A stretch of DNA of 52,288 bases, taken from the sequence record MN122072. One strand, written 5' to 3'. Under the pieces are notes generated by a model. That model was not told the origin of the DNA and did no database searches. It was given only the letters and a program-made list of their open reading frames with translations. How positions within the stretch are numbered: position 1 is the stretch's first letter; every line of letters starts with the position of its first letter. Shown here in pieces: positions 1 to 52,288 of the stretch. The DNA is from Escherichia phage vB_EcoM_Bp10. The translations under genes were made by a program, and so were the position numbers.

Positions 1-336
1 ATGAAATCTAAGGAGAAGAAAGAAGCTAAAGCTCTGGTTAACCCGACTGTCTTCTTTGACATGTCCGAGCCGGACTTAGAAGTATTCAACAAACTGCCAG
101 GTGGCGAATCTCCGTATGCAATCAAGAACCGTATTACTTCCGGTGTTGATTTCTACAAGACTAAGCTGTCTGCAATGTTAGGCGGTAAACCTGCCGATGA
201 AGGCGCTGTACCGAATCAGGCTTCTGATGAAGAAGTTGATGCAGCTATGAAAGCTGAACTGGAAGCACAGGCTGCTGCAAAAGCACAGCGTGAAGCGGAA
301 GGTGGTGCTGCCGGTGGTACTGGAATGCCGTTCTGA
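1..336 (+). CDS. hypothetical protein, Ala/Glu-rich C-terminal half
   Basis: ORF begins at window position 1 with ATG; codon usage looks like highly expressed genes (ctg, ggt, cgt); followed by a strong terminator. No recognisable domain. Confidence 0.45.
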   Translation: MKSKEKKEAKALVNPTVFFDMSEPDLEVFNKLPGGESPYAIKNRITSGVDFYKTKLSAMLGGKPADEGAVPNQASDEEVDAAMKAELEAQAAAKAQREAEGGAAGGTGMPF

Positions 337-350
337 TTGTTGAACAATAT

Positions 351-374
351 GGCTCCTTCGGGAGCCTTTAATTT
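351..374 (+). terminator. intrinsic terminator (GGCTCC-TTCG-GGAGCC hairpin plus TTTAATTT)
   Basis: Perfect 6-bp stem with TTCG tetraloop followed directly by a T-rich run, just after the stop of ORF 1..336. Confidence 0.6.
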
Positions 375-383
375 GGAATTCAA

Positions 384-812
384 ATGAAAGTTTGTAGTTC
401 ATGTAAAACACCAAAGCCTTTATCTGAATTCTATAAATGGAAGTTGGGTAAAGATGGGCACCGAGCAAGCTGCAAGTTTTGTGTAAACAAACAGAACAAC
501 AACAGCATAAGCAAGAATCCAGAAGCCAAACTTCGAGCAAGCCGTAAGTATAAGAAAGTTAATATCGACAAAGTTCGAGAACAGACTTCTTTATACAGAA
601 GCTCAAACCCAATAAAGCGTGCAGCACATGTTGCAGTCCAAATAGCTCTTAGAGAGCACAGACTTGTAAAAGGTGTTTGCGAATGTTGTGGAGATACTAA
701 TTCAGTAGCTCACCACGACGACTATTCTAAGCCTCTGGATGTAAGGTGGTTGTGCAACTTCCACCACAAACAGTGGCATACCGAGAACGGAGAAGGACTC
801 AATGGCAAGTAA
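384..812 (+). CDS. HNH endonuclease (homing-endonuclease-like)
   Basis: N-terminal CxxC..CxxC zinc ribbon; C-terminal CECCG...AHHDDYSKP...WLCNFHHKQWH matches the HNH nuclease signature; overlaps the start of the next gene. Confidence 0.65.
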   Translation: MKVCSSCKTPKPLSEFYKWKLGKDGHRASCKFCVNKQNNNSISKNPEAKLRASRKYKKVNIDKVREQTSLYRSSNPIKRAAHVAVQIALREHRLVKGVCECCGDTNSVAHHDDYSKPLDVRWLCNFHHKQWHTENGEGLNGK

Positions 813-1827
813 GAAGCGCGTACTGCTTCTCGTTGACGCGGATATGGTAGCATTTAGCCACTGCGCGGCAGAAGAATATGGGAAAGAGCCAGGAGATATA
901 AACTTCGCCAAGATTCAAATGTCCATAGACTCCAAAATGGAGTTCCTTGCCAAACGCTCTGGCGCTACGGAGATTATGAGTTTTGTATCCCCGTCCGAAA
1001 CTATGAGGCACGTATTTGCCCCTGACTACAAGGGCAACCGTGATAACGTATGGCGTCCAGAAAACCTCAAGAATGCGAAAGCGCATATTATGGTTGCCTG
1101 GAACGGTGTGTGGATGAAGGGTCTGGAAGCAGATGACCTCCTTGCTGTATTCGCACGTCATGAATACGAAATGACAATGGGCAAACGTAATGAGATTAAG
1201 AGCCTCAAGCGCATTGGTCCTTGCACATATGATGAAGTCTGGATTGCGTCGTTGGACAAAGACTTGCGACAAATCGGGCAGAATGGTGGTGCTGGTCCAG
1301 TAATTAAACATTACCAATGGGAACGAGAAACCCAGGGTATTGGTGAGAAGGTTGTAACTCCGAAGGATTACGGCGAACTCAAACTAATCATCAAGGACAA
1401 TGGCAAGTCGAAGAAGAAAGAAGTTAAAGGCAATGGCCCTAAATTCTTCTTGCATCAATTGCTTATCGGCGACTCAACGGATAATGTTATGGGTTGCGGA
1501 GTTCTTGAAGAAAGAATCTACAAAACTGGTGCCAAAGCTGGTGAAACTTATTTCCGTCGTGATGGCATTGGTGCAGTTGCTTCATTCGAAATGCTGGATG
1601 GTACAACCTCCTATGCAGAAGGTTTGAAGAAAGTTATTGGTGCATATATTATGCGCTTCGGGGATGGTTGGGAACAAGAGCTGCTCAAAGTGGGCCGTCT
1701 TGTTTACATGCACCATCAAATTGAAAAGGGTAATTGTGTTCGCTTGTGGCATTACAAAAACATTAACGAATACTTTGACCTTAAAGAGAATCGTATCCTT
1801 ACTCAAGAAGAGTACCTCCAGAAATAA
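802..1827 (+). CDS. 5'-3' exonuclease / flap endonuclease (PIN-like, Pol I 5' nuclease family)
   Basis: Motifs LLLVDADMVAF, GLEADDLLAV, LDKDLRQ and LLIGDSTDNVMG fit the acidic metal-binding clusters of FEN-type nucleases. Confidence 0.75.
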   Translation: MASKKRVLLLVDADMVAFSHCAAEEYGKEPGDINFAKIQMSIDSKMEFLAKRSGATEIMSFVSPSETMRHVFAPDYKGNRDNVWRPENLKNAKAHIMVAWNGVWMKGLEADDLLAVFARHEYEMTMGKRNEIKSLKRIGPCTYDEVWIASLDKDLRQIGQNGGAGPVIKHYQWERETQGIGEKVVTPKDYGELKLIIKDNGKSKKKEVKGNGPKFFLHQLLIGDSTDNVMGCGVLEERIYKTGAKAGETYFRRDGIGAVASFEMLDGTTSYAEGLKKVIGAYIMRFGDGWEQELLKVGRLVYMHHQIEKGNCVRLWHYKNINEYFDLKENRILTQEEYLQK

Positions 1828-1838
1828 TTGGAGTTGGA

Positions 1839-2363
1839 ATGGCTTACGGTTATTGTGGAACGGAAGCCAAGTTCGTGTCTTGGCTCCAATCTGCTATTCG
1901 AAGTGTTTGGTCTAAACACCCAAGCAAACTCGCGCTAATACAATCTCGACGCATTGCATTGAAGGTTGGTGACTCAAAGAAACCAATCTTCCACATTCAA
2001 TGCTACCACTGCAAGAAGTTGTATAAGCTCAAAGAGATTGAAGTAAACCACAAAGTTCAGGTTGGTGGCCTCCTTAAATTGGAAGACCTGCACCGCTTTG
2101 TGGACAACCTTCTACTGGTTCAGCCAGAAGATTTGGAATTGCTGTGTAAAGATTGTCACGGCATTATTACATACATGGAGCGATATGGTGTATCACGTCG
2201 TGATGCAGTCATTGAGAAGAAGTGTATTGCATTTTCCAAATTAACTGACGAAGAGCAAATTGCCAAGTGCAATCTTGCCAAAATAGAGCCAGTTCCTAAA
2301 ACCAAAATCGGACGCAAGAATGCTGTTCGAGAATACCTGAGAAAGAATCTTAATGTCTATTAA
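1839..2363 (+). CDS. HNH endonuclease-like protein
   Basis: CYHC...EVNHK...LLCKDCHG resembles the HNH His-Asn-His core with flanking Cys pairs. Confidence 0.5.
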   Translation: MAYGYCGTEAKFVSWLQSAIRSVWSKHPSKLALIQSRRIALKVGDSKKPIFHIQCYHCKKLYKLKEIEVNHKVQVGGLLKLEDLHRFVDNLLLVQPEDLELLCKDCHGIITYMERYGVSRRDAVIEKKCIAFSKLTDEEQIAKCNLAKIEPVPKTKIGRKNAVREYLRKNLNVY

Positions 2364-3108
2364 GCTCCTCGCTGATGGTACAAGATATACAAAGGCTCAC
2401 GCACATGACTGGGAAGACCCAAACTGTCTTATTCGTGGTCGATGCGAATTGTACATCAAAATTGACGGCATACGAGCGATTCGTAATGCTTCTGGTGAGG
2501 TATGGAGCCGCAACTCTAAACCTCTCCCTCACTGCGACCATCTCAAATTTAAAGATGCAGAAATCTTTCGCGGTTCCTGGAACGAGACTTCATCTATCCT
2601 TGGGCGTATCGACCCTCCGACCATACCGTTATCGCAAGAAAACGTTTATGAGTTGAGTGATGGTGCTGTTGACCCACGCCTGTACATCGGCTGGTGCAAG
2701 GACCCAAGCAATGAAAACCTTAAGGCATTGATGGATAAATATCTGGCGCTTGGTCATGAAGGTATCATTGTCCGCGATGCAAAAGGTAAATGGTGGAAGA
2801 TTGTACCATATAAATATGCCGATGTGAAGATTACTGGTATGAAAGAAGGTACTGGTGCTCTTAAAGGTATGTGCGGTTCTATCTCCTCGAACTACGGCAG
2901 TGCCGGTTCAATGGTGAAAGATTGTCTGGCAGACCACGGTGTTCCAGAATCTAACACATTGATTCGTAAGTGGTTGTGGGAACATCGCCACGAGCTAGTT
3001 GGTTCGATTATGCAAGTTCGGTATCGTGAGAAGACAGAAGCTGGTAAGTTCCGGTTCCCGTCACTCGTTCGTTTACGTGCAGACAAAAGTGAGGAAAGTT
3101 TTGATTAA
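2353..3108 (+). CDS. compact ATP-dependent DNA ligase-like nucleotidyltransferase
   Basis: YIKIDGIRAI matches the KxDG(I)R adenylation motif I; EGIIVRD and WWKIVPYKYADVK resemble motifs IV and V. Only 251 aa. Confidence 0.6.
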   Translation: MSIKLLADGTRYTKAHAHDWEDPNCLIRGRCELYIKIDGIRAIRNASGEVWSRNSKPLPHCDHLKFKDAEIFRGSWNETSSILGRIDPPTIPLSQENVYELSDGAVDPRLYIGWCKDPSNENLKALMDKYLALGHEGIIVRDAKGKWWKIVPYKYADVKITGMKEGTGALKGMCGSISSNYGSAGSMVKDCLADHGVPESNTLIRKWLWEHRHELVGSIMQVRYREKTEAGKFRFPSLVRLRADKSEESFD

Positions 3109-3727
3109 GCGATTAGCTGTTATTCTCAATGGACCTCCTGGCTGCGGCAAAGACACCATTGCAAATAAGATTGTTGCTGCTGAGGAACCTTACTTCCTCG
3201 GCAGACGCAAATTCATTAAACACCAGTTTAAGGATGCACTGTATGAGCATACTGCCAAACACTTTCAAGTTGATGTGGACAAGTTTATTCACTACGCTTC
3301 GGACCGTGACCTCAAAGACTCTATCTCCCTTGCAGGTCTTGGTGGCAGAACACCTCGTCAGGCTCTTATTCACGTTAGCGAAGATGTGTATAAGCCTCGC
3401 CACGGACAAGACTACTTCGGTAAGGTTGAAGCTGCTCGTGTTAAAGAACTCGCGGGGCGTATGGGTGGCATTATTAATGTCATTTATCCCGATGGCGGTT
3501 TTGGTGATGAAGTCGTTGCCATTGAGTCTGCTTATGATTTTGTCCTCGTTGTGCGTTTGCATCGTGATGGTTTTGATTTCACGGGCGATTCTCGCAGATA
3601 CATCAACCTCCCAGACACACCTACCCGCGTAACAGTGGACGAACATTTAGTTGATGGTAAAGTGGGTGATTCTGTATTCAAAGTGTTCAACTGGATTGAA
3701 CGCGTAACCTATAAAGTAGAGAAATAA
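3101..3727 (+). CDS. P-loop NTPase, putative (deoxy)nucleotide kinase
   Basis: Walker A GPPGCGKDT near the N-terminus; small size and nucleotide-metabolism neighbourhood. Start re-picked to in-frame TTG 3101 (GAGGA 5 nt upstream); ORF track starts at 2999. Confidence 0.5.
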   Translation: MIKRLAVILNGPPGCGKDTIANKIVAAEEPYFLGRRKFIKHQFKDALYEHTAKHFQVDVDKFIHYASDRDLKDSISLAGLGGRTPRQALIHVSEDVYKPRHGQDYFGKVEAARVKELAGRMGGIINVIYPDGGFGDEVVAIESAYDFVLVVRLHRDGFDFTGDSRRYINLPDTPTRVTVDEHLVDGKVGDSVFKVFNWIERVTYKVEK

Positions 3728-3729
3728 TC

Positions 3730-4251
3730 ATGTCTTGTATGACTCAAGTTGTTGCTGTAAAGCGAGTGCATCCTAATGCGAAATTACCTGTGTACGCTAC
3801 TGCTGGCGCTGCTGCTGCTGACGTTTGCACTATCTCCGATAGCACTGTTGTTATCAATCCCGGCTGCTCTGCTGTTTTCGATACTGGCCTCCAATTCGAG
3901 ATTCCAGTTGGATACGAACTCAAAGTACATAGCCGTTCTGGTCACGGCTTTAAGTCTGGTATTCGCCTGGCAAACTGTACAGGAATTCTGGACTCCGATT
4001 ATCGTGGTAATCTTATGGTTAAGTTGCACAACGACTCGGACACAGCCTTTGTGGTTCAACCAGGTGAACGTATTTGTCAGGTGCAAGTTAGTAAAGCTAC
4101 TCAACACCATTTCGTTGAAGTTGACCGCTTGAATGCAACTGGTCGTGGTGAAGGTGGCTTTGGCTCAACTGGTCGTGTGGAACTTGGTCAGCATGAAAGA
4201 CCACATATTCCAGAAGGCTTGACAGTCCACAATCACAGCATTGCCAAGTAA
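3730..4251 (+). CDS. dut: dUTP diphosphatase (dUTPase)
   Basis: All five dUTPase motifs are visible: AGAAAADV, RSG, GILDSDYRGNL, QPGERICQ, RGEGGFGSTG. Confidence 0.85.
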   Translation: MSCMTQVVAVKRVHPNAKLPVYATAGAAAADVCTISDSTVVINPGCSAVFDTGLQFEIPVGYELKVHSRSGHGFKSGIRLANCTGILDSDYRGNLMVKLHNDSDTAFVVQPGERICQVQVSKATQHHFVEVDRLNATGRGEGGFGSTGRVELGQHERPHIPEGLTVHNHSIAK

Positions 4252-4290
4252 TATTCGACATTCTCAGTAACCAATTGGAACCTATCTGAA

Positions 4291-4620
4291 ATGAAACTGT
4301 CCTCACCTGTCGTAGTAAATAACCGCAAAGTTAAATTTGCATACCTCAAGTCTAATGTCACCTCCACTGGTGGCGGGACTTATCTCACCCGTGCACTTGC
4401 AGTTCGCAACGAAACAGGTGCGGATGTTATCGTTTTCATGCTTCCTCATGGTGAAAACACAATCAAGAACGTCGAACGTATCAAGCGTGGGCGCGAAGAT
4501 TTAATGTCGGCTGTTAAGCCGCTGATACTGCCATTCAAGATTGTGGTGGTTGTTGGTTCTACCCAAGCATATCTGGAAGATTTCTATAAAGATATGGCCT
4601 GGAGCGATATTAAATATTAA
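4291..4620 (+). CDS. hypothetical protein
   Basis: Clean ORF between dUTPase and a terminator-like hairpin; no recognisable motif. Confidence 0.45.
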   Translation: MKLSSPVVVNNRKVKFAYLKSNVTSTGGGTYLTRALAVRNETGADVIVFMLPHGENTIKNVERIKRGREDLMSAVKPLILPFKIVVVVGSTQAYLEDFYKDMAWSDIKY

Positions 4621-4637
4621 GCGACACGCGTAATTAG

Positions 4638-4667
4638 GGAGGCTATCTGGCCTCCTATCTTATTCGG
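4638..4667 (+). terminator. terminator-like hairpin (GGAGGC/GCCTCC) with T-rich tail
   Basis: 6-bp perfect stem, 6-nt loop, followed by TATCTTATT; sits between two genes. Confidence 0.4.
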
Positions 4668-4675
4668 AGTCGCTT

Positions 4676-4861
4676 ATGCGCACAATACAATGTCCTAACT
4701 GCCACTATGAAATTGCAGAAGATGATTTCATAACGCAGCAATGTCCTATCTGTGATTCATATATGCCACTAAACCGCCTGTATTTAAAGGCCGATTCTGG
4801 TTTAGGCAGCATCATTCGCATCAATCCCGTGCAAACTCAGCCATTAGTGGATTGTGATTAA
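4676..4861 (+). CDS. small zinc-ribbon protein
   Basis: CPNCHY...CPICDS, two CxxC pairs in 61 aa; immediately upstream of the large terminase gene. Confidence 0.45.
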   Translation: MRTIQCPNCHYEIAEDDFITQQCPICDSYMPLNRLYLKADSGLGSIIRINPVQTQPLVDCD

Positions 4862-4880
4862 AAACAAAGAGAACGAATCA

Positions 4881-6899
4881 ATGTCAAAGACTGATGACCT
4901 CGGACCGGAGTTTAATGATACAGTAGCCTCGTATCTTGCCAAGCACTACGGTGACGTATTAAAAGTCTCAAGAGAAAGATTCTGTATTCTATCTTTGCCA
5001 TTGCTCCGTCGATATATTTCAGAAAATACTGCAATAGTTGACAGCTATGAAGAACAAATTCAAGCAGAGTTAGAAGGCCAGGGTCTTGAAAACGATGCTG
5101 TACTGCGTTCCGTTTTCAGAGCACAACTTGAGCGTCTTCGCTCTGGCGACAAGAAAGACTCAACTGCCTATGCAGATGAGTTGAAGAAAGGTATTCAAGC
5201 AGGTGTTACTGACCGTGTTGCAGGTTCCACTTTGGAGGAACCAAACTCGGAACATGATAACACCGATGAACTTGTAGACAAGATTCTGCATGACCCACAT
5301 AACGTGGACCCAACTGTAATCCCTGCCAAGGTTGCAGAACGTGTTCGCAAAATCTTGATGAAAAGTTTCGAAGCCTTTGGTAAATGGCAGTTCCATATCC
5401 AGATGGGATTTCCATTTCAAGCACAAGACTTTCACGATGTAATATTCAGTGTTGGTCAGAAGGTTGTTGATGGCGAGATTGACCGCTTAATAGTGACCAT
5501 TCCTCCACGACACTCTAAGACACAGCTTATGAGTATTGCATTACCCTTGTATTCATTTTGCCACAATGAATCGAGCCATAACATTATCACCTCGTATGCA
5601 GAAGACGTTGTTCTTGAATCGAGTGGTTACATTCGTGCTGTAATGATGGACCCACTGTTCCAACGCATATTTCCGAAGGTGAGAATCGACCCCAACAAAC
5701 GTTCACTTGAGCGCTGGGGTACAACCAAAGCTGGAGTTATGCACGCAGTACCTACTGGTGGTAAGCTAACTGGTAAAGGTGCTGGTCTTCTTGTTGCAAA
5801 ATACTCCGGCTGTTTCGTGGTGGATGACGTTATCAAACCGAAAGATGCCTACTCTGACACAGTTCGAGCAGAAATCAACGACCGATTTGATAACACCTTT
5901 ATGTCCCGTCTTGCCAACGATGGTTGCATAACTGATTCGTACGGAAACCAAATTAAGTGCGCCCGTACACCAATGGTTATCATCATGCAGCGAGTTCATG
6001 ACCAGGATTTAGTTGGTTACATACTCCGTGGTGGCTCTTCTGACAAATACCATTATCTCAATATCCCAGCGATTATTGAGAAAGGCGTTGGAAGTGCCGA
6101 ATGGTATGATAAGTTAATCAAGAAGCAGAACTACACTCATGCCATTCCCATTCTGTACAATTTGAACAGGAAGGAAGAGAAGTCTGCATTATGGCCTTCA
6201 CGTAAGAGCTTAGAATCTCTGGAGGCAATGAAAGAGTCTAACCCATACACATACAATTCACAGTATGCTGGCGACCCATCTGCACAAGGCCACGGCCTTA
6301 TCAAAGAAGATTGGTGGCAAGAGTATGAGCCAGACGTTTTCGACAGAAGTCGCATAGTCAGAAGTTTTATCACAGCGGATACGGCATCAACTGCCAAATC
6401 CTATTCTGATTATTCGGTCCTTAAGCATTGGGGCGTGACTAAAGAGCGTGATGTTTATTGTTTAGATATTATGCTCGGTAAGTTTGAAACTCCAGAACTC
6501 AAGACTGCTATCATCGACTTCTGGAACAAATGCAACAAGTTGGACTTGAAGTGTGTGGGTTGTATTCCTCGTGCATTGTACATGGAAGACAAGTCTGCCG
6601 GACAATTCTTGAACCAACAATTTATTAGAGATGGGAGTGTCCGAGTTTTACCGCTGCCTCGTGATGGCATCAATGGTAATGACAAGGTAACTCGATTCCT
6701 TAACGCAATCCCATATTTCTCGCAAAAGAGAATATTCTTCCCTGCTGGTCATGAACACATTGACCACGTTAGACGTGAAATACTTGGATTCACTTCTTTG
6801 GGTAGTGGTACTGGACACGACGATTGTGTCGATAACGTTTCAGATATGGTTGCAATCGAATTCTCAGGCCCAAGTGCCAACTACTCCGCATGGATGTAA
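4881..6899 (+). CDS. terminase large subunit with N-terminal extension
   Basis: Walker A-like TIPPRHSKTQL, Walker B-like CFVVDD, C-terminal nuclease-like ITADTASTAK and GHDDCVD. Start taken at ATG 4881 (GAGA upstream); the ORF track begins at GTG 4854. Confidence 0.8.
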   Translation: MSKTDDLGPEFNDTVASYLAKHYGDVLKVSRERFCILSLPLLRRYISENTAIVDSYEEQIQAELEGQGLENDAVLRSVFRAQLERLRSGDKKDSTAYADELKKGIQAGVTDRVAGSTLEEPNSEHDNTDELVDKILHDPHNVDPTVIPAKVAERVRKILMKSFEAFGKWQFHIQMGFPFQAQDFHDVIFSVGQKVVDGEIDRLIVTIPPRHSKTQLMSIALPLYSFCHNESSHNIITSYAEDVVLESSGYIRAVMMDPLFQRIFPKVRIDPNKRSLERWGTTKAGVMHAVPTGGKLTGKGAGLLVAKYSGCFVVDDVIKPKDAYSDTVRAEINDRFDNTFMSRLANDGCITDSYGNQIKCARTPMVIIMQRVHDQDLVGYILRGGSSDKYHYLNIPAIIEKGVGSAEWYDKLIKKQNYTHAIPILYNLNRKEEKSALWPSRKSLESLEAMKESNPYTYNSQYAGDPSAQGHGLIKEDWWQEYEPDVFDRSRIVRSFITADTASTAKSYSDYSVLKHWGVTKERDVYCLDIMLGKFETPELKTAIIDFWNKCNKLDLKCVGCIPRALYMEDKSAGQFLNQQFIRDGSVRVLPLPRDGINGNDKVTRFLNAIPYFSQKRIFFPAGHEHIDHVRREILGFTSLGSGTGHDDCVDNVSDMVAIEFSGPSANYSAWM

Positions 6900-7114
6900 A
6901 TATGGCGGTTATCACTCGTTTAGATGCCCGCTCACGCAAGAACAACTCCTTCCAGATTCAAGATTTGGAAGGAAACATTTTATGTGTGATTGAGGCAGTT
7001 TCTACCACAGAGAGCGACTGTGTTAAGTTAAAGCACGAGTCAAATCTGCGACTCCACACCTCCGACAACATTCAAATTGTTAAGGGTAATGGAACTATTC
7101 TAAGGAAGAAATAA
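6890..7114 (+). CDS. hypothetical small protein
   Basis: 74-codon ORF overlapping the terminase stop and the portal start (TAATG); no motif. Confidence 0.3.
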   Translation: MDVNMAVITRLDARSRKNNSFQIQDLEGNILCVIEAVSTTESDCVKLKHESNLRLHTSDNIQIVKGNGTILRKK

Positions 7115-8430
7115 TGACTTCCAAGAAGAAAAATAATCTCTCTGTTAAAGTTGCAGATGGGTTAGAAAACCTTGTAACGGGGTTGGGCGGTCAGGCAGAT
7201 AAGTCCACTTTTAACCAGTGGACTTTCTCAAACAAGAACGCGAACTATCGCGAACTTATGAACCGCTTCCGTGAGGATTGGGTGGCACAGAAAGTGTGTA
7301 CCGTTATTCCTCAAGATATGACGCGTAAGTGGCGGCATATTGATACCGAAGAGGGACGCAAAGCGGATAAGAAACTTCGTATTCGTAAGCTGTTCCGTGA
7401 GGCGTATCAATGGGCCAGATTGTATGGGACTTCATTTGTTCTGCTCGACCTAAAAGGTACGGGCAAACTTGATACACCATTGCGACTGGATAACTTGAAG
7501 ACTGGGTGTATTAAATCCATGAGAGTTATTGACCGCTCACGCTTATTCGCCGCAGGGACTATGGTTCTGGACCCTTTGAGTCCTCACTATGGTTTGCCAG
7601 AGTACTACACTTTGGCTGGGTATCCCGGCTATATCCATTACACTCGTTTCCTTCGGTTCGAGGGTACTGAACTGCCACTGTTCGAATTCCAACGTAACAT
7701 GTGGTATTCCGATTCGGTACTTATTCCGCTGTTGAAAACGATTGACCAATTCTACACAACTGCCGCTGCTGCTGCCAGCCTTGCTCAAGAAGCCACAATT
7801 GATGTGGTAACTGTCGAAGGCTTACAATCTTTGCTCACATCACCGGAAGGTGAGGCTGCTGTGATGAAGCGCTTCAAACTCATGAAGCTGGCAAAGAGTA
7901 TTTATAACGTCTTAATTCTCGACAATACTGAGAAGTATGACACCAAGTCAATTGCACTGTCTGGTGTGAAAGATTTGATTTGGGAATACTTGAAGATAGT
8001 TGCTGCCGCAGTTGGTATTCCGGCTACACGTTTCCTTTCTGCATCTCCAGACGGTATGAATGCTACGGGCGAATCTGACCTCGTAAACTATATCGACTTG
8101 TTGACTGGCTTGCAGACTTCTGTGTTTGACCCTCGTTTAGATGTGGTAGACAAGATTGTCCAGGCGCACTTTGGCATTGAAGAATATAACTACGAATGGT
8201 TAGACATCTTCCCTGAATCCAATGTTGAGAAAGCGAAGCGAGCTAAAGATTTGGCATTTGCTGTTGACCTGCTGGTTAACAACGGCACCATTACCACGGA
8301 AGTTGCAAACGAAGTCATGTTCCATTCGGGCGTGTTCGGAACTTGTGACCTTGGTAAGCCAAATCCTAATCCTCCTAACATCCAAAAGGGTAACGCAAGT
8401 GAAGCAAAACCAAAACCTGGTTCAGCTTAA
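7114..8430 (+). CDS. portal protein (candidate)
   Basis: 438-aa ORF directly downstream of the terminase and upstream of scaffold-like and capsid genes; assigned by position and size, not by a verified motif. Confidence 0.55.
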   Translation: MTSKKKNNLSVKVADGLENLVTGLGGQADKSTFNQWTFSNKNANYRELMNRFREDWVAQKVCTVIPQDMTRKWRHIDTEEGRKADKKLRIRKLFREAYQWARLYGTSFVLLDLKGTGKLDTPLRLDNLKTGCIKSMRVIDRSRLFAAGTMVLDPLSPHYGLPEYYTLAGYPGYIHYTRFLRFEGTELPLFEFQRNMWYSDSVLIPLLKTIDQFYTTAAAAASLAQEATIDVVTVEGLQSLLTSPEGEAAVMKRFKLMKLAKSIYNVLILDNTEKYDTKSIALSGVKDLIWEYLKIVAAAVGIPATRFLSASPDGMNATGESDLVNYIDLLTGLQTSVFDPRLDVVDKIVQAHFGIEEYNYEWLDIFPESNVEKAKRAKDLAFAVDLLVNNGTITTEVANEVMFHSGVFGTCDLGKPNPNPPNIQKGNASEAKPKPGSA

Positions 8431-9463
8431 CGACGAAGATACCGTGAATGAAGTAGTTTTGTTGAACGACAAGGCTACTTTGACGACCCGTCGTTTACGT
8501 GACTCTGGCGAAATGATTGCAGAATGCACCATCGCCCGTACTGGCATCATGCTGTACAAGGCGAAAGAACTTGGTGAAATTGCAAAACATCTGGACCCAG
8601 AATCTATTTGCCGTGTTCGTACCAAGCCGGAAGTATTATTTGACGAAGCAACCATCGAAGGCTGTCGTTCAATCCCGGTTACTATCGGCCATCCGAAAAA
8701 TGATGTTAACATCAAGAACAACAAAGAACTCCAGAAAGGGTTCATCGAAGGGCGTCCAGTTGCAGACGGTTCTTTCTTAGCTGCATCAATCGTTTTGAAT
8801 GACGAGCAAGCTATTCGATTAGTTGATTCTGGTGTTGACCAAATCTCCTTGGGCCATAGTGCTGAACTGGCTGTATCAGAAGATGATGAAGCCGACTTCG
8901 ATAAAGTTCGCATTATCCCTAACCATGCTGCAATTGTTGTTCGTGGTCGTGCTCAGACTACTCGCATTGGTGACTCTGGTGAAGAGATTGCCATTGTTGA
9001 TAAGGCAACCTTTGACGTTGTTGAAGCAGAGCGTGATGCAGCGCTTGACAAGATTAGTGTCCTTGAACAGAAACTTGCTGATGCAGAAACTGCACGACTA
9101 TCCGATGAAGCTATTCAGGCTGAGGTAGACAAACGTGTAGTTGCTCGTACGGCATTGCTTGTTGATGTGGCCCGTCTTGGCGACGAGTTCTCCAACCTAG
9201 ATTTCTCCGGCAAGACCGATGCAGAAATTAAGTTGGCTGTAGTTAATAAATTGCATGACAAGGATTTCAGCGATAAGAGCGAAGACTATATCTCCGCCCG
9301 TTTCGATGCAGCTCTTGAAGATTGCGATTCCATTACTTTGGGAGATGCCCTGAATCAGTCTATGCAATTCTCTGCTAAGAAAGATTCAGAAGCTCGTAAA
9401 CCTAAAGTTTCTATTTCCGAAGAAGCTAACAAACGTCGTTTAGAACGCTTCAACTCTTTATAA
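8399..9463 (+). CDS. head scaffolding / prohead-processing protein (candidate)
   Basis: Sits between portal and capsid genes; C-terminal half is coiled-coil-like and charged. Start re-picked to GTG 8399 (AAGGG upstream); ORF track starts at 8222. Confidence 0.4.
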   Translation: MKQNQNLVQLNDEDTVNEVVLLNDKATLTTRRLRDSGEMIAECTIARTGIMLYKAKELGEIAKHLDPESICRVRTKPEVLFDEATIEGCRSIPVTIGHPKNDVNIKNNKELQKGFIEGRPVADGSFLAASIVLNDEQAIRLVDSGVDQISLGHSAELAVSEDDEADFDKVRIIPNHAAIVVRGRAQTTRIGDSGEEIAIVDKATFDVVEAERDAALDKISVLEQKLADAETARLSDEAIQAEVDKRVVARTALLVDVARLGDEFSNLDFSGKTDAEIKLAVVNKLHDKDFSDKSEDYISARFDAALEDCDSITLGDALNQSMQFSAKKDSEARKPKVSISEEANKRRLERFNSL

Positions 9464-9472
9464 GGTAAGACA

Positions 9473-9946
9473 ATGCCAAAGCAAGATTGGTCTATTAATA
9501 CTGGTGAAGCATATGCAGGTGAACAATACGGCCTGGCTACCACCAACTCCCAGCGCCTGACTTACGTTGCCGAAGAAGAAATGGCAAACTTTGGTCTGGC
9601 TGTTGTTCAAGGCACGGCCTCTAATCAGGTTAAACCTGGTATTGAATCTGATGGCACTGTTCTGGGCATTACCATGCGCCAGATTAACATCGAATCTGCT
9701 ACTCGTCCTGGTGACGGTACTGTTGCTATTAAAGTTGGCTGGCCTCTGGGCGTTATGCTGTCTGGCCCAATCATGGTCAAACTGAAAACCGCAATCACCG
9801 ACAAGAACATCGGCGTATCCACTAAAGGTGAATTTGGTGGCGTTGGTGCTGGCTATACTAAGGCAACCAACCTGACTGCCCTGCGTTATCCGGCTTCCGC
9901 TGGTGATGTTGTCCCGGTCATGATTAACGTAGTCCCAAAGCCGTAA
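9473..9946 (+). CDS. head-associated structural protein (decoration-like), zero-frame product
   Basis: 157 aa with capsid-like codon usage, directly upstream of the major capsid gene; terminates 3 codons after a CCCAAAG slippery heptamer. Confidence 0.5.
   Translation: MPKQDWSINTGEAYAGEQYGLATTNSQRLTYVAEEEMANFGLAVVQGTASNQVKPGIESDGTVLGITMRQINIESATRPGDGTVAIKVGWPLGVMLSGPIMVKLKTAITDKNIGVSTKGEFGGVGAGYTKATNLTALRYPASAGDVVPVMINVVPKP
9934..9940 (+). other. candidate -1 programmed frameshift site (C CCA AAG)
   Basis: Canonical X_XXY_YYZ heptamer in the zero frame, two codons before the stop; the -1 frame is open from here to 10239; imperfect hairpin at 9957-9987. Confidence 0.5.
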
Positions 9947-10239
9947 CGCCACCTCCAGCTCCTACAGTATCTGCTGTAGCAGGAGCTGTAACTGCTGACG
10001 CATCTGTATCTGATGCCACTGTGACTGTGGACAAACTGTTTAAGTTTGAGAACTCCACAGCAACAGACTATCACTTCGCTGTTACACCTCCGGTGACTGG
10101 TGTTTCCGTGGCGGCAAACGGCACTGTGACTGTCCTGAATGAGACAATCACAGGTACTTCTGCGACAATCAAGGCAACAAATAAAACAGCATCTGGCGTA
10201 ACTGCAACCAAAGAAATTACCATTACGCCGAAGGCTTAA
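9940..10239 (+). CDS. -1 frame extension: Pro/Ala/Thr linker plus Ig-like (BIG2-like) domain
   Basis: Translation AVTPPPAPTVSAVAGAVTADASVSDATVTVDKLFKF...TATKEITITPKA; the -1 frame has no stop between 9928 and 10239; beta-rich Thr/Val pattern typical of Ig-like decorations. Confidence 0.5.
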   Translation, partial: AVTPPPAPTVSAVAGAVTADASVSDATVTVDKLFKFENSTATDYHFAVTPPVTGVSVAANGTVTVLNETITGTSATIKATNKTASGVTATKEITITPKA

Positions 10240-10294
10240 GTTGCACTGGCGCAATTAATAGTTGCGCCTAACCAAACAATATGGATTAAATTAC

Positions 10295-11302
10295 ATGCCT
10301 AAGATGATTAAACTGGCGGACGGTTCTGAATTCGAACTGAACGACGCTATCACCCGTATTCAGGATTCTGGCACTGTTGTCCTGAATGACGACGATGCAG
10401 TATTCTTTCAACGCCAGCTTGAGTACATTGAAGCTCAAACTTACGACACTCTGTATCCAGAACTGGAAGCTCGTGCTGCTTTCGGTGTGGACACTACTGG
10501 TGGTGCTGGCGTAAACACTCTGACCTACCGTTCTTACAACCATGTTGGTAAAGCTCAGGTAATTAATGCCCGCGCAACCGACCTGCCGAAGTCCAGCATT
10601 TCTGGTAAAGAATACAGTATCCCTGTTAAATCTGTTGGTACTGCATTCGACTACGATATTGATGAAGTGGCATCCGCTGCTGTTACTGGCCTCCCTCTGG
10701 AAACTCGTAAAGCAAATGCTGCTATTCGTGGTTATGAACAGTATGTTAACTCTGCTGCATGGTACGGCGATAAAGCTAACGGCTTTGTTGGCTTCTTCGA
10801 AAACCCAGACATCACCAAAGCAACTGTTGCTCAGGGTGCTAGCAAGTCTACCAAGTGGGCCGAGAAGACTCCGACCGAAGTTATTGCCGACCTTACTGCT
10901 GCTGTGTCTGCAATGTATGCCTCTACTCTGAAAATCATGCGCCCGGACGAAATCTGGATGCCTGTTGAGCATGAGCAGTACATCTTCAACACTGCACGTT
11001 CTGAACAGTCTGACAAGACGATTGGTCAGTTCTTCATTGACAACAACCAGTTCATCAACTCCCGCGATAAAATCAAGGGTCTGAACGCAATCAAAGGTCA
11101 CGGCGATTCTGGTTCTGATTGCTTCGTTGTTGTTTGCCGCAATGCAATGGGCAACCGCACTTTCCGTCTGCGTGAACCTCTGCCGCTGACCTGGCAACCG
11201 GTACAGCTTCATGGCCTGGTTTATGAAGTTCCTGGTCGTGGTCGTTTCGCTGGCTTCCAAGTGATGTATCCGGCAGCAATCTCCATCAACTCCGGCATCT
11301 GA
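10295..11302 (+). CDS. major capsid protein (HK97-fold candidate)
   Basis: About 335 aa, strongly optimised codon usage, follows portal and scaffold genes. Start uncertain: TTG 10262, ATG 10295 or ATG 10304. Confidence 0.7.
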   Translation: MPKMIKLADGSEFELNDAITRIQDSGTVVLNDDDAVFFQRQLEYIEAQTYDTLYPELEARAAFGVDTTGGAGVNTLTYRSYNHVGKAQVINARATDLPKSSISGKEYSIPVKSVGTAFDYDIDEVASAAVTGLPLETRKANAAIRGYEQYVNSAAWYGDKANGFVGFFENPDITKATVAQGASKSTKWAEKTPTEVIADLTAAVSAMYASTLKIMRPDEIWMPVEHEQYIFNTARSEQSDKTIGQFFIDNNQFINSRDKIKGLNAIKGHGDSGSDCFVVVCRNAMGNRTFRLREPLPLTWQPVQLHGLVYEVPGRGRFAGFQVMYPAAISINSGI

Positions 11303-11348
11303 TAAATAGGGCGGGACTGTTCTCGCCCATAACTTAAGAGAAATAGTA

Positions 11349-11789
11349 ATGCAGATTAAGAACAACGAATCACGCAACCTTCAATTCTTCTTCTATAAGA
11401 AGGGAAAGTCTGGCAAATCTGAACTGGACTTTATTCACATTCCTGGTGGCGCAACTGTAGAAATCGACGATGAAATCTACAAATCTCTTACGGAATCCCT
11501 GACGGAAGTTGAAGAACTGCGCGAAGAAGTGGTTCCGCTTGATGACGAGAATATCGGTGCTTCTGTTAAGACCGGTAAAGAAGCTCTTGTCATTAAAGAG
11601 TATTACAGCACTGGCAAAACTCGCAAAGTCAACCTGGTTAAAGAGGCAATCAAAGCTGGCTCTCTTACCATTGTTGAACGTGTGAAAGTTGGTATGCCTG
11701 ACATTGATGCTATTCTGACTAAGAATGGTATTGATATTAAGGGCATGCCGGAAGACGTTAAACTGGCACTCTACGATAAGTTGGCGTAA
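11349..11789 (+). CDS. hypothetical structural protein
   Basis: ORF in the head-completion position after the capsid gene; no motif. Confidence 0.45.
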   Translation: MQIKNNESRNLQFFFYKKGKSGKSELDFIHIPGGATVEIDDEIYKSLTESLTEVEELREEVVPLDDENIGASVKTGKEALVIKEYYSTGKTRKVNLVKEAIKAGSLTIVERVKVGMPDIDAILTKNGIDIKGMPEDVKLALYDKLA

Positions 11790-12179
11790 ATGATAACACT
11801 GACCGATTTGGTTAAACGTTATCCGGCAATGGCTGACATGACCCCAGAGCGTTTTGATATTTTAGTTGAAGATGCGAAACTCATCATGGGGACAATCGAA
11901 TCGCGTTGGTGTGGGTTTTATGACCCAGCTATGGCATCACTTGTAGCGCATTGGTCTGCAACAATTGACGACCTAATGCCTGGTGATGCCGCAATGCCAG
12001 CTATGCCTGTTAGTCGTACCGATGTGGACGATGTTCAGGTAGAGTTTAGCGACCGAATCATTTCAACAATTCCTTATGTTGAAGCTGATTTCATGTCTAC
12101 TGTGTACGGTCAACGTTACTTGCAATGGCGGCGAATGGCATTTGCTGGGCCGAGGGTTAGCCCTGGGTCACAGTTTTGA
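11790..12179 (+). CDS. head-tail connector / head completion protein (candidate)
   Basis: Position between capsid and tail sheath genes; start overlaps the upstream stop. Confidence 0.4.
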   Translation: MITLTDLVKRYPAMADMTPERFDILVEDAKLIMGTIESRWCGFYDPAMASLVAHWSATIDDLMPGDAAMPAMPVSRTDVDDVQVEFSDRIISTIPYVEADFMSTVYGQRYLQWRRMAFAGPRVSPGSQF

Positions 12180-12538
12180 TTAACCAGCGTCGAGCATTTA
12201 ACCGCTACACAACCACTCGTATGTATCTTGAGGTATATCAAGAAGGTTACTACGATGACAAAAATAATTGGGTTGGTGATTCATATGCTCCAAAGAAACC
12301 CATCCGATGTACTCCCATACCTTATGGTGACAGGGATTCTGGCGTAAGCGGCCAATCGCTTAAAGCCACAGAAGTCGGAGAGCGCCAACCTGCATTCATG
12401 CAAGTACATTCCCGAACTGAAATGCCGATGAAGTCTATCCTAACTATCTACGGCCTTCGTTATAAAGTCATTTCTGTTTCTGACTACAAGGCAGCTGGAT
12501 TTTTCGAAGTCATTGCTGCTAAGGAGCTAGAGAAATGA
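12176..12538 (+). CDS. neck / tail completion protein (candidate)
   Basis: 4-nt overlap with neighbours in the head-to-tail joining block. Confidence 0.4.
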   Translation: MINQRRAFNRYTTTRMYLEVYQEGYYDDKNNWVGDSYAPKKPIRCTPIPYGDRDSGVSGQSLKATEVGERQPAFMQVHSRTEMPMKSILTIYGLRYKVISVSDYKAAGFFEVIAAKELEK

Positions 12539-13047
12539 TTTACGATGAAGATATTCAGGCAATGAAGGATATTGTGGACGTCTGTGTTGGCGTCCCACGC
12601 TTCTCTTATGAGATGCAGATGAACGCACCTCGACCATCTGATAACTATGCCGCAATAAAATGCGTGTCGTCAGTTAATCCAGGCTTTGATGAAACTCGAA
12701 TCGAAGTACGCAATGGTGAGGAGGTATTTGTTACGAGAGGGGTTCGAATCTTAACCTTCTATATTCTTTTCTCACGTCGTGGGAGTGAATATGTTAAGTT
12801 TGACAATTCCTTCTTCCGTCCAGATGTTCAGGCCATGCTCAAGAGTAAAGGCTTTGCAACACTTGACAAAAATCCACTGAATCTTGCCTCGTTAACTCTT
12901 GAGACTAATTGGGAATTCCGAGAAGGAATCCAAATCAAATTCAATGTTCTGCGTGAAGACGTAATGAGCATTGGAACAATGTCTGACGCCAGTGTTGGCG
13001 GCAAATTCTACGACGGTGGTGAACCCATCCTAATTAAGGGAATCTAA
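12535..13047 (+). CDS. neck / tail terminator protein (candidate)
   Basis: Overlapping stop-start with neighbours, immediately upstream of the sheath-like gene. Confidence 0.4.
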   Translation: MIYDEDIQAMKDIVDVCVGVPRFSYEMQMNAPRPSDNYAAIKCVSSVNPGFDETRIEVRNGEEVFVTRGVRILTFYILFSRRGSEYVKFDNSFFRPDVQAMLKSKGFATLDKNPLNLASLTLETNWEFREGIQIKFNVLREDVMSIGTMSDASVGGKFYDGGEPILIKGI

Positions 13048-14496
13048 ATGGCAATTCCAATTTCCGACATCATCCAGGTCAACATCGCGGTAAGTCCTAA
13101 CGCTGTTGCCGTGGAAGGTTTTGGTCCTCTTCTGTTTCTGAGTAAAGAGTTTACTCCAACTCCGGGCGAAGCTGTTCCTGTTCGCCAGTATACTAGCATG
13201 GCTGCTGTATCTGCTGATTTCCCATCTGGTGAAATCTATCAAGCTGCATTAGCATGGTTCTCTCAGAAGCCAACTCCAAAGTATTTCCTCGTGGGTGCTA
13301 TTACTCATGAAGATGTTACTCTGGCAACTCCTGGTACTGTAACCGCATCTTCTGCTGCGACCCTGGAAACCATTAATGCAGTAACTAATGGTGTTCTGTC
13401 CATCAATATTAATGGCGTTGATAAGTCCACTGCACCTATCAACTTCTCGTCTGCAAAAGACTTTGCTGCTGCTGCATCAATGATTAATGCCGCATTTGTT
13501 GCTGCTGACATTCCTGCAACTGCTTCGCAGACCACAGGCACTTTCAAAATCACTACTAACGACACTGGTTCCACTGCTATCATTGGTAACGTGTATGGTT
13601 CTGCTGCTGAGGCATTTGAGTTAGATTCTGCTTCAAGCCCTGTACATGTTCAAGGTACTGATGAAGTGTCTATCGGCACCGACCTGAATGCAATCTTGAA
13701 CTCTGCGTTCGACTTCTTCTTTGTTGCTATTGACCGCAAATATCGTGGCAGTGCTGAGGGTAATAACCAGATGACTGTTGCTAAGTGGGCAGAAGCAAAC
13801 GGCAAAGTGTTTGGTTGGGCCGATAGCGACCCGCAGATTCTGGTTCCTGGTGCTGAGTCTAGCTTTAAGCGTGCCAAAGAGCAGAACCTCCAACGTACTT
13901 TGTTGGTGTATGATGCGTCTGATAATGGCGACGAATATCCAGAAGTTTCTATCCTGGGTCGTGCATCTACTGTTAACTTCAACGTTGCAAACTCCTCGCT
14001 CGTTCTGGCGTTTAAGCAAGGTCCAGCTATTAAGACTGCTGACTTGTCCCCGAACCAGCTTGCTGCACTTGAGCGTGTGAATGGTAACGCATTCATCAAC
14101 GTTGGTGGGAACACCATGTTCTACAACGGCAAGATGGCTGACGGTACTTGGTTCGATACCGTGCAGGGTGTTTCTTGGTTAACCTCCAAGATTCGTGCTA
14201 ACGTGTTCAACCTGTTCTACACTTCCACTACCAAGATTCCTTGGACAGACACTGGTGTTGCACTGGTGAACCAGCAAGTAACCCTGGCTCTGGAACTGGC
14301 AGTGACCAATGGTCTGATTGCCCCAGGTTACGACAATGAAGGCAACTTCTACCCTGATGGTTACAAAGTCTTGTCTACTGACTTGGCTCTTATGCAATCT
14401 CAGAAAGGTGCTCGTATCTGGGAAGGCACTTCCTTCATTGCAATTGGCTCTGGCGCATTGCAGGGTGCAGTTATCTCCGGCAACTTCGTTCAGTAA
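13048..14496 (+). CDS. tail sheath protein (candidate)
   Basis: 482-aa protein followed by a 151-aa tube-like protein, a frameshifting chaperone and a tape measure, the standard contractile-tail order. Confidence 0.55.
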   Translation: MAIPISDIIQVNIAVSPNAVAVEGFGPLLFLSKEFTPTPGEAVPVRQYTSMAAVSADFPSGEIYQAALAWFSQKPTPKYFLVGAITHEDVTLATPGTVTASSAATLETINAVTNGVLSININGVDKSTAPINFSSAKDFAAAASMINAAFVAADIPATASQTTGTFKITTNDTGSTAIIGNVYGSAAEAFELDSASSPVHVQGTDEVSIGTDLNAILNSAFDFFFVAIDRKYRGSAEGNNQMTVAKWAEANGKVFGWADSDPQILVPGAESSFKRAKEQNLQRTLLVYDASDNGDEYPEVSILGRASTVNFNVANSSLVLAFKQGPAIKTADLSPNQLAALERVNGNAFINVGGNTMFYNGKMADGTWFDTVQGVSWLTSKIRANVFNLFYTSTTKIPWTDTGVALVNQQVTLALELAVTNGLIAPGYDNEGNFYPDGYKVLSTDLALMQSQKGARIWEGTSFIAIGSGALQGAVISGNFVQ

Positions 14497-14506
14497 GGTG
14501 CGATAA

Positions 14507-14962
14507 GTGAAACAATATTCTTTCTATAATACCGACCTCATTATCGACGGTGCTCGTGTAGATGGTTTTACTTCTGGTAACTCTATCATCACTGCTCGTC
14601 GTAACGCACCTCAACACCTGCCTGTTATTGACGCGTATGGTAAGTTGGCTGTAGCTACTACGGCTGACTTGTCTGGTACTATTACTTTCCCGCTTCTGCA
14701 AACCGCAGACTGGAACGAAATCCTGTACAGCCGTGCTCAGTTAACTCAGGCAACTGGTCTATCTGGCAACAAATCTCTGTGGCAACCGCTCCAGATTCAG
14801 ATTGTTGACAAGATGGGTGATGTGCTGGTCAACGGTGTAAACGGCGCTATCTTGCAGCAACCTGCAATTCAGCGTGGTGTGTCCTTCACGTCTAACGTGT
14901 GGTCTATCTTTGTAGAACGCCTCCAGATTAAGACTGGCTCTTATCCGGAGATTGGCGTTTAA
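14507..14962 (+). CDS. tail tube protein (candidate)
   Basis: 151 aa, between sheath-like and chaperone genes. Confidence 0.55.
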   Translation: MKQYSFYNTDLIIDGARVDGFTSGNSIITARRNAPQHLPVIDAYGKLAVATTADLSGTITFPLLQTADWNEILYSRAQLTQATGLSGNKSLWQPLQIQIVDKMGDVLVNGVNGAILQQPAIQRGVSFTSNVWSIFVERLQIKTGSYPEIGV

Positions 14963-14973
14963 TTGGAGTAAGT

Positions 14974-15432
14974 ATGGCTTGTGAATTGCTTCAACGTGAA
15001 TTCACAAACTCCAAAGGTGAAACAGTGTTAGTCGTTGTTCGACAATTGTCGGCTTCGGCTGCACTGTCTCTTCACGCGGAGTTGGTAAGCAAGCTAGGCT
15101 CACGAGTATTCCCATTCATCGAAGGCAAATATAACTTCGCTGATATTATATACTTGATGCAGCAAGTGGAGCATACCGTATTCACAGAATTGTTTAAGCG
15201 TGTTATCAGCATGCACTCGTCCATAGATGGACAAGAAATCAAACCTGCATTATATGATATGCAGTTTAATGGCGAATTGATGTTGTCTTGCCATGTCTTT
15301 GCTTTCGTGCTCGAAGCAAACTTCCTTGATTTTTTCAAGCAAGGGCTCGAAATCAACGAACAGAGACGATTGGAGGCGGAGGAAGCATCCAAGCTGGCAG
15401 AGCAGAAGAATTCGAGTCCGGAGACAGTTTAG
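14974..15432 (+). CDS. tail assembly chaperone, short form
   Basis: 152 aa immediately upstream of the tape measure; contains the TTTTTTC slippery heptamer near its 3' end. Confidence 0.6.
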   Translation: MACELLQREFTNSKGETVLVVVRQLSASAALSLHAELVSKLGSRVFPFIEGKYNFADIIYLMQQVEHTVFTELFKRVISMHSSIDGQEIKPALYDMQFNGELMLSCHVFAFVLEANFLDFFKQGLEINEQRRLEAEEASKLAEQKNSSPETV

Positions 15433-15608
15433 TATCCCTGTTCCCCGACATAAAATATTTTCTGCATCGTCCTATAATCGAAGACAGTTCTCTTTGCAAG
15501 TTACATGAATTGCAAGATGGAACCTATTCGATTATGGACTTATTGCTATTCCACGACATTCTCGATTTGCGTAAGAAACTCGAACCAGTAGATGAAGACA
15601 ATGGCTAA
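15330..15608 (+). CDS. tail assembly chaperone -1 frameshift extension (long form)
   Basis: Heptamer T TTT TTC at 15330-15336 in the zero frame; the -1 frame is open from 15330 to TAA 15606-15608, ending at the tape-measure start. Confidence 0.5.
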   Translation, partial: FFQARARNQRTETIGGGGSIQAGRAEEFESGDSLVSLFPDIKYFLHRPIIEDSSLCKLHELQDGTYSIMDLLLFHDILDLRKKLEPVDEDNG

Positions 15609-18600
15609 TCAAAAAGATTTAATGAAGTTGAGCGTTAATGAGTTAATTGCATTAGGCTCTCAAAGCGGTCTGACTTTCCACGCTGGTATGAAGAAGTCGC
15701 ACATGGTTCAACAACTTAGTGCGAGCGCTGCTTCGGGATGGCTGGATACAAATGCAGAATTAATGGGTGGGTCGTTTGAAGACGACAGTTTAATTACTGA
15801 ATCTCTGGGCGACTCTTCCATGATTTCAGACGCTGCCCACATTGCACAAGTGCTTTCAAGTGCAGGCTACACAGAAGCATTTCATGCAGCAATGAATGGC
15901 CCATCACACCATGTAGAAGCTGTTCACGCATACATGGAAAGGCTTGGTGTCAACACAGACGATGTGTGGATGCACATGCCAAAGCCAAATCCGAACTTAC
16001 CGCAAGGTAGTTTCAATATGCTTAATGCCTATATGCGAGATACTTTGCAAGGGCATCAAGACATTATGCCGGAAATCCCAGGCCATTATGCTGGCGATAT
16101 TATGGCAGAATACTCCACCAACCGTGGAAACATTGCTGACTCTTATAACTACATGGCCCACATGTATGTTGACCGAGAGCAATACAGCAATCATGAACAA
16201 TACGCAAGAGACATTAGTCGAGTTGCCAAACGTCTGGAACGAGAGTTACCCTCAGCCTTTAAGGAAGTTGGGTATACATCTGCATCTAATGTAGGAAATA
16301 AATCGGCCCCACATATTTCTTACATGGACGCACTCCCTCAGATTGGCTCTCCTTCAATTGTTTCTGGCATTGCACATCCTCGTGCGCCCCTTAACGCATC
16401 TGGACTTCCTCTCGGTTCTTATGGTTCTGGCATAAATCCAGAATACTCCCTCACTGCATCACTAACTGGTGGCACAGGTTGGAGCGAACCAAGCAAGGCT
16501 TTGTATTCTTCTATTAGTGAAGCTGTTAAATCTGCTGCCAAAGTTTATTCTGGCTCCAAAGGGATGCTGAATACCCGTCACGAAGTATCTGACCGTGACA
16601 TGATTATGGATAGTGCAACACGCTACACAGATTTGGAAGAAGCCAGGAGCGGGTACGAAAACCTTCGTTCTGAACTTGCAGATGAGCCAGCTTATTCTGC
16701 ATCAAGTGTTCGAGCTATTCTCGAAAACACTTATGATAAAATGGATGCCGAACCTGTTCGCATTCCAAAGATGAAGGGAGCTTCACAGCGAGTCGATAAA
16801 GATTCACTGTCAACATCTACAGATTTTACAGCACAACTTGGGGAGGCCACCAATTGGAACTCTGCAAGAATGCGTCGTGAGGAACTTGCGATTGCAAATA
16901 TGGATAGTGCTGGATTCCGTGATGTATCAGACTATGGTACAGGACGTTCCGAGTCCCCCGTCCGATTCCATGACTTAGAACAGGGCAGCCAAGAGTGGCT
17001 GGACTTCCGTAAAAATTATGACATAACTGGTTCAACTGTTGGAACCTTCTTAGGAAACAACCCATATACCCGACCTTGGGCTGGGATGATTGATAAGATT
17101 GGCTTATCTCGTAGTAAAGAGCACAGCGATTTCACCAAGAAGATGTTCGCTGATGGTCACAGGACGGAAGAAGAAGCACGCGCTCGTGTTGGTAAGGAAT
17201 TTGGATTCGATATCAAACAAACTGGCGCTATAACAAATGACAACTATCCCGCCTTCATGTATTCTCCTGATGGTCTTATTGGGGATGATGCCATTTGGGA
17301 GCACAAGAATCCGCAAAGGGCTGGTAAGTTTGCTGACCTTCTTAAAGGCGACCATCCAGATTACATGGACCAAATTCAATTTGGCTTGCACGTTTCTGGT
17401 CGTTCTCGTGCTCTGTTCTCACAAACCATCAACGACGAAACACGTTCACAATGGATTGAGAAGGACGAAGGATGGTACGAAAGAAACCGAAATCGCCTTG
17501 ATTCTGTGCTTGGCCGTCTTGATGCTGGGCGAGAGTTTGTTAGAAACAATGCTGGGCTAGGGCGAGAAGAGCTGATTGCTGGTGCAAGAAGTGCAATGAC
17601 TGGTGATGGAATCTGGAAGGATATTCGTCAAAAGTCCACTCGTGGCTATTCTGCTGCTGCTGGTACTCCAGAAGACCCGTTTATTGGCTCACGCTCTTCG
17701 TACAACCCAGAAGCATCCTACTCTGACTACAAGCCAAACTTTGTAATGCACGAGCAAAACTTTCCAGCAACCACAGGAAACGGTGATACTGGAAATGACT
17801 CGATGGCATTGTCTGTTAAGAAAGGTATTCTTGCTGCCCAGGAAGAAAACAGGCAGAAGGGTATTAGTGCAGATGCAGACTTTGATGGCAAAGCCGACTC
17901 AATGGGCTGGAACCGTGAAAGATTTGATGCTGCCAATGGCGGTGGATATTCTGGCGGTGGCGGTGGTCGTGGCGGCAACTTCACAAGTGGTGGCAACTAC
18001 TATGATGACTACGGTCGCATGGGTGGTTCGTTAGCTGCTGGCATTGCTGGTGGCAGTATTGGTTCAGCAACCAACGGAGTTATGCAAGCATTGATGGCGA
18101 CTCCTGCTGGGCGTATGGCTGCTGTAGGCATTGGTGCTATTCAGATTGGCAATGAAGCTGCTGAATACATGAATGACTTTATCGGCAACTCGCTTGATGC
18201 TGGTGTGATAAATCCTAATGAATATTCTTCCATGTCGCAAGGCTTGGAGATGTTAGGACTCAACTCACAACAAGCGGCACGTCTGAATCAAACCACACAT
18301 AGTGCCTACAACACCATGCTTAACGGCGACCCCAGCGCCGCTGTGAACATCGTTCGCGGAAGTAGGGGATTGCTCACCATAGGTGATATTCGTGCGACAG
18401 GCGGCGACCCTGTGGCCCTAGCTCGCATCATGCAGGAAAGGGGCAAGGAGCGTGGCTGGAGTCAGGCCCGTATCGCAGGTGCTGCCGAAATGGCTGGCCT
18501 GAATGGGATGGCCCGTGCCTACGACCGCACGGAATACAGCCATGAGCAAGCTGGTTCGGTGGTAGAAGCGGGTAGAAACTCTGACTTTGCCGAAGGCATG

Positions 18601-19317
18601 GCTCAGTCAGAAATGTTGCAGGGAAGCCGCGTACGGATGCTGCCGAGCTACAACGTGCCACAAAGTGTCTTATCTAACGGTGCTTCTGTATTCGAAGCTG
18701 GTAGCGATGCACTTGACGGTGTACGAACTGGATTCAACAAAACACGAGAATTTGCTGGAAGTGTTTACGACTTTATCGCTCAAGAAGAATCTGGCGGTAG
18801 TGAATATAACAGGGATGGTTCTCGTGTAACAAGTCGTACTGGTGCTCGTGGAATAATGCAAATTCTTCCTTCAACTGCCCGTGACCCAGGATTTGGAATC
18901 AAGCCGTCTGATGGAACTCCAGAAGATGATGCACGAGTTGGTCGTGAATACTATGACGCAATGTACAAGCGTTATGGCGACCACGAAAAGGCAATGGCTG
19001 CTTACACCGATGGTCCTGGCACTGTTGACAAAGCTATTGACAAGAATGGGCTGGATTGGCTAACTGCTGTTCCTGCACAAGCACAGAATCGCGTTAAAGC
19101 ATTCCGTGAATGGTCCAAGTCTTCTCAGTCTTTGGAAGAAGGTGCTACAGGGTTTACCCGTAATGGAATGTCATACGGACAAACCCAAACTGTTGTTAAT
19201 GTTAAGATTGATGCTAAGGTCAACAACCAGACTGCTTCTGCTACAGTTGCAATTCCTGGTGGCCAGACTGTGACTCAACAAATGAACATGAACAACGGTG
19301 CGCAACAAAGAAGGTAA
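15592..19317 (+). CDS. tail tape measure protein with lytic transglycosylase (SLT) domain
   Basis: 1241 aa following the chaperone pair; Gly-rich segments; ESGGSEYNRDGSRVTSRTGARGIMQILPSTA matches the SLT catalytic Glu-Ser and IMQI motif. Confidence 0.75.
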   Translation: MKTMANQKDLMKLSVNELIALGSQSGLTFHAGMKKSHMVQQLSASAASGWLDTNAELMGGSFEDDSLITESLGDSSMISDAAHIAQVLSSAGYTEAFHAAMNGPSHHVEAVHAYMERLGVNTDDVWMHMPKPNPNLPQGSFNMLNAYMRDTLQGHQDIMPEIPGHYAGDIMAEYSTNRGNIADSYNYMAHMYVDREQYSNHEQYARDISRVAKRLERELPSAFKEVGYTSASNVGNKSAPHISYMDALPQIGSPSIVSGIAHPRAPLNASGLPLGSYGSGINPEYSLTASLTGGTGWSEPSKALYSSISEAVKSAAKVYSGSKGMLNTRHEVSDRDMIMDSATRYTDLEEARSGYENLRSELADEPAYSASSVRAILENTYDKMDAEPVRIPKMKGASQRVDKDSLSTSTDFTAQLGEATNWNSARMRREELAIANMDSAGFRDVSDYGTGRSESPVRFHDLEQGSQEWLDFRKNYDITGSTVGTFLGNNPYTRPWAGMIDKIGLSRSKEHSDFTKKMFADGHRTEEEARARVGKEFGFDIKQTGAITNDNYPAFMYSPDGLIGDDAIWEHKNPQRAGKFADLLKGDHPDYMDQIQFGLHVSGRSRALFSQTINDETRSQWIEKDEGWYERNRNRLDSVLGRLDAGREFVRNNAGLGREELIAGARSAMTGDGIWKDIRQKSTRGYSAAAGTPEDPFIGSRSSYNPEASYSDYKPNFVMHEQNFPATTGNGDTGNDSMALSVKKGILAAQEENRQKGISADADFDGKADSMGWNRERFDAANGGGYSGGGGGRGGNFTSGGNYYDDYGRMGGSLAAGIAGGSIGSATNGVMQALMATPAGRMAAVGIGAIQIGNEAAEYMNDFIGNSLDAGVINPNEYSSMSQGLEMLGLNSQQAARLNQTTHSAYNTMLNGDPSAAVNIVRGSRGLLTIGDIRATGGDPVALARIMQERGKERGWSQARIAGAAEMAGLNGMARAYDRTEYSHEQAGSVVEAGRNSDFAEGMAQSEMLQGSRVRMLPSYNVPQSVLSNGASVFEAGSDALDGVRTGFNKTREFAGSVYDFIAQEESGGSEYNRDGSRVTSRTGARGIMQILPSTARDPGFGIKPSDGTPEDDARVGREYYDAMYKRYGDHEKAMAAYTDGPGTVDKAIDKNGLDWLTAVPAQAQNRVKAFREWSKSSQSLEEGATGFTRNGMSYGQTQTVVNVKIDAKVNNQTASATVAIPGGQTVTQQMNMNNGAQQRR

Positions 19318-19323
19318 GGAGTT

Positions 19324-19349
19324 GGGGAGAAATCCCCAGCTTTCCTTTT
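19324..19349 (+). terminator. terminator-like hairpin (GGGGA-GAAA-TCCCC) with T-rich tail
   Basis: GNRA-looped 5-bp GC stem followed by AGCTTTCCTTTT, directly after the tape-measure stop. Confidence 0.45.
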
Positions 19350-19368
19350 ACATTAGTTGAATATGTAT
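19344..19368 (+). promoter_or_regulatory. copy of conserved motif ACATTAGTTG(G/A)AT(G/A)TG, candidate phage promoter
   Basis: ccttttACATTAGTTGaATaTGtat; one of seven dispersed copies, all in + orientation in intergenic DNA. Confidence 0.4.
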
Positions 19369-19390
19369 TAATTTCAATAGGTATATCGCA

Positions 19391-20500
19391 ATGCCGTGGC
19401 TACGCAGAGTTGAAGTAATAGTTTCACGTAAAGAAGACCCAAGCATTCGAACAGTATTTAAATCACATCGTATTGATTTTGAAGTCCGTTCTACTGTTGG
19501 GTGGCCCGCCGATACAGCAAACATAACTCTGTTTAACTTGTCGTTAGAAGAAGTTAAGTTCCTCCAGGACAAGTCCTACGGAGATATGTATATTGAAATT
19601 CGTGCAGGGTATGCAGAAGATGAACGTTCAGACTCTAGTGGCGGGACTTCTAGTGGCGGTGTTAAGAAGTTTGGCCAGAAGGCTGAACAGAGTGACCGCG
19701 TAACAGTGTCTACATCACTACCAACCATCTTCTCCGGAATTATTACAAACGCAGTTGGCTATAGAAAGCCTCCTGAACATGTAACACAGTTGTTTTGTAT
19801 TTCCAAGGCATATGGTGCATCCACTGATTTCAAACAGTTGACCGCAATCAAGCCTGGAACCAAACTCATTGATGCAATGCGCTCAATGTGTTCCGACTAT
19901 GGGTTCAATACCATCTCTACATTTGGTGTTGAAGATTCGGTCCTTGAAACAGTGATGCCTCGTGGGCGTGTGTTCCATGACACGTTCTTAAACGAATTTC
20001 GTAACATGCTTGGCGAATACAATTTGTTATACACTGTTACAACTGGTGAAGTGCAAATCTTCCCAGATACCTTTGGTGATAAAGATGCTGTAAACAGAAT
20101 GTCTAAAGACAGAGAGCCAGTCCAGCTAGATGAAGACTCTGTTATTGGCAACCCTGTTGCTGGAATCTGCACCTACACTTTAAATACATTCCTAAACCCA
20201 TCTTTCCAACCAGGTATGATTCTTGATGTATCTCCTTTGCTCGGTAAGAAGTTGCTTGCTAACGGTGTAACTTCTGTCAATGGTGAAGGTATTGTTCTTA
20301 ACACTGACCAGTCTGTATTCCGGTGGGCTGTTGAGGACAAATACTTTATCATGGAAGTTGTGCATAAAGGTTCGACTCACACAACCACTTATCAAACATC
20401 AATCACTGCAATCTTGGGTGGTAATACGATGATGGGTGGTAAGGAAGCTGCGTGGCAGGAAATGTATGCTAACAGTGGAATGGCAATGGAGTCATTTTAA
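19391..20500 (+). CDS. tail / baseplate protein (candidate)
   Basis: 369 aa directly after the tape measure; assigned by position only. Confidence 0.45.
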   Translation: MPWLRRVEVIVSRKEDPSIRTVFKSHRIDFEVRSTVGWPADTANITLFNLSLEEVKFLQDKSYGDMYIEIRAGYAEDERSDSSGGTSSGGVKKFGQKAEQSDRVTVSTSLPTIFSGIITNAVGYRKPPEHVTQLFCISKAYGASTDFKQLTAIKPGTKLIDAMRSMCSDYGFNTISTFGVEDSVLETVMPRGRVFHDTFLNEFRNMLGEYNLLYTVTTGEVQIFPDTFGDKDAVNRMSKDREPVQLDEDSVIGNPVAGICTYTLNTFLNPSFQPGMILDVSPLLGKKLLANGVTSVNGEGIVLNTDQSVFRWAVEDKYFIMEVVHKGSTHTTTYQTSITAILGGNTMMGGKEAAWQEMYANSGMAMESF

Positions 20501-21387
20501 TGTCTATCTTTGATACCGACCTCATTGGTGGTGTGTCCTCTGGCTTGAAGAATTTCAGTTATGGGCATCATCCATCTATTGTTATGTGGTCCAATGGACC
20601 TGCATCTCAGAAGGAAGAAGAGTCAGGACTGTTTGGTGGGTTTGCGAAATCTCTTGAGAGCTTGCCTATTGTTGGTGAATCTGCCGTAGAAAGTTTTAAC
20701 TCTTTTAAATTCGATGCTATGGTTAGTGAAGAGCACGCATCGGAAACAACTGTAACCAAGTTCCCTGTCAGTTCTGGGTTCCTGGTTAGCGACCATGTTA
20801 TTAATCAGAACAGGGTACTTAAGTTAACCGCTGTTGCTGTCAACATGCAGAACTCCTCCATGTGGACTGCATCTGTACAAGGTTTGTCCGTTGCTTCTGG
20901 TGCAATCTTCAATAGCCCGATTATCCCAATTCTTGGTGGCATTGCTGGTGGCGTTGCTTCTGCATTTGAAACAAGCAACCGAATCCAGTCTACCTACGAT
21001 TTGTTTAACAGCTTCCGTGTTACGGGGCAGAAGTTATACATCTCCACCATTCTGGGGCCTTATTTGAATTGCGTAGTAACCTCAATCAAAACCAAACATG
21101 ATAAAATGTCTTCTGCAATGTTGGCAGTTGAAATTATGTTTGAGGAATTGCAGACAGTTGATGAAGATGCTCTTGCCAGCGAAGCTCGTAAAGCAATGGA
21201 ATCAATGTCCGACTACTCTGAATTTGCAAAGGTTGCTCAAAGTTTGGGGATGGGTGTTCTTGGAGGTGTTCCGCTTCCTGGACTTGGTGCTCTTGGCACT
21301 CTTCCGACCAAACAGTTATCTAACTTGAAAGGTAAGTTAAGTAAACTGGCTTCTCCACTTTCTTCCATCAAGGGGCGTATCCTATGA
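20500..21387 (+). CDS. baseplate structural protein (candidate)
   Basis: Overlapping stop-start (TAATG) with the upstream gene; within the baseplate block. Confidence 0.4.
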   Translation: MSIFDTDLIGGVSSGLKNFSYGHHPSIVMWSNGPASQKEEESGLFGGFAKSLESLPIVGESAVESFNSFKFDAMVSEEHASETTVTKFPVSSGFLVSDHVINQNRVLKLTAVAVNMQNSSMWTASVQGLSVASGAIFNSPIIPILGGIAGGVASAFETSNRIQSTYDLFNSFRVTGQKLYISTILGPYLNCVVTSIKTKHDKMSSAMLAVEIMFEELQTVDEDALASEARKAMESMSDYSEFAKVAQSLGMGVLGGVPLPGLGALGTLPTKQLSNLKGKLSKLASPLSSIKGRIL

Positions 21388-21746
21388 TTGAGCAGGAACA
21401 TCAAGCTCTAAAGCAAATTGCCGAACTTCTGCCAACCGGATATGTGAAGAGTGTGCCTTACAGCATAAGGAAGGATGTATCGTTTGAGTTTAATGGTGTG
21501 ACGGTTAAAATGTCCGCACTGTACTTAAACGAACCTTTAAACTGTTACATGTTTGACTTGGCGTGGGGAGCTACGAATAAAATATTCGGAATCCCTATTC
21601 GATGCGGTATTGATATTCTTAAGCAATACAAGACTCCGCTCCCAAACATGTATGCAGCTAACACAGTATTCCCTGGTGAAGAAATAACAAGCTACCGACA
21701 ACTCTACCTGTTCATTATTGACGAGAGTGTACTCGAACGTGGCTAG
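21384..21746 (+). CDS. hypothetical baseplate-associated protein
   Basis: Small ORF with overlapping start in the baseplate block. Confidence 0.4.
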   Translation: MIEQEHQALKQIAELLPTGYVKSVPYSIRKDVSFEFNGVTVKMSALYLNEPLNCYMFDLAWGATNKIFGIPIRCGIDILKQYKTPLPNMYAANTVFPGEEITSYRQLYLFIIDESVLERG

Positions 21747-22533
21747 TCATAACAATAACCAAAATGCCCCTGACATTAACACAAGTTATCCAGGGCATAT
21801 TTACAACTTCGATGCAGCAACCCAAACTTGTGAGGTCCAGCTTGCAATCGAAAACCTGTTTGTGGGTTATGCCGAAGCCTACACCTTGCAGCCAAAACAA
21901 AGGTTGCAGGGTGTCCCTGTTCAGTTTATTCAGGGAGGCGGTTGGAGTTTAACTCATCCGGTTCCAGACGGAACTCCATGCTACGTCCATTTCTCCCAGC
22001 GAGGAATAGACCATTGGTTGTCGGAGAACAAGAGTAGTGCTGGCTTAGTAAACGGGCGACCTGCCCCAGAGTTCAGCCAACTGTTCTCCCATAATGCTGC
22101 CGTATGTACTATCGGGACTCAACCTTTGACCAAAGTTATTCCAGGATTTAATGGTGGAGTAACAGAACTGCGCAACGCAGACAGGAGCCAAAGACTAACA
22201 CTGCATGGTGATGGTTTAATTGAAATCATTACTGGTGCTGCGAAGATTCAAATCACAAAAGATTCGGAGATTCTGGTTGAAGTTACGTCGCAAGCTACAG
22301 TTAAAGCGCCGCAGATTACATTGGATGGCGATACGACCGTTACAAAATCTTTAACAGTGTTAGGTGGCATGGCTGTATCTGGGACCAAAGATGGCTCTAC
22401 TGCAACGTTCACTGGTGACTTCAAGATGGACGGCAACATGGTTCAAACTGGCTCCCTCACTCTTAATGGTATTAAGGTTGATGGTCATACTCACACTAAC
22501 CCAGAAGGCGGCGATGTTGGGCCGATGAAATAA
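21718..22533 (+). CDS. baseplate central spike protein (gpV-like candidate)
   Basis: C-terminus GDFKMDGNMVQTGSLTLNGIKVDGHTHTNPEGGDVGP resembles spike tips with a His-x-His metal site. Confidence 0.5.
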   Translation: MTRVYSNVASHNNNQNAPDINTSYPGHIYNFDAATQTCEVQLAIENLFVGYAEAYTLQPKQRLQGVPVQFIQGGGWSLTHPVPDGTPCYVHFSQRGIDHWLSENKSSAGLVNGRPAPEFSQLFSHNAAVCTIGTQPLTKVIPGFNGGVTELRNADRSQRLTLHGDGLIEIITGAAKIQITKDSEILVEVTSQATVKAPQITLDGDTTVTKSLTVLGGMAVSGTKDGSTATFTGDFKMDGNMVQTGSLTLNGIKVDGHTHTNPEGGDVGPMK

Positions 22534-22904
22534 TGGCTGGAAATTTAGCTCTTGATTCAAACCACGACATTATTATCGGTCGTGGAACAACTCGTATTTC
22601 AGGTGCTGCTCAAGTCGCTCAATTGGTTAAGTGCAGATTGCTGACAATCTTCGGAGAATGGAAGCTCGACAATTCGTTGGGCTTACCGTGGTTCGAGGCA
22701 ATCTTCACAAAGCAAGTGCGTCCCTCGGATATTGAGGCGGCAATAGCCAACATTATTCGTGGAACTGCTGGTGTTCAGCAACTTATATCCATAGATATTG
22801 ATGCAGACTACCGAGCAAGAAGCCTTGGAATCTCCTTTACTGCATTGTCTGATTATGGCAACATCACGGAATTCTTAACATGGCAACAATCAAATACGGC
22901 GTAA
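22533..22904 (+). CDS. baseplate wedge protein (gpW/gp25-like candidate)
   Basis: About 120 aa immediately upstream of a baseplate-J-like gene. Confidence 0.45.
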   Translation: MAGNLALDSNHDIIIGRGTTRISGAAQVAQLVKCRLLTIFGEWKLDNSLGLPWFEAIFTKQVRPSDIEAAIANIIRGTAGVQQLISIDIDADYRARSLGISFTALSDYGNITEFLTWQQSNTA

Positions 22905-24037
22905 CAGAGAACGGTTTTGTTCGCAAGCCTGTGGCCGACGTTGTATCAAATCTTAATAACAAATTCATTGCTGCATTTGGTTCCAACTTTGATATAAGTC
23001 CGGAATCTCCTGACGGGCAATATATTGGAATTATGGCCGATGAAATCGCCTCGTGCTGGGAACAGGCTGAACAAGTATTTAACGCATTCCGTCCAGGTGC
23101 TGTATCAGGAATTGGACTAGACAACGTTTGCGAACTAACAAATACTGTTCGATATGTTGACAAGCCTTCTCAAGCAACTGTCTTGTGCGATGGTGATATG
23201 GGAACTACTGTTCCTGCTGGTTCTATCGTAACGGATGGCACCATGCGCTTTATTCTCGACACAGATGTAACACTTCCAGGTGACGTAACTGTTATTGCAG
23301 AAGAGCCTGGTGAGTATTATGTTGCACCGAGAACAATCAACCAAATCGTAACTCCTGTTGCCGGATGGAATTCCGTAATTAACGAAACAGTTGGCGAGAC
23401 TGGCATTAACTATGAATCAGACCCACAACTCCGAGCACGTCGAGAAAAGACTACGGCAGTCAGCAGCACAGCCACAGTCGAAGCCATCTATGCTTCACTC
23501 GCTGACCTCGATATTGATTACATTCGTGTTCGTGATAATGATACCGGCTCTCCTATTGGCAATCAGCCTTCGGGCACTATATTTGTTGTAGTTGATGGCG
23601 GTACGAGCAATGATATTGCACGTCGAATCTACAATGCCAAAACTGGCGGAGTTCCGACATATGGCGATATCACAATTACTGTAGCAGACTCGAAAGGCTA
23701 CCCACACGATATTCATTTCAGCCGACCAACTTACACTGACATTTATGTCAAAGGTACGTTCCGTCGTCGTGCAAATGCCAACATAAGTTCGAACGATGCT
23801 ATTCGTCAGCTTACAGATGCAACCATTGAATATCTCAACTCCCTGCAACCAGGGCAGAGTGTGGTATGGTCCAACATGTTCGCTCCCATTATGGCTGCAA
23901 CACAGTATCTTGAAATTGATTCGCTGTTTATTGGTATTGCACCAAACCCAACTGGCATAGCAACGATAGAGTTGGATATCGACAAACGTGCTCGCGGGGT
24001 TGCTGCTAACATAACTTACACTGATGTGACGGTATAA
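22880..24037 (+). CDS. baseplate J-like protein
   Basis: 385 aa between the small wedge protein and tail-fibre genes; assigned by size and position. Confidence 0.5.
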   Translation: MATIKYGVTENGFVRKPVADVVSNLNNKFIAAFGSNFDISPESPDGQYIGIMADEIASCWEQAEQVFNAFRPGAVSGIGLDNVCELTNTVRYVDKPSQATVLCDGDMGTTVPAGSIVTDGTMRFILDTDVTLPGDVTVIAEEPGEYYVAPRTINQIVTPVAGWNSVINETVGETGINYESDPQLRARREKTTAVSSTATVEAIYASLADLDIDYIRVRDNDTGSPIGNQPSGTIFVVVDGGTSNDIARRIYNAKTGGVPTYGDITITVADSKGYPHDIHFSRPTYTDIYVKGTFRRRANANISSNDAIRQLTDATIEYLNSLQPGQSVVWSNMFAPIMAATQYLEIDSLFIGIAPNPTGIATIELDIDKRARGVAANITYTDVTV

Positions 24038-24038
24038 T

Positions 24039-24680
24039 ATGGCTGGTAAACATGGCTTAGATATGCTGCTTTCACAGTATGCACTATCGCCAAACCTTCG
24101 TAAGTATATTTCAATCTTCTTAGAAGAGTTTGCAGAAGTTAAACAGGCCATGACTGACTCAGTTAAGTACAGATACTTAGCAGATTCGTTCGGAGTCATG
24201 GTTGACGACCTTGCGTATATTGTGGGAGCTTCTCGTGTAATACAAGGTGCTGCGGCACTTGGGTACTTTGGCTTCTACGCCAACCCAGGTGCATTTCCTG
24301 CTGGTGATGACAACGACCCAGGTATTGGTGGTATTCTGAAATCAGATTACGACAAAGACTCTGGGGACTTTGTTCGAACAGACGGGCAGTTAAAGGATGC
24401 AATACGTGCCCGAATCATCAAGATAACTGGCAACTGCACCATTGAACAGCTTATCATGTATATTGAATTGGTCGTAGGAAGGAAGCTGAAACTCCAAATC
24501 GTAGAAGGGTTTCAGACAATGGACTACATTATTCATGAGGAGTTGTCTGTGGCCGAGAGAGTTCTCATGGCCTATATGCTCCCGAACTTTAAGCCTGTTG
24601 GAGTTAAGATTACCCTAAGAGATGCTAAAGGTAACATTGCTCTGGTTTATGGTTCCAAAGATTATCCTCCGGAGAAATAA
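24039..24680 (+). CDS. baseplate / tail protein I-like (candidate)
   Basis: 213 aa between baseplate-J-like and the first tail fibre gene. Confidence 0.4.
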   Translation: MAGKHGLDMLLSQYALSPNLRKYISIFLEEFAEVKQAMTDSVKYRYLADSFGVMVDDLAYIVGASRVIQGAAALGYFGFYANPGAFPAGDDNDPGIGGILKSDYDKDSGDFVRTDGQLKDAIRARIIKITGNCTIEQLIMYIELVVGRKLKLQIVEGFQTMDYIIHEELSVAERVLMAYMLPNFKPVGVKITLRDAKGNIALVYGSKDYPPEK

Positions 24681-25828
24681 TGACTCAACGTCTTAAGTTT
24701 AATTTTCCCTGGGCGCAAGATGGTGAAGTTAAAGACCCGGACTTGGATACCACTGCGCCAAGTTTTATCGAAAACAGGTACGCCAATCTGGGCTGGGAAG
24801 CTGAAAAGCCTCCCAATGAGTGGCAGAACTTCTTATCTCAAATTAGCGATTTGAAGATTATATCCCTGCTGTTCAGTGGCATTGCTGAGTTTGATTCAAG
24901 TGTGACTTATCAAGTTGGTGCAGTATCTTCCCTCAATGGTGTTGTTCGTGTATATACACCAACAGGTTGGGAAGAGGTGATGGACCTCAAGAGGGTTGAC
25001 TATCTTAATGACGTCAGTAACTTGAAGTCCCTCTACGATAGTCACTTGGCTGCAACCAATCCACATAAAGAAACTGTGGACACCATCACAGACAAAACTT
25101 ATAGCAAAACTGATATAGATGATGCCTTTGGAAGCGCCACAGACCCAAGGACCATAGTGTATCATAAGCTACAAACTGGCCGTGTACACCAAGAAACTCC
25201 ACAACAACTTGGAACACTTCCAACATCTGGTGGTAAGTTTTCCGGTCCTGTGTCGCTGTTGGCTGGGATGAAGTTTGGGACAAACGTCACAATTCGAATG
25301 AACCCAGGAAATGGGAGAATTGAGATGCGTGCAGGTAACAGGGTTCTATCCATTGATGCACTTGGCAATGTTCTGTGGAGCATAGTTGGTGGCGAAGAGT
25401 ATCCGGTGATGACGGAACTGAATTATTCAGAATTCCAGATTCGCTGGGGAAACAGGTTCGCACTTCCTGTGCCATACCTTGACATGAACATCACCAAAAC
25501 CTTAAACGACGCATCCTCCGTAAATGGCTGGACTATTACAACATCTGCCCCTCCTGTTTTCCAATCTGTAGATGGTGGACTTAGGGTAGATAACAACACA
25601 GTAACTTTCGAAGGCTTTCAGGTTGCAGCACCAGGAACTTTTGTGGTTTATGCTATGGATGGTAAAGGCAAGAAGTTGCGAGCTGTGGTAGATGCTCCTA
25701 GTGGAAACTACACATCAATGAGCACACTTCTAACAAACCTAGGCCTTGCAAATGCAACGTATGTATCAAGGATTACATACTACCCAAGACTGACAGCCTA
25801 CAATAAATCAATGTTAGCGAGCGTATAA
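24680..25828 (+). CDS. tail fibre protein
   Basis: Contains ATNPHKETVDTI, a tail-fibre-repeat-like NPH(K)xT motif. Confidence 0.55.
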   Translation: MTQRLKFNFPWAQDGEVKDPDLDTTAPSFIENRYANLGWEAEKPPNEWQNFLSQISDLKIISLLFSGIAEFDSSVTYQVGAVSSLNGVVRVYTPTGWEEVMDLKRVDYLNDVSNLKSLYDSHLAATNPHKETVDTITDKTYSKTDIDDAFGSATDPRTIVYHKLQTGRVHQETPQQLGTLPTSGGKFSGPVSLLAGMKFGTNVTIRMNPGNGRIEMRAGNRVLSIDALGNVLWSIVGGEEYPVMTELNYSEFQIRWGNRFALPVPYLDMNITKTLNDASSVNGWTITTSAPPVFQSVDGGLRVDNNTVTFEGFQVAAPGTFVVYAMDGKGKKLRAVVDAPSGNYTSMSTLLTNLGLANATYVSRITYYPRLTAYNKSMLASV

Positions 25829-27202
25829 ATGGCGATTCGTCCTAAACTGAACCGAGTCTGGACTTCAAACAACTCTGTCGCAAGACGTGACCCAGGGGAT
25901 GAAAAATATCTCAAGGGTTGGGTTGCGGAGATTCCGACCTATCAGGTTCTTAACTACCTGCAATACAAGATTGACACCACAATGCTTGCACAAGCAGAAC
26001 GTGGAATCTTTGAGTGGGGCAGTGATGTAAGTTATGGCGTTGGTAGTTTGGCTTGGGACGAAACAAACAAAACGATTTATGTTTGTACTGTCGCCAACCC
26101 CAACAAAACCTTACGCCCAAGTGCAAACTCTGCACAGTGGAGTCCAAGCTCCATTCAAGTTTCTCGTGCGAATTACGACTCAATTGTTGCAGCAATCAAT
26201 GCACACATTGCAGACGTAACCACAAACCCGCACAAGGTAACTGCTGCACAAATTGGTGCATACAACAAGTCTGAACTTGACGCGATTGTGGCCAACTATC
26301 GTGCAATGGTTCAAGCGCACGTAACGGATTACAACAATCCACACAAACTTACTGCGGTCCAAGTTGGTGCTGTCCCTGCGGCTGGTGGTGCATACACTGG
26401 TGAAGTTACCTTCACAACCGTGTTTCTGAATGATTCCAAGACTGCCCAGATTGTTAACGACGGTGGATTGTATCTTCGCAATGGAAGCTACTATCTTGGA
26501 ATCAACGGGGCCACAGGAAATGCAGAAGTCGGAACAGCTTCAAGCAAGTCCCCTGTCGTAACTGACTTAACATTCCCGACACTCAAAGTTGCAACTGAAC
26601 CTGAGTATGCAGTGCCGGAACCAATTGTTAACATGCCCCTTATTGGCAGCATCAACCTGCGAGCCGGGATTGGTAAAGTCAACAGCAGTGCCAACGAGCC
26701 AGTATATGCACCGCAGTTTGGTAATGCACTATTAGTAAGACATGGTGCTGCTTTTGGGATACGCGGCACTGAAGAGGTACTGGCAGGTGGTAGACAAGCG
26801 ACACTTGCCATTGACACCATATTCTCCGGTACTCCGATTGGAGGTAATTGGTTGTGGGACTTTGGTCTTGGTTGGTTTACAATTCTTGTAACACCCAACA
26901 GGGATGTCCGGTGTGAGATTAAAGGGACAGGAACTGTTGCAGTATCTAATGGTGTAACCTTGCCGATGAACGAGTGGGTTCGCATTGTTGCTACATACAA
27001 TGCGGCAACAGGGAGGGTTTGTCTGTACATCAATGGCGTAAAAGCATTCGACCTTACCCCAAGTAACCTCCCAACAACAGGATTTAGGGAGGGGACTATC
27101 TATAATTCGGTATCAGCATCATATCCTAACATCTCCACATACTTGCGAAACTTCCGAATATGGTCTGACGAGTTAACAGACAAACAAGTTTCAACCTTAT
27201 AG
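25829..27202 (+). CDS. tail fibre protein with NPHK-VT-AxQ(I/V)GA repeats
   Basis: Two clear repeats TTNPHKVTAAQIGAYNKSELD and YNNPHKLTAVQVGAVPAAGG. Confidence 0.6.
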   Translation: MAIRPKLNRVWTSNNSVARRDPGDEKYLKGWVAEIPTYQVLNYLQYKIDTTMLAQAERGIFEWGSDVSYGVGSLAWDETNKTIYVCTVANPNKTLRPSANSAQWSPSSIQVSRANYDSIVAAINAHIADVTTNPHKVTAAQIGAYNKSELDAIVANYRAMVQAHVTDYNNPHKLTAVQVGAVPAAGGAYTGEVTFTTVFLNDSKTAQIVNDGGLYLRNGSYYLGINGATGNAEVGTASSKSPVVTDLTFPTLKVATEPEYAVPEPIVNMPLIGSINLRAGIGKVNSSANEPVYAPQFGNALLVRHGAAFGIRGTEEVLAGGRQATLAIDTIFSGTPIGGNWLWDFGLGWFTILVTPNRDVRCEIKGTGTVAVSNGVTLPMNEWVRIVATYNAATGRVCLYINGVKAFDLTPSNLPTTGFREGTIYNSVSASYPNISTYLRNFRIWSDELTDKQVSTL

Positions 27203-27211
27203 GAATTAAAA

Positions 27212-28249
27212 ATGGCTAAAGGTTATTCTTTAGATGCGTTGGTTAGTGAGCACTACATGAAGTCTCGAGTTGCACTAGGGACAACAAACTTAGACACATA
27301 TACCGGTATGGACAATATCGGTGTGTTCTACCAATACTCAAATGCCAACGCAACAAGTGAAAATGGGTATCCGGCAGGTGCACAAGCAGGTTCCCTAGAA
27401 GTTCTTCCCCACAACGCCAACAAAGATGGTCATGTGCTGCAAAGGTACACAAACTATGCAGATAAACGTATGTGGGTAAGAAGCCAGTCTGGTAACCAAA
27501 GTTATGATGGCTTCTACGAGTGGACTGAGTTCGTTAACATGAACAACATCTACAATGCCATCTACCCAATCGGCATTGTATTGCAGTTTGATAATGCCAC
27601 CAACCCGAACAACGTGTTCACCGGTACTGTGTGGGAACAAATCACCGATGGTCGAGCCGCCCGTGCTGCGACTGGTCCGGAGGCTGGCACGGCTGACGGT
27701 AAGATTGGTTCTGTAGCTGGGTCTGATACCGCCGCCATTGCTGTGGCTAACCTACCAGGCCACACACACGGAATGCAAAACCACACTCACGGTATTGCAG
27801 CCCACTCCCACACGATGTCCCACACCCACACCATCAACCACGACCACGGTGCAGTTGCATCAAGTTCATCTGGTGGACACCATCATAGCGTAAGCGGAAG
27901 TACATCATCTGCTGGGGACCACACGCACTCAATAGGTGGTGGTGTATCTGTTTCTGCTGGTAGTGGTAAAACCATTAACCAGGACCACAGTGGTGTAAAC
28001 ACCCGTTCTGCTGGTGCTCACACACACTCAATAAGTGGGTCCACTAACTGGACTGGCGACCATACACACACTGTGGACCTCCCAAACTTCACAGGTACAA
28101 GTGGTGGCTCTAGCGCAGGTAGCACTGGTGGCACTGCACTGACCACTGGGGGTCCTAGCAATAACGAAACAACCTCCACTGGTGGCGGAACTGCACTCAA
28201 TGTGCGTAACTCTTCACACTATTATGCCTTCTGGAAACGGACGGCTTAA
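27212..28249 (+). CDS. tail fibre distal protein with His-x-His repeats and Gly/Ser/Thr-rich tip
   Basis: Run of HTHG, HTHG, HSHT, HTHT, HDHG, HHHS, HTHS, HTHS, HTHT motifs, then a Gly/Ser/Thr-rich C-terminus. Confidence 0.6.
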   Translation: MAKGYSLDALVSEHYMKSRVALGTTNLDTYTGMDNIGVFYQYSNANATSENGYPAGAQAGSLEVLPHNANKDGHVLQRYTNYADKRMWVRSQSGNQSYDGFYEWTEFVNMNNIYNAIYPIGIVLQFDNATNPNNVFTGTVWEQITDGRAARAATGPEAGTADGKIGSVAGSDTAAIAVANLPGHTHGMQNHTHGIAAHSHTMSHTHTINHDHGAVASSSSGGHHHSVSGSTSSAGDHTHSIGGGVSVSAGSGKTINQDHSGVNTRSAGAHTHSISGSTNWTGDHTHTVDLPNFTGTSGGSSAGSTGGTALTTGGPSNNETTSTGGGTALNVRNSSHYYAFWKRTA

Positions 28250-28256
28250 GGAAACA

Positions 28257-28598
28257 ATGGAACGATTATCCATTCAGATGTTTGTGGACCTGATGCACCA
28301 ATACGGCGTATGGCACGGGCTATTGGCTGGTCTGACGGCCTTAATCCGTGGGGCATATGAAAGTGAAGGCTTAAGCAAGGCGCTGCTAGATGCGGCGCTG
28401 TGCAGCTTAATCGGCTTGTTTGCCTTTCATGTTGCTGGCACATTTGAAACCTTCACGACTAACGTCACTATGCAGTTAGTATTGGCTATCGTGATTGGTG
28501 TCATCGGTGCAAACCTCATTATCACAACTGTCAGGGAAAGTTTCTCTGGCGCAATCAAACAACTTAACCCTTTAACGTGGTTCAAGAAGGCACGATGA
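28257..28598 (+). CDS. holin (lambda S-like, three TM segments)
   Basis: Three hydrophobic segments and a charged C-terminus; LIRGAYESEGLSKALLDAALCSLIGLFAF resembles lambda S; directly upstream of a lysin. Start at ATG 28257; ORF track starts at 28182. Confidence 0.65.
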   Translation: MERLSIQMFVDLMHQYGVWHGLLAGLTALIRGAYESEGLSKALLDAALCSLIGLFAFHVAGTFETFTTNVTMQLVLAIVIGVIGANLIITTVRESFSGAIKQLNPLTWFKKAR

Positions 28599-28615
28599 AA
28601 TGATAAGGAACTCGA

Positions 28616-29170
28616 ATGCTATCATTCAAAGTTCTTGCACTTCTGACAGCTCTAGTTCACATCAACGCCCCAGCTTCGGTTGGGGCAGTGAATTCTGCTA
28701 TTACAGATTTTGCAAGTCATTCTTATTTAAATGGAAGTCTGAAACTATCTTCTTCACAACGCAAAGAGCTAGAATGCTACACTAAAGTTATCTGGTATGA
28801 AGCTCGCGGAGAAGACAAACATGGAAAGATTCTGGTAGCTAATGTCGTCCGTAATAGAACCAAGTTCGGGAAGCCATTCGCTAACACCGTTTGTGATGTT
28901 GTCTATCAACGCAATCAATTTGCATGGACAAGAGAAGCAAAGAAGAAGAATGCTCAATGGAAGCATGTAGCAAAGATTAATTATGCCACAGAACAACAAC
29001 AAGTTCTGGACACCATTAATGTTGCAATCTCTTTTGTATTATTTAATCAACCCTCTGTCACCAAAGCAACCCACTTTTGTACAGCATCGGAGAAGTGCAA
29101 CTTCAAGAATGTCAAAGGTTTGGGACGTTACGGTGGCCACAAATTCTATGAGTATCTAGGAAATCTGTAA
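28616..29170 (+). CDS. secreted cell-wall hydrolase, SleB/CwlJ family (endolysin candidate)
   Basis: N-terminal signal-like [24 protein letters not shown]; core VIWYEARGE...VVRNR...QFAW matches the Hydrolase_2 signature. Confidence 0.7.
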
Positions 29171-38131: not shown

Positions 38132-39037
38132 ATGGACAATAAGATTATCGAAATACCTGCAAATTTGGTCAAAACTGGCGACATTGTATTTCATGATGGC
38201 AGAGGGTATCCGATTGTACACATCAACAGACTTAGTGATGTAGTTCAGCTACAACACTCTGGCGGATTCTTTAATTTTGAGTTGGGCCGTATAGTCAGAG
38301 TATTGGAAAAACGTCCCACTACAGAATCTTTTACAAAGCCTACCACAACCCGTGCAGTATTGGCGCATGAAGTACGACCTGGAAACATCTTATCTTACGG
38401 AATCAGATTCTTTGAGATAAAGGAAGTTAAAGACCTTGGGGAAATACCTGAAAATGTGGTTCGATTAACCCATGTAACAGGATACTTTGACTTTTCACCC
38501 AACCGCATAGTCCACATTGTTAATACGCCACCAGCACAGGAAACTCCTACGGTGAAGTTCGATACTCAAATAAAGCCAGTGTTCCTTCCATATGAGGAAG
38601 CGGTGAAACCATTCTCAGATGAAGAGGATGTTCTTGGAAAAGATTTGGAAGTTGGTGATATTATTTGGGTCAATAATACTTGGGCCACTATAACAAATAT
38701 GTATAAACATCCAAATTCACCATTTAATAAAGTGAATGTGGACTATGATGGCGTTAAAGGTTTACAAGTGCGCCTCACATTAACTGGAACATTTTCAAGA
38801 AAGGTAAGGGCAGTTATGGAAACATTATATATTCAAAATGCAATCGAAGCACAACGTATTCTTCTACAAAAGCTTGAGCAAATGCTGGAATTAGCGCAGC
38901 TCCTACCAACAAAAGATGGCAAGATTGCAATCAGCAACTGCAACATTCGCGTGGACAAGGCATCAATCACTAAAGCCGCACGCGATGAAATGAAAGTTGC
39001 TGCAAGCAAATCCGCAGAACTTATCAAGAAGCTGTAA
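38132..39037 (+). CDS. hypothetical protein with three internal repeats of about 60 aa
   Basis: Repeats align on GDI(V/I)...Y(P/G)I..I...V.L.H..G.F.F...RIV. Start at ATG 38132; ORF track starts at 38108. Confidence 0.45.
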   Translation: MDNKIIEIPANLVKTGDIVFHDGRGYPIVHINRLSDVVQLQHSGGFFNFELGRIVRVLEKRPTTESFTKPTTTRAVLAHEVRPGNILSYGIRFFEIKEVKDLGEIPENVVRLTHVTGYFDFSPNRIVHIVNTPPAQETPTVKFDTQIKPVFLPYEEAVKPFSDEEDVLGKDLEVGDIIWVNNTWATITNMYKHPNSPFNKVNVDYDGVKGLQVRLTLTGTFSRKVRAVMETLYIQNAIEAQRILLQKLEQMLELAQLLPTKDGKIAISNCNIRVDKASITKAARDEMKVAASKSAELIKKL

Positions 39038-39044
39038 TTAACAG

Positions 39045-39069
39045 AGGTCATTCCACTTCGAGTGGCCTC
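39045..39069 (+). terminator. terminator-like hairpin (GAGG..CCACT-TCG-AGTGG..CCTC)
   Basis: Nested inverted repeat right after the stop, AT-rich downstream. Confidence 0.35.
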
Positions 39070-39092
39070 GATTAATTATTACTGGAGTATTT

Positions 39093-39443
39093 ATGAAAAC
39101 TTTATATATTGCACTGACAATACTGTTCGGAGTATTCGCATTTAAATCGGAAGCGTCTGTTCGCAACTTCCAGTGCGGCGGATACAAAATGTCCGTTGAA
39201 ACAATTACAATGAGCCAGCCACTCATTGCAACAATTTCTTTGCACGAAGGTACTTGGATTGAGATTCCAGACAATGGGAATCCTAACCCAATGTCCACAG
39301 TGTTTTATAACACACAGAGCAGCAAGCTGGCTTTAGTTGGTGTTGACGCTGAGGAACGTTTAGTGCTACAGATTTATCGTGACATTGACTTCTTTCATGC
39401 CAAATTTCCACTTTTATCAACATATTGTAAGGAAGTTAAATGA
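39093..39443 (+). CDS. secreted / periplasmic protein with signal peptide
   Basis: MKTLYIALTILFGVFAFKSEA is a typical Sec signal with an AxA-like cleavage site. Confidence 0.5.
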   Translation: MKTLYIALTILFGVFAFKSEASVRNFQCGGYKMSVETITMSQPLIATISLHEGTWIEIPDNGNPNPMSTVFYNTQSSKLALVGVDAEERLVLQIYRDIDFFHAKFPLLSTYCKEVK

Positions 39444-39673
39444 CGTCATCCGAATTTACCATTGATGGAGTACCGTACTTACTTGAATCCAGTTGCGAAT
39501 ATCGTCACTGGTCAGTAATTCGTGACCGAGTAGTTAAATTCTTGGAACGAGTAGGGAAAGATGCAGCTATTCTGACTACAGCCACAGTAGAAGGAACAAC
39601 CGAAATCAATCGAGAGCTTGTATCTTTTAAATTAACCATCAACCCAACAGGAAATCCATTCCGTGAAAGTTGA
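39440..39673 (+). CDS. hypothetical protein
   Basis: Overlapping start with the upstream ORF. Confidence 0.4.
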   Translation: MTSSEFTIDGVPYLLESSCEYRHWSVIRDRVVKFLERVGKDAAILTTATVEGTTEINRELVSFKLTINPTGNPFRES

Positions 39674-39932
39674 AGAACTGGCTGACCATCTTGAGGCAGC
39701 AAAACAAGAGCTTGCAACTCACTCAGAACGTGTAAAAACACTGAAAGAGCAAGGCTCAACGTCCGAAGAAATCCAGCTGTTCACAGACAATATCTGGTTT
39801 TCAATGAATCGTGCACAGTTTATCCAGATTCAGGAAGACCGCCTTGCTGAACTGGAAAAGCGTGTTGAAACACTCGAGAATTTACTTGCAACACTGCAAG
39901 AAACTTTGGACCAGGAGTTGAAAAATGTCTAA
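39663..39932 (+). CDS. hypothetical coiled-coil protein
   Basis: Heptad-like charged sequence throughout. Confidence 0.4.
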   Translation: MKVEELADHLEAAKQELATHSERVKTLKEQGSTSEEIQLFTDNIWFSMNRAQFIQIQEDRLAELEKRVETLENLLATLQETLDQELKNV

Positions 39933-40323
39933 CGTCAAACTGGGCCAACGTTCACTTGACCGACTCAAAGGTGTAAATCCTTCATTAGTAGCAGTTTTCA
40001 AGCGTGCATGTGAAACAATGCCGTTTGATATAACTGTTCTTGAAGGATTGCGCACTTATGAGCGTCAACAAGAGCTTTTAAAGCAAGGTGCAACCAAAGT
40101 TTCAGTTAGCCGACACATGTCAGGCAACGCTTTGGACATTGCGCCGTATCCAATTGACTGGAATGACCTCGAACGATTCCAAACTGTAGCTGAGCACATG
40201 TTCAAAGCCGCAGAAGAGATTGGAATTACTATTCGTTGGGGCGGGACATGGGAACGAACCTTCACTAAGCCAGTGAAATGGGCTAAGTTCCTTGATGCAC
40301 CACACTTCGAACTTCCGGCATAA
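39925..40323 (+). CDS. peptidase M15 family (L-alanyl-D-glutamate peptidase-like) lysin
   Basis: SRHMSGNALDI (His-x6-Asp) and DAPHFEL (second His) fit the zinc-binding motifs of the M15/VanY family. Confidence 0.7.
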   Translation: MSNVKLGQRSLDRLKGVNPSLVAVFKRACETMPFDITVLEGLRTYERQQELLKQGATKVSVSRHMSGNALDIAPYPIDWNDLERFQTVAEHMFKAAEEIGITIRWGGTWERTFTKPVKWAKFLDAPHFELPA

Positions 40324-40331
40324 CTTCATCA

Positions 40332-40622
40332 ATGGAGAATCCGATGAATTACGAAGATATTCCAAGAGAGTTAAATGCACTGGAGTCAAGAACCATCCGT
40401 GCAGAGAATATTCTCCACCAGCACCTATCAATTAACGTGGGTGATGAAAAGAAGATGCAGTACACTATGGAACTTGACGATGTAGTCTACACTGTCAGTT
40501 ACAACGAGAAGGCTGCTATCCTCAGTGCACTTATTAAAGGTGGGAATGAGCGAATCAATCAACTTAAGATTCTGGACACAGAATTGAGAGGTACTTGGGA
40601 GAAACTAAATGCAAAACACTAA
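40332..40622 (+). CDS. hypothetical protein
   Basis: ORF with AGGAGA-like RBS context (ATGGAGAATCCGATG). Confidence 0.4.
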   Translation: MENPMNYEDIPRELNALESRTIRAENILHQHLSINVGDEKKMQYTMELDDVVYTVSYNEKAAILSALIKGGNERINQLKILDTELRGTWEKLNAKH

Positions 40623-41157
40623 CATTATTCAAGCAGTAGAACAGCTTAAGTCCTGGCGTAGAGATGAAAATTTATTGGTTCGTTTCTACACAGGCGAAAC
40701 TAATTCTGAATTTGTAGATGCGTGGATTGATGGCCTGTCTTGGCGTCATTATGATTTCAACATGCGGGATTATTTGCATGAAGAATACGGCATTGAATAT
40801 CCAGAAGACGGTACATACGACATTCTGGAATCAAGCGAAGAAGACGTTACCGAAGTTTGCTTTGCCAATGGACTATTCAGCATTCGTAAATATGATAAGT
40901 TCAATGAGCTGCTCGTTGACACCGATTTGGATGTAATTCTTGCAGCATTCCGCAGTGGTGAGATTGATATTTTCACTGTAGACGATTTGAATGACAAGGT
41001 TATTGCTCTGTGTGATTCAATTGTGGATTACTTCAAAAACTACGAAGGAATAGAAGTTCCAGACCACCTTCGTCCATATATTGATTGGGATGCAATCGCC
41101 AGAGATTATGGAAGTGACTACATTTTCTCTGAGGGAATACTGTTCTTAAATGCGTGA
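40609..41157 (+). CDS. strongly acidic protein (about 40 Asp/Glu in 182 aa), DNA-mimic-like
   Basis: Hand count gives about 40 D/E against about 13 K/R; stretches like EEYGIEYPEDGTYDILESSEEDVTEV. Confidence 0.45.
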   Translation: MQNTNIIQAVEQLKSWRRDENLLVRFYTGETNSEFVDAWIDGLSWRHYDFNMRDYLHEEYGIEYPEDGTYDILESSEEDVTEVCFANGLFSIRKYDKFNELLVDTDLDVILAAFRSGEIDIFTVDDLNDKVIALCDSIVDYFKNYEGIEVPDHLRPYIDWDAIARDYGSDYIFSEGILFLNA

Positions 41158-41392
41158 TTTAAATATTGCTGAACTTGAGGCTGGATTGATTGTTCACCAC
41201 CAGCCTCGAAACACTTTCTATCGTATTCTTGGGCCTACAAAGATTAAAACTCACTGCGGAAGTTGGGTGGATGGGTTTGCTTACCAAGAAGTGAAGAAGT
41301 ACGGGGACCATACTTTCTTGAGTATTGATTCTTCTACTATCTACACACGACCGAAAGAGCTGTTTGATTCAGACTGGAAGGTTCTGGGATAG
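41150..41392 (+). CDS. hypothetical protein
   Basis: 80-aa ORF, last gene before the 0.86-kb ORF-free region. Confidence 0.4.
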   Translation: MRDLNIAELEAGLIVHHQPRNTFYRILGPTKIKTHCGSWVDGFAYQEVKKYGDHTFLSIDSSTIYTRPKELFDSDWKVLG

Positions 41393-41455
41393 TTCCAAGC
41401 TGTTCCGTCGAAGTGCCAAGCGGGTTTTGTGCTCGCATTGGCCTTCGGCTTTAGT

Positions 41456-41480
41456 CTGAAACATTAGTGGGATTTGATTC
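41456..41480 (+). promoter_or_regulatory. copy of conserved motif, candidate phage promoter
   Basis: tctgaaACATTAGTgGGATtTGatt. Confidence 0.4.
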
Positions 41481-41595
41481 GGACCACTTAGGGAAGAAAG
41501 GCATTATACACTTATCGCCAAATGGGTGTCAAGCACTTTCTTCATTTATTTTAATTTATTCTTATTATTCTTTTTGTTTGGAATATTGGAATAAT

Positions 41596-41620
41596 TCTGA
41601 AACATTAGTTGGAATTGAAG
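41596..41620 (+). promoter_or_regulatory. copy of conserved motif, candidate phage promoter
   Basis: tctgaaACATTAGTTGGAaTTGaag; 20 bp upstream of a tRNA-like minihelix. Confidence 0.4.
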
Positions 41621-41639
41621 AGACAACATCAGATAAGAG

Positions 41640-41704
41640 CTTTGTAACTAGGTAGTCCGTCTGGTACCAGGGCGTGTGAGAACGTTCGATTCGTTCTACA
41701 AAGT
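41640..41704 (+). ncRNA. tRNA-like element (perfect 7-bp acceptor stem plus T-arm, shortened body)
   Basis: CTTTGTA (41640-46) pairs with TACAAAG (41697-703); adjacent T-arm GAACG-TTCGATT-CGTTC (41680-96); body about 8 nt too short for canonical D and anticodon arms. Confidence 0.3.
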
Positions 41705-42256
41705 TCTTTTCGATGGAATGTTTCCATCAAATACATTTATCTTTTAACATAGGCCAAAGGGCCGGAATACTTCTTCGCAGAAAGCTGTTCACTTGTTATA
41801 GCGATGTATTGGGATGAATTGGTACTAAATAAGCAAGCTGTTAGGGCTGAATAATTAGAGGGTAGTGCCTCATGCTTATGTTAGTCATTCGAAAATAGGT
41901 TTGTGCCACAAGCTGCTGGTGCTCCGAGGAAGTCGGACAAACAGGGCTTAGAGTGGCATAATCCGCACAAAACCGCGCCACCAGCTATGCCAAAGCAGGT
42001 AGGTTGGGTGAATGTATTGGGAAGGGTTGCAAAGCCTCTGTGACACGCCTGAGCCGCAAGGCGACAACACTCATGTGATTAGCGTATCGCACCCTAACGG
42101 GAGTAACTCTTCACCAATGCAGTTATCCAGAATTGACACAAACGGTAGGCAGTGGCCCGATTTTCGGCCTTCCTGCGCTACTCTGTGGCCTGTTTTACCA
42201 GGCTAAAAGATGAGAAGAGAAGTCACAAACACTGAATCGAAAATTGGAGAGTTCCT

Positions 42257-42577
42257 ATGATTCGCAAGCATTCTGCTAAAGTTTTGACGTTAAGAAATGT
42301 ACTAATGTTTCTGTCGAGTGAGGAAGGAGAGGAAGAAACAATCCACTTCGTTCTCGTTGGCGGGCGTTGGTACTATAACGGCACTAATTCTTTCCACGTA
42401 AGTCTGTCGGAGAAAGATGGATTCTGGAAGCACACCTTTAAGGAGTTGCTTGAGAGCAGTGCCAGTTATACACTTGCCGAAGTTAAGAAGTATTTCTACT
42501 GCGGCCCAAACAAGTCCATGCAAATCGCAACTCGCAACTGGACAACAAACCAACCGATTTACGGAGTTCCATTTTGA
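42257..42577 (+). CDS. hypothetical protein
   Basis: 106-aa ORF with GGAGA RBS, first gene after the ORF-free region. Confidence 0.45.
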   Translation: MIRKHSAKVLTLRNVLMFLSSEEGEEETIHFVLVGGRWYYNGTNSFHVSLSEKDGFWKHTFKELLESSASYTLAEVKKYFYCGPNKSMQIATRNWTTNQPIYGVPF

Positions 42578-42864
42578 ACTTACAAGACAAATCTAAAGAA
42601 GAGTTGATTGAGATTATCCAGAAAGAGCACGAACTCGCTGGTATCACAATTAACTTTGAACTCCAGGCAATGCAAGCTGTTGCTTTGGGCCATGGTCTAA
42701 TGGCTACACTCATTCATGCCAAGAATGTGTTAGGCGTTGACAACGAAAAATACCAAATTCTGGAGAAAGCTGCGCAAGAGCGGATTTCGCAGTGCTTGGT
42801 GACATTAGTTGATTTGGGAATCGACGCAGAAACTGCGAACAAACGTATCCTACAAGGCCACTAA
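42574..42864 (+). CDS. hypothetical protein
   Basis: Overlapping stop-start with the upstream ORF. Confidence 0.4.
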   Translation: MNLQDKSKEELIEIIQKEHELAGITINFELQAMQAVALGHGLMATLIHAKNVLGVDNEKYQILEKAAQERISQCLVTLVDLGIDAETANKRILQGH

Positions 42865-42865
42865 A

Positions 42866-43540
42866 ATGTCTTATCATGATGATGACAAAGAGATTGCACT
42901 ATCAACGTGTAAGCAATGGCTCAATGATAATGATGCCGTCTATCTTGCCAAGGAAGATGTTATCATTATGTGGGTCCATTTTAATCCAGAATCGAAGCGC
43001 GGTGAGTGGCAACGCTACAAGATGAAAGAGGCTTGTCGCATAATTAAAGCCACACGCGCTGGCTTCTCTGCTATGAAGTATATTAAGCCAGAGATGCTGA
43101 TGCTTGCTGCACAGGAAGAAGAACGTGCATATAAGCAAGCTGTTAAATCTCGTTCAACTGTTCCTCCAGAGTTCTTTAATTTGGAGCGCGCTGGACACTT
43201 CAACAATTTAGAAATGTTGACACTATGCCTGTTGCAAGAATTAGTTGGAAGAGGACAAAACATTGAAGCTGTTTGTCTTGGAGAACTCATGAAAGAGTTG
43301 TTCTCGGCAAAGGGCTTTGCTGTGCCAAATCGAACTTTACGCTGGAAATTGTTGCGAGCAGTCGCGCAAGAAGCTGGTGTAGTTGTTCGTGACAGAACAA
43401 ACCGACTCACTGTAACTGGAGTTGGGCGTTTTGTAGCAATCCAGATTGAGGGTTATGACGAATCAATCATCACTGAACTCACTGTCGCTGAGACAAAGGA
43501 TTTAGTAAATAAAACACTGGAACGATTCAATAGATATTGA
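42866..43540 (+). CDS. hypothetical protein
   Basis: Start at ATG 42866 immediately after the upstream stop; ORF track starts at 42809. Confidence 0.45.
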   Translation: MSYHDDDKEIALSTCKQWLNDNDAVYLAKEDVIIMWVHFNPESKRGEWQRYKMKEACRIIKATRAGFSAMKYIKPEMLMLAAQEEERAYKQAVKSRSTVPPEFFNLERAGHFNNLEMLTLCLLQELVGRGQNIEAVCLGELMKELFSAKGFAVPNRTLRWKLLRAVAQEAGVVVRDRTNRLTVTGVGRFVAIQIEGYDESIITELTVAETKDLVNKTLERFNRY

Positions 43541-43563
43541 GTCGTTTGACGAATCAGAGCAGT

Positions 43564-43588
43564 TCTGAAACATTAGTTGGATGTGGAA
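43564..43588 (+). promoter_or_regulatory. copy of conserved motif (perfect core), candidate phage promoter
   Basis: tctgaaACATTAGTTGGATGTGgaa, 75 bp upstream of a codon-optimised gene. Confidence 0.45.
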
Positions 43589-43663
43589 AGAGAAAGGCTC
43601 TTTAATTTTATCTAAGTCACGTCACCGTGGCGTGCAAAACTATTCAATATAAGGTATATACAA

Positions 43664-44002
43664 ATGGCTAAGATTGTAACCGTAACTCAGTACGAAGCTA
43701 ACGATGGTTCCCTGTTCCTGACCGAAGCAGAGTGTAATGCACATGACTTCAAACTGGAAAACGGTGCTAAAATTGAGAAAGCTGCCGAAGCGTACCTGAA
43801 CACCGTTGGCGCTATCGACCGTTCTCGCTCCATGCAGAAGAACACCATCGAGCAGTTCCTGGCATTCTACCTGCCGTGGGTTGAAGCTGGTGAGCCGGAA
43901 GTTGAGCGTACTAAGTTCGATACTCCGAAAGAAGCTAAAGTTGCTGACGCAAGTGTTGCCGAAGCTGCCGAAGCTGCTGTAGAAGAAGCTCCGGTATTCT
44001 GA
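43664..44002 (+). CDS. acidic, apparently highly expressed 112-aa protein
   Basis: Codon usage like structural genes; about 21 D/E against 11 K/R; Ala/Glu-rich C-terminus; directly behind a perfect motif copy. Confidence 0.5.
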   Translation: MAKIVTVTQYEANDGSLFLTEAECNAHDFKLENGAKIEKAAEAYLNTVGAIDRSRSMQKNTIEQFLAFYLPWVEAGEPEVERTKFDTPKEAKVADASVAEAAEAAVEEAPVF

Positions 44003-44383
44003 GTTGCCGATGGCAAACTTGAGAGACTAAGCTAAATCGATCTGGCATGCACTGGAAGTTTTCCGGTGCTGCCTTGAACCCATTCCAGAGTGAGTGGGCT
44101 TCAATTTGTACATAATCCAAACACCATTGCATGAGCCTTCGACGGGAGGCAATGTTGGGAAATTTGTTGTGTACAAATTGAAGTAGTTTTCTGAGTCTTA
44201 CGACGGGCCTAAACTGCCTGGAGTTATTGCGACTGTTTTATTCATTTAAAATAAATGCAAATGATTCTGAAATGCGAGTTGCGGCTTAATTAAATTTAAG
44301 TCCTCTCCGTGGTCTTCCAATCCCACGTAACCAAATTTGGCGCATTGTGGCTTCGAGATGTGATTAATAAATCGGAGCAATAA

Positions 44384-44580
44384 TTAATTTGTATTCTGCG
44401 ATGCAACGCAGGCTTAAGTCCCTCAGTGCGCGTGGGGATGTGACAGAGTACAAACTTAATTACTAATTTGTATTCTGGTGTTGTTCGCCAAGATTGGTGC
44501 ACTCATGATTGGTAGTGTTGGAGAGCGCGGAGCCTAAAATATTATCTGGCATCTCCTACCAGAGTACAAACTTAATTATG
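44384..44580 (+). repeat. inverted and direct repeats of an 18-bp unit TAATTAATTTGTATTCTG, including a 36-bp imperfect palindrome at 44444-44478
   Basis: taattaatttgtattctg at 44388 and about 44463; reverse-complement form cagagtacaaacttaatta at 44444 and about 44560; related TTTGTTGTGTACAAATTG palindrome near 44160. Confidence 0.45.
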
Positions 44581-45019
44581 CAGTTGGATATTTCTAGAGG
44601 ACGGACGAGCACACTGGAATGTCTTCAATTGGTTTAGTGTGAGAAGCTATGGCAATTTGAAACGTAACTCCTTGGGGAAGTGCTCCTCTGGATTTCCCTC
44701 CACACAGGAATCTCAAGCCTGTGGCAGCGACTTCGAAGCTGCACTGCGTAACCTAAATTCACCCTAAAGTGAGTTGCCCTGAGTATGGAAATAAACTGCT
44801 CATAACCGATGGTATCTACAAAGGTAGATTAAATCAGGTTGCCTGTTGGTACTTGGGTTCAACACCTGCTTGCACTCGCAAAGTAGTGCCTCGTACCTGA
44901 GATGAAGTGAGTCGGGACCATCAATCCCACGTTATGCCAAAACATAGTAGGCGGCTCACAGATTCTACAAGCCTCGCAGTTCGGGAAAACCTGCGTTATC
45001 AAAACCCCCTTTTTTATTT

Positions 45020-45113
45020 GGACGAGTAGCTCAGAAGGTTTGCATTGTGCTCAGTCAGGTAGAGCAATCTGTTCGACAGATGTGTCGTTGGTTCGAATCC
45101 AACCTCGTCCACC
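45020..45113 (+). tRNA. tRNA-like gene, non-canonical (duplicated D-arm 5' segment, 5-nt anticodon loop)
   Basis: GGACGAG (45020-26) pairs with CTCGTCC (45104-10); T-arm GTTGG-TTCGAAT-CCAAC (45087-103); canonical D-arm GCTCAGTCAGGTAGAGC (45049-65) preceded by an extra TAGCTCAGAAGG; anticodon stem ATCTG/CAGAT has a 5-nt loop. Confidence 0.35.
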
Positions 45114-45143
45114 CACTTTAATAATAGCAATACTGGAGTCCTT

Positions 45144-45284
45144 ATGGATTTTGATGCACTTGATAATTTAGACTTCGGTGCTGCCGAAGAAGCAATTGAA
45201 GAACTTAAGAAGAAGCAGGACGAAGAAGCAATCGTTCCTGGTGAGGGCGATAACGACTGCTCAAGTGGTGCGTGCGCCATCTAA
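45144..45284 (+). CDS. 46-aa acidic peptide ending CSSGACAI (not in ORF track)
   Basis: GGAG 5-6 nt upstream of ATG 45144; MDFDALDNLDFGAAEEAIEELKKKQDEEAIVPGEGDNDCSSGACAI; directly upstream of the spanin-like pair. Confidence 0.35.
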   Translation: MDFDALDNLDFGAAEEAIEELKKKQDEEAIVPGEGDNDCSSGACAI

Positions 45285-45292
45285 GGTGATTT

Positions 45293-45529
45293 ATGCAACA
45301 GCTTAAATCAATAGTTCTTGGCGTCCTGACTGCATTTGGTATTCTTATTGCAGTGTTCCTCAAAGGCAAAAGCTCAGGCAAAGCCGAGGAGCGTCAGGAA
45401 GCCAAAGAGAAGCAACTGGATTCATTAAAAGAATCTATCGAGATTAAATCGCATGTTCAGAAAGAAGTGTCTAGCAGTTCTGATAGCAATGTCGATAGTG
45501 AGTTGCTCTCAAAGTGGGTTCGTAAGTGA
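45293..45529 (+). CDS. i-spanin-like protein (N-terminal TM plus charged domain)
   Basis: TM segment IVLGVLTAFGILIAVFL followed by a charged, Ser-rich domain; overlaps a lipoprotein ORF in another frame. Confidence 0.5.
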   Translation: MQQLKSIVLGVLTAFGILIAVFLKGKSSGKAEERQEAKEKQLDSLKESIEIKSHVQKEVSSSSDSNVDSELLSKWVRK

Positions 45530-45662
45530 TTACTGCATGATTGCACAACCAATCTATTTGGATGTTGCAGAAGTGAAAGTTTTATCACGCGAAACCAAAA
45601 CACAGATTCTAGTCCACAATGAAACGTGGGCACAAAAGTGTTCGAAACTTACCCGACAGTGA
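45453..45662 (+). CDS. o-spanin-like outer-membrane lipoprotein
   Basis: Signal peptide with lipobox-like IVSC; two further Cys; start embedded in the 3' end of the i-spanin-like ORF. Confidence 0.5.
   Translation: MFRKKCLAVLIAMSIVSCSQSGFVSDYCMIAQPIYLDVAEVKVLSRETKTQILVHNETWAQKCSKLTRQ

Positions 45663-52288: not shown

What the first reader, a model, noticed from the sequence alone, without database searches (positions are those of the whole stretch)
40609..41157. Strongly acidic 182-aa early protein: candidate DNA mimic or anti-restriction factor
By hand count the protein has about 40 Asp/Glu against about 13 Lys/Arg, a charge profile like Ocr or ArdA. It sits in the early-gene block, where anti-defence genes usually cluster. 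No sequence similarity to known mimics is claimed.
Basis: inference. Interest (0 to 1): 0.5.

Follow-up and report, generated by a model that had tools for sequence, protein, structure and literature searches.

The report
ArdA-like anti-restriction protein of a coliphage
The very acidic 182-residue protein is a divergent member of the ArdA family of DNA-mimicking proteins that switch off bacterial type I restriction enzymes. The same gene is already labelled "antirestriction protein" in related phages, so the finding is correct but ordinary.

Summary
The ORF is real: 40609-41157 on the + strand, 182 aa, 40 Asp/Glu against 14 Lys/Arg, pI 4.1. It is the most acidic of 73 ORFs in the window.

The window is a Carltongylesvirus genome (Chaseviridae, phiEcoM-GJ1-like). 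The gene is the orthologue of phiEcoM-GJ1 gp22, which public records annotate as "anti-restriction protein". It matches PHROG 14321 (anti-restriction) at E 1.6e-52.

- Pfam ArdA scores only 19.7 bits on this protein, below the 27-bit cut-off. Three orthologues tested from other Chaseviridae-like phages (two shown syntenic) pass it.
- A clade-only profile aligns to bona fide ArdAs with hhalign probability 98.8% (E 8e-17).
- The dimer-interface "anti-restriction motif" (E149 V150 P151, L154, Y157 I158 D159, R165 D166) and the VF-like motif (L178 F179) are conserved.

The most likely function is a dimeric DNA mimic that blocks the DNA groove of type I restriction-modification enzymes. This is inferred, not tested.

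The caveat is timing: the gene lies about 10 kb from the genome's left end, behind phage-polymerase promoters, not first-in like T7 ocr.

Interest is low.

The parts
40609..41157 (+). CDS of the ArdA-like anti-restriction protein (182 aa plus stop). It is the orthologue of phiEcoM-GJ1 gp22.
   Evidence: ORF. Composition. PHROG 14321 at E 1.6e-52. Annotated orthologues. hhalign probability 98.8% to ArdA. Fold match to 2W82.
40592..40597 (+). Shine-Dalgarno sequence (GGGAG region), 7 nt before the ATG. It lies inside the 3' end of the upstream 96-aa ORF.
   Evidence: Read directly from the sequence. The same ribosome-binding site is listed for ST32 gene 26 in PMC6266442.
40609..40668 (+). Residues 1-20: an N-terminal helix (residues 4-15) with no counterpart in canonical ArdA. 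It carries no net charge.
   Evidence: AF2 secondary structure, pLDDT 72-78. The hhalign match to ArdA starts at residue 32. Charge by segment.
40669..40836 (+). Residues about 21-76: equivalent of ArdA domain 1. It has a three-stranded sheet (22-27, 35-40, 69-75) plus short helices, including the conserved WIDG segment (W39-G42).
   Evidence: AF2 model. ArdA domain description in PMC2731889. The AWIDG/GAW.D alignment to ArdA.
40837..40998 (+). Residues about 77-130: equivalent of ArdA domain 2, a helical bundle (helices 78-84, 92-102, 107-116, 127-130). I121/F122 sit at the position of the essential F91 of Tn916 ArdA.
   Evidence: AF2 model. Alignments. PMC2731889.
40999..41154 (+). Residues about 131-182: equivalent of ArdA domain 3, the dimerisation domain. 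It has three strands and three helices. It holds the anti-restriction motif E149-V150-P151...L154...Y157-I158-D159...R165-D166 and the VF-like motif L178-F179.
   Evidence: HMMER alignment to 2w82. MAFFT mapping to Tn916 numbering. BLASTP to the functional plasmid ArdA WP_000129958.1. Weak tblastn hits fall inside plasmid ardA genes. Role of the residues from PMC2731889.
37542..37561 (+). Nearest upstream match to the phiEcoM-GJ1 phage-RNA-polymerase promoter consensus (16 of 20). It is positionally equivalent to GJ1 'phage promoter 3' and is the probable promoter of the SSB-to-ArdA-like gene string.
   Evidence: Consensus scan. GJ1 and SA91KD annotation. That this promoter drives the ArdA-like gene is an inference.
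41407..41450 (+). Strong hairpin just after the next ORF (41150-41392). It probably marks the end of the transcription unit.
   Evidence: Folding gives dG -30.4 kcal/mol, z = -4.4. SA91KD has a terminator annotated at the same place.

Best explanation
The gene encodes a divergent, phage-borne member of the ArdA family.

Like ArdA of Tn916 or ColIb-P9, the protein would fold into three small domains in a row and dimerise head-to-head through the C-terminal domain. The conserved Y157-I158-D159/D166/L154 motif would form that interface. The dimer would present helical ribbons of Asp/Glu that imitate about 40 bp of bent B-DNA.

The dimer would occupy the DNA-binding groove of the HsdM2-HsdS core of type I restriction-modification enzymes such as EcoKI, EcoBI, EcoAI and EcoR124I. 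Unmodified phage DNA would then be neither cut nor methylated.

What is shown here:
- the ORF and its charge;
- its conservation and purifying selection;
- homology and fold similarity to ArdA;
- conservation of the structural motifs;
- the presence of ordinary numbers of type I target sites in the phage genome.

What is inferred: dimerisation, the DNA-like surface, binding to HsdMS, the in vivo effect, and the time of expression.
For: **Orthology to annotated genes**
- The protein is 79-91% identical to proteins labelled (putative) antirestriction protein in flopper, ST32, SA91KD, Mangalitsa, PYps16N and phiEcoM-GJ1 gp22.
- PHROG 14321 'anti-restriction protein' matches at E 1.6e-52 over residues 1-181.

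**Homology to ArdA**
- Pfam PF07275 gives 19.7 bits on this protein.
- The same model gives 31-35 bits, above the 27-bit cut-off, on the orthologues of phiA050, 4HA13 and PP101; synteny is shown for the last two.
- An exhaustive HMM search with the clade profile found 41 clusters. Of the 37 aligned sequences scanned (the window protein and 36 of those hits), 29 are Pfam ArdA, with best E 1.2e-33.
- hhalign of the Carltongylesvirus-only profile against seven bona fide ArdAs gives probability 98.8%, E 8e-17, over 142 columns (query 32-182).
- Family profiles searched against the PDB return ArdA 2w82 as the best hit, with E 0.046, 0.035 and 3.7e-5 as the profile widens.

**Fold**
- The AF2 model has pLDDT 89.7 and pTM 0.81.
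- Foldseek against the PDB gives one significant hit, 2w82_B: E 6.2e-5, TM 0.55/0.61, 178 columns.
- The secondary-structure order matches the published ArdA domains: three-stranded sheet, then helical bundle, then three strands with three helices.
- BFVD top hits are phage 'antirestriction proteins'.

**Motifs**
- E129, V130, P131, L134, Y137, I138, D139, R145 and D146 of Tn916 ArdA correspond to identical residues 149-166 in the window protein.
- F91 corresponds to I121/F122, and the VF motif to L178-F179 (roles from PMC2731889).

**Charge**
- Net charge is -26 and pI 4.09. The family ranges from -17 to -29 and canonical ArdAs from -23 to -33.

**Need for such a function**
- The genome carries EcoKI, EcoBI, EcoAI and EcoR124I sites at 4, 12, 9 and 18 copies. 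Chance expectation is 8.0, 11.3, 6.7 and 10.1, so there is no significant site avoidance (only EcoKI is nominally low).

**Selection**
- dN/dS is 0.12-0.24.
- The gene is the most diverged in its neighbourhood against the closest relative: Bp7 is 88.8% nt identical here and 97.6-100% in the flanking ORFs. This fits an arms-race gene.
Against: - No activity has been measured for any member of this phage clade. All 'antirestriction' labels are by similarity.
- The protein itself is below Pfam's ArdA gathering score (19.7 against 27). NCBIfam returns nothing.
- Pairwise similarity to a functionally tested ArdA is limited to 32 C-terminal residues (34% identity, E 0.018).
- The bona fide ArdAs used for hhalign were chosen because they had already matched the clade profile, which flatters the E-value.
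- Of the seven acidic residues that carry the charge pattern across the Tn916 dimer interface (D109, D111, D112, D115, E122, E123, E129), only E129 maps unambiguously (to E149).
- The helix before the motif is about 6 residues shorter than in other Chaseviridae orthologues, and its alignment is uncertain.
- I could not inspect model coordinates, so the DNA-like surface and the dimer are not verified.
- The gene is about 10 kb from the left genome end, downstream of phage-polymerase promoters. It would therefore be made later than T7 Ocr or plasmid ArdA.
Confidence: 0.8

Rival explanations
1. The protein is an ArdA homologue and DNA mimic, but its main target in this phage is not classical type I restriction. 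It might instead inhibit another DNA-binding host factor or defence: a type ISP or type III enzyme, a BREX-like methyltransferase, H-NS-type nucleoid proteins, or RecBCD-like nucleases. It might also have diverged mainly to escape decoy systems that sense ArdA.
For: - Its sequence is very far from tested ArdAs, and it has an extra N-terminal helix.
- Several of the acidic residues conserved across the ArdA dimer interface are not clearly retained.
- Expression from a phage-polymerase promoter about 10 kb into the genome looks late for protecting incoming DNA.
- DNA mimics can have several targets: Ocr also blocks BREX (PMC7261183).
- ArdA is sensed by the Ronin decoy system, which gives a selective reason to diverge (bioRxiv 10.1101/2023.04.06.535777).
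Against: - Domains 2 and 3 suffice for anti-restriction in ColIb-P9 ArdA (PMC2731889). These are the best conserved parts here.
- ColIb-P9 ArdA did not inhibit BREX.
- All six ArdAs tested by McMahon et al., though very different in sequence, were active on type I systems.
- The genome does carry type I sites.
Confidence: 0.14
2. The acidity is incidental. The protein is an ordinary phage protein such as a chaperone, a scaffold, a tail-fibre-related protein or a replication inhibitor, as a few records label its orthologues. The ArdA resemblance would then carry no functional meaning.
For: Orthologues are labelled 'tail fiber protein' in MLP1 and PYps3T/4T/16T/23T, and 'replication inhibitor protein' in Pel53. 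The window protein alone does not reach Pfam's threshold.
Against: - Those labels have no support. No tail-fibre or replication family was hit in Pfam, PHROGs or by fold search.
- The gene lies among early/middle genes, far from the structural module at 1-30270.
- Four independent lines link it to ArdA: profile-profile comparison, transitive HMM hits, fold, and motif.
- The negative charge is conserved down to 25% identity.
Confidence: 0.04

Closest known systems
phiEcoM-GJ1 gp22 (YP_001595417) and its orthologues in Carltongylesvirus and other Chaseviridae; PHROG 14321 'anti-restriction protein'
   Same: - Same gene: 79-91% identity within the genus, and the same length.
- Same position in the string endolysin, small ORF, this gene, small ORF, non-coding stretch.
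- Full-length PHROG match at E 1.6e-52.
   Different: - This allele is not identical to any deposited one. The best protein match is 91% (flopper); the closest genome in this region, Bp7, is 86% identical at protein level and 88.8% at nucleotide level here, although its flanking ORFs are 97.6-100% identical.
- None of these orthologues has been tested experimentally, as far as the library searched shows.
ArdA of conjugative transposon Tn916 (ORF18; PDB 2W82; complexes 7BTO/7BTR) - Pfam PF07275
   Same: - Three-domain alpha/beta architecture in the same order.
- Identical residues at E129, V130, P131, L134, Y137, I138, D139, R145 and D146 (Tn916 numbering), and a VF-type motif at the C-terminus.
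- Similar size and net charge.
   Different: - About 17-20% identity.
- Below the Pfam gathering score.
- An extra N-terminal helix of about 20 residues.
- The helix before the interface motif is shortened, and most of the D109-E123 acidic positions are not clearly conserved.
- It is encoded by a virulent phage rather than a conjugative element, and is probably transcribed by a phage single-subunit RNA polymerase rather than from a leading-region promoter.
Enterobacterial plasmid ArdA (ColIb-P9 type; WP_000129958.1, shown to relieve type I restriction in E. coli MG1655)
   Same: The C-terminal segment EIPxxxxxYxDxxAxARDxxxxDxxxxxGxxF aligns at 34% identity over 32 residues. The weak tblastn hits in 1,585 plasmid records that are listed fall almost all inside genes annotated ardA.
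   Different: No detectable pairwise similarity outside that segment. The genetic context is different.
Ocr (gene 0.3 protein) of phage T7
   Same: It works alike in principle: a small, very acidic (pI about 4), dimeric DNA mimic of a virulent coliphage that encodes its own single-subunit RNA polymerase, and that blocks type I restriction-modification enzymes. This comparison is by analogy; the Ocr facts come from PMC3439906 and PMC2731889.
   Different: - Not homologous: no Pfam Ocr hit and no Ocr structure among the fold matches.
- Ocr is all-helical, 116 aa, and mimics about 24 bp. ArdA mimics about 42 bp.
- ocr is the first gene to enter the cell and is transcribed by host polymerase. This gene lies about 10 kb in, behind phage-type promoters.

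Membership tests
ArdA (Pfam PF07275) | Scores above the curated Pfam gathering threshold (27 bits). This is an operational criterion. | tested here: not met
   - The window protein scores 19.7 bits, E 0.0014, over residues 98-171 against profile positions 87-145.
- Orthologues in phiA050, 4HA13 and PP101 score 34.9, 33.8 and 31.4 bits.
- The threshold is a curation cut-off, not a biological property. The other rows decide membership.
ArdA (Pfam PF07275) | Statistically supported homology to bona fide ArdA sequences over most of the length. | tested here: met
   - hhalign of the Carltongylesvirus-only profile A1 against seven proteins scoring 58-117 bits on PF07275 gives probability 98.8%, E 8e-17, query 32-182 against template 15-164.
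- 29 of the 37 aligned sequences scanned (the window protein plus 36 exhaustive HMM hits) are Pfam ArdA.
- Caveat: the ArdAs were pre-selected by similarity to the query profile.
ArdA (Pfam PF07275) | Three domains in a row: a three-stranded sheet with a short helix; a helical bundle; three strands with three helices (PMC2731889). | tested here: met
   - AF2 model, pLDDT 89.7, with elements E22-27, E35-40, H42-46, H52-60, E69-75 | H78-84, H92-102, H107-116, H127-130 | E131-134, H138-144, H152-157, H160-170, E171-174, E177-180.
- Foldseek match to 2w82_B at E 6.2e-5, TM 0.55/0.61.
- This is a predicted, not solved, structure.
ArdA (Pfam PF07275) | The 'anti-restriction motif' at the dimer interface (Tn916 residues 126-140, with Y137, I138, L134, D139, D146). 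| tested here: met
   E149, V150, P151, L154, Y157, I158, D159, R165 and D166 align to identical Tn916 residues 129-146. P151, Y157 and D159 are invariant in the genus alignment, and I158 and D159 in the wider one.
ArdA (Pfam PF07275) | C-terminal VF motif (I160-F161 in Tn916) and an aromatic residue at F91 holding domains 2 and 3 together. | tested here: met
   - G176-I177-L178-F179 aligns with the G-(H/Y)-V-F of canonical ArdAs.
- G176 and F179 are invariant or nearly so in all family alignments.
- F91 maps to I121, next to the invariant F122. This is a conservative, not identical, match.
ArdA (Pfam PF07275) | High density of surface Asp/Glu, low pI, with the charge pattern continuing across the dimer interface (D109, D111, D112, D115, E122, E123, E129). 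| tested here: inconclusive
   - The overall charge criterion is met: net -26, pI 4.09, with all three domains acidic.
- Of the seven interface-spanning acidic positions, only E129 maps unambiguously (to E149).
- HMMER pairs D111/D115 with D136/D140, but MAFFT does not.
ArdA (Pfam PF07275) | Homodimer that mimics about 42 bp of DNA. | not testable with these tools
   The structure tool predicts single chains only and returns no coordinates or contact maps.
ArdA (Pfam PF07275) | Relieves restriction (and often modification) by type I R-M systems in vivo, and binds the HsdM2S methyltransferase core. | not testable with these tools
   No experimental report for any Chaseviridae orthologue was found in the literature searches.
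Ocr (T7 gp0.3 family) | Sequence or fold similarity to Ocr. | tested here: not met

The most novel reading that the evidence does not exclude
The Chaseviridae ArdA-like clade could be a re-tuned DNA mimic. It has an added N-terminal helix and a shortened pre-interface helix, it diversifies quickly between near-identical genomes, and it is expressed from phage-polymerase promoters about 10 kb into the genome. It might have shifted its specificity in one of two ways: towards defence proteins other than classical type I enzymes, or towards evading decoy or abortive-infection systems such as Ronin or PARIS that detect ArdA or Ocr while still blocking HsdMS.
Probability: 0.12. Interest if true: 0.45.

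Novelty: already known. Interest (0 to 1): 0.12.

Why it matters
The finding matters little beyond correct annotation.

- It confirms that charge-based reading of raw sequence can pick out a real anti-defence gene.
- It puts the long-standing by-similarity label 'antirestriction protein' of phiEcoM-GJ1-like phages on firmer ground, through profile, fold and motif evidence.
- It corrects the mislabels 'tail fiber protein' and 'replication inhibitor protein' in several public records.
- For phage-therapy candidates of this genus, which have a broad E. coli host range, an active ArdA would help explain tolerance of type I restriction barriers.
- The clade would be a useful, very divergent test case for which ArdA residues are really needed for mimicry.

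Tried and rejected
- **Single sequence against PDB sequences.** This gave no ArdA hit, only noise: LPXTG protein and amidase, E above 0.6.
- **Genus-only profile against the PDB.** The best hits were archaeal PriL at E 0.07, judged spurious. They disappeared with wider profiles, which put ArdA first.
- **Ocr-type or other mimics (Arn, Gam, ArdB/KlcA).** No family or fold hits.
- **The 'tail fiber' and 'replication inhibitor' annotations of orthologues.** No supporting evidence in any search.
- **NCBIfam.** No model matches.
- **Avoidance of type I target sites as an alternative protection strategy.** None found. EcoKI has 4 sites against 8 expected, which is not significant. EcoR124I sites are if anything enriched, 18 against 10.
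- **AlphaFold-database fold search.** The library was unavailable.
- **The phiEcoM-GJ1 genome paper.** It is not in the held library, so the basis of the original gp22 annotation is known only from the GenBank note 'similar to NP_511210 and NP_857871'.
- **Transcription-timing data for Chaseviridae.** None found.
- **A linker-fused dimer prediction.** Considered, but not run. The tool returns no coordinates or contacts, so the interface could not have been judged.
Full report
**Observation**

The window has an ATG ORF at 40609-41157 on the + strand, 182 aa. Exact counts are 23 Asp + 17 Glu = 40 acidic residues and 5 Lys + 9 Arg = 14 basic residues. That gives net charge -26, pI 4.09 and 21.4 kDa.

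Among 73 non-overlapping + strand ORFs of at least 60 aa, it has the highest net acidic fraction: 0.143 against a mean of 0.007 (z = 2.4). Acidic residues are spread over the whole chain except the first 20 residues.

Several features show it is a real gene:
- A GGGAG ribosome-binding site lies 7 nt upstream of the ATG.
- The ORF overlaps the stop of the upstream 96-aa ORF by 14 nt. Its own stop overlaps the start of the next ORF (ATGCGTGA).
- dN/dS against four relatives is 0.12-0.24.

**What the window is**

The region 39900-41500 is 94% identical at nucleotide level to Escherichia phage vB_EcoP_Bp7, 93% to flopper, and 79-92% to other members of Carltongylesvirus (Chaseviridae, Cleopatravirinae). 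This is the phiEcoM-GJ1 group: myoviruses that encode a T7-like single-subunit RNA polymerase (PMC7552041). All long ORFs with any functional or homology assignment are on the + strand.

Relative to phiEcoM-GJ1 the window is circularly permuted. The RNA polymerase ORF is at 30916-33102, so the finding lies about 9.7 kb downstream of it, where GJ1 has gp22.

**Orthologues and their labels**

tblastn finds full-length homologues in 52 phage records:
- 79-91% identical in most Carltongylesvirus-like genomes;
- 59% in three TH phages;
- 26-37% in Faunus, phiA050, 4HA13, PP101 and Okapia.

Where annotation is available, they sit in the same string of genes: endolysin, small ORF, this gene, small ORF, then a long non-coding stretch.

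Most records call the protein '(putative) antirestriction protein'. A few records call it 'tail fiber protein' or 'replication inhibitor protein'. Nothing found here supports those labels. PHROG 14321 ('anti-restriction protein') matches over residues 1-181 at E 1.6e-52.

**Is it really an ArdA?**

*Evidence from sequence*

On its own the protein is a borderline case:
- Pfam PF07275 (ArdA) scores 19.7 bits against a cut-off of 27, and covers only residues 98-171.
- NCBIfam has no match.
- The sequence alone finds nothing in the PDB.
- BLASTP against a functionally validated plasmid ArdA (WP_000129958.1, the control used in bioRxiv 10.1101/2023.04.06.535777) aligns only 32 C-terminal residues at 34% identity, E 0.018.

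The link becomes solid when relatives are used:
- (i) The orthologues of phiA050, 4HA13 and PP101 exceed the Pfam cut-off, at 34.9, 33.8 and 31.4 bits.
- (ii) An exhaustive HMM search of 1.84 billion representative proteins with the genus profile found only 41 clusters. Of the 37 aligned sequences scanned (the window protein and 36 of those hits), 29 are Pfam ArdA, with best E 1.2e-33.
- (iii) hhalign of the genus-only profile, none of whose tested members (the window protein, P0047 and P0048) reaches the Pfam cut-off, against seven of those bona fide ArdAs gives probability 98.8%, E 8e-17. It aligns 142 columns: query 32-182 against template 15-164 of 167. Because these ArdAs were pre-selected by similarity to the query, the E-value is optimistic. 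Their identity as ArdAs is not in doubt (58-117 bits).
- (iv) Family profiles searched against PDB sequences return ArdA of Tn916 (2w82; also 7bto and 7btr) as the top hit. E improves from 0.046 to 0.035 to 3.7e-5 as the profile widens.
- (v) tblastn against 72,556 plasmids gives only weak hits (E about 0.6, residues 149-181, 53% identity). The listed hits fall almost all inside genes annotated ardA.

*Evidence from predicted structure*

An AlphaFold2 model was built from a 21-sequence alignment. It has mean pLDDT 89.7 and pTM 0.81.
- Foldseek against the PDB gives one significant hit, 2w82_B: E 6.2e-5, probability 1.00, TM 0.55/0.61, 178 aligned columns. Every other hit has E above 1.
- In the viral structure library the best matches are 'antirestriction proteins' of 4HA13, Pantoea phage SSEM1, Proteus phage Myduc and others.

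The order of secondary-structure elements matches the published ArdA monomer (PMC2731889):

| ArdA domain | Published description | Elements in the model |
|---|---|---|
| 1 | Three-stranded sheet and short helix | Strands 22-27, 35-40, 69-75; short helices |
| 2 | Four-helix bundle | Helices 78-84, 92-102, 107-116, 127-130 |
| 3 | Three strands and three helices | Strands 131-134, 171-174, 177-180; helices 138-144, 152-157, 160-170 |

Residues 1-20 form an extra helix with lower confidence. It has no ArdA counterpart.

*Motifs*

I rebuilt residues 2-158 of the 2w82 chain from the printed HMMER alignments. The numbering reproduces every residue named by McMahon et al.. Mapped this way, the 'anti-restriction motif' that forms the ArdA dimer interface is conserved residue for residue:

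| Tn916 ArdA | Window protein |
|---|---|
| E129 | E149 |
| V130 | V150 |
| P131 | P151 |
| L134 | L154 |
| Y137 | Y157 |
| I138 | I158 |
| D139 | D159 |
| R145 | R165 |
| D146 | D166 |

Sources for this mapping are; the roles of these residues come from PMC2731889.

Two further points of agreement:
- The essential VF motif corresponds to L178-F179, which follow the invariant G176.
- F91 corresponds to I121, next to the invariant F122.

One region is less clear. The acidic residues that carry the charge ribbon across the Tn916 interface are D109, D111, D112, D115, E122 and E123. The helix that holds them is about six residues shorter here than in other Chaseviridae orthologues, and the two alignment methods disagree on its register.

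Overall charge is conserved. The phage family has net charge -17 to -29, and canonical ArdAs -23 to -33.

I therefore file the protein as a divergent ArdA-family member, and not as an Ocr relative. No Ocr hit appears by sequence or by fold.

**Mechanism**

From the established ArdA work, ArdA is a head-to-head dimer that mimics about 42 bp of bent B-DNA. Domains 2 and 3 fill the DNA groove of the HsdM2S methyltransferase core, and domain 1 reaches towards HsdR. Domain 1 is dispensable for anti-restriction (PMC2731889).

The best-conserved parts of the phage protein are exactly domains 2 and 3. The simplest reading is that it does the same thing: it sequesters type I R-M enzymes so that unmodified phage DNA is not cut.

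The genome offers targets for those enzymes:

| Enzyme | Sites found | Expected by chance |
|---|---|---|
| EcoKI | 4 | 8.0 |
| EcoBI | 12 | 11.3 |
| EcoAI | 9 | 6.7 |
| EcoR124I | 18 | 10.1 |

The phage therefore does not rely on site avoidance.

The gene is also the most variable in its neighbourhood. Against Bp7 it is 88.8% identical at nucleotide level, while the two flanking ORFs are 97.6% and 100% identical. That is the pattern expected of an arms-race gene exchanged between genomes.

All mechanistic steps beyond homology are inferences: dimer formation, a DNA-like surface, HsdMS binding and an in vivo effect.

**Caveat on timing**

It does lie among the small genes between the RNA polymerase gene and the replication genes. 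However, the nearest upstream promoter-like site is a phage-polymerase promoter match at 37542 (16 of 20 to the GJ1 consensus; the equivalent of GJ1 promoter 3). That site heads a string of SSB, several small ORFs, the endolysin, a 96-aa ORF, the ArdA-like gene and an 80-aa ORF. The string ends at a strong hairpin at 41407-41450 (dG -30.4 kcal/mol, z = -4.4).

The protein would therefore be made only after the phage polymerase, later than T7 Ocr or plasmid ArdA. No transcription data for this family were found.

This is the main reason to keep a rival open: an ArdA-like mimic with a shifted or additional target, or one that has diverged to escape systems that sense ArdA, such as Ronin. ColIb-P9 ArdA does not inhibit E. 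coli BREX (PMC7261183), so BREX is not the first place to look.

**Novelty and verdict**

The gene and its putative function are already in public annotation: GJ1 gp22, PHROG 14321 and many RefSeq records. What is added here is firmer evidence that the label is right, a residue-level map onto ArdA, and correction of a few wrong labels.

This is an ordinary, correctly guessed anti-restriction gene, so interest is low.

**Side observation: the stretch downstream of the gene**

The ORF-poor stretch just downstream (41393-42256) looks more unusual than the finding itself.
- It is better conserved than the neighbouring coding DNA.
- It holds two tandem phage promoters around an A+T-rich, repeat-bearing segment.
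- It carries a perfect sigma-70 consensus promoter on the otherwise gene-less minus strand. The hexamers and their spacing are invariant across four genera.
- The roughly 640 nt downstream fold unusually well and match no Rfam family.

It may be a replication origin, a structured RNA, or both. I did not pursue it further.

Noticed in passing
window 41393-42256: An ORF-poor stretch of about 860 bp lies directly after the ArdA-like operon. It is more conserved than the adjacent coding DNA: 98.0 against 94.2% to Bp7, and 92.7 against 79.2% to PYps3T. Blocks align even to other genera (4HA13, phiA050, Faunus). It contains two tandem phage-polymerase promoter matches (41459, 41600) that flank an A+T-rich segment with GGAATAWT repeats. 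That layout is like the T7 primary origin (my own knowledge), so this is a candidate replication origin. GJ1 annotates a doubtful 'SbcC exonuclease' ORF here.
   Followed up: partly
window 41532..41503 (minus strand): A perfect sigma-70 consensus promoter (TTGACA-N18-TATAAT, 12 of 12) points leftwards in a genome whose genes are all on the + strand. Both hexamers and the spacing are invariant in Carltongylesvirus, 4HA13, phiA050 and Faunus, while the spacer sequence varies (alignment A6). It could make an early host-polymerase transcript: a primer, or an RNA antisense to the end of the ArdA-like operon.
   Followed up: partly
window 41620-42256: The region downstream of the phage promoter at 41600 folds much better than shuffles (-208.5 kcal/mol, z = -3.8, 20 shuffles). 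It contains elements invariant across genera, for example the hairpin GATGGAATGTTTCCATC at about 41703-41719 and the block GGGCTGAATAATT at about 41847-41859. No Rfam family matches. It is a candidate structured non-coding RNA. Covariation was not tested.
   Followed up: partly
window 40609-41157 versus flanks 40332-40622 and 41150-41392: There is a mosaic pattern against the closest genome, Bp7. The ArdA-like gene is 88.8% identical at nucleotide level (86% at protein level), while the ORFs on either side are 97.6% and 100% identical. This suggests allele exchange or a diversity hotspot at this gene.
   Followed up: partly
window 40332-40622: A 96-aa ORF overlaps the start of the ArdA-like gene and has no Pfam or PHROG match. 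It is present in SA91KD, flopper, Bp7, Faunus, 4HA13 and PP101 as an ORF of about 90 aa, but is absent from phiEcoM-GJ1, where the endolysin is followed directly by gp22.
   Followed up: no
window 39925-40323: The endolysin (M15 peptidase, L-alanyl-D-glutamate peptidase type) sits in the early/middle gene string behind the SSB gene. It is separated from the anti-restriction gene only by the 96-aa ORF and is far from the structural module. This arrangement is conserved across the family.
   Followed up: no
window 45019-45115: The single tRNA gene is unusually long at 97 nt. ARAGORN calls it tRNA-Leu (CAG), whereas the phiEcoM-GJ1 record annotates its single tRNA gene as tRNA-Arg, 'may contain an intron'.
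   Followed up: no
public records MLP1, PYps3T/4T/16T/23T, Pel53 (hits H46-H56): Orthologues of the ArdA-like protein are mislabelled 'tail fiber protein' or 'replication inhibitor protein'. 'Staphylococcus phage Pel53' (host given as S. hyicus) is a Carltongylesvirus-like genome whose protein is about 80% identical to this E. coli phage protein, so the host label looks doubtful.
   Followed up: no
window, whole: EcoR124I sites (GAAN6RTCG) number 18 against 10.1 expected; only 2 of 100 shuffles reach 18. EcoKI sites number 4 against 8.0 expected, which is not significant. This is probably noise.
   Followed up: no

What the first reader, a model, noticed from the sequence alone, without database searches (positions are those of the whole stretch)
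41393..42256. 0.86-kb ORF-free, hairpin-rich region with two promoter-motif copies and a tRNA-like minihelix
No plausible coding frame exists here in an otherwise tightly packed genome. It holds two motif copies, a tRNA-like element at 41640-41704 with a perfect acceptor stem and T-arm but a short body, and further downstream many GC-rich hairpins and a long-range pairing GCTGGTG/CACCAGC. A promoter followed by structured RNA suggests one or more non-coding RNAs.
Basis: seen in the sequence. Interest (0 to 1): 0.65.

Follow-up and report, generated by a model that had tools for sequence, protein, structure and literature searches.

The report
Conserved structured RNA cluster in phage
This gene-free stretch of a phiEcoM-GJ1-like (Chaseviridae) phage genome holds two phage promoters followed by a chain of conserved RNA folds, the first capped by a mimic of the tRNA "elbow". 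None is in the RNA family database or annotated in any relative, so this is a real, undescribed set of phage non-coding RNA elements whose function is unknown.

Summary
Window 41393-42256 is non-coding. All 21 indel events among close relatives are non-multiples of 3, and no ORF is shared.

It contains:
- two copies of the predicted phage-RNA-polymerase promoter (41455, 41596);
- a tRNA-like element at 41640-41704;
- many helices.

The region is syntenic in eight lineages of Chaseviridae/Cleopatravirinae. It is more conserved (0.90-0.98 identity) than the flanking genes (0.6-0.8).

Compensatory base changes support these elements:
- a 5' rod with a tRNA-like cap: 22 distinct sequences, 95% paired, 23 of 30 pairs changed on both sides;
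- Module A (41824-41885);
- domain B (41898-41964);
- the 127-nt domain D (42004-42130);
- domain E.

G.U wobbles and folding energies place the structure on the + strand RNA. The cap is not a tRNA gene: it has no anticodon loop, and ARAGORN and Rfam do not call it.

The region also holds a terminator, a perfect sigma-70 consensus on the opposite strand and an 81% A+T stretch.

Best reading: a cluster or leader of phage-transcribed structured RNAs, probably processed by host RNases. Function is unproven. Rivals are a replication origin and decoy RNAs.

The parts
41415..41449 (+). Terminator-like hairpins after the gp23-like ORF (GCCAAGCGGG...CGCATTGGC, then GCCTTCGGC, then TTTAGT)
   Evidence: Sequence. 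Annotated as a rho-independent terminator at the homologous place in SA91KD. Coordinates.
41455..41477 (+). Promoter copy P1 (TCTGAAACATTAGTGGGATTTGA), predicted phage single-subunit RNA polymerase promoter
   Evidence: Annotated as 'putative phage promoter 4' in phiEcoM-GJ1 and as a promoter in SA91KD.
41503..41532 (-). Perfect sigma-70 consensus (TTGACA-18-TATAAT) pointing opposite to all genes. Its spacer (41508-41529) is an inverted repeat or hairpin.
   Evidence: It scores 12/12 and is the only perfect consensus in the genome. The hexamers are invariant in 12 spacer variants. The 17-18 nt spacing is kept in 6 of 8 lineages. It is collapsed to 8-9 nt in Y2 and L034.
41533..41595 (.). A+T-rich stretch (81% A+T) ending in TGGAATATTGGAATAAT repeats just upstream of P2
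   Evidence: More GGAATA/TATTCC copies occur in Faunus, 4HA13 and phiA050. The stretch is replaced by an ORF in metagenomic relative L049.
41596..41618 (+). Promoter copy P2 (TCTGAAACATTAGTTGGAATTGA)
   Evidence: In many relatives the promoter is triplicated, with small ORFs or extra RNA cassettes inserted between copies.
41620..41728 (+). 5' rod: leader (41620-41630), lower stem (41627-41639/41704-41715), tRNA-like cap (41640-41703) and hairpin GATGGAATGTTTCCATC (41712-41728). The hairpin competes with leader pairing.
   Evidence: Covariance-model alignment of 22 distinct sequences gives 95.4% paired, 23 of 30 pairs changed on both sides, 0/500 shuffles reaching this, and slid controls of 32-46%. 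Hand parse. Alternative folds.
41640..41703 (+). tRNA-elbow mimic: 7-bp acceptor-type stem, GGTAG D-loop-like stretch, stubby middle hairpin (no anticodon loop), and T arm GAACG-TTCGATT-CGTTC (41680-41696)
   Evidence: Not called by ARAGORN, Rfam tRNA or tmRNA models. This is the most variable block of the region.
41752..41763 (+). Small hairpin GGCC-AAAG-GGCC
   Evidence: The stem is invariant and the loop varies, so there is no covariation evidence.
41824..41885 (+). Module A: outer stem P1 (ACTAA-ATAAGCA/TGCTTAT-G-TTAGT), P2 (AGCT/GGCT), conserved single strand GAATAATTA, P3 (GAGG/CCTC)
   Evidence: 93.6% paired, 11 of 23 pairs changed on both sides, 0/500 shuffles, slid controls 33-42%. 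Same fold by independent MFE in 6 lineages. Also present in Y2 and Myduc with rewritten stems.
41898..41964 (+). Domain B: extended hairpin with apical stem UCCGA/UCGGA and loop GGAAG
   Evidence: Same architecture in four genera by independent MFE. Four of five apical pairs are changed on both sides. The basal helix is UGCCAC/GUGGCA versus GCCUAU/AUAGGC, GCCAUUU/AAAUGGC, GGCUCA/UGAGCC and GGCCUU/AAGGCC. Folding z is -4.29.
41981..41999 (+). Hairpin C (CCAGC-TATGCCAAA-GCAGG)
   Evidence: A.A becomes A-U in the TH25 type. Equivalents are GCGC/GCGC in phiA050 and 4HA13, and CGCA/UGCG in Faunus. The formal count is weak.
42004..42130 (+). Domain D: a ~26-bp long-range closing helix (42004-42030/42103-42130) around a multi-branch core with hypervariable inner hairpins (42033-42092) and the hairpin CCC-TAAC-GGG
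   Evidence: Same architecture in six lineages by independent MFE. Outer 16 pairs: 90% paired, 6 changed on both sides, 0-3/500 shuffles. + strand -52.1 kcal/mol (z -4.73) against - strand -34.9 (z -0.32).
42144..42204 (+). Domain E: stem GGTAG-GCAG/CTGC-g-CTACT with inner hairpin, then hairpin GGCCTG/CAGGCT
   Evidence: RNAalifold on 12 sequences from 7 lineages: 14 of 17 pairs have compensatory changes.
42213..42259 (+). Nearly invariant stretch (GTCACA...AATTGGAGAGTTCCTATG) with the ribosome-binding site and start codon of the gp26-like gene
   Evidence: Virtually no substitutions among the 18 aligned close relatives; 0.93-0.98 mean pairwise identity in an 8-sequence alignment. GTCACA is conserved in all lineages.

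Best explanation
The interval is a non-coding RNA locus at a transcription-unit boundary of a phiEcoM-GJ1-like phage.

Shown:
- After a terminator come two copies of the motif predicted to be the phage RNA polymerase promoter.
- From the second copy to the ribosome-binding site of the next gene (~640 nt), the + strand encodes a chain of independently folding RNA modules kept by selection across the subfamily Cleopatravirinae.
- The modules are a 5' rod with an exchangeable cap, Module A, and domains B, C, D and E.
- In this phage the cap mimics the acceptor/T-arm stack and elbow of tRNA.

Inferred mechanism:
- The phage polymerase transcribes the array from P2 (and P1). In some relatives extra promoter cores sit directly in front of individual modules.
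- The modules are then cut apart by host enzymes. RNase P (and 3' tRNA-processing enzymes) would act at the 12-bp acceptor/T stack of the tRNA mimic. RNase III would act at the 20-30-bp helices that join the 5' and 3' ends of the rod and of domain D.
- The products would be stable small RNAs plus a processed, structured leader that sets the stability and translation of the downstream gp26-gp28 operon.
- A three-segment element (leader CAUC / GAUGG / CCAUC) can switch between closing the rod and forming a local hairpin, which suggests a conformational control step.

What the small RNAs bind is unknown. The hypervariable apical parts on conserved scaffolds suggest a host factor that differs between hosts.
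For: Non-coding: 21 of 21 indel events are not multiples of 3, and there is no shared ORF.

Promoters.

Synteny: an equivalent 0.5-1.1 kb gap lies after the antirestriction gene plus a small ORF in Carltongylesvirus, Sabourvirus, Faunusvirus, Suwonvirus, Loessnervirus, Myducvirus, phiA050 and an IMG/VR contig.

Conservation exceeds that of the flanking genes.

Covariation:
- rod plus tRNA-like cap: 95.4% paired, 23/30 pairs with changes on both sides, 0/500 shuffles (hand parse);
- Module A: 11/23 pairs;
- domain D closing helix: 6/16 pairs;
- domain B apical hairpin: 4/5 pairs;
- domain E: 14/17 pairs.

Strand: G.U is the commonest pair at several positions, and the + strand folds far better than the - strand.

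tRNA mimicry: the T loop is always TTCRANN on four unrelated T-stem sequences (GAACG, GAATG, ACAGG, AAGG). A GG-containing D-like stretch is kept. The 7 + 5 bp stack is present. A 7-bp acceptor stem is a major RNase P determinant (PMC4201824).

Switch: segment 2 changes from G to A in Y2, and this is compensated in both partner segments.

Separate units: promoter cores abut domain D in Faunus, Y2 and Myduc. Promoter plus RNA cassettes are duplicated in ST32, L031 and L048.
Against: - No expression data exist for any member. Transcription starts and ends are unknown, and the ICTV profile states that Chaseviridae promoters have not been identified experimentally.
- The window's own minimum-energy fold does not form the T arm; it appears in relatives and would need tertiary contacts.
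- There is no encoded CCA, and the leader pairs with the trailer. Both disfavour E. coli RNase P.
- Modules are individually dispensable. phiEcoM-GJ1 has an HNH-type ORF in place of the 41848-42114 stretch (distal Module A through most of domain D). Faunus, phiA050, Y2 and L034 lack the T loop.
- A naive sliding scan shows no exceptional stability.
- Covariation counts on a model-fitted alignment lean towards the model.
- The cis-leader and trans-RNA roles cannot be separated with sequence alone.
Confidence: 0.5

Rival explanations
1. Replication origin of the T7 type. The two phage promoters and the A+T-rich stretch with GGAATA repeats form a transcription-activated origin. P1/P2 transcripts (or the opposite-strand sigma-70 transcript) prime DNA synthesis. 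The long structured RNA would act as a pre-primer, as ColE1 RNA II does.
For: Tandem phage promoters 141 nt apart flank an 81% A+T stretch. Iteron-like GGAATA/TATTCC repeats, 4-7 copies, occur in Faunus, 4HA13 and phiA050. A conserved opposite-strand consensus promoter is present. The phage has a T7-like RNA polymerase plus its own primase/helicase and DNA polymerase. From established knowledge, the T7 primary origin consists of two promoters (phi1.1A/B) and an A+T-rich region next to an RNase III site.
Against: - The A+T-rich repeat block is replaced by an ORF in relative L049.
- Cumulative GC skew shows no inflection here.
- A second promoter-bearing non-coding region right after the RNA polymerase gene (33.36-33.9 kb) is the better positional analogue of the T7 origin.
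- An origin does not explain covariation-supported RNA helices 200-600 nt downstream, nor their + strand wobble pairs.
- The sigma-70 spacing is lost in two lineages.
Confidence: 0.17
2. Trans-acting decoy RNAs in an arms race with the host. The modules are free small RNAs whose exchangeable apical parts (the tRNA-like cap and the inner hairpins of domain D) titrate or inhibit host factors. Candidates are tRNA-directed nucleases or other immunity proteins, tRNA-modifying enzymes and ribonucleases.
For: The two hypervariable blocks (0.54-0.77 identity) sit on scaffolds that are 0.9-0.98 identical. At least five cap types are exchanged between genera; for example, Pel53 in the E. coli-phage clade carries the Faunus-type cap. 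T-loop and elbow features are retained on unrelated stem sequences. Individual promoters sit in front of modules in some lineages. Helices joining the 5' and 3' ends are typical of stable small RNAs.
Against: No target is known. No defence or anti-defence protein is adjacent apart from an ArdA-like gene. Several lineages do without a T loop. Modular exchange could equally reflect recombination at the repeated promoters. There is no expression evidence.
Confidence: 0.18
3. DNA-level control region only. The conserved blocks are protein-binding sites, such as operators or polymerase-binding sites. Examples are the palindrome ATGGAA-TGT-TTCCAT and the TGGAAT repeats. On this view the helices are incidental inverted repeats.
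For: The TGGAAT-type motif recurs in the promoter start region, in the repeats upstream of P2 and in the invariant palindrome 41713-41727. The perfect sigma-70 site has a palindromic spacer.
Against: Long-range helices up to 127 nt apart are maintained by compensatory changes. Frequent G.U pairs, and U.G to U-A to C-G transitions, fit only the + strand. There is a strong + versus - strand folding asymmetry. The palindrome itself co-varies as an RNA hairpin: GAUGGC/GCCAUC, GAUAGC/GCUAUC and GGUGGA/UCCACC.
Confidence: 0.07
4. Decaying remnants: a degenerate tRNA gene and pseudogenised small ORFs in a neutral spacer.
For: The element has tRNA-like arms but no anticodon loop. A real but odd tRNA lies 3.3 kb downstream. 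Some records annotate small ORFs here.
Against: The region is more conserved than the flanking genes. Compensatory changes maintain the stems in 22 distinct sequences. The T loop is kept on four different stems. Indel lengths are never multiples of 3, and no ORF is shared. There is no sequence similarity to any tRNA gene in 50,697 phage records.
Confidence: 0.04

Closest known systems
tRNA mimics in non-coding RNAs: bacterial Y RNA YrlA, the tRNA-like domain of tmRNA, mascRNA, and plant-virus 3' tRNA-like structures
   Same: A T arm with the canonical UUCRA loop, a GG-bearing D-loop-like stretch that could dock on it, and a 7-bp acceptor-type stem stacked on the T stem. It sits on a long helix formed by flanking sequence, as in Y RNAs. 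YrlA with a 7-bp acceptor stem is cut by RNase P (PMC4201824).
   Different: - No match to any Rfam model, YrlA and tRNA included.
- The long helix extends the acceptor stem, not the anticodon side as in YrlA.
- There is no anticodon loop, no encoded CCA, and no tag reading frame.
- No Ro60/Rsr gene is annotated in relatives.
- It lies 25-45 nt downstream of a phage promoter, inside a larger RNA array.
Phage T7 gene 1 / gene 1.1 intergenic region: promoters phi1.1A and phi1.1B, A+T-rich primary origin, RNase III site R1.1 (from established knowledge)
   Same: Tandem single-subunit-polymerase promoters, an A+T-rich stretch and a long irregular RNA helix just downstream, all at a boundary between early and later transcription units of a phage with a T7-like polymerase.
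   Different: - The A+T-rich stretch lies between the promoters, not after them.
- The helix carries a tRNA-like cap.
- It is followed by ~500 nt of further conserved structure with no T7 counterpart.
- It is not adjacent to the polymerase gene.
- Origin activity and RNase III cleavage are untested.
Small stable RNAs of the T4 tRNA gene cluster (species 1 and 2 RNAs), from established knowledge
   Same: Phage-encoded small structured RNAs of unknown function, with tRNA-like processing features, made together with tRNA-type elements.
   Different: No sequence relation. Here the polymerase is a phage single-subunit enzyme, the real tRNA is 3.3 kb away, and processing is not demonstrated.
Large ornate phage-associated non-coding RNAs (GOLLD, ROOL)
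   Same: A long, multi-domain, covariation-supported RNA of unknown function in a phage genome, with a tRNA-type element nearby.
   Different: No Rfam match. Different hosts. The modules are separable: ORFs and promoters are inserted between them in L034 and PP101, and part is replaced in phiEcoM-GJ1. This argues against a single large fold.
ColE1 RNA II / RNA I (structured pre-primer with antisense control)
   Same: A ~0.6-kb highly structured transcript next to a strong opposite-strand promoter.
   Different: The opposite-strand promoter lies upstream of P2 and would overlap only P1 transcripts. No RNase H-type origin features are known. Phage replication proteins are of the T7 type.

Membership tests
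tRNA gene | Full cloverleaf recognised by tRNA finders (ARAGORN; Rfam RF00005) | tested here: not met
   ARAGORN found nothing here in the window or in 7 relatives. Relaxed thresholds also found nothing; only inconsistent calls appeared in mitochondrial mode. Rfam gave no tRNA hit even at E<=10.
tRNA gene | 7-bp acceptor stem directly followed by a 5-bp T stem with a UUCRANN loop | tested here: met
   41640-41646/41697-41703 and 41680-41696. Maintained by compensatory changes; the T stem is 100% paired in the aligned sequences.
tRNA gene | Anticodon arm with a 7-nt loop | tested here: not met
   The middle hairpin is 6 bp with a bulge and a 4-nt loop (GTAC, GGCC or GCGC) in all type-1 variants. 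Only the BSBP01 variant has a 7-nt loop.
tmRNA | tRNA-like domain plus tag reading frame, detected by ARAGORN or Rfam | tested here: not met
   ARAGORN tmRNA mode found nothing. No Rfam hit.
Bacterial Y RNA (YrlA) | Match to the YrlA covariance model | tested here: not met
   No Rfam family reached E<=10 in the element or E<=1 in nine relatives.
Bacterial Y RNA (YrlA) | Encoded next to a Ro60/Rsr (TROVE) gene | tested here: not met
   The neighbours are ArdA-like and unknown-function proteins. No such gene is annotated in 0-30 kb of SA91KD. The rest of the genome was not scanned.
RNase P substrate (tRNA-type minihelix) | 12-bp coaxial acceptor/T stack capped by a T loop | tested here: met
   7 + 5 bp with no intervening nucleotide.
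RNase P substrate (tRNA-type minihelix) | Actual cleavage at the 5' end of the acceptor stem; 3' RCCA contact | not testable with these tools
   No CCA follows the stem (TACAAAG-TTCT). Cleavage needs an enzyme assay.
RNase III processing site (T7 type) | About two turns (~20 bp or more) of mostly paired RNA helix in a transcript | tested here: inconclusive
   The lower stem plus acceptor stem is 19 bp with one mismatch and one bulge in the window, and 20 bp perfect in 4HA13. The domain D closing helix is ~26 bp. Cleavage and reactivity determinants were not tested.
T7-type primary replication origin | Tandem phage-polymerase promoters with an adjoining A+T-rich region | tested here: met
   P1 and P2 flank a 63-nt stretch that is 81% A+T. 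The order differs from T7.
T7-type primary replication origin | Replication initiates there | not testable with these tools
   GC skew is uninformative. The repeat block is absent in L049.
Phage single-subunit RNA polymerase promoter | Conserved ~20-bp motif, one orientation, in front of gene blocks | tested here: met
   10 cores, all on the + strand, against 0.01 expected. Promoter activity has not been shown experimentally.
Sigma-70 promoter (opposite strand) | TTGACA and TATAAT with 17+/-1 spacing, conserved | tested here: inconclusive
   Perfect in the window and in 12 spacer variants. However, the spacing is 8-9 nt in Y2 and L034, no gene lies downstream on that strand, and activity is untested.
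GOLLD / ROOL and other Rfam large RNAs | Match to the family covariance model | tested here: not met
Small protein-coding genes | Reading frame conserved among relatives | tested here: not met
   None of the 21 indel events is a multiple of 3. The 64-aa frame at 42012-42206 is broken or absent in TH25, PYps3T and Pel53.

The most novel reading that the evidence does not exclude
The locus encodes a previously unrecognised class of phage small RNAs. They would be made by a T7-like polymerase from an array of promoter-plus-RNA cassettes. Their conserved scaffolds would present exchangeable 'heads' (tRNA-elbow mimics, pseudoknot-like caps, variable hairpins) that hijack or blind host tRNA-recognising machinery such as RNase P, tRNA-targeting immune nucleases, modification enzymes or the ribosome. 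The heads would be swapped between phage genera as hosts change.
Probability: 0.22. Interest if true: 0.85.

Novelty: new variant of a known kind. Interest (0 to 1): 0.62.

Why it matters
Chaseviridae are being developed as biocontrol and therapeutic phages, yet their transcription signals and non-coding content are essentially undescribed. This analysis gives a testable map of several points:
- where the phage polymerase probably starts;
- at least five new RNA structures with comparative support;
- a tRNA-elbow mimic in a dsDNA phage outside any tRNA gene or Y-RNA context;
- a conserved RNA switch;
- two hypervariable 'heads' that behave like arms-race surfaces.

If the modules prove to be processed small RNAs that engage host tRNA-binding factors, this would add an RNA-based layer to phage-host conflict. 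It would also supply new RNA families for databases. If the region is instead the origin, it would define the replication start of the family. Either way, about 1.6% of the genome, now annotated with contradictory small ORFs or left blank, would get a correct description.

Tried and rejected
- Rfam at gathering thresholds on the whole window found only the tRNA at 45020. Rfam at E<=10 on the region and at E<=1 on nine relatives found nothing credible.
- ARAGORN in default, relaxed, mitochondrial and tmRNA modes gave no consistent call.
- The coding hypothesis was rejected by the indel spectrum and the lack of a shared ORF.
- Pattern scans for Module A gave mixed results. IMG/VR yielded 11 loci, of which one was a new lineage (L034), one a further close relative (L031), five were already-known phages and four were chance. 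GTDB genomes yielded 3 hits, which is the chance level for a 19-mer in 596 Gb. Metagenomes yielded only two close relatives.
- A protein-anchored IMG/VR scan with the antirestriction protein gave no usable new locus.
- Pfam and PHROGs on six flanking proteins found only an ArdA-like protein and families of unknown function.
- A BLAST of the 73-nt tRNA-like element against 50,697 phage records found no tRNA gene or other family.
- Cumulative GC skew for an origin showed a monotonic rise and was uninformative.
- A sliding 120-nt z-score scan showed the region is not an outlier, so thermodynamics alone would not have flagged it.
- Self-similarity of the region to the rest of the genome found only the promoter copies.
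- I first mis-indexed some hand coordinates by about 10 nt. All coordinates in this report are the programmatic ones.
- Literature searches found no description of this region. These covered Chaseviridae, Carltongylesvirus, phiEcoM-GJ1, 4HA13, ST32, PY100 and tRNA-like RNAs in phages. The original phiEcoM-GJ1 genome paper is not in the library.
Full report
**Identity of the window**

The 52,288-base window is a complete genome of a phiEcoM-GJ1-like myophage (Chaseviridae, Cleopatravirinae, Carltongylesvirus). The best match is Escherichia phage vB_EcoP_Bp7 at 98%. All genes are on the + strand. The phage encodes a T7-like single-subunit RNA polymerase. The finding lies between a gp23-like small ORF (41150-41392), which follows an ArdA-like antirestriction gene, and a gp26-like ORF (42257-42577).

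**Check of the observation**

- **No gene.** The only open frames are short. GenBank records of relatives annotate contradictory small ORFs here or nothing at all. Among 18 close relatives, all 21 distinct indel events after 41726 have lengths that are not multiples of 3.
- **Promoter motif.** The repeated motif is real. The 23-mer occurs 5 times with up to 3 mismatches, against 0.01 expected. Its core occurs 10 times, always on the + strand. The two copies here (41455-41477 and 41596-41618) are the sites annotated as putative phage promoters in phiEcoM-GJ1 and SA91KD. The ICTV profile notes that Chaseviridae promoters have not been identified experimentally.
- **tRNA-like element.** It is at the stated coordinates. 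A scan for a 5-bp stem with a TTCRANN loop followed directly by a 7-bp acceptor-type stem finds only this element and the genuine tRNA at 45020. Shuffled genomes give 0.12.

**Distribution**

- The interval is conserved at 85-98% in about 47 Carltongylesvirus records.
- An equivalent 0.5-1.1-kb gap with recognisable blocks lies at the same place in 4HA13 (Sabourvirus), Faunus (Faunusvirus), PP101 (Suwonvirus), Y2 (Loessnervirus), Myduc (Myducvirus), Aeromonas phage phiA050 and an IMG/VR contig.
- A Nefertitivirinae phage (PVN03) is tightly packed there.
- In an eight-genome alignment the non-coding interval is 0.90-0.98 identical, while the flanking genes are 0.6-0.8 identical. The exceptions are two hypervariable blocks: the tRNA-like cap (41625-41708) and the inner hairpins of domain D (42033-42092).

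**Anatomy from left to right** (coordinates)

1. Terminator-like hairpins, 41415-41449.
2. Promoter P1.
3. On the opposite strand, the only perfect TTGACA-N18-TATAAT in the genome (41532..41503).
   - Its hexamers are invariant in 12 spacer variants.
   - Its spacer is a hairpin whose changes are of the RNA type on the + strand (U.G, U-A, C-G).
   - The 17-18-nt spacing is kept in six of eight lineages and collapses to 8-9 nt in Y2 and L034. Promoter function is therefore plausible but not secure.
4. A 63-nt stretch of 81% A+T ending in TGGAATATTGGAATAAT. Other genera have more GGAATA/TATTCC copies. In one metagenomic relative the stretch is replaced by an ORF.
5. Promoter P2.
6. The 5' rod (41620-41728).
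7. A small hairpin (41752-41763).
8. Module A (41824-41885).
9. Domain B (41898-41964).
10. Hairpin C (41981-41999).
11. Domain D (42004-42130).
12. Domain E (42144-42204).
13. A nearly invariant stretch running into the ribosome-binding site and ATG at 42257.

**The rod and its tRNA-like cap**

- *Structure.* A lower stem (41627-41639/41704-41715) continues into a 7-bp acceptor-type stem. That stem abuts a T arm (GAACG-TTCGATT-CGTTC). Between them lie AC, a GGTAG stretch and a 6-bp hairpin with a 4-nt loop.
- *Compensatory changes.*
  - In 4HA13 the whole lower stem is rewritten yet 13 of 13 positions pair.
  - Two acceptor pairs and one T-stem pair change on both sides.
  - One position of the middle hairpin shows four pair types.
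- *Formal count.* A covariance model built on this structure aligned 22 distinct sequences. Of all cells 95.4% pair, 23 of 30 pairs show changes on both sides, no shuffle out of 500 reaches this, and slid controls give 32-46%. The alignment is fitted to the model, which inflates the figures somewhat.
- *Exchangeable cap.*
  - MLP1, PYps23T and flopper carry a different T arm (ACAGG-TTCGATG-CCTGT).
  - BSBP01 carries another (AAGG-TTCGAGT-CCTT), with an anticodon-like arm.
  - Faunus and Pel53 carry a cap without a T loop.
  - phiA050 carries a pseudoknot-like cap. The same cap appears as an extra promoter-plus-RNA cassette in ST32, PYps16N, L031 and L048.
  - The T loop always reads TTCRANN.
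- *Not a tRNA.* ARAGORN (default, relaxed and tmRNA modes) and Rfam do not call it. It has no anticodon loop and no CCA, and it resembles no tRNA gene in 50,697 phage records. It is a mimic of the acceptor/T stack and probably of the elbow.

**A conformational switch**

The leader GAAACAACAUC is complementary to GAUGGAAUGUUUC. Minimum-energy folds therefore extend the rod almost to the presumed transcript start. This excludes the local hairpin GAUGGAA-UGU-UUCCAUC (41712-41728).

The three segments co-vary:

| Lineage | Segment 1 | Segment 2 | Segment 3 |
|---|---|---|---|
| Window | CAUC | GAUGG | CCAUC |
| L034 | CCAUCCC | GGGAUGG | CCAUC |
| Y2 | CUAUC | GAUAG | CUAUC |

The G-to-A change in the middle segment is matched in both partners. 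Myduc keeps the hairpin as GGUGGA/UCCACC. This pattern is what an RNA switch would leave, but it rests on few independent lineages and was read by eye.

**The downstream domains**

- **Module A.** It folds the same way by independent energy minimisation in six lineages. On a ten-sequence alignment it is 93.6% paired, 11 of 23 pairs change on both sides, 0/500 shuffles reach this, and slid controls give 33-42%. Y2 and Myduc add further rewritten stems. Its single-stranded GAAUAAUUA is almost invariant.
- **Domain B.** It has the same architecture in four genera. Its apical hairpin (loop GRRAG) has four of five pairs changed on both sides. Its basal helix has five different perfectly complementary versions.
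- **Domain D.** It is closed by a helix of about 26 bp joining sequences 100-127 nt apart, in all six lineages examined. Of its outer 16 pairs, 90% of cells pair and six pairs change on both sides.
- **Domain E.** Compensatory changes occur in 14 of 17 predicted pairs.

**Which strand**

G.U or U.G is the commonest pair at four positions of the domain D helix and is frequent elsewhere. These would be A.C mismatches on the other strand. Folding energies:

| Element | + strand | - strand |
|---|---|---|
| Domain D | -52.1 kcal/mol (z -4.73) | -34.9 kcal/mol (z -0.32) |
| Domain B | z -4.29 | z -2.64 |
| Rod | z -3.27 | z -2.02 |

(All.) A fixed 120-nt sliding scan does not single out the region, because its helices are long-range. 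The case rests on comparative evidence.

GCTGGTG (41915-41921) lies inside domain B, and CACCAGC (41979-41985) overlaps hairpin C. Forcing the helix raises the energy from -41.2 to -30.1 kcal/mol, and its probability in the ensemble is 0. On a seven-sequence alignment 89.6% of cells pair. However, five rows are invariant close relatives, phiA050 keeps 3 of 7 pairs and Faunus 5 of 6, and slid controls reach 52-65%. It is not the main fold. A short UGG/CCA tertiary or alternative contact cannot be excluded.

**Modularity**

- Relatives insert small ORFs or extra RNA cassettes between duplicated promoter copies after 41619.
- L034 and PP101 have a promoter and an ORF between Module A and the later domains.
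- phiEcoM-GJ1 replaces the equivalent of 41848-42114 with 583 nt. This insert contains an ORF with an HNH-type motif that is annotated 'SbcC'.
- Promoter cores sit directly in front of domain D in Faunus, Y2 and probably Myduc.

The modules therefore behave as separable units rather than one obligatory large fold, and no single one is indispensable.

**What it most likely is**

*Shown:* a non-coding, promoter-bearing interval whose + strand RNA structure is under selection.

*Inferred:* the phage polymerase transcribes the array, and host RNases separate the modules. RNase P would act at the 12-bp acceptor/T stack. [quoted passage not shown] RNase III would act at the 20-30-bp helices, as at T7 processing sites (established knowledge). 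The products would be stable small RNAs plus a processed leader for the gp26-gp28 operon, with the three-segment switch as a control point.

I put 0.5 on this family of explanations. It leaves open whether the key activity is in cis or in trans.

**Rivals**

- **T7-type origin (0.17).** It fits the promoters and the A+T-rich repeats. It does not explain the downstream RNA helices, and it is weakened by the loss of the repeat block in L049 and by a better-placed candidate after the polymerase gene.
- **Decoy RNAs in an arms race (0.18).** This is suggested by hypervariable heads on conserved scaffolds and by cap exchange between genera. No target is known.
- **DNA-level sites only (0.07).** This is contradicted by the comparative and strand evidence above.
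- **Decayed tRNA or ORFs (0.04).** This too is contradicted by the comparative and strand evidence.

**Comparison with known systems**

The cap works like known tRNA mimics (YrlA, the tmRNA tRNA-like domain, mascRNA, viral tRNA-like structures). It fails the membership tests for tRNA, tmRNA and YrlA. The left half resembles the T7 phi1.1A/phi1.1B/R1.1 region in composition but not in order. The array as a whole has no Rfam counterpart. No description turned up in the searchable literature, and the element is unannotated in every record hit.

I rate it a new variant of a known kind: phage-encoded structured RNAs with tRNA mimicry.

Noticed in passing
window 41503-41532 (minus strand): The only perfect sigma-70 consensus (TTGACA-18-TATAAT) in the genome points against all genes and faces promoter P1. 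No gene or terminator lies downstream on that strand. The hexamers are invariant in relatives, but the spacing collapses to 8-9 nt in Y2 and L034.
   Followed up: partly
window 45019-45115: The single tRNA is 97 nt long, with a ~23-nt insertion that looks like a partial duplication of the D arm (GCTCAGAAGG...GCTCAGTCAGGTAGAGC). ARAGORN calls it Leu(CAG), while the ST32 paper calls the homologue Arg. By eye the anticodon loop reads as UCG (Arg).
   Followed up: partly
window 33357-34400: A second non-coding stretch lies after the RNA polymerase gene and a small ORF. It has a terminator, the promoter copy at 33420-33442, then several hundred bases with the lowest mean folding z-score of the genome (block 33.66-34.4 kb, mean z about -2.9). 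It is the positional analogue of the T7 origin region.
   Followed up: no
window 44133-45292 and on to about 46600: A third gene-poor region surrounds the tRNA, with no + strand ORF of 60 aa or more for over 1.1 kb. The homologous part of SA91KD (15.3-17.5 kb) is also sparsely annotated.
   Followed up: no
L004 1200-1601 (phiEcoM-GJ1 gp24): The ORF annotated 'putative exonuclease SbcC' carries an HNH-type motif (CRVCGS...HHWDY...CAKHHVEWHN). It sits in a 583-nt replacement of part of the RNA array, so it looks like a homing-endonuclease insertion and a mis-annotation.
   Followed up: partly
L049 (reverse strand) about 90-495: A metagenomic close relative has a ~130-aa ORF, by eye resembling a homing endonuclease, in place of the A+T-rich GGAATA repeat block between the sigma-70 site and P2.
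   Followed up: no
L019/L033 (ST32), L031, L016 (PYps16N), L048; L006 1795-1895: An extra promoter-plus-RNA cassette is inserted between promoter copies. It is a long stem capped by AGTCCACTGCA...TGCAG...CCAAGTCTGGACAACTTGG, where GTCCA can pair with TGGAC in a hairpin loop to give a pseudoknot-like fold. The same cap replaces the tRNA-like cap in phiA050.
   Followed up: partly
L003 1918-2094 (Mangalitsa_027); L007 1571-1755 (Faunus): A small conserved ORF with two CxxC pairs (zinc-ribbon-like, about 58-61 aa) sits between duplicated promoter copies in some relatives. The window lacks it.
   Followed up: no
window 41393-41421: A direct repeat, TTCCAAGC ... TGCCAAGC, 21 nt apart, lies right at the stop codon of the gp23-like ORF. 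It is conserved in 4HA13, Faunus and PP101 (GTTCCAAGC twice in 4HA13).
   Followed up: no
L023 (PP952070.1): A record named 'Staphylococcus phage Pel53' (host Staphylococcus hyicus) is a typical Carltongylesvirus, 87-92% identical to this E. coli-phage region. It carries the Faunus-type cap. The host label looks doubtful.
   Followed up: no
L051 6868-7437 (Proteus phage Myduc): A Chaseviridae relative encodes a putative CCA-adding nucleotidyltransferase just upstream of the primase/helicase gene. This is potentially relevant to the processing of tRNA-like RNAs that lack an encoded CCA.
   Followed up: no

What the first reader, a model, noticed from the sequence alone, without database searches (positions are those of the whole stretch)
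43564..44002. Codon-optimised acidic 112-aa protein directly behind a perfect promoter-motif copy
Codon usage matches the capsid and sheath genes, implying abundant expression, and a perfect motif copy sits 75 bp upstream. It is the last gene before 1.1 kb of non-coding DNA. Its acidity and Ala/Glu-rich tail fit either a DNA mimic or an abundant virion component.
Basis: inference. Interest (0 to 1): 0.5.

Follow-up and report, generated by a model that had tools for sequence, protein, structure and literature searches.

The report
Abundant acidic-tailed phage replication accessory protein
This small, uncharacterised phage gene looks built for very high expression and carries a flexible acidic tail ending in phenylalanine, like the tails that DNA-replication proteins use to dock onto each other, and it always sits beside the phage's replication genes, so it is most likely an untested replication helper rather than a virus-particle protein.

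Summary
The window is a near-complete Carltongylesvirus (Chaseviridae) genome, and ORF 43664-44002 is phiEcoM-GJ1 gp29, annotated 'hypothetical'. The 25-nt motif at 43564-43588 ends exactly 75 nt before the ATG and was already annotated in GenBank as 'putative phage promoter 7'. The gene has the highest codon adaptation in the genome (CAI 0.709; capsid 0.595, sheath 0.490; z = 4.4; 0 of 10,000 synonymous nulls reach it).

Nothing places the gene in the virion module, and its charge density is modest for a DNA mimic.

- **Architecture.** It founds a family with no Pfam, NCBIfam or PDB match. Members have a ~90-aa beta-hairpin plus helical-hairpin domain, then a variable acidic linker. 91 of 119 members end in Phe.
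- **Context.** In seven diverged loci the gene directly follows a ~220-aa winged-helix protein (gp28). Wherever enough downstream sequence was held, it precedes a T7 gp4-type primase-helicase; in the longer loci, also a family-A DNA polymerase.
- **Tail.** The tip belongs to the same class as the helicase's C-terminal WDDSLF motif and the SSB and gp2.5 tips.

Best reading (0.42): an abundant replication accessory that docks through this tail. Function is untested. I rate it a new variant of a known kind, interest about 0.5.

The parts
43564..43588 (+). Phage-specific promoter-like motif TCTGAAACATTAGTTGGATGTGGAA. It is annotated as 'putative phage promoter 7' in phiEcoM-GJ1.
   Evidence: Exact 18-nt match; 5 copies against 0.12 expected. 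The core occurs on the coding strand 9 times. It is annotated in EF460875. It is conserved upstream of the homologues in Myduc and Y2. Promoter activity itself is inferred, not shown.
43618..43634 (+). Small hairpin in the 5' leader (CACGTCA-CCG-TGGCGTG).
   Evidence: Present in the MFE and centroid folds. Hairpins of different sequence occupy the same place in Y2 and Myduc. The leader as a whole folds no better than shuffles (z = -0.03), so this part is weak.
43650..43655 (+). Shine-Dalgarno sequence TAAGGT, 8 nt before the ATG.
   Evidence: Read directly from the sequence. ATATAAGG is conserved in Myduc and Y2.
43664..44002 (+). CDS of 112 aa (phiEcoM-GJ1 gp29 family, PHROG 17419).
   Evidence: 88 homologues were found and 48 cluster representatives in the profile search. 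CAI 0.709, rank 1 of 54.
43664..43933 (+). Conserved folded domain, aa 1-90. It comprises a beta-hairpin (9-18), helix 21-48, helix 52-74 and the extended conserved segment VERTxFDTPK.
43934..43999 (+). Disordered acidic Ala/Glu/Val linker ending in ...EEAPVF-COOH (aa 91-112).
   Evidence: pLDDT below 50. Length and sequence vary, but the terminal Phe is invariant in A1. 91 of 119 family members end in Phe, and the mean net charge of the last 30 aa is -6.6.
44003..44098 (+). Three stable hairpins directly after the stop codon. They may be a processing site, a stabiliser or a terminator.
   Evidence: Fold z = -3.2, with 0 of 200 shuffles folding as well. One terminator-like hit at 44079-44098. 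Coordinates.
42866..43540 (+). Conserved upstream partner gene gp28 (224 aa, PHROG 13087) with a predicted winged-helix domain. Low CAI.
47689..49455 (+). T7 gp4-type primase-helicase (context). Its C-terminal motif WDDSLF lies at aa 567-572 (nt 49387-49404).
   Evidence: phmmer against T7 gp4 chains, E 1e-30. Motif coordinates. The motif is conserved in other loci.
49521..51455 (+). Family-A DNA polymerase (context).
   Evidence: Annotation of phage flopper. PF00476 is recorded on the syntenic genes of the diverged loci.

Best explanation
The ORF is a real gene. It is very probably abundantly expressed in the early-to-middle period, from its own phage-RNA-polymerase-type promoter.

Its product is an accessory protein of the phage's T7-like replication module. 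A small folded head (a beta-hairpin plus a two-helix hairpin, possibly oligomeric) carries a flexible acidic linker. The C-terminal hydrophobic-Phe tip of that linker works like the tips of E. coli SSB (DDDIPF), T7 gp2.5 (...DGDF) and T7 gp4 (...DTDF). It plugs into a basic or hydrophobic pocket of a partner. The most likely partner is the phage family-A DNA polymerase, the same site that would take the helicase's own WDDSLF motif. In this way the protein would tether or exchange replisome components. It probably works together with the winged-helix DNA-binding protein gp28 encoded just upstream.

Shown here: the gene, the motif, the codon bias, the architecture, the conservation of the tail, and the synteny.

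Inferred: promoter activity, abundance, the binding partner, and any effect on replication.
For: - Expression signals. CAI 0.709, rank 1 of 54, z = 4.4, 0 of 10,000 nulls. The gene has its own motif copy and SD sequence, both conserved across genera. The homologue has the highest CAI in each of 5 diverged loci.
- Architecture. AF2 gives a confident head and a disordered tail. Both alignments show a conserved head, a variable acidic linker and a conserved terminal Phe. 91 of 119 members end in Phe, 106 of 119 have Phe in the last 4 residues, and the mean tail charge is -6.6. One member ends in ...EDSIPF, like SSB.
- Synteny. A gp28 homologue lies directly upstream in 7 diverged loci. A gp4-type primase-helicase follows within 0-2.3 kb in the five non-Chaseviridae loci that held downstream sequence, with family-A PolA after it in the three that reached that far. 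A gp2.5-like protein and a 5'-3' exonuclease follow further on.
- Helicase tail. The helicase is a T7 gp4 homologue (E 1e-30). It keeps a W-D-D-x-[LM]-F motif where T7 gp4 has its Phe-terminated tail, and the gp29-family tips are of the same class.
- Literature. The T7 gp2.5 tail anchors on the front basic patch of the polymerase, and a DTDF peptide of gp4 binds gp5 in PDB 6P7E (PMC12339929). The reference lists of PMC9917605 and PMC12339929 cite Ghosh et al. 2009 for the essential C-terminal Phe of gp2.5. The SSB-Ct hexapeptide is DDDIPF (PMC5872125 abstract).
Against: - No experiment or proteome exists for any member.
- The Carltongylesvirus tip (APVF) matches the acidic D-x-F tips less well than the tips of distant members do.
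- The phage already has two other tail-bearing ssDNA-type proteins: a mini-SSB ending in DFDDDIPF and a post-polymerase protein ending in GMPF that sits in the gp2.5 position. A third tail therefore needs its own rationale.
- Extreme abundance is not expected for a pure adaptor.
- The folded head is net acidic (-6) and resembles no known DNA- or polymerase-binding fold.
- The polymerase could not be aligned to T7 gp5, so the presence of a basic patch is untested.
- CAI is only a proxy for expression.
Confidence: 0.42

Rival explanations
1. Decoy or inhibitor for host takeover or anti-defence. An abundant protein presents its acidic, Phe-tipped tail as a mimic of ssDNA or of the SSB C-terminus. 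It thereby saturates host proteins that read such tails or bind DNA, such as exonucleases, helicases, or defence sensors that watch phage SSBs. This is the closest surviving form of the first reader's 'DNA mimic'.
For: Stoichiometric inhibitors of abundant host targets need high copy number, which fits CAI 0.709. The product is acidic overall, pI 4.5. The tail class matches SSB-Ct. ArdA-like anti-restriction genes lie nearby in several loci.
Against: The tight, ancient linkage to gp28, the primase-helicase and PolA is unusual for fast-evolving counter-defence genes. So is the high conservation of the head: 57-100% identity within Chaseviridae, with 22 invariant positions. The phage's own SSB carries the perfect host tip DFDDDIPF, and a general SSB-Ct decoy would defeat it. 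Charge density is modest. No Ocr or ArdA homology was found.
Confidence: 0.2
2. Helicase-loading or origin-organising pair. gp28 (winged helix) would bind phage DNA or an origin. gp29 would be the small loader or adaptor that hands over the primase-helicase. This is analogous in layout to SPP1 G38P-G39P-G40P or lambda O-P. I recall both systems from memory and did not check them here.
For: The gene order winged-helix protein, then a small protein with a folded head and disordered tail, then the helicase is conserved in all diverged loci. The best fold matches of gp28 are ORC/Cdc6 winged-helix domains.
Confidence: 0.12
3. A new, non-OB type of single-stranded-DNA-binding or coating protein. It would be functionally equivalent to T7 gp2.5 or T4 gp32, with the folded head binding ssDNA and the tail regulating that binding.
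For: Abundance is typical of stoichiometric SSBs. The tail is identical in kind to SSB and gp2.5 tails. An invariant Asn46, Arg53 and Arg55 cluster at the tip of the helical hairpin, together with several conserved aromatic residues. The gene lies in the replication module.
Against: No OB fold is predicted. The head is net -6. The related genomes already encode a gp2.5-like protein (PHROG 112, E 2e-14, in L012). This phage also has an SSB with a host-type tip.
Confidence: 0.1
4. Abundant virion, scaffold or decoration protein.
For: Codon bias equals or exceeds that of the capsid and sheath genes. The product is a small, helical, acidic protein, as I recall some scaffolding proteins to be.
Against: The gene lies about 13 kb from the end of the morphogenesis block. 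It is embedded among early and replication genes. Its neighbours are conserved replication genes in all diverged loci. Flopper's annotation labels many structural genes but not this one. No virion proteome could be read.
Confidence: 0.04

Closest known systems
T7 gp2.5 (ssDNA-binding protein) and the C-terminal tail of T7 gp4
   Same: Both carry a flexible acidic C-terminal tail ending in Phe. Both are encoded in a replication module with a gp4-type primase-helicase and a family-A polymerase. Abundance is likely in both cases. The helicase of this phage is a true gp4 homologue and keeps a W..F tail motif. Tail-to-polymerase docking is documented for T7 (PMC12339929).
   Different: The protein is half the size of gp2.5. 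Its predicted head is a beta-hairpin plus helical hairpin, not an OB fold. There is no sequence match to gp2.5-like PHROG 112. Related genomes carry a separate gp2.5-like gene after the polymerase.
E. coli SSB C-terminal tip (SSB-Ct, DDDIPF)
   Same: Both have an acidic run plus a terminal hydrophobic-Phe carrying a free carboxylate. One family member ends in EDSIPF.
   Different: The window protein ends in EEAPVF, with the Pro shifted and fewer Asp residues. The phage's own 125-aa SSB carries the exact host tip DFDDDIPF.
SPP1 G39P and lambda P type helicase loaders (recalled from memory, not tested by sequence)
   Same: A small protein with a folded N-terminal part and an unstructured C-terminal part. 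It is encoded between a DNA-binding 'organiser' gene and the helicase gene.
   Different: There is no fold match in the PDB. The helicase here is of the T7 gp4 type. The inferred expression is far higher than that of the helicase.
YebG (PF07130), an SOS-inducible protein of E. coli of unknown function
   Same: They share the N-terminal beta-hairpin plus helix motif (..F-T-S-x-x-EA-x-A-[HY]-D..), are of similar size and have an acidic C-terminus. JGI named one 54%-identical member 'dsDNA-binding SOS-regulon protein'.
   Different: Only 5 of 27 members hit PF07130, the best at E 0.0099, and the window protein does not hit it at all. hhalign gives a probability of 18% over 25 columns. YebG lacks the terminal Phe.
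Ocr and ArdA type DNA mimics
   Same: Small, acidic, and probably abundant early in infection.
   Different: No family match. Much lower charge density. The gene is linked to replication genes. A separate ArdA-like gene is present at 40609-41157.

Membership tests
OB-fold SSB / T7 gp2.5-like proteins | OB-fold (five-stranded beta-barrel) DNA-binding core | tested here: not met
OB-fold SSB / T7 gp2.5-like proteins | Sequence match to SSB or gp2.5 profiles | tested here: not met
   No hit in Pfam, NCBIfam or PDB sequences. PHROG hits are to families of unknown function only.
OB-fold SSB / T7 gp2.5-like proteins | Acidic flexible C-terminal tail with a terminal aromatic or hydrophobic residue | tested here: met
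   The tail is disordered. The terminal Phe is invariant in A1. 91 of 119 members end in Phe, and the mean tail charge is -6.6.
OB-fold SSB / T7 gp2.5-like proteins | Binds single-stranded DNA | not testable with these tools
   This needs purified protein. The net charge of -6 on the head argues weakly against it.
Ocr/ArdA-type DNA mimic | Family profile match, or a very high surface density of carboxylates that imitates the DNA backbone | tested here: not met
   No Pfam match even at E up to 10. 21 D+E in 112 residues, with 11 K+R.
YebG (PF07130) | Score above Pfam's gathering threshold, or a confident profile-profile match | tested here: not met
   The window protein has no hit. 5 of 27 relatives hit with E of 0.0099 or worse. 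hhalign probability is 18%. A remote relationship of the N-terminal motif stays possible.
Single-subunit (T7-like) phage RNA polymerase promoter | A ~20-25 nt conserved sequence, repeated on the coding strand upstream of genes in a genome that encodes such a polymerase | tested here: met
   5 copies against 0.12 expected. 9 of 10 core matches lie on the + strand. An RNAP gene is annotated. The motif is conserved upstream of the orthologues in two other genera.
Single-subunit (T7-like) phage RNA polymerase promoter | Transcription starts there, driven by the phage polymerase | not testable with these tools
   The ICTV profile states that Chaseviridae promoters have not been identified experimentally (PMC12842549).
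Virion structural protein | Encoded in the morphogenesis module and/or detected in purified particles | tested here: not met
   Position: the gene lies in the replication block, not the structural block. Detection in particles: no proteome was available.
Helicase loader (SPP1 G39P / lambda P type) | Fold or sequence similarity to a known loader, and binding to the helicase | tested here: not met

The most novel reading that the evidence does not exclude
gp28 and gp29 define a previously unrecognised two-protein component of T7-type replisomes. In it, an abundant non-OB protein presents a polymerase- or helicase-docking tail. It would act as a new class of ssDNA-coating, processivity or coupling factor. 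For example, it could take the place that host thioredoxin, or the gp4 and gp2.5 tails, hold in T7.
Probability: 0.25. Interest if true: 0.7.

Novelty: new variant of a known kind. Interest (0 to 1): 0.5.

Why it matters
T7 is the textbook minimal replisome: polymerase, thioredoxin, primase-helicase and gp2.5. Here a whole clade of phages has the same helicase and polymerase types. It includes the Chaseviridae family, some of whose members (for example ST32) have been proposed as biocontrol agents, and several uncultured lineages. These phages conserve two further genes of unknown function directly in front of the helicase. One of the two appears to be among the most highly expressed genes of the phage, and it carries the very kind of tail that organises the T7 and E. 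coli replisomes.

Working out its partner would show how acidic Phe-tipped tails are distributed among several proteins in one replisome. It could also reveal a new small protein fold with a replication or host-interference role. In practical terms, the promoter, leader and codon-optimised gene form a compact high-expression cassette, and the motif is a testable candidate for the still unproven Chaseviridae promoter.

Tried and rejected
- **Sequence families.** Pfam, NCBIfam, PHROGs and PDB sequence searches of the protein and of its family profile gave nothing with a known function.
- **YebG lead.** It was raised by one JGI name and by weak Pfam hits. It was tested with hhalign and rejected as a membership claim.
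- **Repeat proteins.** P0105 and P0112 carry 5-9 copies of the N-terminal motif, but that motif has no Pfam family.
- **Related loci.** The search for related loci on the diverse alignment failed for lack of a conserved block. Contexts were obtained through the look-up of encoding contigs instead.
- **Basic patch on the polymerase.** The attempt to see whether the polymerase has a T7-like thioredoxin-binding insertion or basic patch failed, because phmmer found no PDB match for the polymerase.
- **Literature.** No expression or virion proteome data were found for this gene. The phiEcoM-GJ1 and Y2 genome papers are not held. The ST32 and Tiny papers contain nothing on it. Other searches were empty or irrelevant.
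- **5' leader hairpin.** It is not statistically better than shuffles, so it is listed only as a weak part.
- **Close relatives.** GJ1, Bp7 and flopper are too similar (about 99% identity) for any substitution-rate test.

Full report
**What the window is.** BLAST of the region against phage records gives 98% identity to Escherichia phage vB_EcoP_Bp7 and 96-97% to flopper and phiEcoM-GJ1, all Carltongylesvirus (Chaseviridae). The 52-kb window is essentially a whole genome, with all long ORFs on the + strand. The ICTV profile describes chaseviruses as myoviruses that encode a T7-like single-subunit RNA polymerase. [quoted passage not shown]

**The observation.**
- The ORF 43664-44002 encodes 112 aa. 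It is phiEcoM-GJ1 ABR68741, annotated 'hypothetical phage protein'.
- The motif upstream is annotated in that 2007 record as 'putative phage promoter 7'.
- TCTGAAACATTAGTTGGA occurs 5 times with up to 3 mismatches, against 0.12 expected. The core CATTAGTTGGA occurs 10 times against 1.14 expected, 9 of them on the coding strand. One copy lies about 80 nt upstream of the SSB gene.
- The 25-nt copy ends at 43588, exactly 75 nt before the ATG. A TAAGGT Shine-Dalgarno sequence lies 8 nt before the ATG.
- CAI with Sharp-Li E. coli weights (typed in from memory) is 0.709, the highest of 54 genes. The major capsid gene scores 0.595 and the sheath gene 0.490. The value is 4.4 SD above the others, and none of 10,000 synonymous re-draws reaches it. 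All Leu codons are CTG, all Phe TTC, all Pro CCG.
- The product is acidic (pI 4.49) and ends in AKVADASVAEAAEAAVEEAPVF.
- The following 1016 nt contain no ORF above 68 aa before a tRNA at 45019-45115.

The codon-usage statement is, if anything, too cautious.

**The protein itself.** No Pfam, NCBIfam or PDB sequence match exists for the protein or for its family profile. It belongs to PHROG 17419, of unknown function.

The 5.8-billion-protein search found 88 cluster representatives, almost all 112-129 aa; every contig above 40 kb measured about 42-55 kb except one of 106 kb. These are chaseviruses. tblastn finds the protein in Escherichia, Erwinia, Yersinia, Pectobacterium, Pantoea, Proteus, Dickeya and Aeromonas phages, and the sequence is 100% identical among many coliphages.

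The alignment shows three parts:
- a strongly conserved head (residues 1-90, with 22 invariant positions overall);
- an acidic Ala/Glu/Val linker of variable length and sequence;
- an invariant C-terminal Phe, usually in the form P-[VLM]-F.

**The wider family.** A profile search of 1.84 billion cluster representatives found 48 representatives. The full-length relatives are only 24-37% identical but keep the architecture. They also make the tail signature clearer. Their tips read ...EEDDLF...EDELF...EEDMF...EDDSLFL...GDDLFDE...ADLSDFS and, in one case...EDSIPF.

Over 119 full-length members, 91 end in Phe and 106 have Phe among the last four residues. The last 30 residues carry a mean net charge of -6.6.

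This is the same kind of tail as three known ones:
- The E. coli SSB tip DDDIPF (PMC5872125 abstract).
- The Phe-terminated acidic tail of T7 gp2.5. Its anchoring on the polymerase's front basic patch is described in PMC12339929, and its C-terminal Phe is essential (Ghosh et al. 2009, cited in the reference lists seen).
- The T7 gp4 tail, whose DTDF peptide sits on gp5 in PDB 6P7E.

**Genomic context.** This is the most informative result.
- In seven diverged metagenomic loci (L006, L009, L011, L012, L016, L018, L019), the gene immediately upstream is a homologue of the window's gp28 (42866-43540). Matches to the gp28 HMM have E values of 1e-15 to 3e-39.
- Wherever sequence extends downstream, a T7 gp4-type primase-helicase follows within 0-2.3 kb. 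Where the held sequence reaches further (L008, L012/L013, L019), a family-A DNA polymerase follows. In L012/L013 and L019 a ~220-290-aa protein and a 5'-3' exonuclease follow that. A chasevirus-like locus (L021) has the same order up to the post-polymerase protein.
- In L012 the post-polymerase protein matches PHROG 112, 'Gp2.5-like ssDNA binding protein', and ends in ...EEAADDLL.
- The window has the same order. Between gp29 and the helicase lie a 1-kb RNA region, a tRNA, small genes and thymidylate synthase. In Proteus phage Myduc the gap after the gene is only about 280 nt, so the 1.1-kb spacer is not a family feature.
- The gp29-like gene has the highest CAI of its neighbourhood in all five diverged loci tested. 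gp28 is always low.

**The helicase.** The window's primase-helicase aligns to T7 gp4 with E 1e-30. Where T7 gp4 has its acidic Phe-ended tail, it carries SWDDSLFE (aa 566-573 of 588; the WDDSLF core is aa 567-572). The same W-D-D-x-[LM]-F motif is present in the helicases of the other loci, and the gp29-family tips are of the same class.

**Other tails in this phage.** The 125-aa SSB (37633-38010) ends in DFDDDIPF, which is the host SSB tip. The post-polymerase protein ends in ...GMPF. It is homologous to the acidic-tailed L019 protein that occupies the gp2.5 position.

**Interpretation.**

*What is shown.* The gene is real and strongly purified by selection, and it carries all the sequence hallmarks of very high expression. 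Its conserved architecture is a head plus an acidic, Phe-tipped tail. It has an ancient linkage to a winged-helix protein and to a T7-type helicase and polymerase pair.

*What is inferred.* The tail docks on a replisome partner. The most likely partner is the polymerase, by analogy with T7, where both gp4 and gp2.5 use such tails on gp5. The protein would then be an abundant replication accessory. I give this 0.42.

*Rivals, with my confidence in each:*
- An abundant decoy that uses the tail as a mimic of ssDNA or SSB-Ct against host proteins (0.2). The deep linkage to replication genes, the strong conservation of the head, and the phage's own host-type SSB tip argue against it.
- A gp28/gp29 organiser-loader pair comparable in layout to SPP1 G38P/G39P (0.12). 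The lack of a fold match and the expression imbalance argue against it.
- A new non-OB ssDNA-binding protein (0.1). The acidic head and the presence of other SSBs argue against it.
- A virion or scaffold protein (0.04). The gene's position argues against it.

A remote link to the SOS-inducible YebG family was examined. One relative is labelled with the YebG COG name by JGI, and 5 of 27 relatives hit PF07130 weakly. However, hhalign gives only 18% probability over the N-terminal 25 columns. Only the beta-hairpin plus helix motif is shared. That motif also occurs as 5-9 tandem copies in two bacterial surface proteins.

**Novelty and score.** The gene and the motif have been in GenBank since 2007, so the raw observation is not new. 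Four results are not in the records or papers I could reach:
- the extreme codon bias;
- the family-wide Phe-tipped acidic tail;
- the conserved gp28-gp29-helicase-polymerase module beyond Chaseviridae;
- the conservation of the promoter-like motif across genera.

The mechanism proposed is a known kind, tail-mediated replisome docking, carried by an unknown fold. I therefore rate it 'new variant of a known kind' with interest 0.5. Everything about function remains untested.

Noticed in passing
window 44099-44183 (within the 'non-coding' 44003-45018): A long imperfect hairpin is about 80% identical to unannotated DNA inside the tRNA clusters of Felixounavirus phages, for example SP116 between tRNA-Ile and tRNA-Arg. 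Comparing the two copies gives 28 predicted pairs, 7 of them with compensatory double changes. It looks like an undescribed small structured RNA shared by unrelated phage families. Rfam gives only sub-threshold tmRNA-like hits.
   Followed up: partly
window 44249-44379: A second conserved element is 72-86% identical to unannotated DNA in Erwinia and Pantoea chaseviruses, in Ackermannviridae phage YX22 (near a tRNA-Met) and in Klebsiella phage cp16. Three pairs show compensatory changes. Direct repeats CAGAGTACAAACTTAATTA (44444 and 44560) and AAT[TA]A[AC]TAATTTGTATTCTG (20 nt, 90% identical copies at 44379 and 44458) lie just downstream.
   Followed up: partly
window 45019-45115: The single tRNA is called tRNA-Leu(CAG), 97 nt, by ARAGORN. 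In phiEcoM-GJ1 and ST32 it is annotated tRNA-Arg (codon CGA, 'may contain an intron'). By eye, the extra length looks like an insertion in the D-loop region. Its identity is unresolved.
   Followed up: no
window 37633-38010 (motif copy at 37545): The phage's 125-aa SSB ends in DFDDDIPF, the same tip as E. coli SSB. A copy of the promoter-like motif precedes it by about 80 nt. Its CAI is 0.42.
   Followed up: partly
window 51866-52288 joined to 1-336 (flopper gp61 homologue): The protein encoded after the DNA polymerase ends in ...GGTGMPF. It is homologous (29% identity) to a 243-aa protein with an acidic ...EEDDPFA tail in locus L019. It occupies the position of the gp2.5-like protein of L012. 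It also hits NCBIfam 'phage replication initiation protein, NGO0469 family' below threshold. It may be this phage's gp2.5 equivalent.
   Followed up: partly
window 41400-42250: A second ORF-poor stretch of about 0.85 kb follows two motif copies 141 nt apart (41455 and 41596). phiEcoM-GJ1 annotates a 'putative exonuclease SbcC' ORF there, but the window has no ORF of 70 aa or more in that stretch.
   Followed up: no
window 42257-42577: This 106-aa ORF of unknown function (no Pfam or PHROG hit) also ends in ...YGVPF. It is the fourth product in this genome ending in Phe with Pro one or two residues before it (three end in -PF, gp29 in -PVF).
   Followed up: no
L004 (Myduc) about 3440-3465; L005 (Y2) about 3395-3420: The promoter-like motif is conserved upstream of the orthologous gene in other genera: CAACATTAGTTGAGTGTGA in Myduc and GGCATTAGCTGAATGTGA in Y2. 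The 2022 ICTV profile nevertheless says Chaseviridae promoters are unidentified.
   Followed up: partly
proteins P0105 (704 aa) and P0112 (818 aa): Two large bacterial surface-type proteins carry 5-9 tandem copies of the motif [YW]-x-T-S-D-G-x-x-F-x-[ST]-x-x-E-A-x-A-H, which forms the N-terminus of the gp29 family. One of them has SLH domains. The repeat has no Pfam family.
   Followed up: partly

What the first reader, a model, noticed from the sequence alone, without database searches (positions are those of the whole stretch)
45020..45113. tRNA-like gene with a duplicated D-arm 5' segment and a 5-nt anticodon loop
The acceptor stem, T-arm and a canonical D-arm sequence are all recognisable, but an extra TAGCTCAGAAGG-like segment precedes the D-arm and the anticodon hairpin has a 5-nt loop. 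It could be a pseudo-tRNA, an integration remnant or a regulatory tRNA-like structure.
Basis: seen in the sequence. Interest (0 to 1): 0.5.

Follow-up and report, generated by a model that had tools for sequence, protein, structure and literature searches.

The report
Conserved tRNA-like gene that cannot decode
A coliphage gene that databases call "tRNA-Arg" keeps a strictly conserved tRNA body but has a 20-nt insertion in its D-loop, an anticodon loop two bases short and a freely drifting "anticodon", so it most likely serves as a tRNA-shaped RNA module rather than a working tRNA.

Summary
Window 45020-45111 (+) matches the Rfam tRNA model (45.2 bits; threshold 29). It has a perfect acceptor stem and T-arm, a 20-21-nt insertion after TAGCTCAG that repeats part of the D-arm, and a 15-nt "anticodon" arm with a 5-nt loop.

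The window is a phiEcoM-GJ1-like coliphage (Carltongylesvirus). GenBank already annotates this gene as "tRNA-Arg, may contain an intron"; other tools call it Leu, Ser or nothing.

Across about 29 relatives the body is almost invariant: 4 of 79 sites vary, against 25 of 46 third codon positions next door (P=5e-10). The would-be anticodon varies at 3 of 3 sites (UCG, UAG, AAG, CGA), like neutral sequence. No canonical ancestor or host tRNA copy was found.

In some relatives the same slot is empty, or holds an unrelated stable hairpin followed by a U-run. The element ends a roughly 1-kb untranslated array of exchangeable hairpins.

Best reading: a selected, tRNA-derived, non-decoding module, probably cut out by RNase P and 3'-end processing enzymes as a transcript-boundary element. 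That mechanism is inferred, not shown. A true tRNA-Arg(UCG), a counter-defence decoy and an intron-containing tRNA remain less likely rivals. Interest is moderate: a new variant of a known kind.

The parts
45020..45111 (+). The whole tRNA-like element (acceptor 5' end to discriminator A)
   Evidence: Rfam RF00005, 45.2 bits against gathering 29. Orthologous to phiEcoM-GJ1 gt01 'tRNA-Arg, may contain an intron'. Body 4/79 variable sites across 27 distinct relatives.
45020..45026 (+). Acceptor stem, 5' strand GGACGAG
   Evidence: Pairs 7/7 with 45104-45110. All 13 haplotypes stay paired, with one G-C to G.U change at pair 5:68.
45027..45039 (+). U8-A9 plus D-arm copy 1 (TA GCTC AGAAGG T)
   Evidence: Invariant in all relatives (0/20 variable with the acceptor strand). 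The Rfam model uses this copy as the D-stem and G18-G19.
45040..45048 (+). Variable middle of the D-loop insertion (TTGCATTGT)
   Evidence: 5/9 sites variable, pi 0.20. Two haplotypes exist: type 1 TTGCATTGT and type 2 CTGCTCCAGA. One U-A/A-U double change lies in a 3-bp mini-hairpin.
45049..45061 (+). D-arm copy 2 (GCTC AGTCAGGTA)
   Evidence: It can also pair with GAGC 45062-45065: 100% compatible, with C/U opposite G. It is partly deleted in phage SA91KD, where the Rfam model still scores 45.6 bits.
45062..45065 (+). D-stem 3' strand GAGC
   Evidence: Invariant. Pairs with either GCTC copy.
45067..45081 (+). Shortened 'anticodon' arm ATCTG-TTCGA-CAGAT
   Evidence: 15 nt instead of 17. Stems are invariant. 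A sixth pair, U45072-A45076, is possible in all loop variants.
45073..45075 (+). Would-be anticodon / triloop (TCG here)
   Evidence: It is TCG, TAG, AAG or CGA in relatives. 3/3 sites variable, pi 0.24. Not different from neutral third codon positions (P=0.25) but different from the body (P=4e-4).
45087..45103 (+). T-arm GTTGG-TTCGAAT-CCAAC
   Evidence: Canonical. Only loop position 60 (T/C) varies.
45104..45114 (+). Acceptor 3' strand, discriminator A, then CCC
   Evidence: The discriminator is A or G. CCA is encoded in some relatives (GJ1, ST32, YSF, Mangalitsa) but not here.
44967..45007 (+). Context: invariant upstream block containing the weak hairpin CGCAG...CTGCG
   Evidence: 2/41 variable sites. 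Also present in relatives that lack the element. The predicted fold is not unusually stable.
44003..45019 (+). Context: about 1 kb of untranslated, conserved sequence made of exchangeable hairpin modules, ending at the element
   Evidence: No ORF of 70 aa or more. 1- and 2-nt indels lie inside conserved stretches, and GJ1 gp30 is frameshifted here. Hairpin cassettes A and B are swapped or tandem in relatives.
43572..43581 (+). Context: nearest upstream phage-promoter motif ATTAGTTGGA
   Evidence: The motif comes from the GJ1-annotated promoters. 13 matches against 4 expected in the window. The next downstream matches are at 48283 (one mismatch) and 51682.

Best explanation
The element is a tRNA-derived, strongly conserved RNA module that no longer works as a decoder. 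It keeps the parts of a tRNA that give it its shape and let processing enzymes recognise it: a 7-bp acceptor stem, the T-arm, U8, A14, G18-G19, C48, and a discriminator followed by CC. It also carries a 20-21-nt insertion in the D-loop, and its 'anticodon' arm is a short hairpin whose apical triplet is free to drift.

It has no promoter or terminator of its own. It is probably transcribed within the long phage-RNA-polymerase transcript that starts at the promoter motif at 43572. The proposed mechanism is that host RNase P cuts at its 5' end and the tRNA 3'-end enzymes cut at its 3' end. The module would then mark the boundary between the roughly 1-kb untranslated hairpin array upstream and the downstream mRNA for the small ORF and spanin genes.

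Shown here: the anatomy, the homology to the annotated 'tRNA-Arg', purifying selection on the body, neutral-rate evolution of the triplet, and the polymorphism of the slot.

Inferred: transcription, RNase P cleavage, and the boundary role.

My layered confidence: about 0.9 that it is a selected tRNA-derived element, about 0.7 that it does not decode, and about 0.35-0.4 that the processing-module mechanism is right.
For: 1. tRNA identity: Rfam tRNA 45.2 bits against 29, and 41.5-45.6 bits in relatives.
2. Non-canonical anatomy: a 20-21-nt insertion and a loop 2 nt short compared with canonical phage tRNAs.
3. Selection: 4/79 body sites are variable against 25/46 third codon positions of the adjacent ORF (Fisher P=5e-10; 43 expected at the neutral rate, P=4e-21).
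4. The triplet is variable at 3/3 sites (UCG, UAG, AAG, CGA) in phages about 91-98% identical over the surrounding 1.3 kb. It is indistinguishable from neutral sites (P=0.25). These triplets would specify Arg, Leu, Leu and Ser on one unchanged class-I body with no long variable arm.
5. All helices stay paired in 13 haplotypes.
6. Context: there is no sigma-70-like promoter and no + strand terminator next to the element. Phage-promoter motifs lie upstream at 43240 and 43572, and the next ones downstream at 48283 and 51682.
7. In BSBP01 and Shigella phage 2KOFFS the same slot holds an unrelated 17-bp hairpin plus AUUUUU (z=-5.1). In PYps3T the slot is empty. Structured-RNA modules therefore appear interchangeable here.
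8. The region upstream is an untranslated array of swappable long hairpins.
9. Base -1 is U (C in some relatives), base +1 is G, and the discriminator is a purine followed by CC. From general knowledge of bacterial RNase P, this suits an RNase P substrate.
Against: - I found no expression or end-mapping data for this phage group in the held papers. Transcription and cleavage are assumptions.
- Three Yersinia phages do without any module in the slot (PMC8762354), so a boundary function cannot be essential.
- A mere processing signal would not obviously need near-total sequence invariance of the D-arm copies and the anticodon stem. That level of constraint hints at a specific protein or RNA partner that I have not identified.
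- All four loop variants keep U first and a purine last, as real anticodon loops do (U33, R37). CGA is 2.2-fold over-used compared with E. coli.
- The D-loop insertion lies close to the elbow that RNase P contacts and might hinder recognition.
Confidence: 0.42

Rival explanations
1. It is a genuine, if odd, elongator tRNA-Arg(UCG). The G-C pair that closes the 5-nt loop opens to give a 7-nt loop G-U-UCG-A-C on a 4-bp stem. The D-loop insertion is tolerated. The tRNA supplements reading of CGA, which is rare in E. coli.
For: Relatives annotate it as tRNA-Arg (PMC6266442; PMC13340011). CGA is used at 7.7 per 1000 codons in the phage, against about 3.5 in E. coli (E. coli value from memory). U comes before and a purine after the triplet in all variants. 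The body is conserved as in real tRNAs.
Against: - The triplet changes to UAG, AAG and CGA in close relatives on the same body. That would need three different synthetases. SerRS needs a long variable arm, and E. coli ArgRS relies on C35 and A20 (established identity rules, from memory). Position 20 is U here in either D register.
- The codon enrichment is a general A+T effect: AGA, AGG and UCU are equally enriched, and UCG is depleted.
- I know of no bacterial decoding tRNA with a 4-bp anticodon stem, a G32-C38 pair or a D-loop of about 30 nt.
- ARAGORN finds no tRNA in type-2 haplotypes.
Confidence: 0.2
2. It is a counter-defence tRNA mimic. The tRNA-shaped decoy, or nuclease-resistant substitute, would occupy or evade host enzymes that attack tRNA anticodon loops. 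Its apical triplet would diversify as hosts change.
For: Phage tRNAs are known to counter anticodon nucleases and retron effectors (PMC10264068, PMC11555353). Variation is concentrated in the loop, and each variant differs by 2-3 bases with no single-step intermediates sampled. The gene is present or absent among close relatives, as accessory counter-defence genes often are (PMC8762354).
Against: - In the known cases the phage tRNA keeps its anticodon and a 7-nt loop and changes the neighbouring loop bases (PMC10264068). Here the opposite happens.
- A 5-nt loop, or a 3-nt loop on a 6-bp stem, is a poor mimic of a real anticodon loop.
- Diversity of the triplet does not exceed the neutral level (P=0.25), so diversifying selection is not required.
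- It does not explain replacement by a plain hairpin plus U-run.
Confidence: 0.12
3. It is an intron-containing tRNA. The 20-21-nt D-region insert would be removed after transcription, as the GenBank note 'may contain an intron' suggests, to give a tRNA of about 72 nt.
For: Removing AAGGTTTGCATTGTGCTCAG restores a textbook D-arm, TAGCTCAG-TCAGGTA-GAGC. The insert is bounded by the repeat GCTCAG. Its middle is free to vary, like intron sequence.
Against: - 20 nt is far too short for a self-splicing group I intron. From memory, bacterial tRNA introns of that kind are over 200 nt and sit in the anticodon loop. Rfam reports no intron.
- From general knowledge, E. coli has no bulge-helix-bulge splicing endonuclease.
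- The first copy, which would be partly removed or redundant, is invariant.
- Splicing would still leave the 5-nt loop and the drifting triplet.
Confidence: 0.05
4. It is a decaying tRNA pseudogene with no function. Its apparent conservation would come from recent spread of the cassette among phages by recombination.
For: It has two lesions that should each cripple a tRNA. It is dispensable in PYps3T, 4T and 16T. One relative has a further 7-nt deletion (SA91KD). The gene finders disagree.
Against: - A recent sweep would lower diversity across the whole cassette. Instead the triplet and the insert middle have neutral-level diversity (pi 0.20-0.24), while the 79 body positions around and between them are almost invariant.
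- Every change in a stem preserves pairing.
- The same two 'lesions' are shared by all roughly 29 carriers, which come from several continents.
Confidence: 0.08
5. It is the tRNA-like domain of a divergent phage tmRNA-like system, partnered with the SsrA-tag-like frame ANDSEMRVAA-stop 760 nt upstream.
For: The element lacks a usable anticodon, as a tmRNA tRNA-like domain does. The tag-like frame is unique in the window and absent from 300 shuffles. It is conserved, with only third-position changes. It gives weak hits to tmRNA models.
Against: - Pair 3:70 is A-U, not the G.U needed for alanine charging.
- ARAGORN finds no tmRNA at default settings and 18 noise-level calls when relaxed.
- Rfam scores are 18-20 bits against thresholds of 47-50.
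- The tag frame persists in phages that lack the element (PYps3T, BSBP01).
- The layout, with the tag upstream of an intact tRNA-like domain, fits neither one-piece nor permuted tmRNAs.
Confidence: 0.02

Closest known systems
phiEcoM-GJ1 gt01 and its orthologues, annotated 'tRNA-Arg' (GenBank NC_010106, note 'may contain an intron'; ST32 paper PMC6266442; phage Tiny PMC13340011)
   Same: It is the same gene: same position between the gp30 region and the spanin genes, and 96-100% identical in the body.
   Different: The annotation treats it as an ordinary arginine tRNA. The ST32 paper describes it as 95 bp and 'without an intron'. None of the papers I read analyses the 5-nt loop, the D-loop insertion, the changing triplet or the alternative occupants of the slot. 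I could not read the 2008 GJ1 paper.
mascRNA at the 3' end of MALAT1, and the related menRNA (PMC8457004, PMC9777231)
   Same: A tRNA-like module sits at the end of a long non-coding transcript. It has a good acceptor/T minihelix and a reduced anticodon arm, and it is not used for decoding. In that system RNase P cleavage defines the end of the upstream RNA.
   Different: That system is eukaryotic and nuclear and has experimental proof. Here cleavage is only inferred, the host is E. coli, the D region carries an insertion, and the upstream RNA has not been shown to exist as a stable species. This is a functional analogy, not homology.
tRNA punctuation of polycistronic transcripts: mitochondrial genomes, E. 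coli operons that mix tRNA and mRNA genes, and the phage T4 tRNA cluster (from memory)
   Same: tRNA structures embedded in long transcripts act as RNase P and 3'-end processing sites that separate the flanking RNAs.
   Different: In those cases the tRNAs are also functional decoders. Here decoding seems to have been lost while the shape is kept.
Phage tRNAs that evade anticodon nucleases or retron effectors (PMC10264068, PMC11555353)
   Same: A tRNA gene carried by a virulent phage, with unusual changes concentrated in the anticodon loop.
   Different: Those tRNAs keep a 7-nt loop and the anticodon and change the flanking loop bases. This element has a 5-nt loop and changes the triplet itself.
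RNase III processing hairpins between T7 early genes, and hairpin-plus-U-run terminators for T7-type RNA polymerases (from memory)
   Same: Structured RNA modules in untranslated spacers of a phage transcribed by a T7-like polymerase. They resemble the hairpin cassettes upstream and the cassette that replaces the element in BSBP01 and 2KOFFS.
   Different: The element itself is tRNA-shaped, not a long duplex. No cleavage or termination data exist for this phage group.

Membership tests
Canonical elongator tRNA (Rfam RF00005 cloverleaf) | Score above the family's gathering threshold | tested here: met
   45.2 bits against 29. Relatives score 41.5-45.6 bits.
Canonical elongator tRNA (Rfam RF00005 cloverleaf) | 7-bp acceptor stem plus discriminator, and a 5-bp T-stem with a 7-nt TPsiC loop | tested here: met
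   All pairs are standard in 13 haplotypes. The T-loop is TTCGAAT or TTCGAAC.
Canonical elongator tRNA (Rfam RF00005 cloverleaf) | D-arm: 3-4-bp stem with a 7-11-nt loop directly after positions 8-9 | tested here: not met
   Either the loop is about 29-30 nt (copy 1 as the stem), or 21-23 extra nt separate the acceptor stem from the D-stem (copy 2 as the stem).
Canonical elongator tRNA (Rfam RF00005 cloverleaf) | Anticodon arm: 5-bp stem with a 7-nt loop | tested here: not met
   5-bp stem with a 5-nt loop, or 6 bp with 3 nt. That is 2 nt shorter than the S-RIM44 tRNA-Arg and Acj133 tRNA-Ile.
Canonical elongator tRNA (Rfam RF00005 cloverleaf) | Anticodon conserved among orthologues | tested here: not met
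   UCG, UAG, AAG and CGA all occur. 3/3 sites are variable, at the neutral level.
Canonical elongator tRNA (Rfam RF00005 cloverleaf) | Aminoacylation and use on the ribosome | not testable with these tools
   Needs acid-gel or periodate assays and polysome analysis.
Class II tRNA-Leu(CAG), as ARAGORN calls it | D-arm, an anticodon arm carrying CAG, and a long variable arm, all foldable in every orthologue | tested here: not met
   ARAGORN makes this call only for type-1 haplotypes. It finds nothing in type 2 and calls Ser(gct) in SA91KD. By inspection, no D-stem can form once GCTC/GAGC is used as the anticodon stem.
Intron-containing bacterial tRNA (group I intron) | Self-splicing intron of over 200 nt in the anticodon loop, with the conserved core helices | tested here: not met
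   The insert is 20-21 nt and lies in the D-loop. No intron family matches, even in permissive mode.
tmRNA (one-piece or permuted) | G3.U70 in the acceptor stem, for alanine charging | tested here: not met
   The pair is A3-U70 in all 13 haplotypes.
tmRNA (one-piece or permuted) | Recognised by tmRNA models | tested here: not met
   ARAGORN finds none at default settings and 18 noise calls at 80% threshold. Rfam scores are 17.9-20.5 bits against 47-50.
tmRNA (one-piece or permuted) | Tag reading frame functionally tied to the tRNA-like domain | tested here: not met
   The ANDSEMRVAA-stop frame at 44257-44289 is kept in PYps3T and BSBP01, which lack the element.
Phage attachment site or integration remnant within a tRNA gene | Near-identity to the 3' part of a host tRNA gene, with an integrase nearby | tested here: not met
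   The best E. coli match is 77% over 59 nt, to a plasmid tRNA-Asn. No cellular genome carries the anticodon arm. No integrase is annotated in the first 50 kb of the 53-kb GJ1 record.
tRNA-like processing module (mascRNA type / tRNA punctuation) | Intact acceptor-T minihelix, with a reduced anticodon arm whose sequence is not constrained | tested here: met
tRNA-like processing module (mascRNA type / tRNA punctuation) | Embedded in a longer transcript, without its own promoter or terminator | tested here: inconclusive
   No consensus promoter or + strand terminator lies next to it. Phage-promoter motifs lie 1.45 kb upstream. These are consensus scans only, and no transcript data exist.
tRNA-like processing module (mascRNA type / tRNA punctuation) | Cleavage by RNase P at the 5' end in vivo, producing the end of the upstream RNA | not testable with these tools
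   Needs end mapping in wild-type and RNase P-deficient hosts.

The most novel reading that the evidence does not exclude
The element is the 3'-end-forming module of a previously unrecognised phage long non-coding RNA of about 1 kb (44003-45019). That RNA would be built from exchangeable hairpin cassettes and would carry a conserved SsrA-tag-like frame. RNase P cleavage at the tRNA-like module would release it. This would be a bacterial-virus counterpart of the MALAT1-mascRNA arrangement, and the released tRNA-shaped RNA of about 92 nt might have a partner of its own.
Probability: 0.1. Interest if true: 0.75.

Novelty: new variant of a known kind. Interest (0 to 1): 0.42.

Why it matters
Genome papers and databases count this gene as an ordinary phage tRNA-Arg and cite it as an example of codon supplementation. 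The comparative evidence says that what is conserved is the tRNA shape, not the decoding function.

If that is right, it is a clean bacterial-virus example of a tRNA recruited as a structural or processing RNA. It also warns against reading phage 'tRNA' calls at face value in codon-usage or counter-defence studies.

Natural variants offer a ready-made experiment on how a phage with a T7-like RNA polymerase organises its untranslated RNA: four loop triplets, two insert types, an empty slot and a hairpin replacement.

Tried and rejected
1. ARAGORN's tRNA-Leu(cag) with a long variable arm. It is called only in type-1 haplotypes, with nothing in type 2 and Ser(gct) in SA91KD, and no D-stem is possible. 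Rejected.

2. Search for a canonical ancestor or a copy with a normal 7-nt loop. A gapped pattern across 185,579 cellular genomes found none. Viral and metagenome collections gave only the same phage clade. The variable region plus T-arm alone is generic: Asn, Lys, Arg, Met, Pro and Phe tRNAs all have it. A 'repaired' query finds only 75-81% matches of mixed isotype.

3. Codon-usage support for decoding. CGA is enriched 2.2-fold, but so are other A/T-rich codons, and UCG is depleted. Uninformative.

4. The T7 class II pause/terminator heptamer ATCTGTT inside the arm. There are 5 matches against 10.8 expected in the window, and it is not kept in all haplotypes. Rejected.

5. tmRNA reading. Rejected for the element.

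6. Covariation to choose between the two D-arm registers. Both are 100% compatible, and there is only one double-sided change, in an insert mini-hairpin, representing one event. Energies are within about 1 kcal/mol for type 1 and favour copy 1 for type 2 and SA91KD. Unresolved, leaning to copy 1 because it is invariant and supplies U8, A9 and A14.

7. Sister genera for an orthologue. PM1 has a normal tRNA-Cys in a different slot and 4HA13 has none.

8. Recurrence of the alternative cassette or of the element elsewhere in the window. None found.

9. The 2008 phiEcoM-GJ1 paper is not held. I found no transcriptome study of this phage family in the held papers.
Full report
WHAT THE WINDOW IS. The region around the finding matches about 46 phage records at 80-99% identity. 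All are phiEcoM-GJ1-like myoviruses (Chaseviridae, Cleopatravirinae, mostly Carltongylesvirus) of E. coli and Yersinia, plus one Shigella record and one record deposited as a Staphylococcus phage. All long ORFs lie on the + strand.

CHECK OF THE OBSERVATION. The sequence at 45020-45114 reads:
GGACGAG TA GCTC AGAAGGT TTGCATTGT GCTC AGTCAGGTA GAGC A ATCTG TTCGA CAGAT GTGTC GTTGG TTCGAAT CCAAC CTCGTCC A CCC.
- The Rfam tRNA model matches 45020-45111 at 45.2 bits (gathering 29; E=1.7e-6 for the whole window). Its alignment shows a 23-nt insertion after G18-G19 and an anticodon loop two positions short.
- ARAGORN instead calls a 97-nt tRNA-Leu(cag) at 45019-45115. It reads the second GCTC...GAGC as the anticodon arm and the short hairpin as a long variable arm.
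- The acceptor pairing is the only repeat that the ungapped repeat finder reports. The D-arm 'duplication' is short and gapped: GCTCAG plus AGGT.
- Aligned with canonical phage tRNAs (S-RIM44 tRNA-Arg, Acj133 tRNA-Ile), the element is a normal class-I body with 20-21 extra nucleotides directly after TAGCTCAG and two nucleotides missing from the anticodon loop.

IT IS ALREADY ANNOTATED, INCONSISTENTLY.
- The phiEcoM-GJ1 record annotates the orthologue as a 95-nt 'tRNA-Arg; may contain an intron'.
- Ecp_YSF and Pel53 carry a 71-nt tRNA-Arg call that starts inside the element. By inspection, its acceptor stem pairs at only 4 of 7 positions.
- Most other records annotate nothing there, or a small ORF across it.
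- The ST32 paper reports a '95 bp tRNA-Arg, without an intron' (PMC6266442).
- The Yersinia phage paper speaks of 'arginine or leucine' and notes that PYps3T, 4T and 16T lack exactly this gene (PMC8762354).
- ARAGORN finds no tRNA in phages with the type-2 insert, Leu(cag) in type 1 and Ser(gct) in SA91KD.
- The Rfam model always uses the first GCTC as the D-stem.

COMPARATIVE ANATOMY. I collected the element from 29 loci plus the window: GenBank phages, IMG/VR contigs and two metagenome contigs. They give 16 haplotypes when a few flanking bases are included and 13 within the tRNA bounds. Variation is confined to a few places.
- (a) The middle of the insert. Type 1 is GGTTTGCATTGTGCTCAG (window, DE15, GJ1, ST32, SKA49). 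Type 2 is GGTCTGCTCCAGAGCTTAG (most others). TH24 has one further point change, and SA91KD has a 7-nt deletion in the second D copy.
- (b) The 5-nt loop. It is TTCGA in most phages, TTAGG in Bp7 and JL1, TAAGA in TH26, PYps16N and FXie-2024a, and TCGAA in TH29.
- (c) One acceptor pair (G-C or G.U), T-loop position 60, the discriminator (A or G), and whether CCA is encoded.

With gaps excluded and 27 distinct sequences, the figures are:
- Body: 4 of 79 sites variable (pi 0.00-0.03).
- Third codon positions of the adjacent 46-aa ORF: 25 of 46 variable (pi 0.16).
- The same ORF's first and second positions: 4/46 and 1/46.
- Intergenic spacers: pi 0.15-0.37.
- Apical triplet: 3 of 3 variable (pi 0.24).
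- Insert middle: 5 of 9 variable (pi 0.20).

Body against third positions gives Fisher P=5e-10, with 43 variable sites expected at the neutral rate (P=4e-21). Triplet against body gives P=4e-4. Triplet against third positions gives P=0.25. The body is therefore under strong purifying selection, while the would-be anticodon evolves like neutral sequence. A recent sweep of the cassette cannot explain this, because neutral-level diversity sits between and within the invariant parts.

STRUCTURE. Every helix of the cloverleaf stays paired in all 13 haplotypes, whichever D copy is used. The changes in stems are G-C to G.U only. The single double-sided change (U-A to A-U) lies in a 3-bp mini-hairpin inside the insert and represents one event. 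Covariation therefore cannot choose the D register.

I lean to copy 1 for these reasons:
- It is invariant.
- It supplies U8, A9 and A14.
- The covariance model chooses it.
- It is the minimum-energy fold for SA91KD and the best cloverleaf for type 2.
- SA91KD has lost part of copy 2 and still scores 45.6 bits.
For type 1, the copy-2 fold is 0.8 kcal/mol better, so the RNA may switch between the two.

ViennaRNA adds a sixth pair to the 'anticodon' stem. The first and last loop bases pair in all four variants (U-A, U.G, U-A, U-A). This leaves a 3-nt loop of UCG, UAG, AAG or CGA. The same pattern can also be read as U33 and R37 of an anticodon loop, so the data do not separate these two readings.

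DOES IT DECODE? Probably not.
- The loop is two nucleotides short. Opening the closing G-C pair would give a 7-nt loop on a 4-bp stem with G32-C38, which I know of in no bacterial decoder.
- The triplet would specify Arg, Leu, Leu and Ser on an unchanged class-I body. Established identity rules (from memory) need a long variable arm for SerRS, and C35 plus A20 for E. coli ArgRS. Position 20 is U here.
- Codon usage gives weak support at best. CGA is 2.2-fold over-used compared with E. coli, but so are AGA, AGG and UCU, and UCG is under-used (E. coli values from memory).

ORIGIN.
- No cellular genome among 185,579 species representatives carries this anticodon arm with any loop of 3-9 nt.
- E. 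coli has nothing closer than a plasmid tRNA-Asn at 77%.
- The best phage tRNAs are 75-81% identical and of mixed isotype.
- The variable region plus T-arm is generic.
- Sister genera have no orthologue. Pectobacterium phage PM1 has a canonical 71-nt tRNA-Cys in a different slot, downstream of the spanins. Coliphage 4HA13 has none.
The element is therefore not an attachment-site remnant or a recent host capture.

CONTEXT.
- The consensus scans find no sigma-70-like promoter and no + strand terminator next to the element.
- The core of the phage promoters annotated in GJ1, ATTAGTTGGA, occurs 13 times in the window against 4 expected. The nearest sites upstream are at 43240 and 43572, and the next downstream are at 48283 (one mismatch) and 51682. 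The element probably lies inside a long phage-polymerase transcript.
- The slot is polymorphic. PYps3T has nothing between the same flanks; the junction shows a CCAC microhomology. BSBP01 and Shigella phage 2KOFFS carry an unrelated cassette of about 60 nt that folds into a 17-bp hairpin followed by AUUUUU (-23.7 kcal/mol, z=-5.1).
- The 1 kb upstream (44003-45019) has no ORF of 70 aa or more and is 93-96% conserved. It tolerates 1- and 2-nt indels inside conserved stretches. One of these frameshifts GJ1's annotated gp30.
- That stretch contains long hairpins that behave as cassettes. Hairpin A (44099-44190) is replaced in YSF, ST32 and a metagenome contig by an unrelated hairpin B that shares only the terminal arms. 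Phage flopper has B and A in tandem. A small hairpin just before them shows compensatory changes.
- The GJ1 record lists no tRNA-related enzyme, integrase or terminator in its first 50 kb.

INTERPRETATION. The facts are: a tRNA shape kept by selection, a triplet that is not; no promoter of its own; a position at the end of an untranslated array of exchangeable structured modules; and a slot that can instead hold a hairpin plus U-run or nothing. The reading that fits best is a tRNA-derived structural module. It would be recognised by the host tRNA-processing enzymes (RNase P at 45020, 3' trimming and CCA repair after 45111) and would act as a transcript-boundary or processing element. This would work like mascRNA at the end of MALAT1 (PMC8457004), or like tRNA punctuation.

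This mechanism is inferred. I found no expression data for this phage group. The near-total sequence invariance suggests an additional specific partner that I cannot name. The rivals, with my confidence in each, are: a real if odd tRNA-Arg(UCG) (0.2), a counter-defence mimic (0.12), a pseudogene (0.08), an intron-containing tRNA (0.05) and a tmRNA-like domain (0.02).

THE tmRNA SIDE TRACK. A permissive Rfam scan gave sub-threshold hits to tmRNA models at 44096-44344 (17.9-20.5 bits against 47-50). They rest on the frame GCA AAT GAT TCT GAA ATG CGA GTT GCG GCT TAA, which translates to ANDSEMRVAA-stop (44257-44289). This resembles the E. coli SsrA tag.
- The pattern AND-x(4-7)-AA-stop occurs once in six frames of the window and in 0 of 300 shuffles. 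I defined the pattern after seeing the hit.
- The frame is intact in all close relatives, and its only two substitutions are at third codon positions. In GJ1 an in-frame stop lies five codons upstream of the frame's first codon and no start codon follows it (by inspection).
- However, the element has A3-U70, not G3.U70.
- ARAGORN finds no tmRNA at default settings and 18 noise-level candidates when relaxed.
- The frame persists in phages that lack the element and is absent from PM1 and 4HA13.
I therefore reject a tmRNA role for the finding and record the frame as a separate curiosity.

VERDICT. The gene is already in the databases as 'tRNA-Arg'. What I could not find described is that its conserved features are those of shape and not of decoding, and that it occupies an exchangeable structured-RNA slot. 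I rate it a new variant of a known kind, of moderate interest (0.42).

Noticed in passing
window 44003-45019: About 1 kb with no ORF of 70 aa or more, 93-96% conserved among relatives. 1- and 2-nt indels lie inside conserved stretches, and there is no codon periodicity. GJ1's annotated gp30 is frameshifted here by one extra base near 44755. The region looks like conserved non-coding sequence: a large structured RNA, a processing hub or an origin. Part of it (44774-44845) is 82% conserved in Pectobacterium phage PM1, a different genus.
   Followed up: partly
window 44079-44190; L002, L006, L007, L030: Modular hairpin cassettes. A long hairpin of about 90 nt (arms CTTCAATTTGTACATAA / TTGTGTACAAATTGAAG) is replaced in YSF, ST32 and a metagenome contig by an unrelated hairpin of the same size that shares only the terminal arms CTTCAAT...ATTGAAG. 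Phage flopper has both in tandem. The small hairpin just before it (44079-44098) shows compensatory changes.
   Followed up: partly
window 44257-44289 (+): The frame GCA AAT GAT TCT GAA ATG CGA GTT GCG GCT TAA translates to ANDSEMRVAA-stop and resembles the SsrA degradation tag. It is unique in the window (0 of 300 shuffles; the pattern was defined after the fact). It is intact in all close relatives, with only two third-position substitutions. In GJ1 an in-frame stop lies just upstream and no start codon follows it. Hits to tmRNA models are sub-threshold (18-20 bits). It is also present in phages that lack the tRNA-like element.
   Followed up: partly
L152 about 465-530 (BSBP01); L151 1-62 (Shigella phage 2KOFFS): An unrelated cassette of about 60 nt occupies exactly the slot of the tRNA-like element. 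It is a 17-bp imperfect hairpin followed by AUUUUU (z=-5.1), like a terminator or processing site. PYps3T, 4T and 16T have an empty slot with a CCAC microhomology at the junction.
   Followed up: yes
window 44444-44589: The window has 116 nt that GJ1 lacks, bounded by a 19-nt direct repeat CAGAGTACAAACTTAATTA (copies at 44444 and 44560). This is an insertion or deletion mediated by the repeat. A further 20-nt repeat has copies at 44379 and 44458.
   Followed up: no
window 44967-45007: An invariant 41-nt block (2/41 variable sites) just upstream of the slot, containing the weak hairpin CGCAG-TTCGGGAAAAC-CTGCG. It is kept even in phages without the element. Its predicted fold is not unusually stable (z=+0.9). 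Function unknown.
   Followed up: partly
window 44603-44609: An exact second copy of the acceptor 5' strand GGACGAG lies 417 nt upstream of the element. The chance of this in 1 kb is about 6%. ARAGORN's relaxed mode used it for a spurious permuted-tmRNA call.
   Followed up: no
window 45663-46639: A second stretch of about 1 kb downstream of the spanin genes has no + strand ORF of 60 aa or more. The equivalent part of GJ1 is unannotated. In phage PM1 a canonical tRNA-Cys sits in the corresponding region.
   Followed up: no
L019 (PP952070.1, 'Staphylococcus phage Pel53'): A record deposited as a Staphylococcus hyicus phage is a typical member of this enterobacterial phage group and carries the same element. 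The stated host looks doubtful.
   Followed up: no
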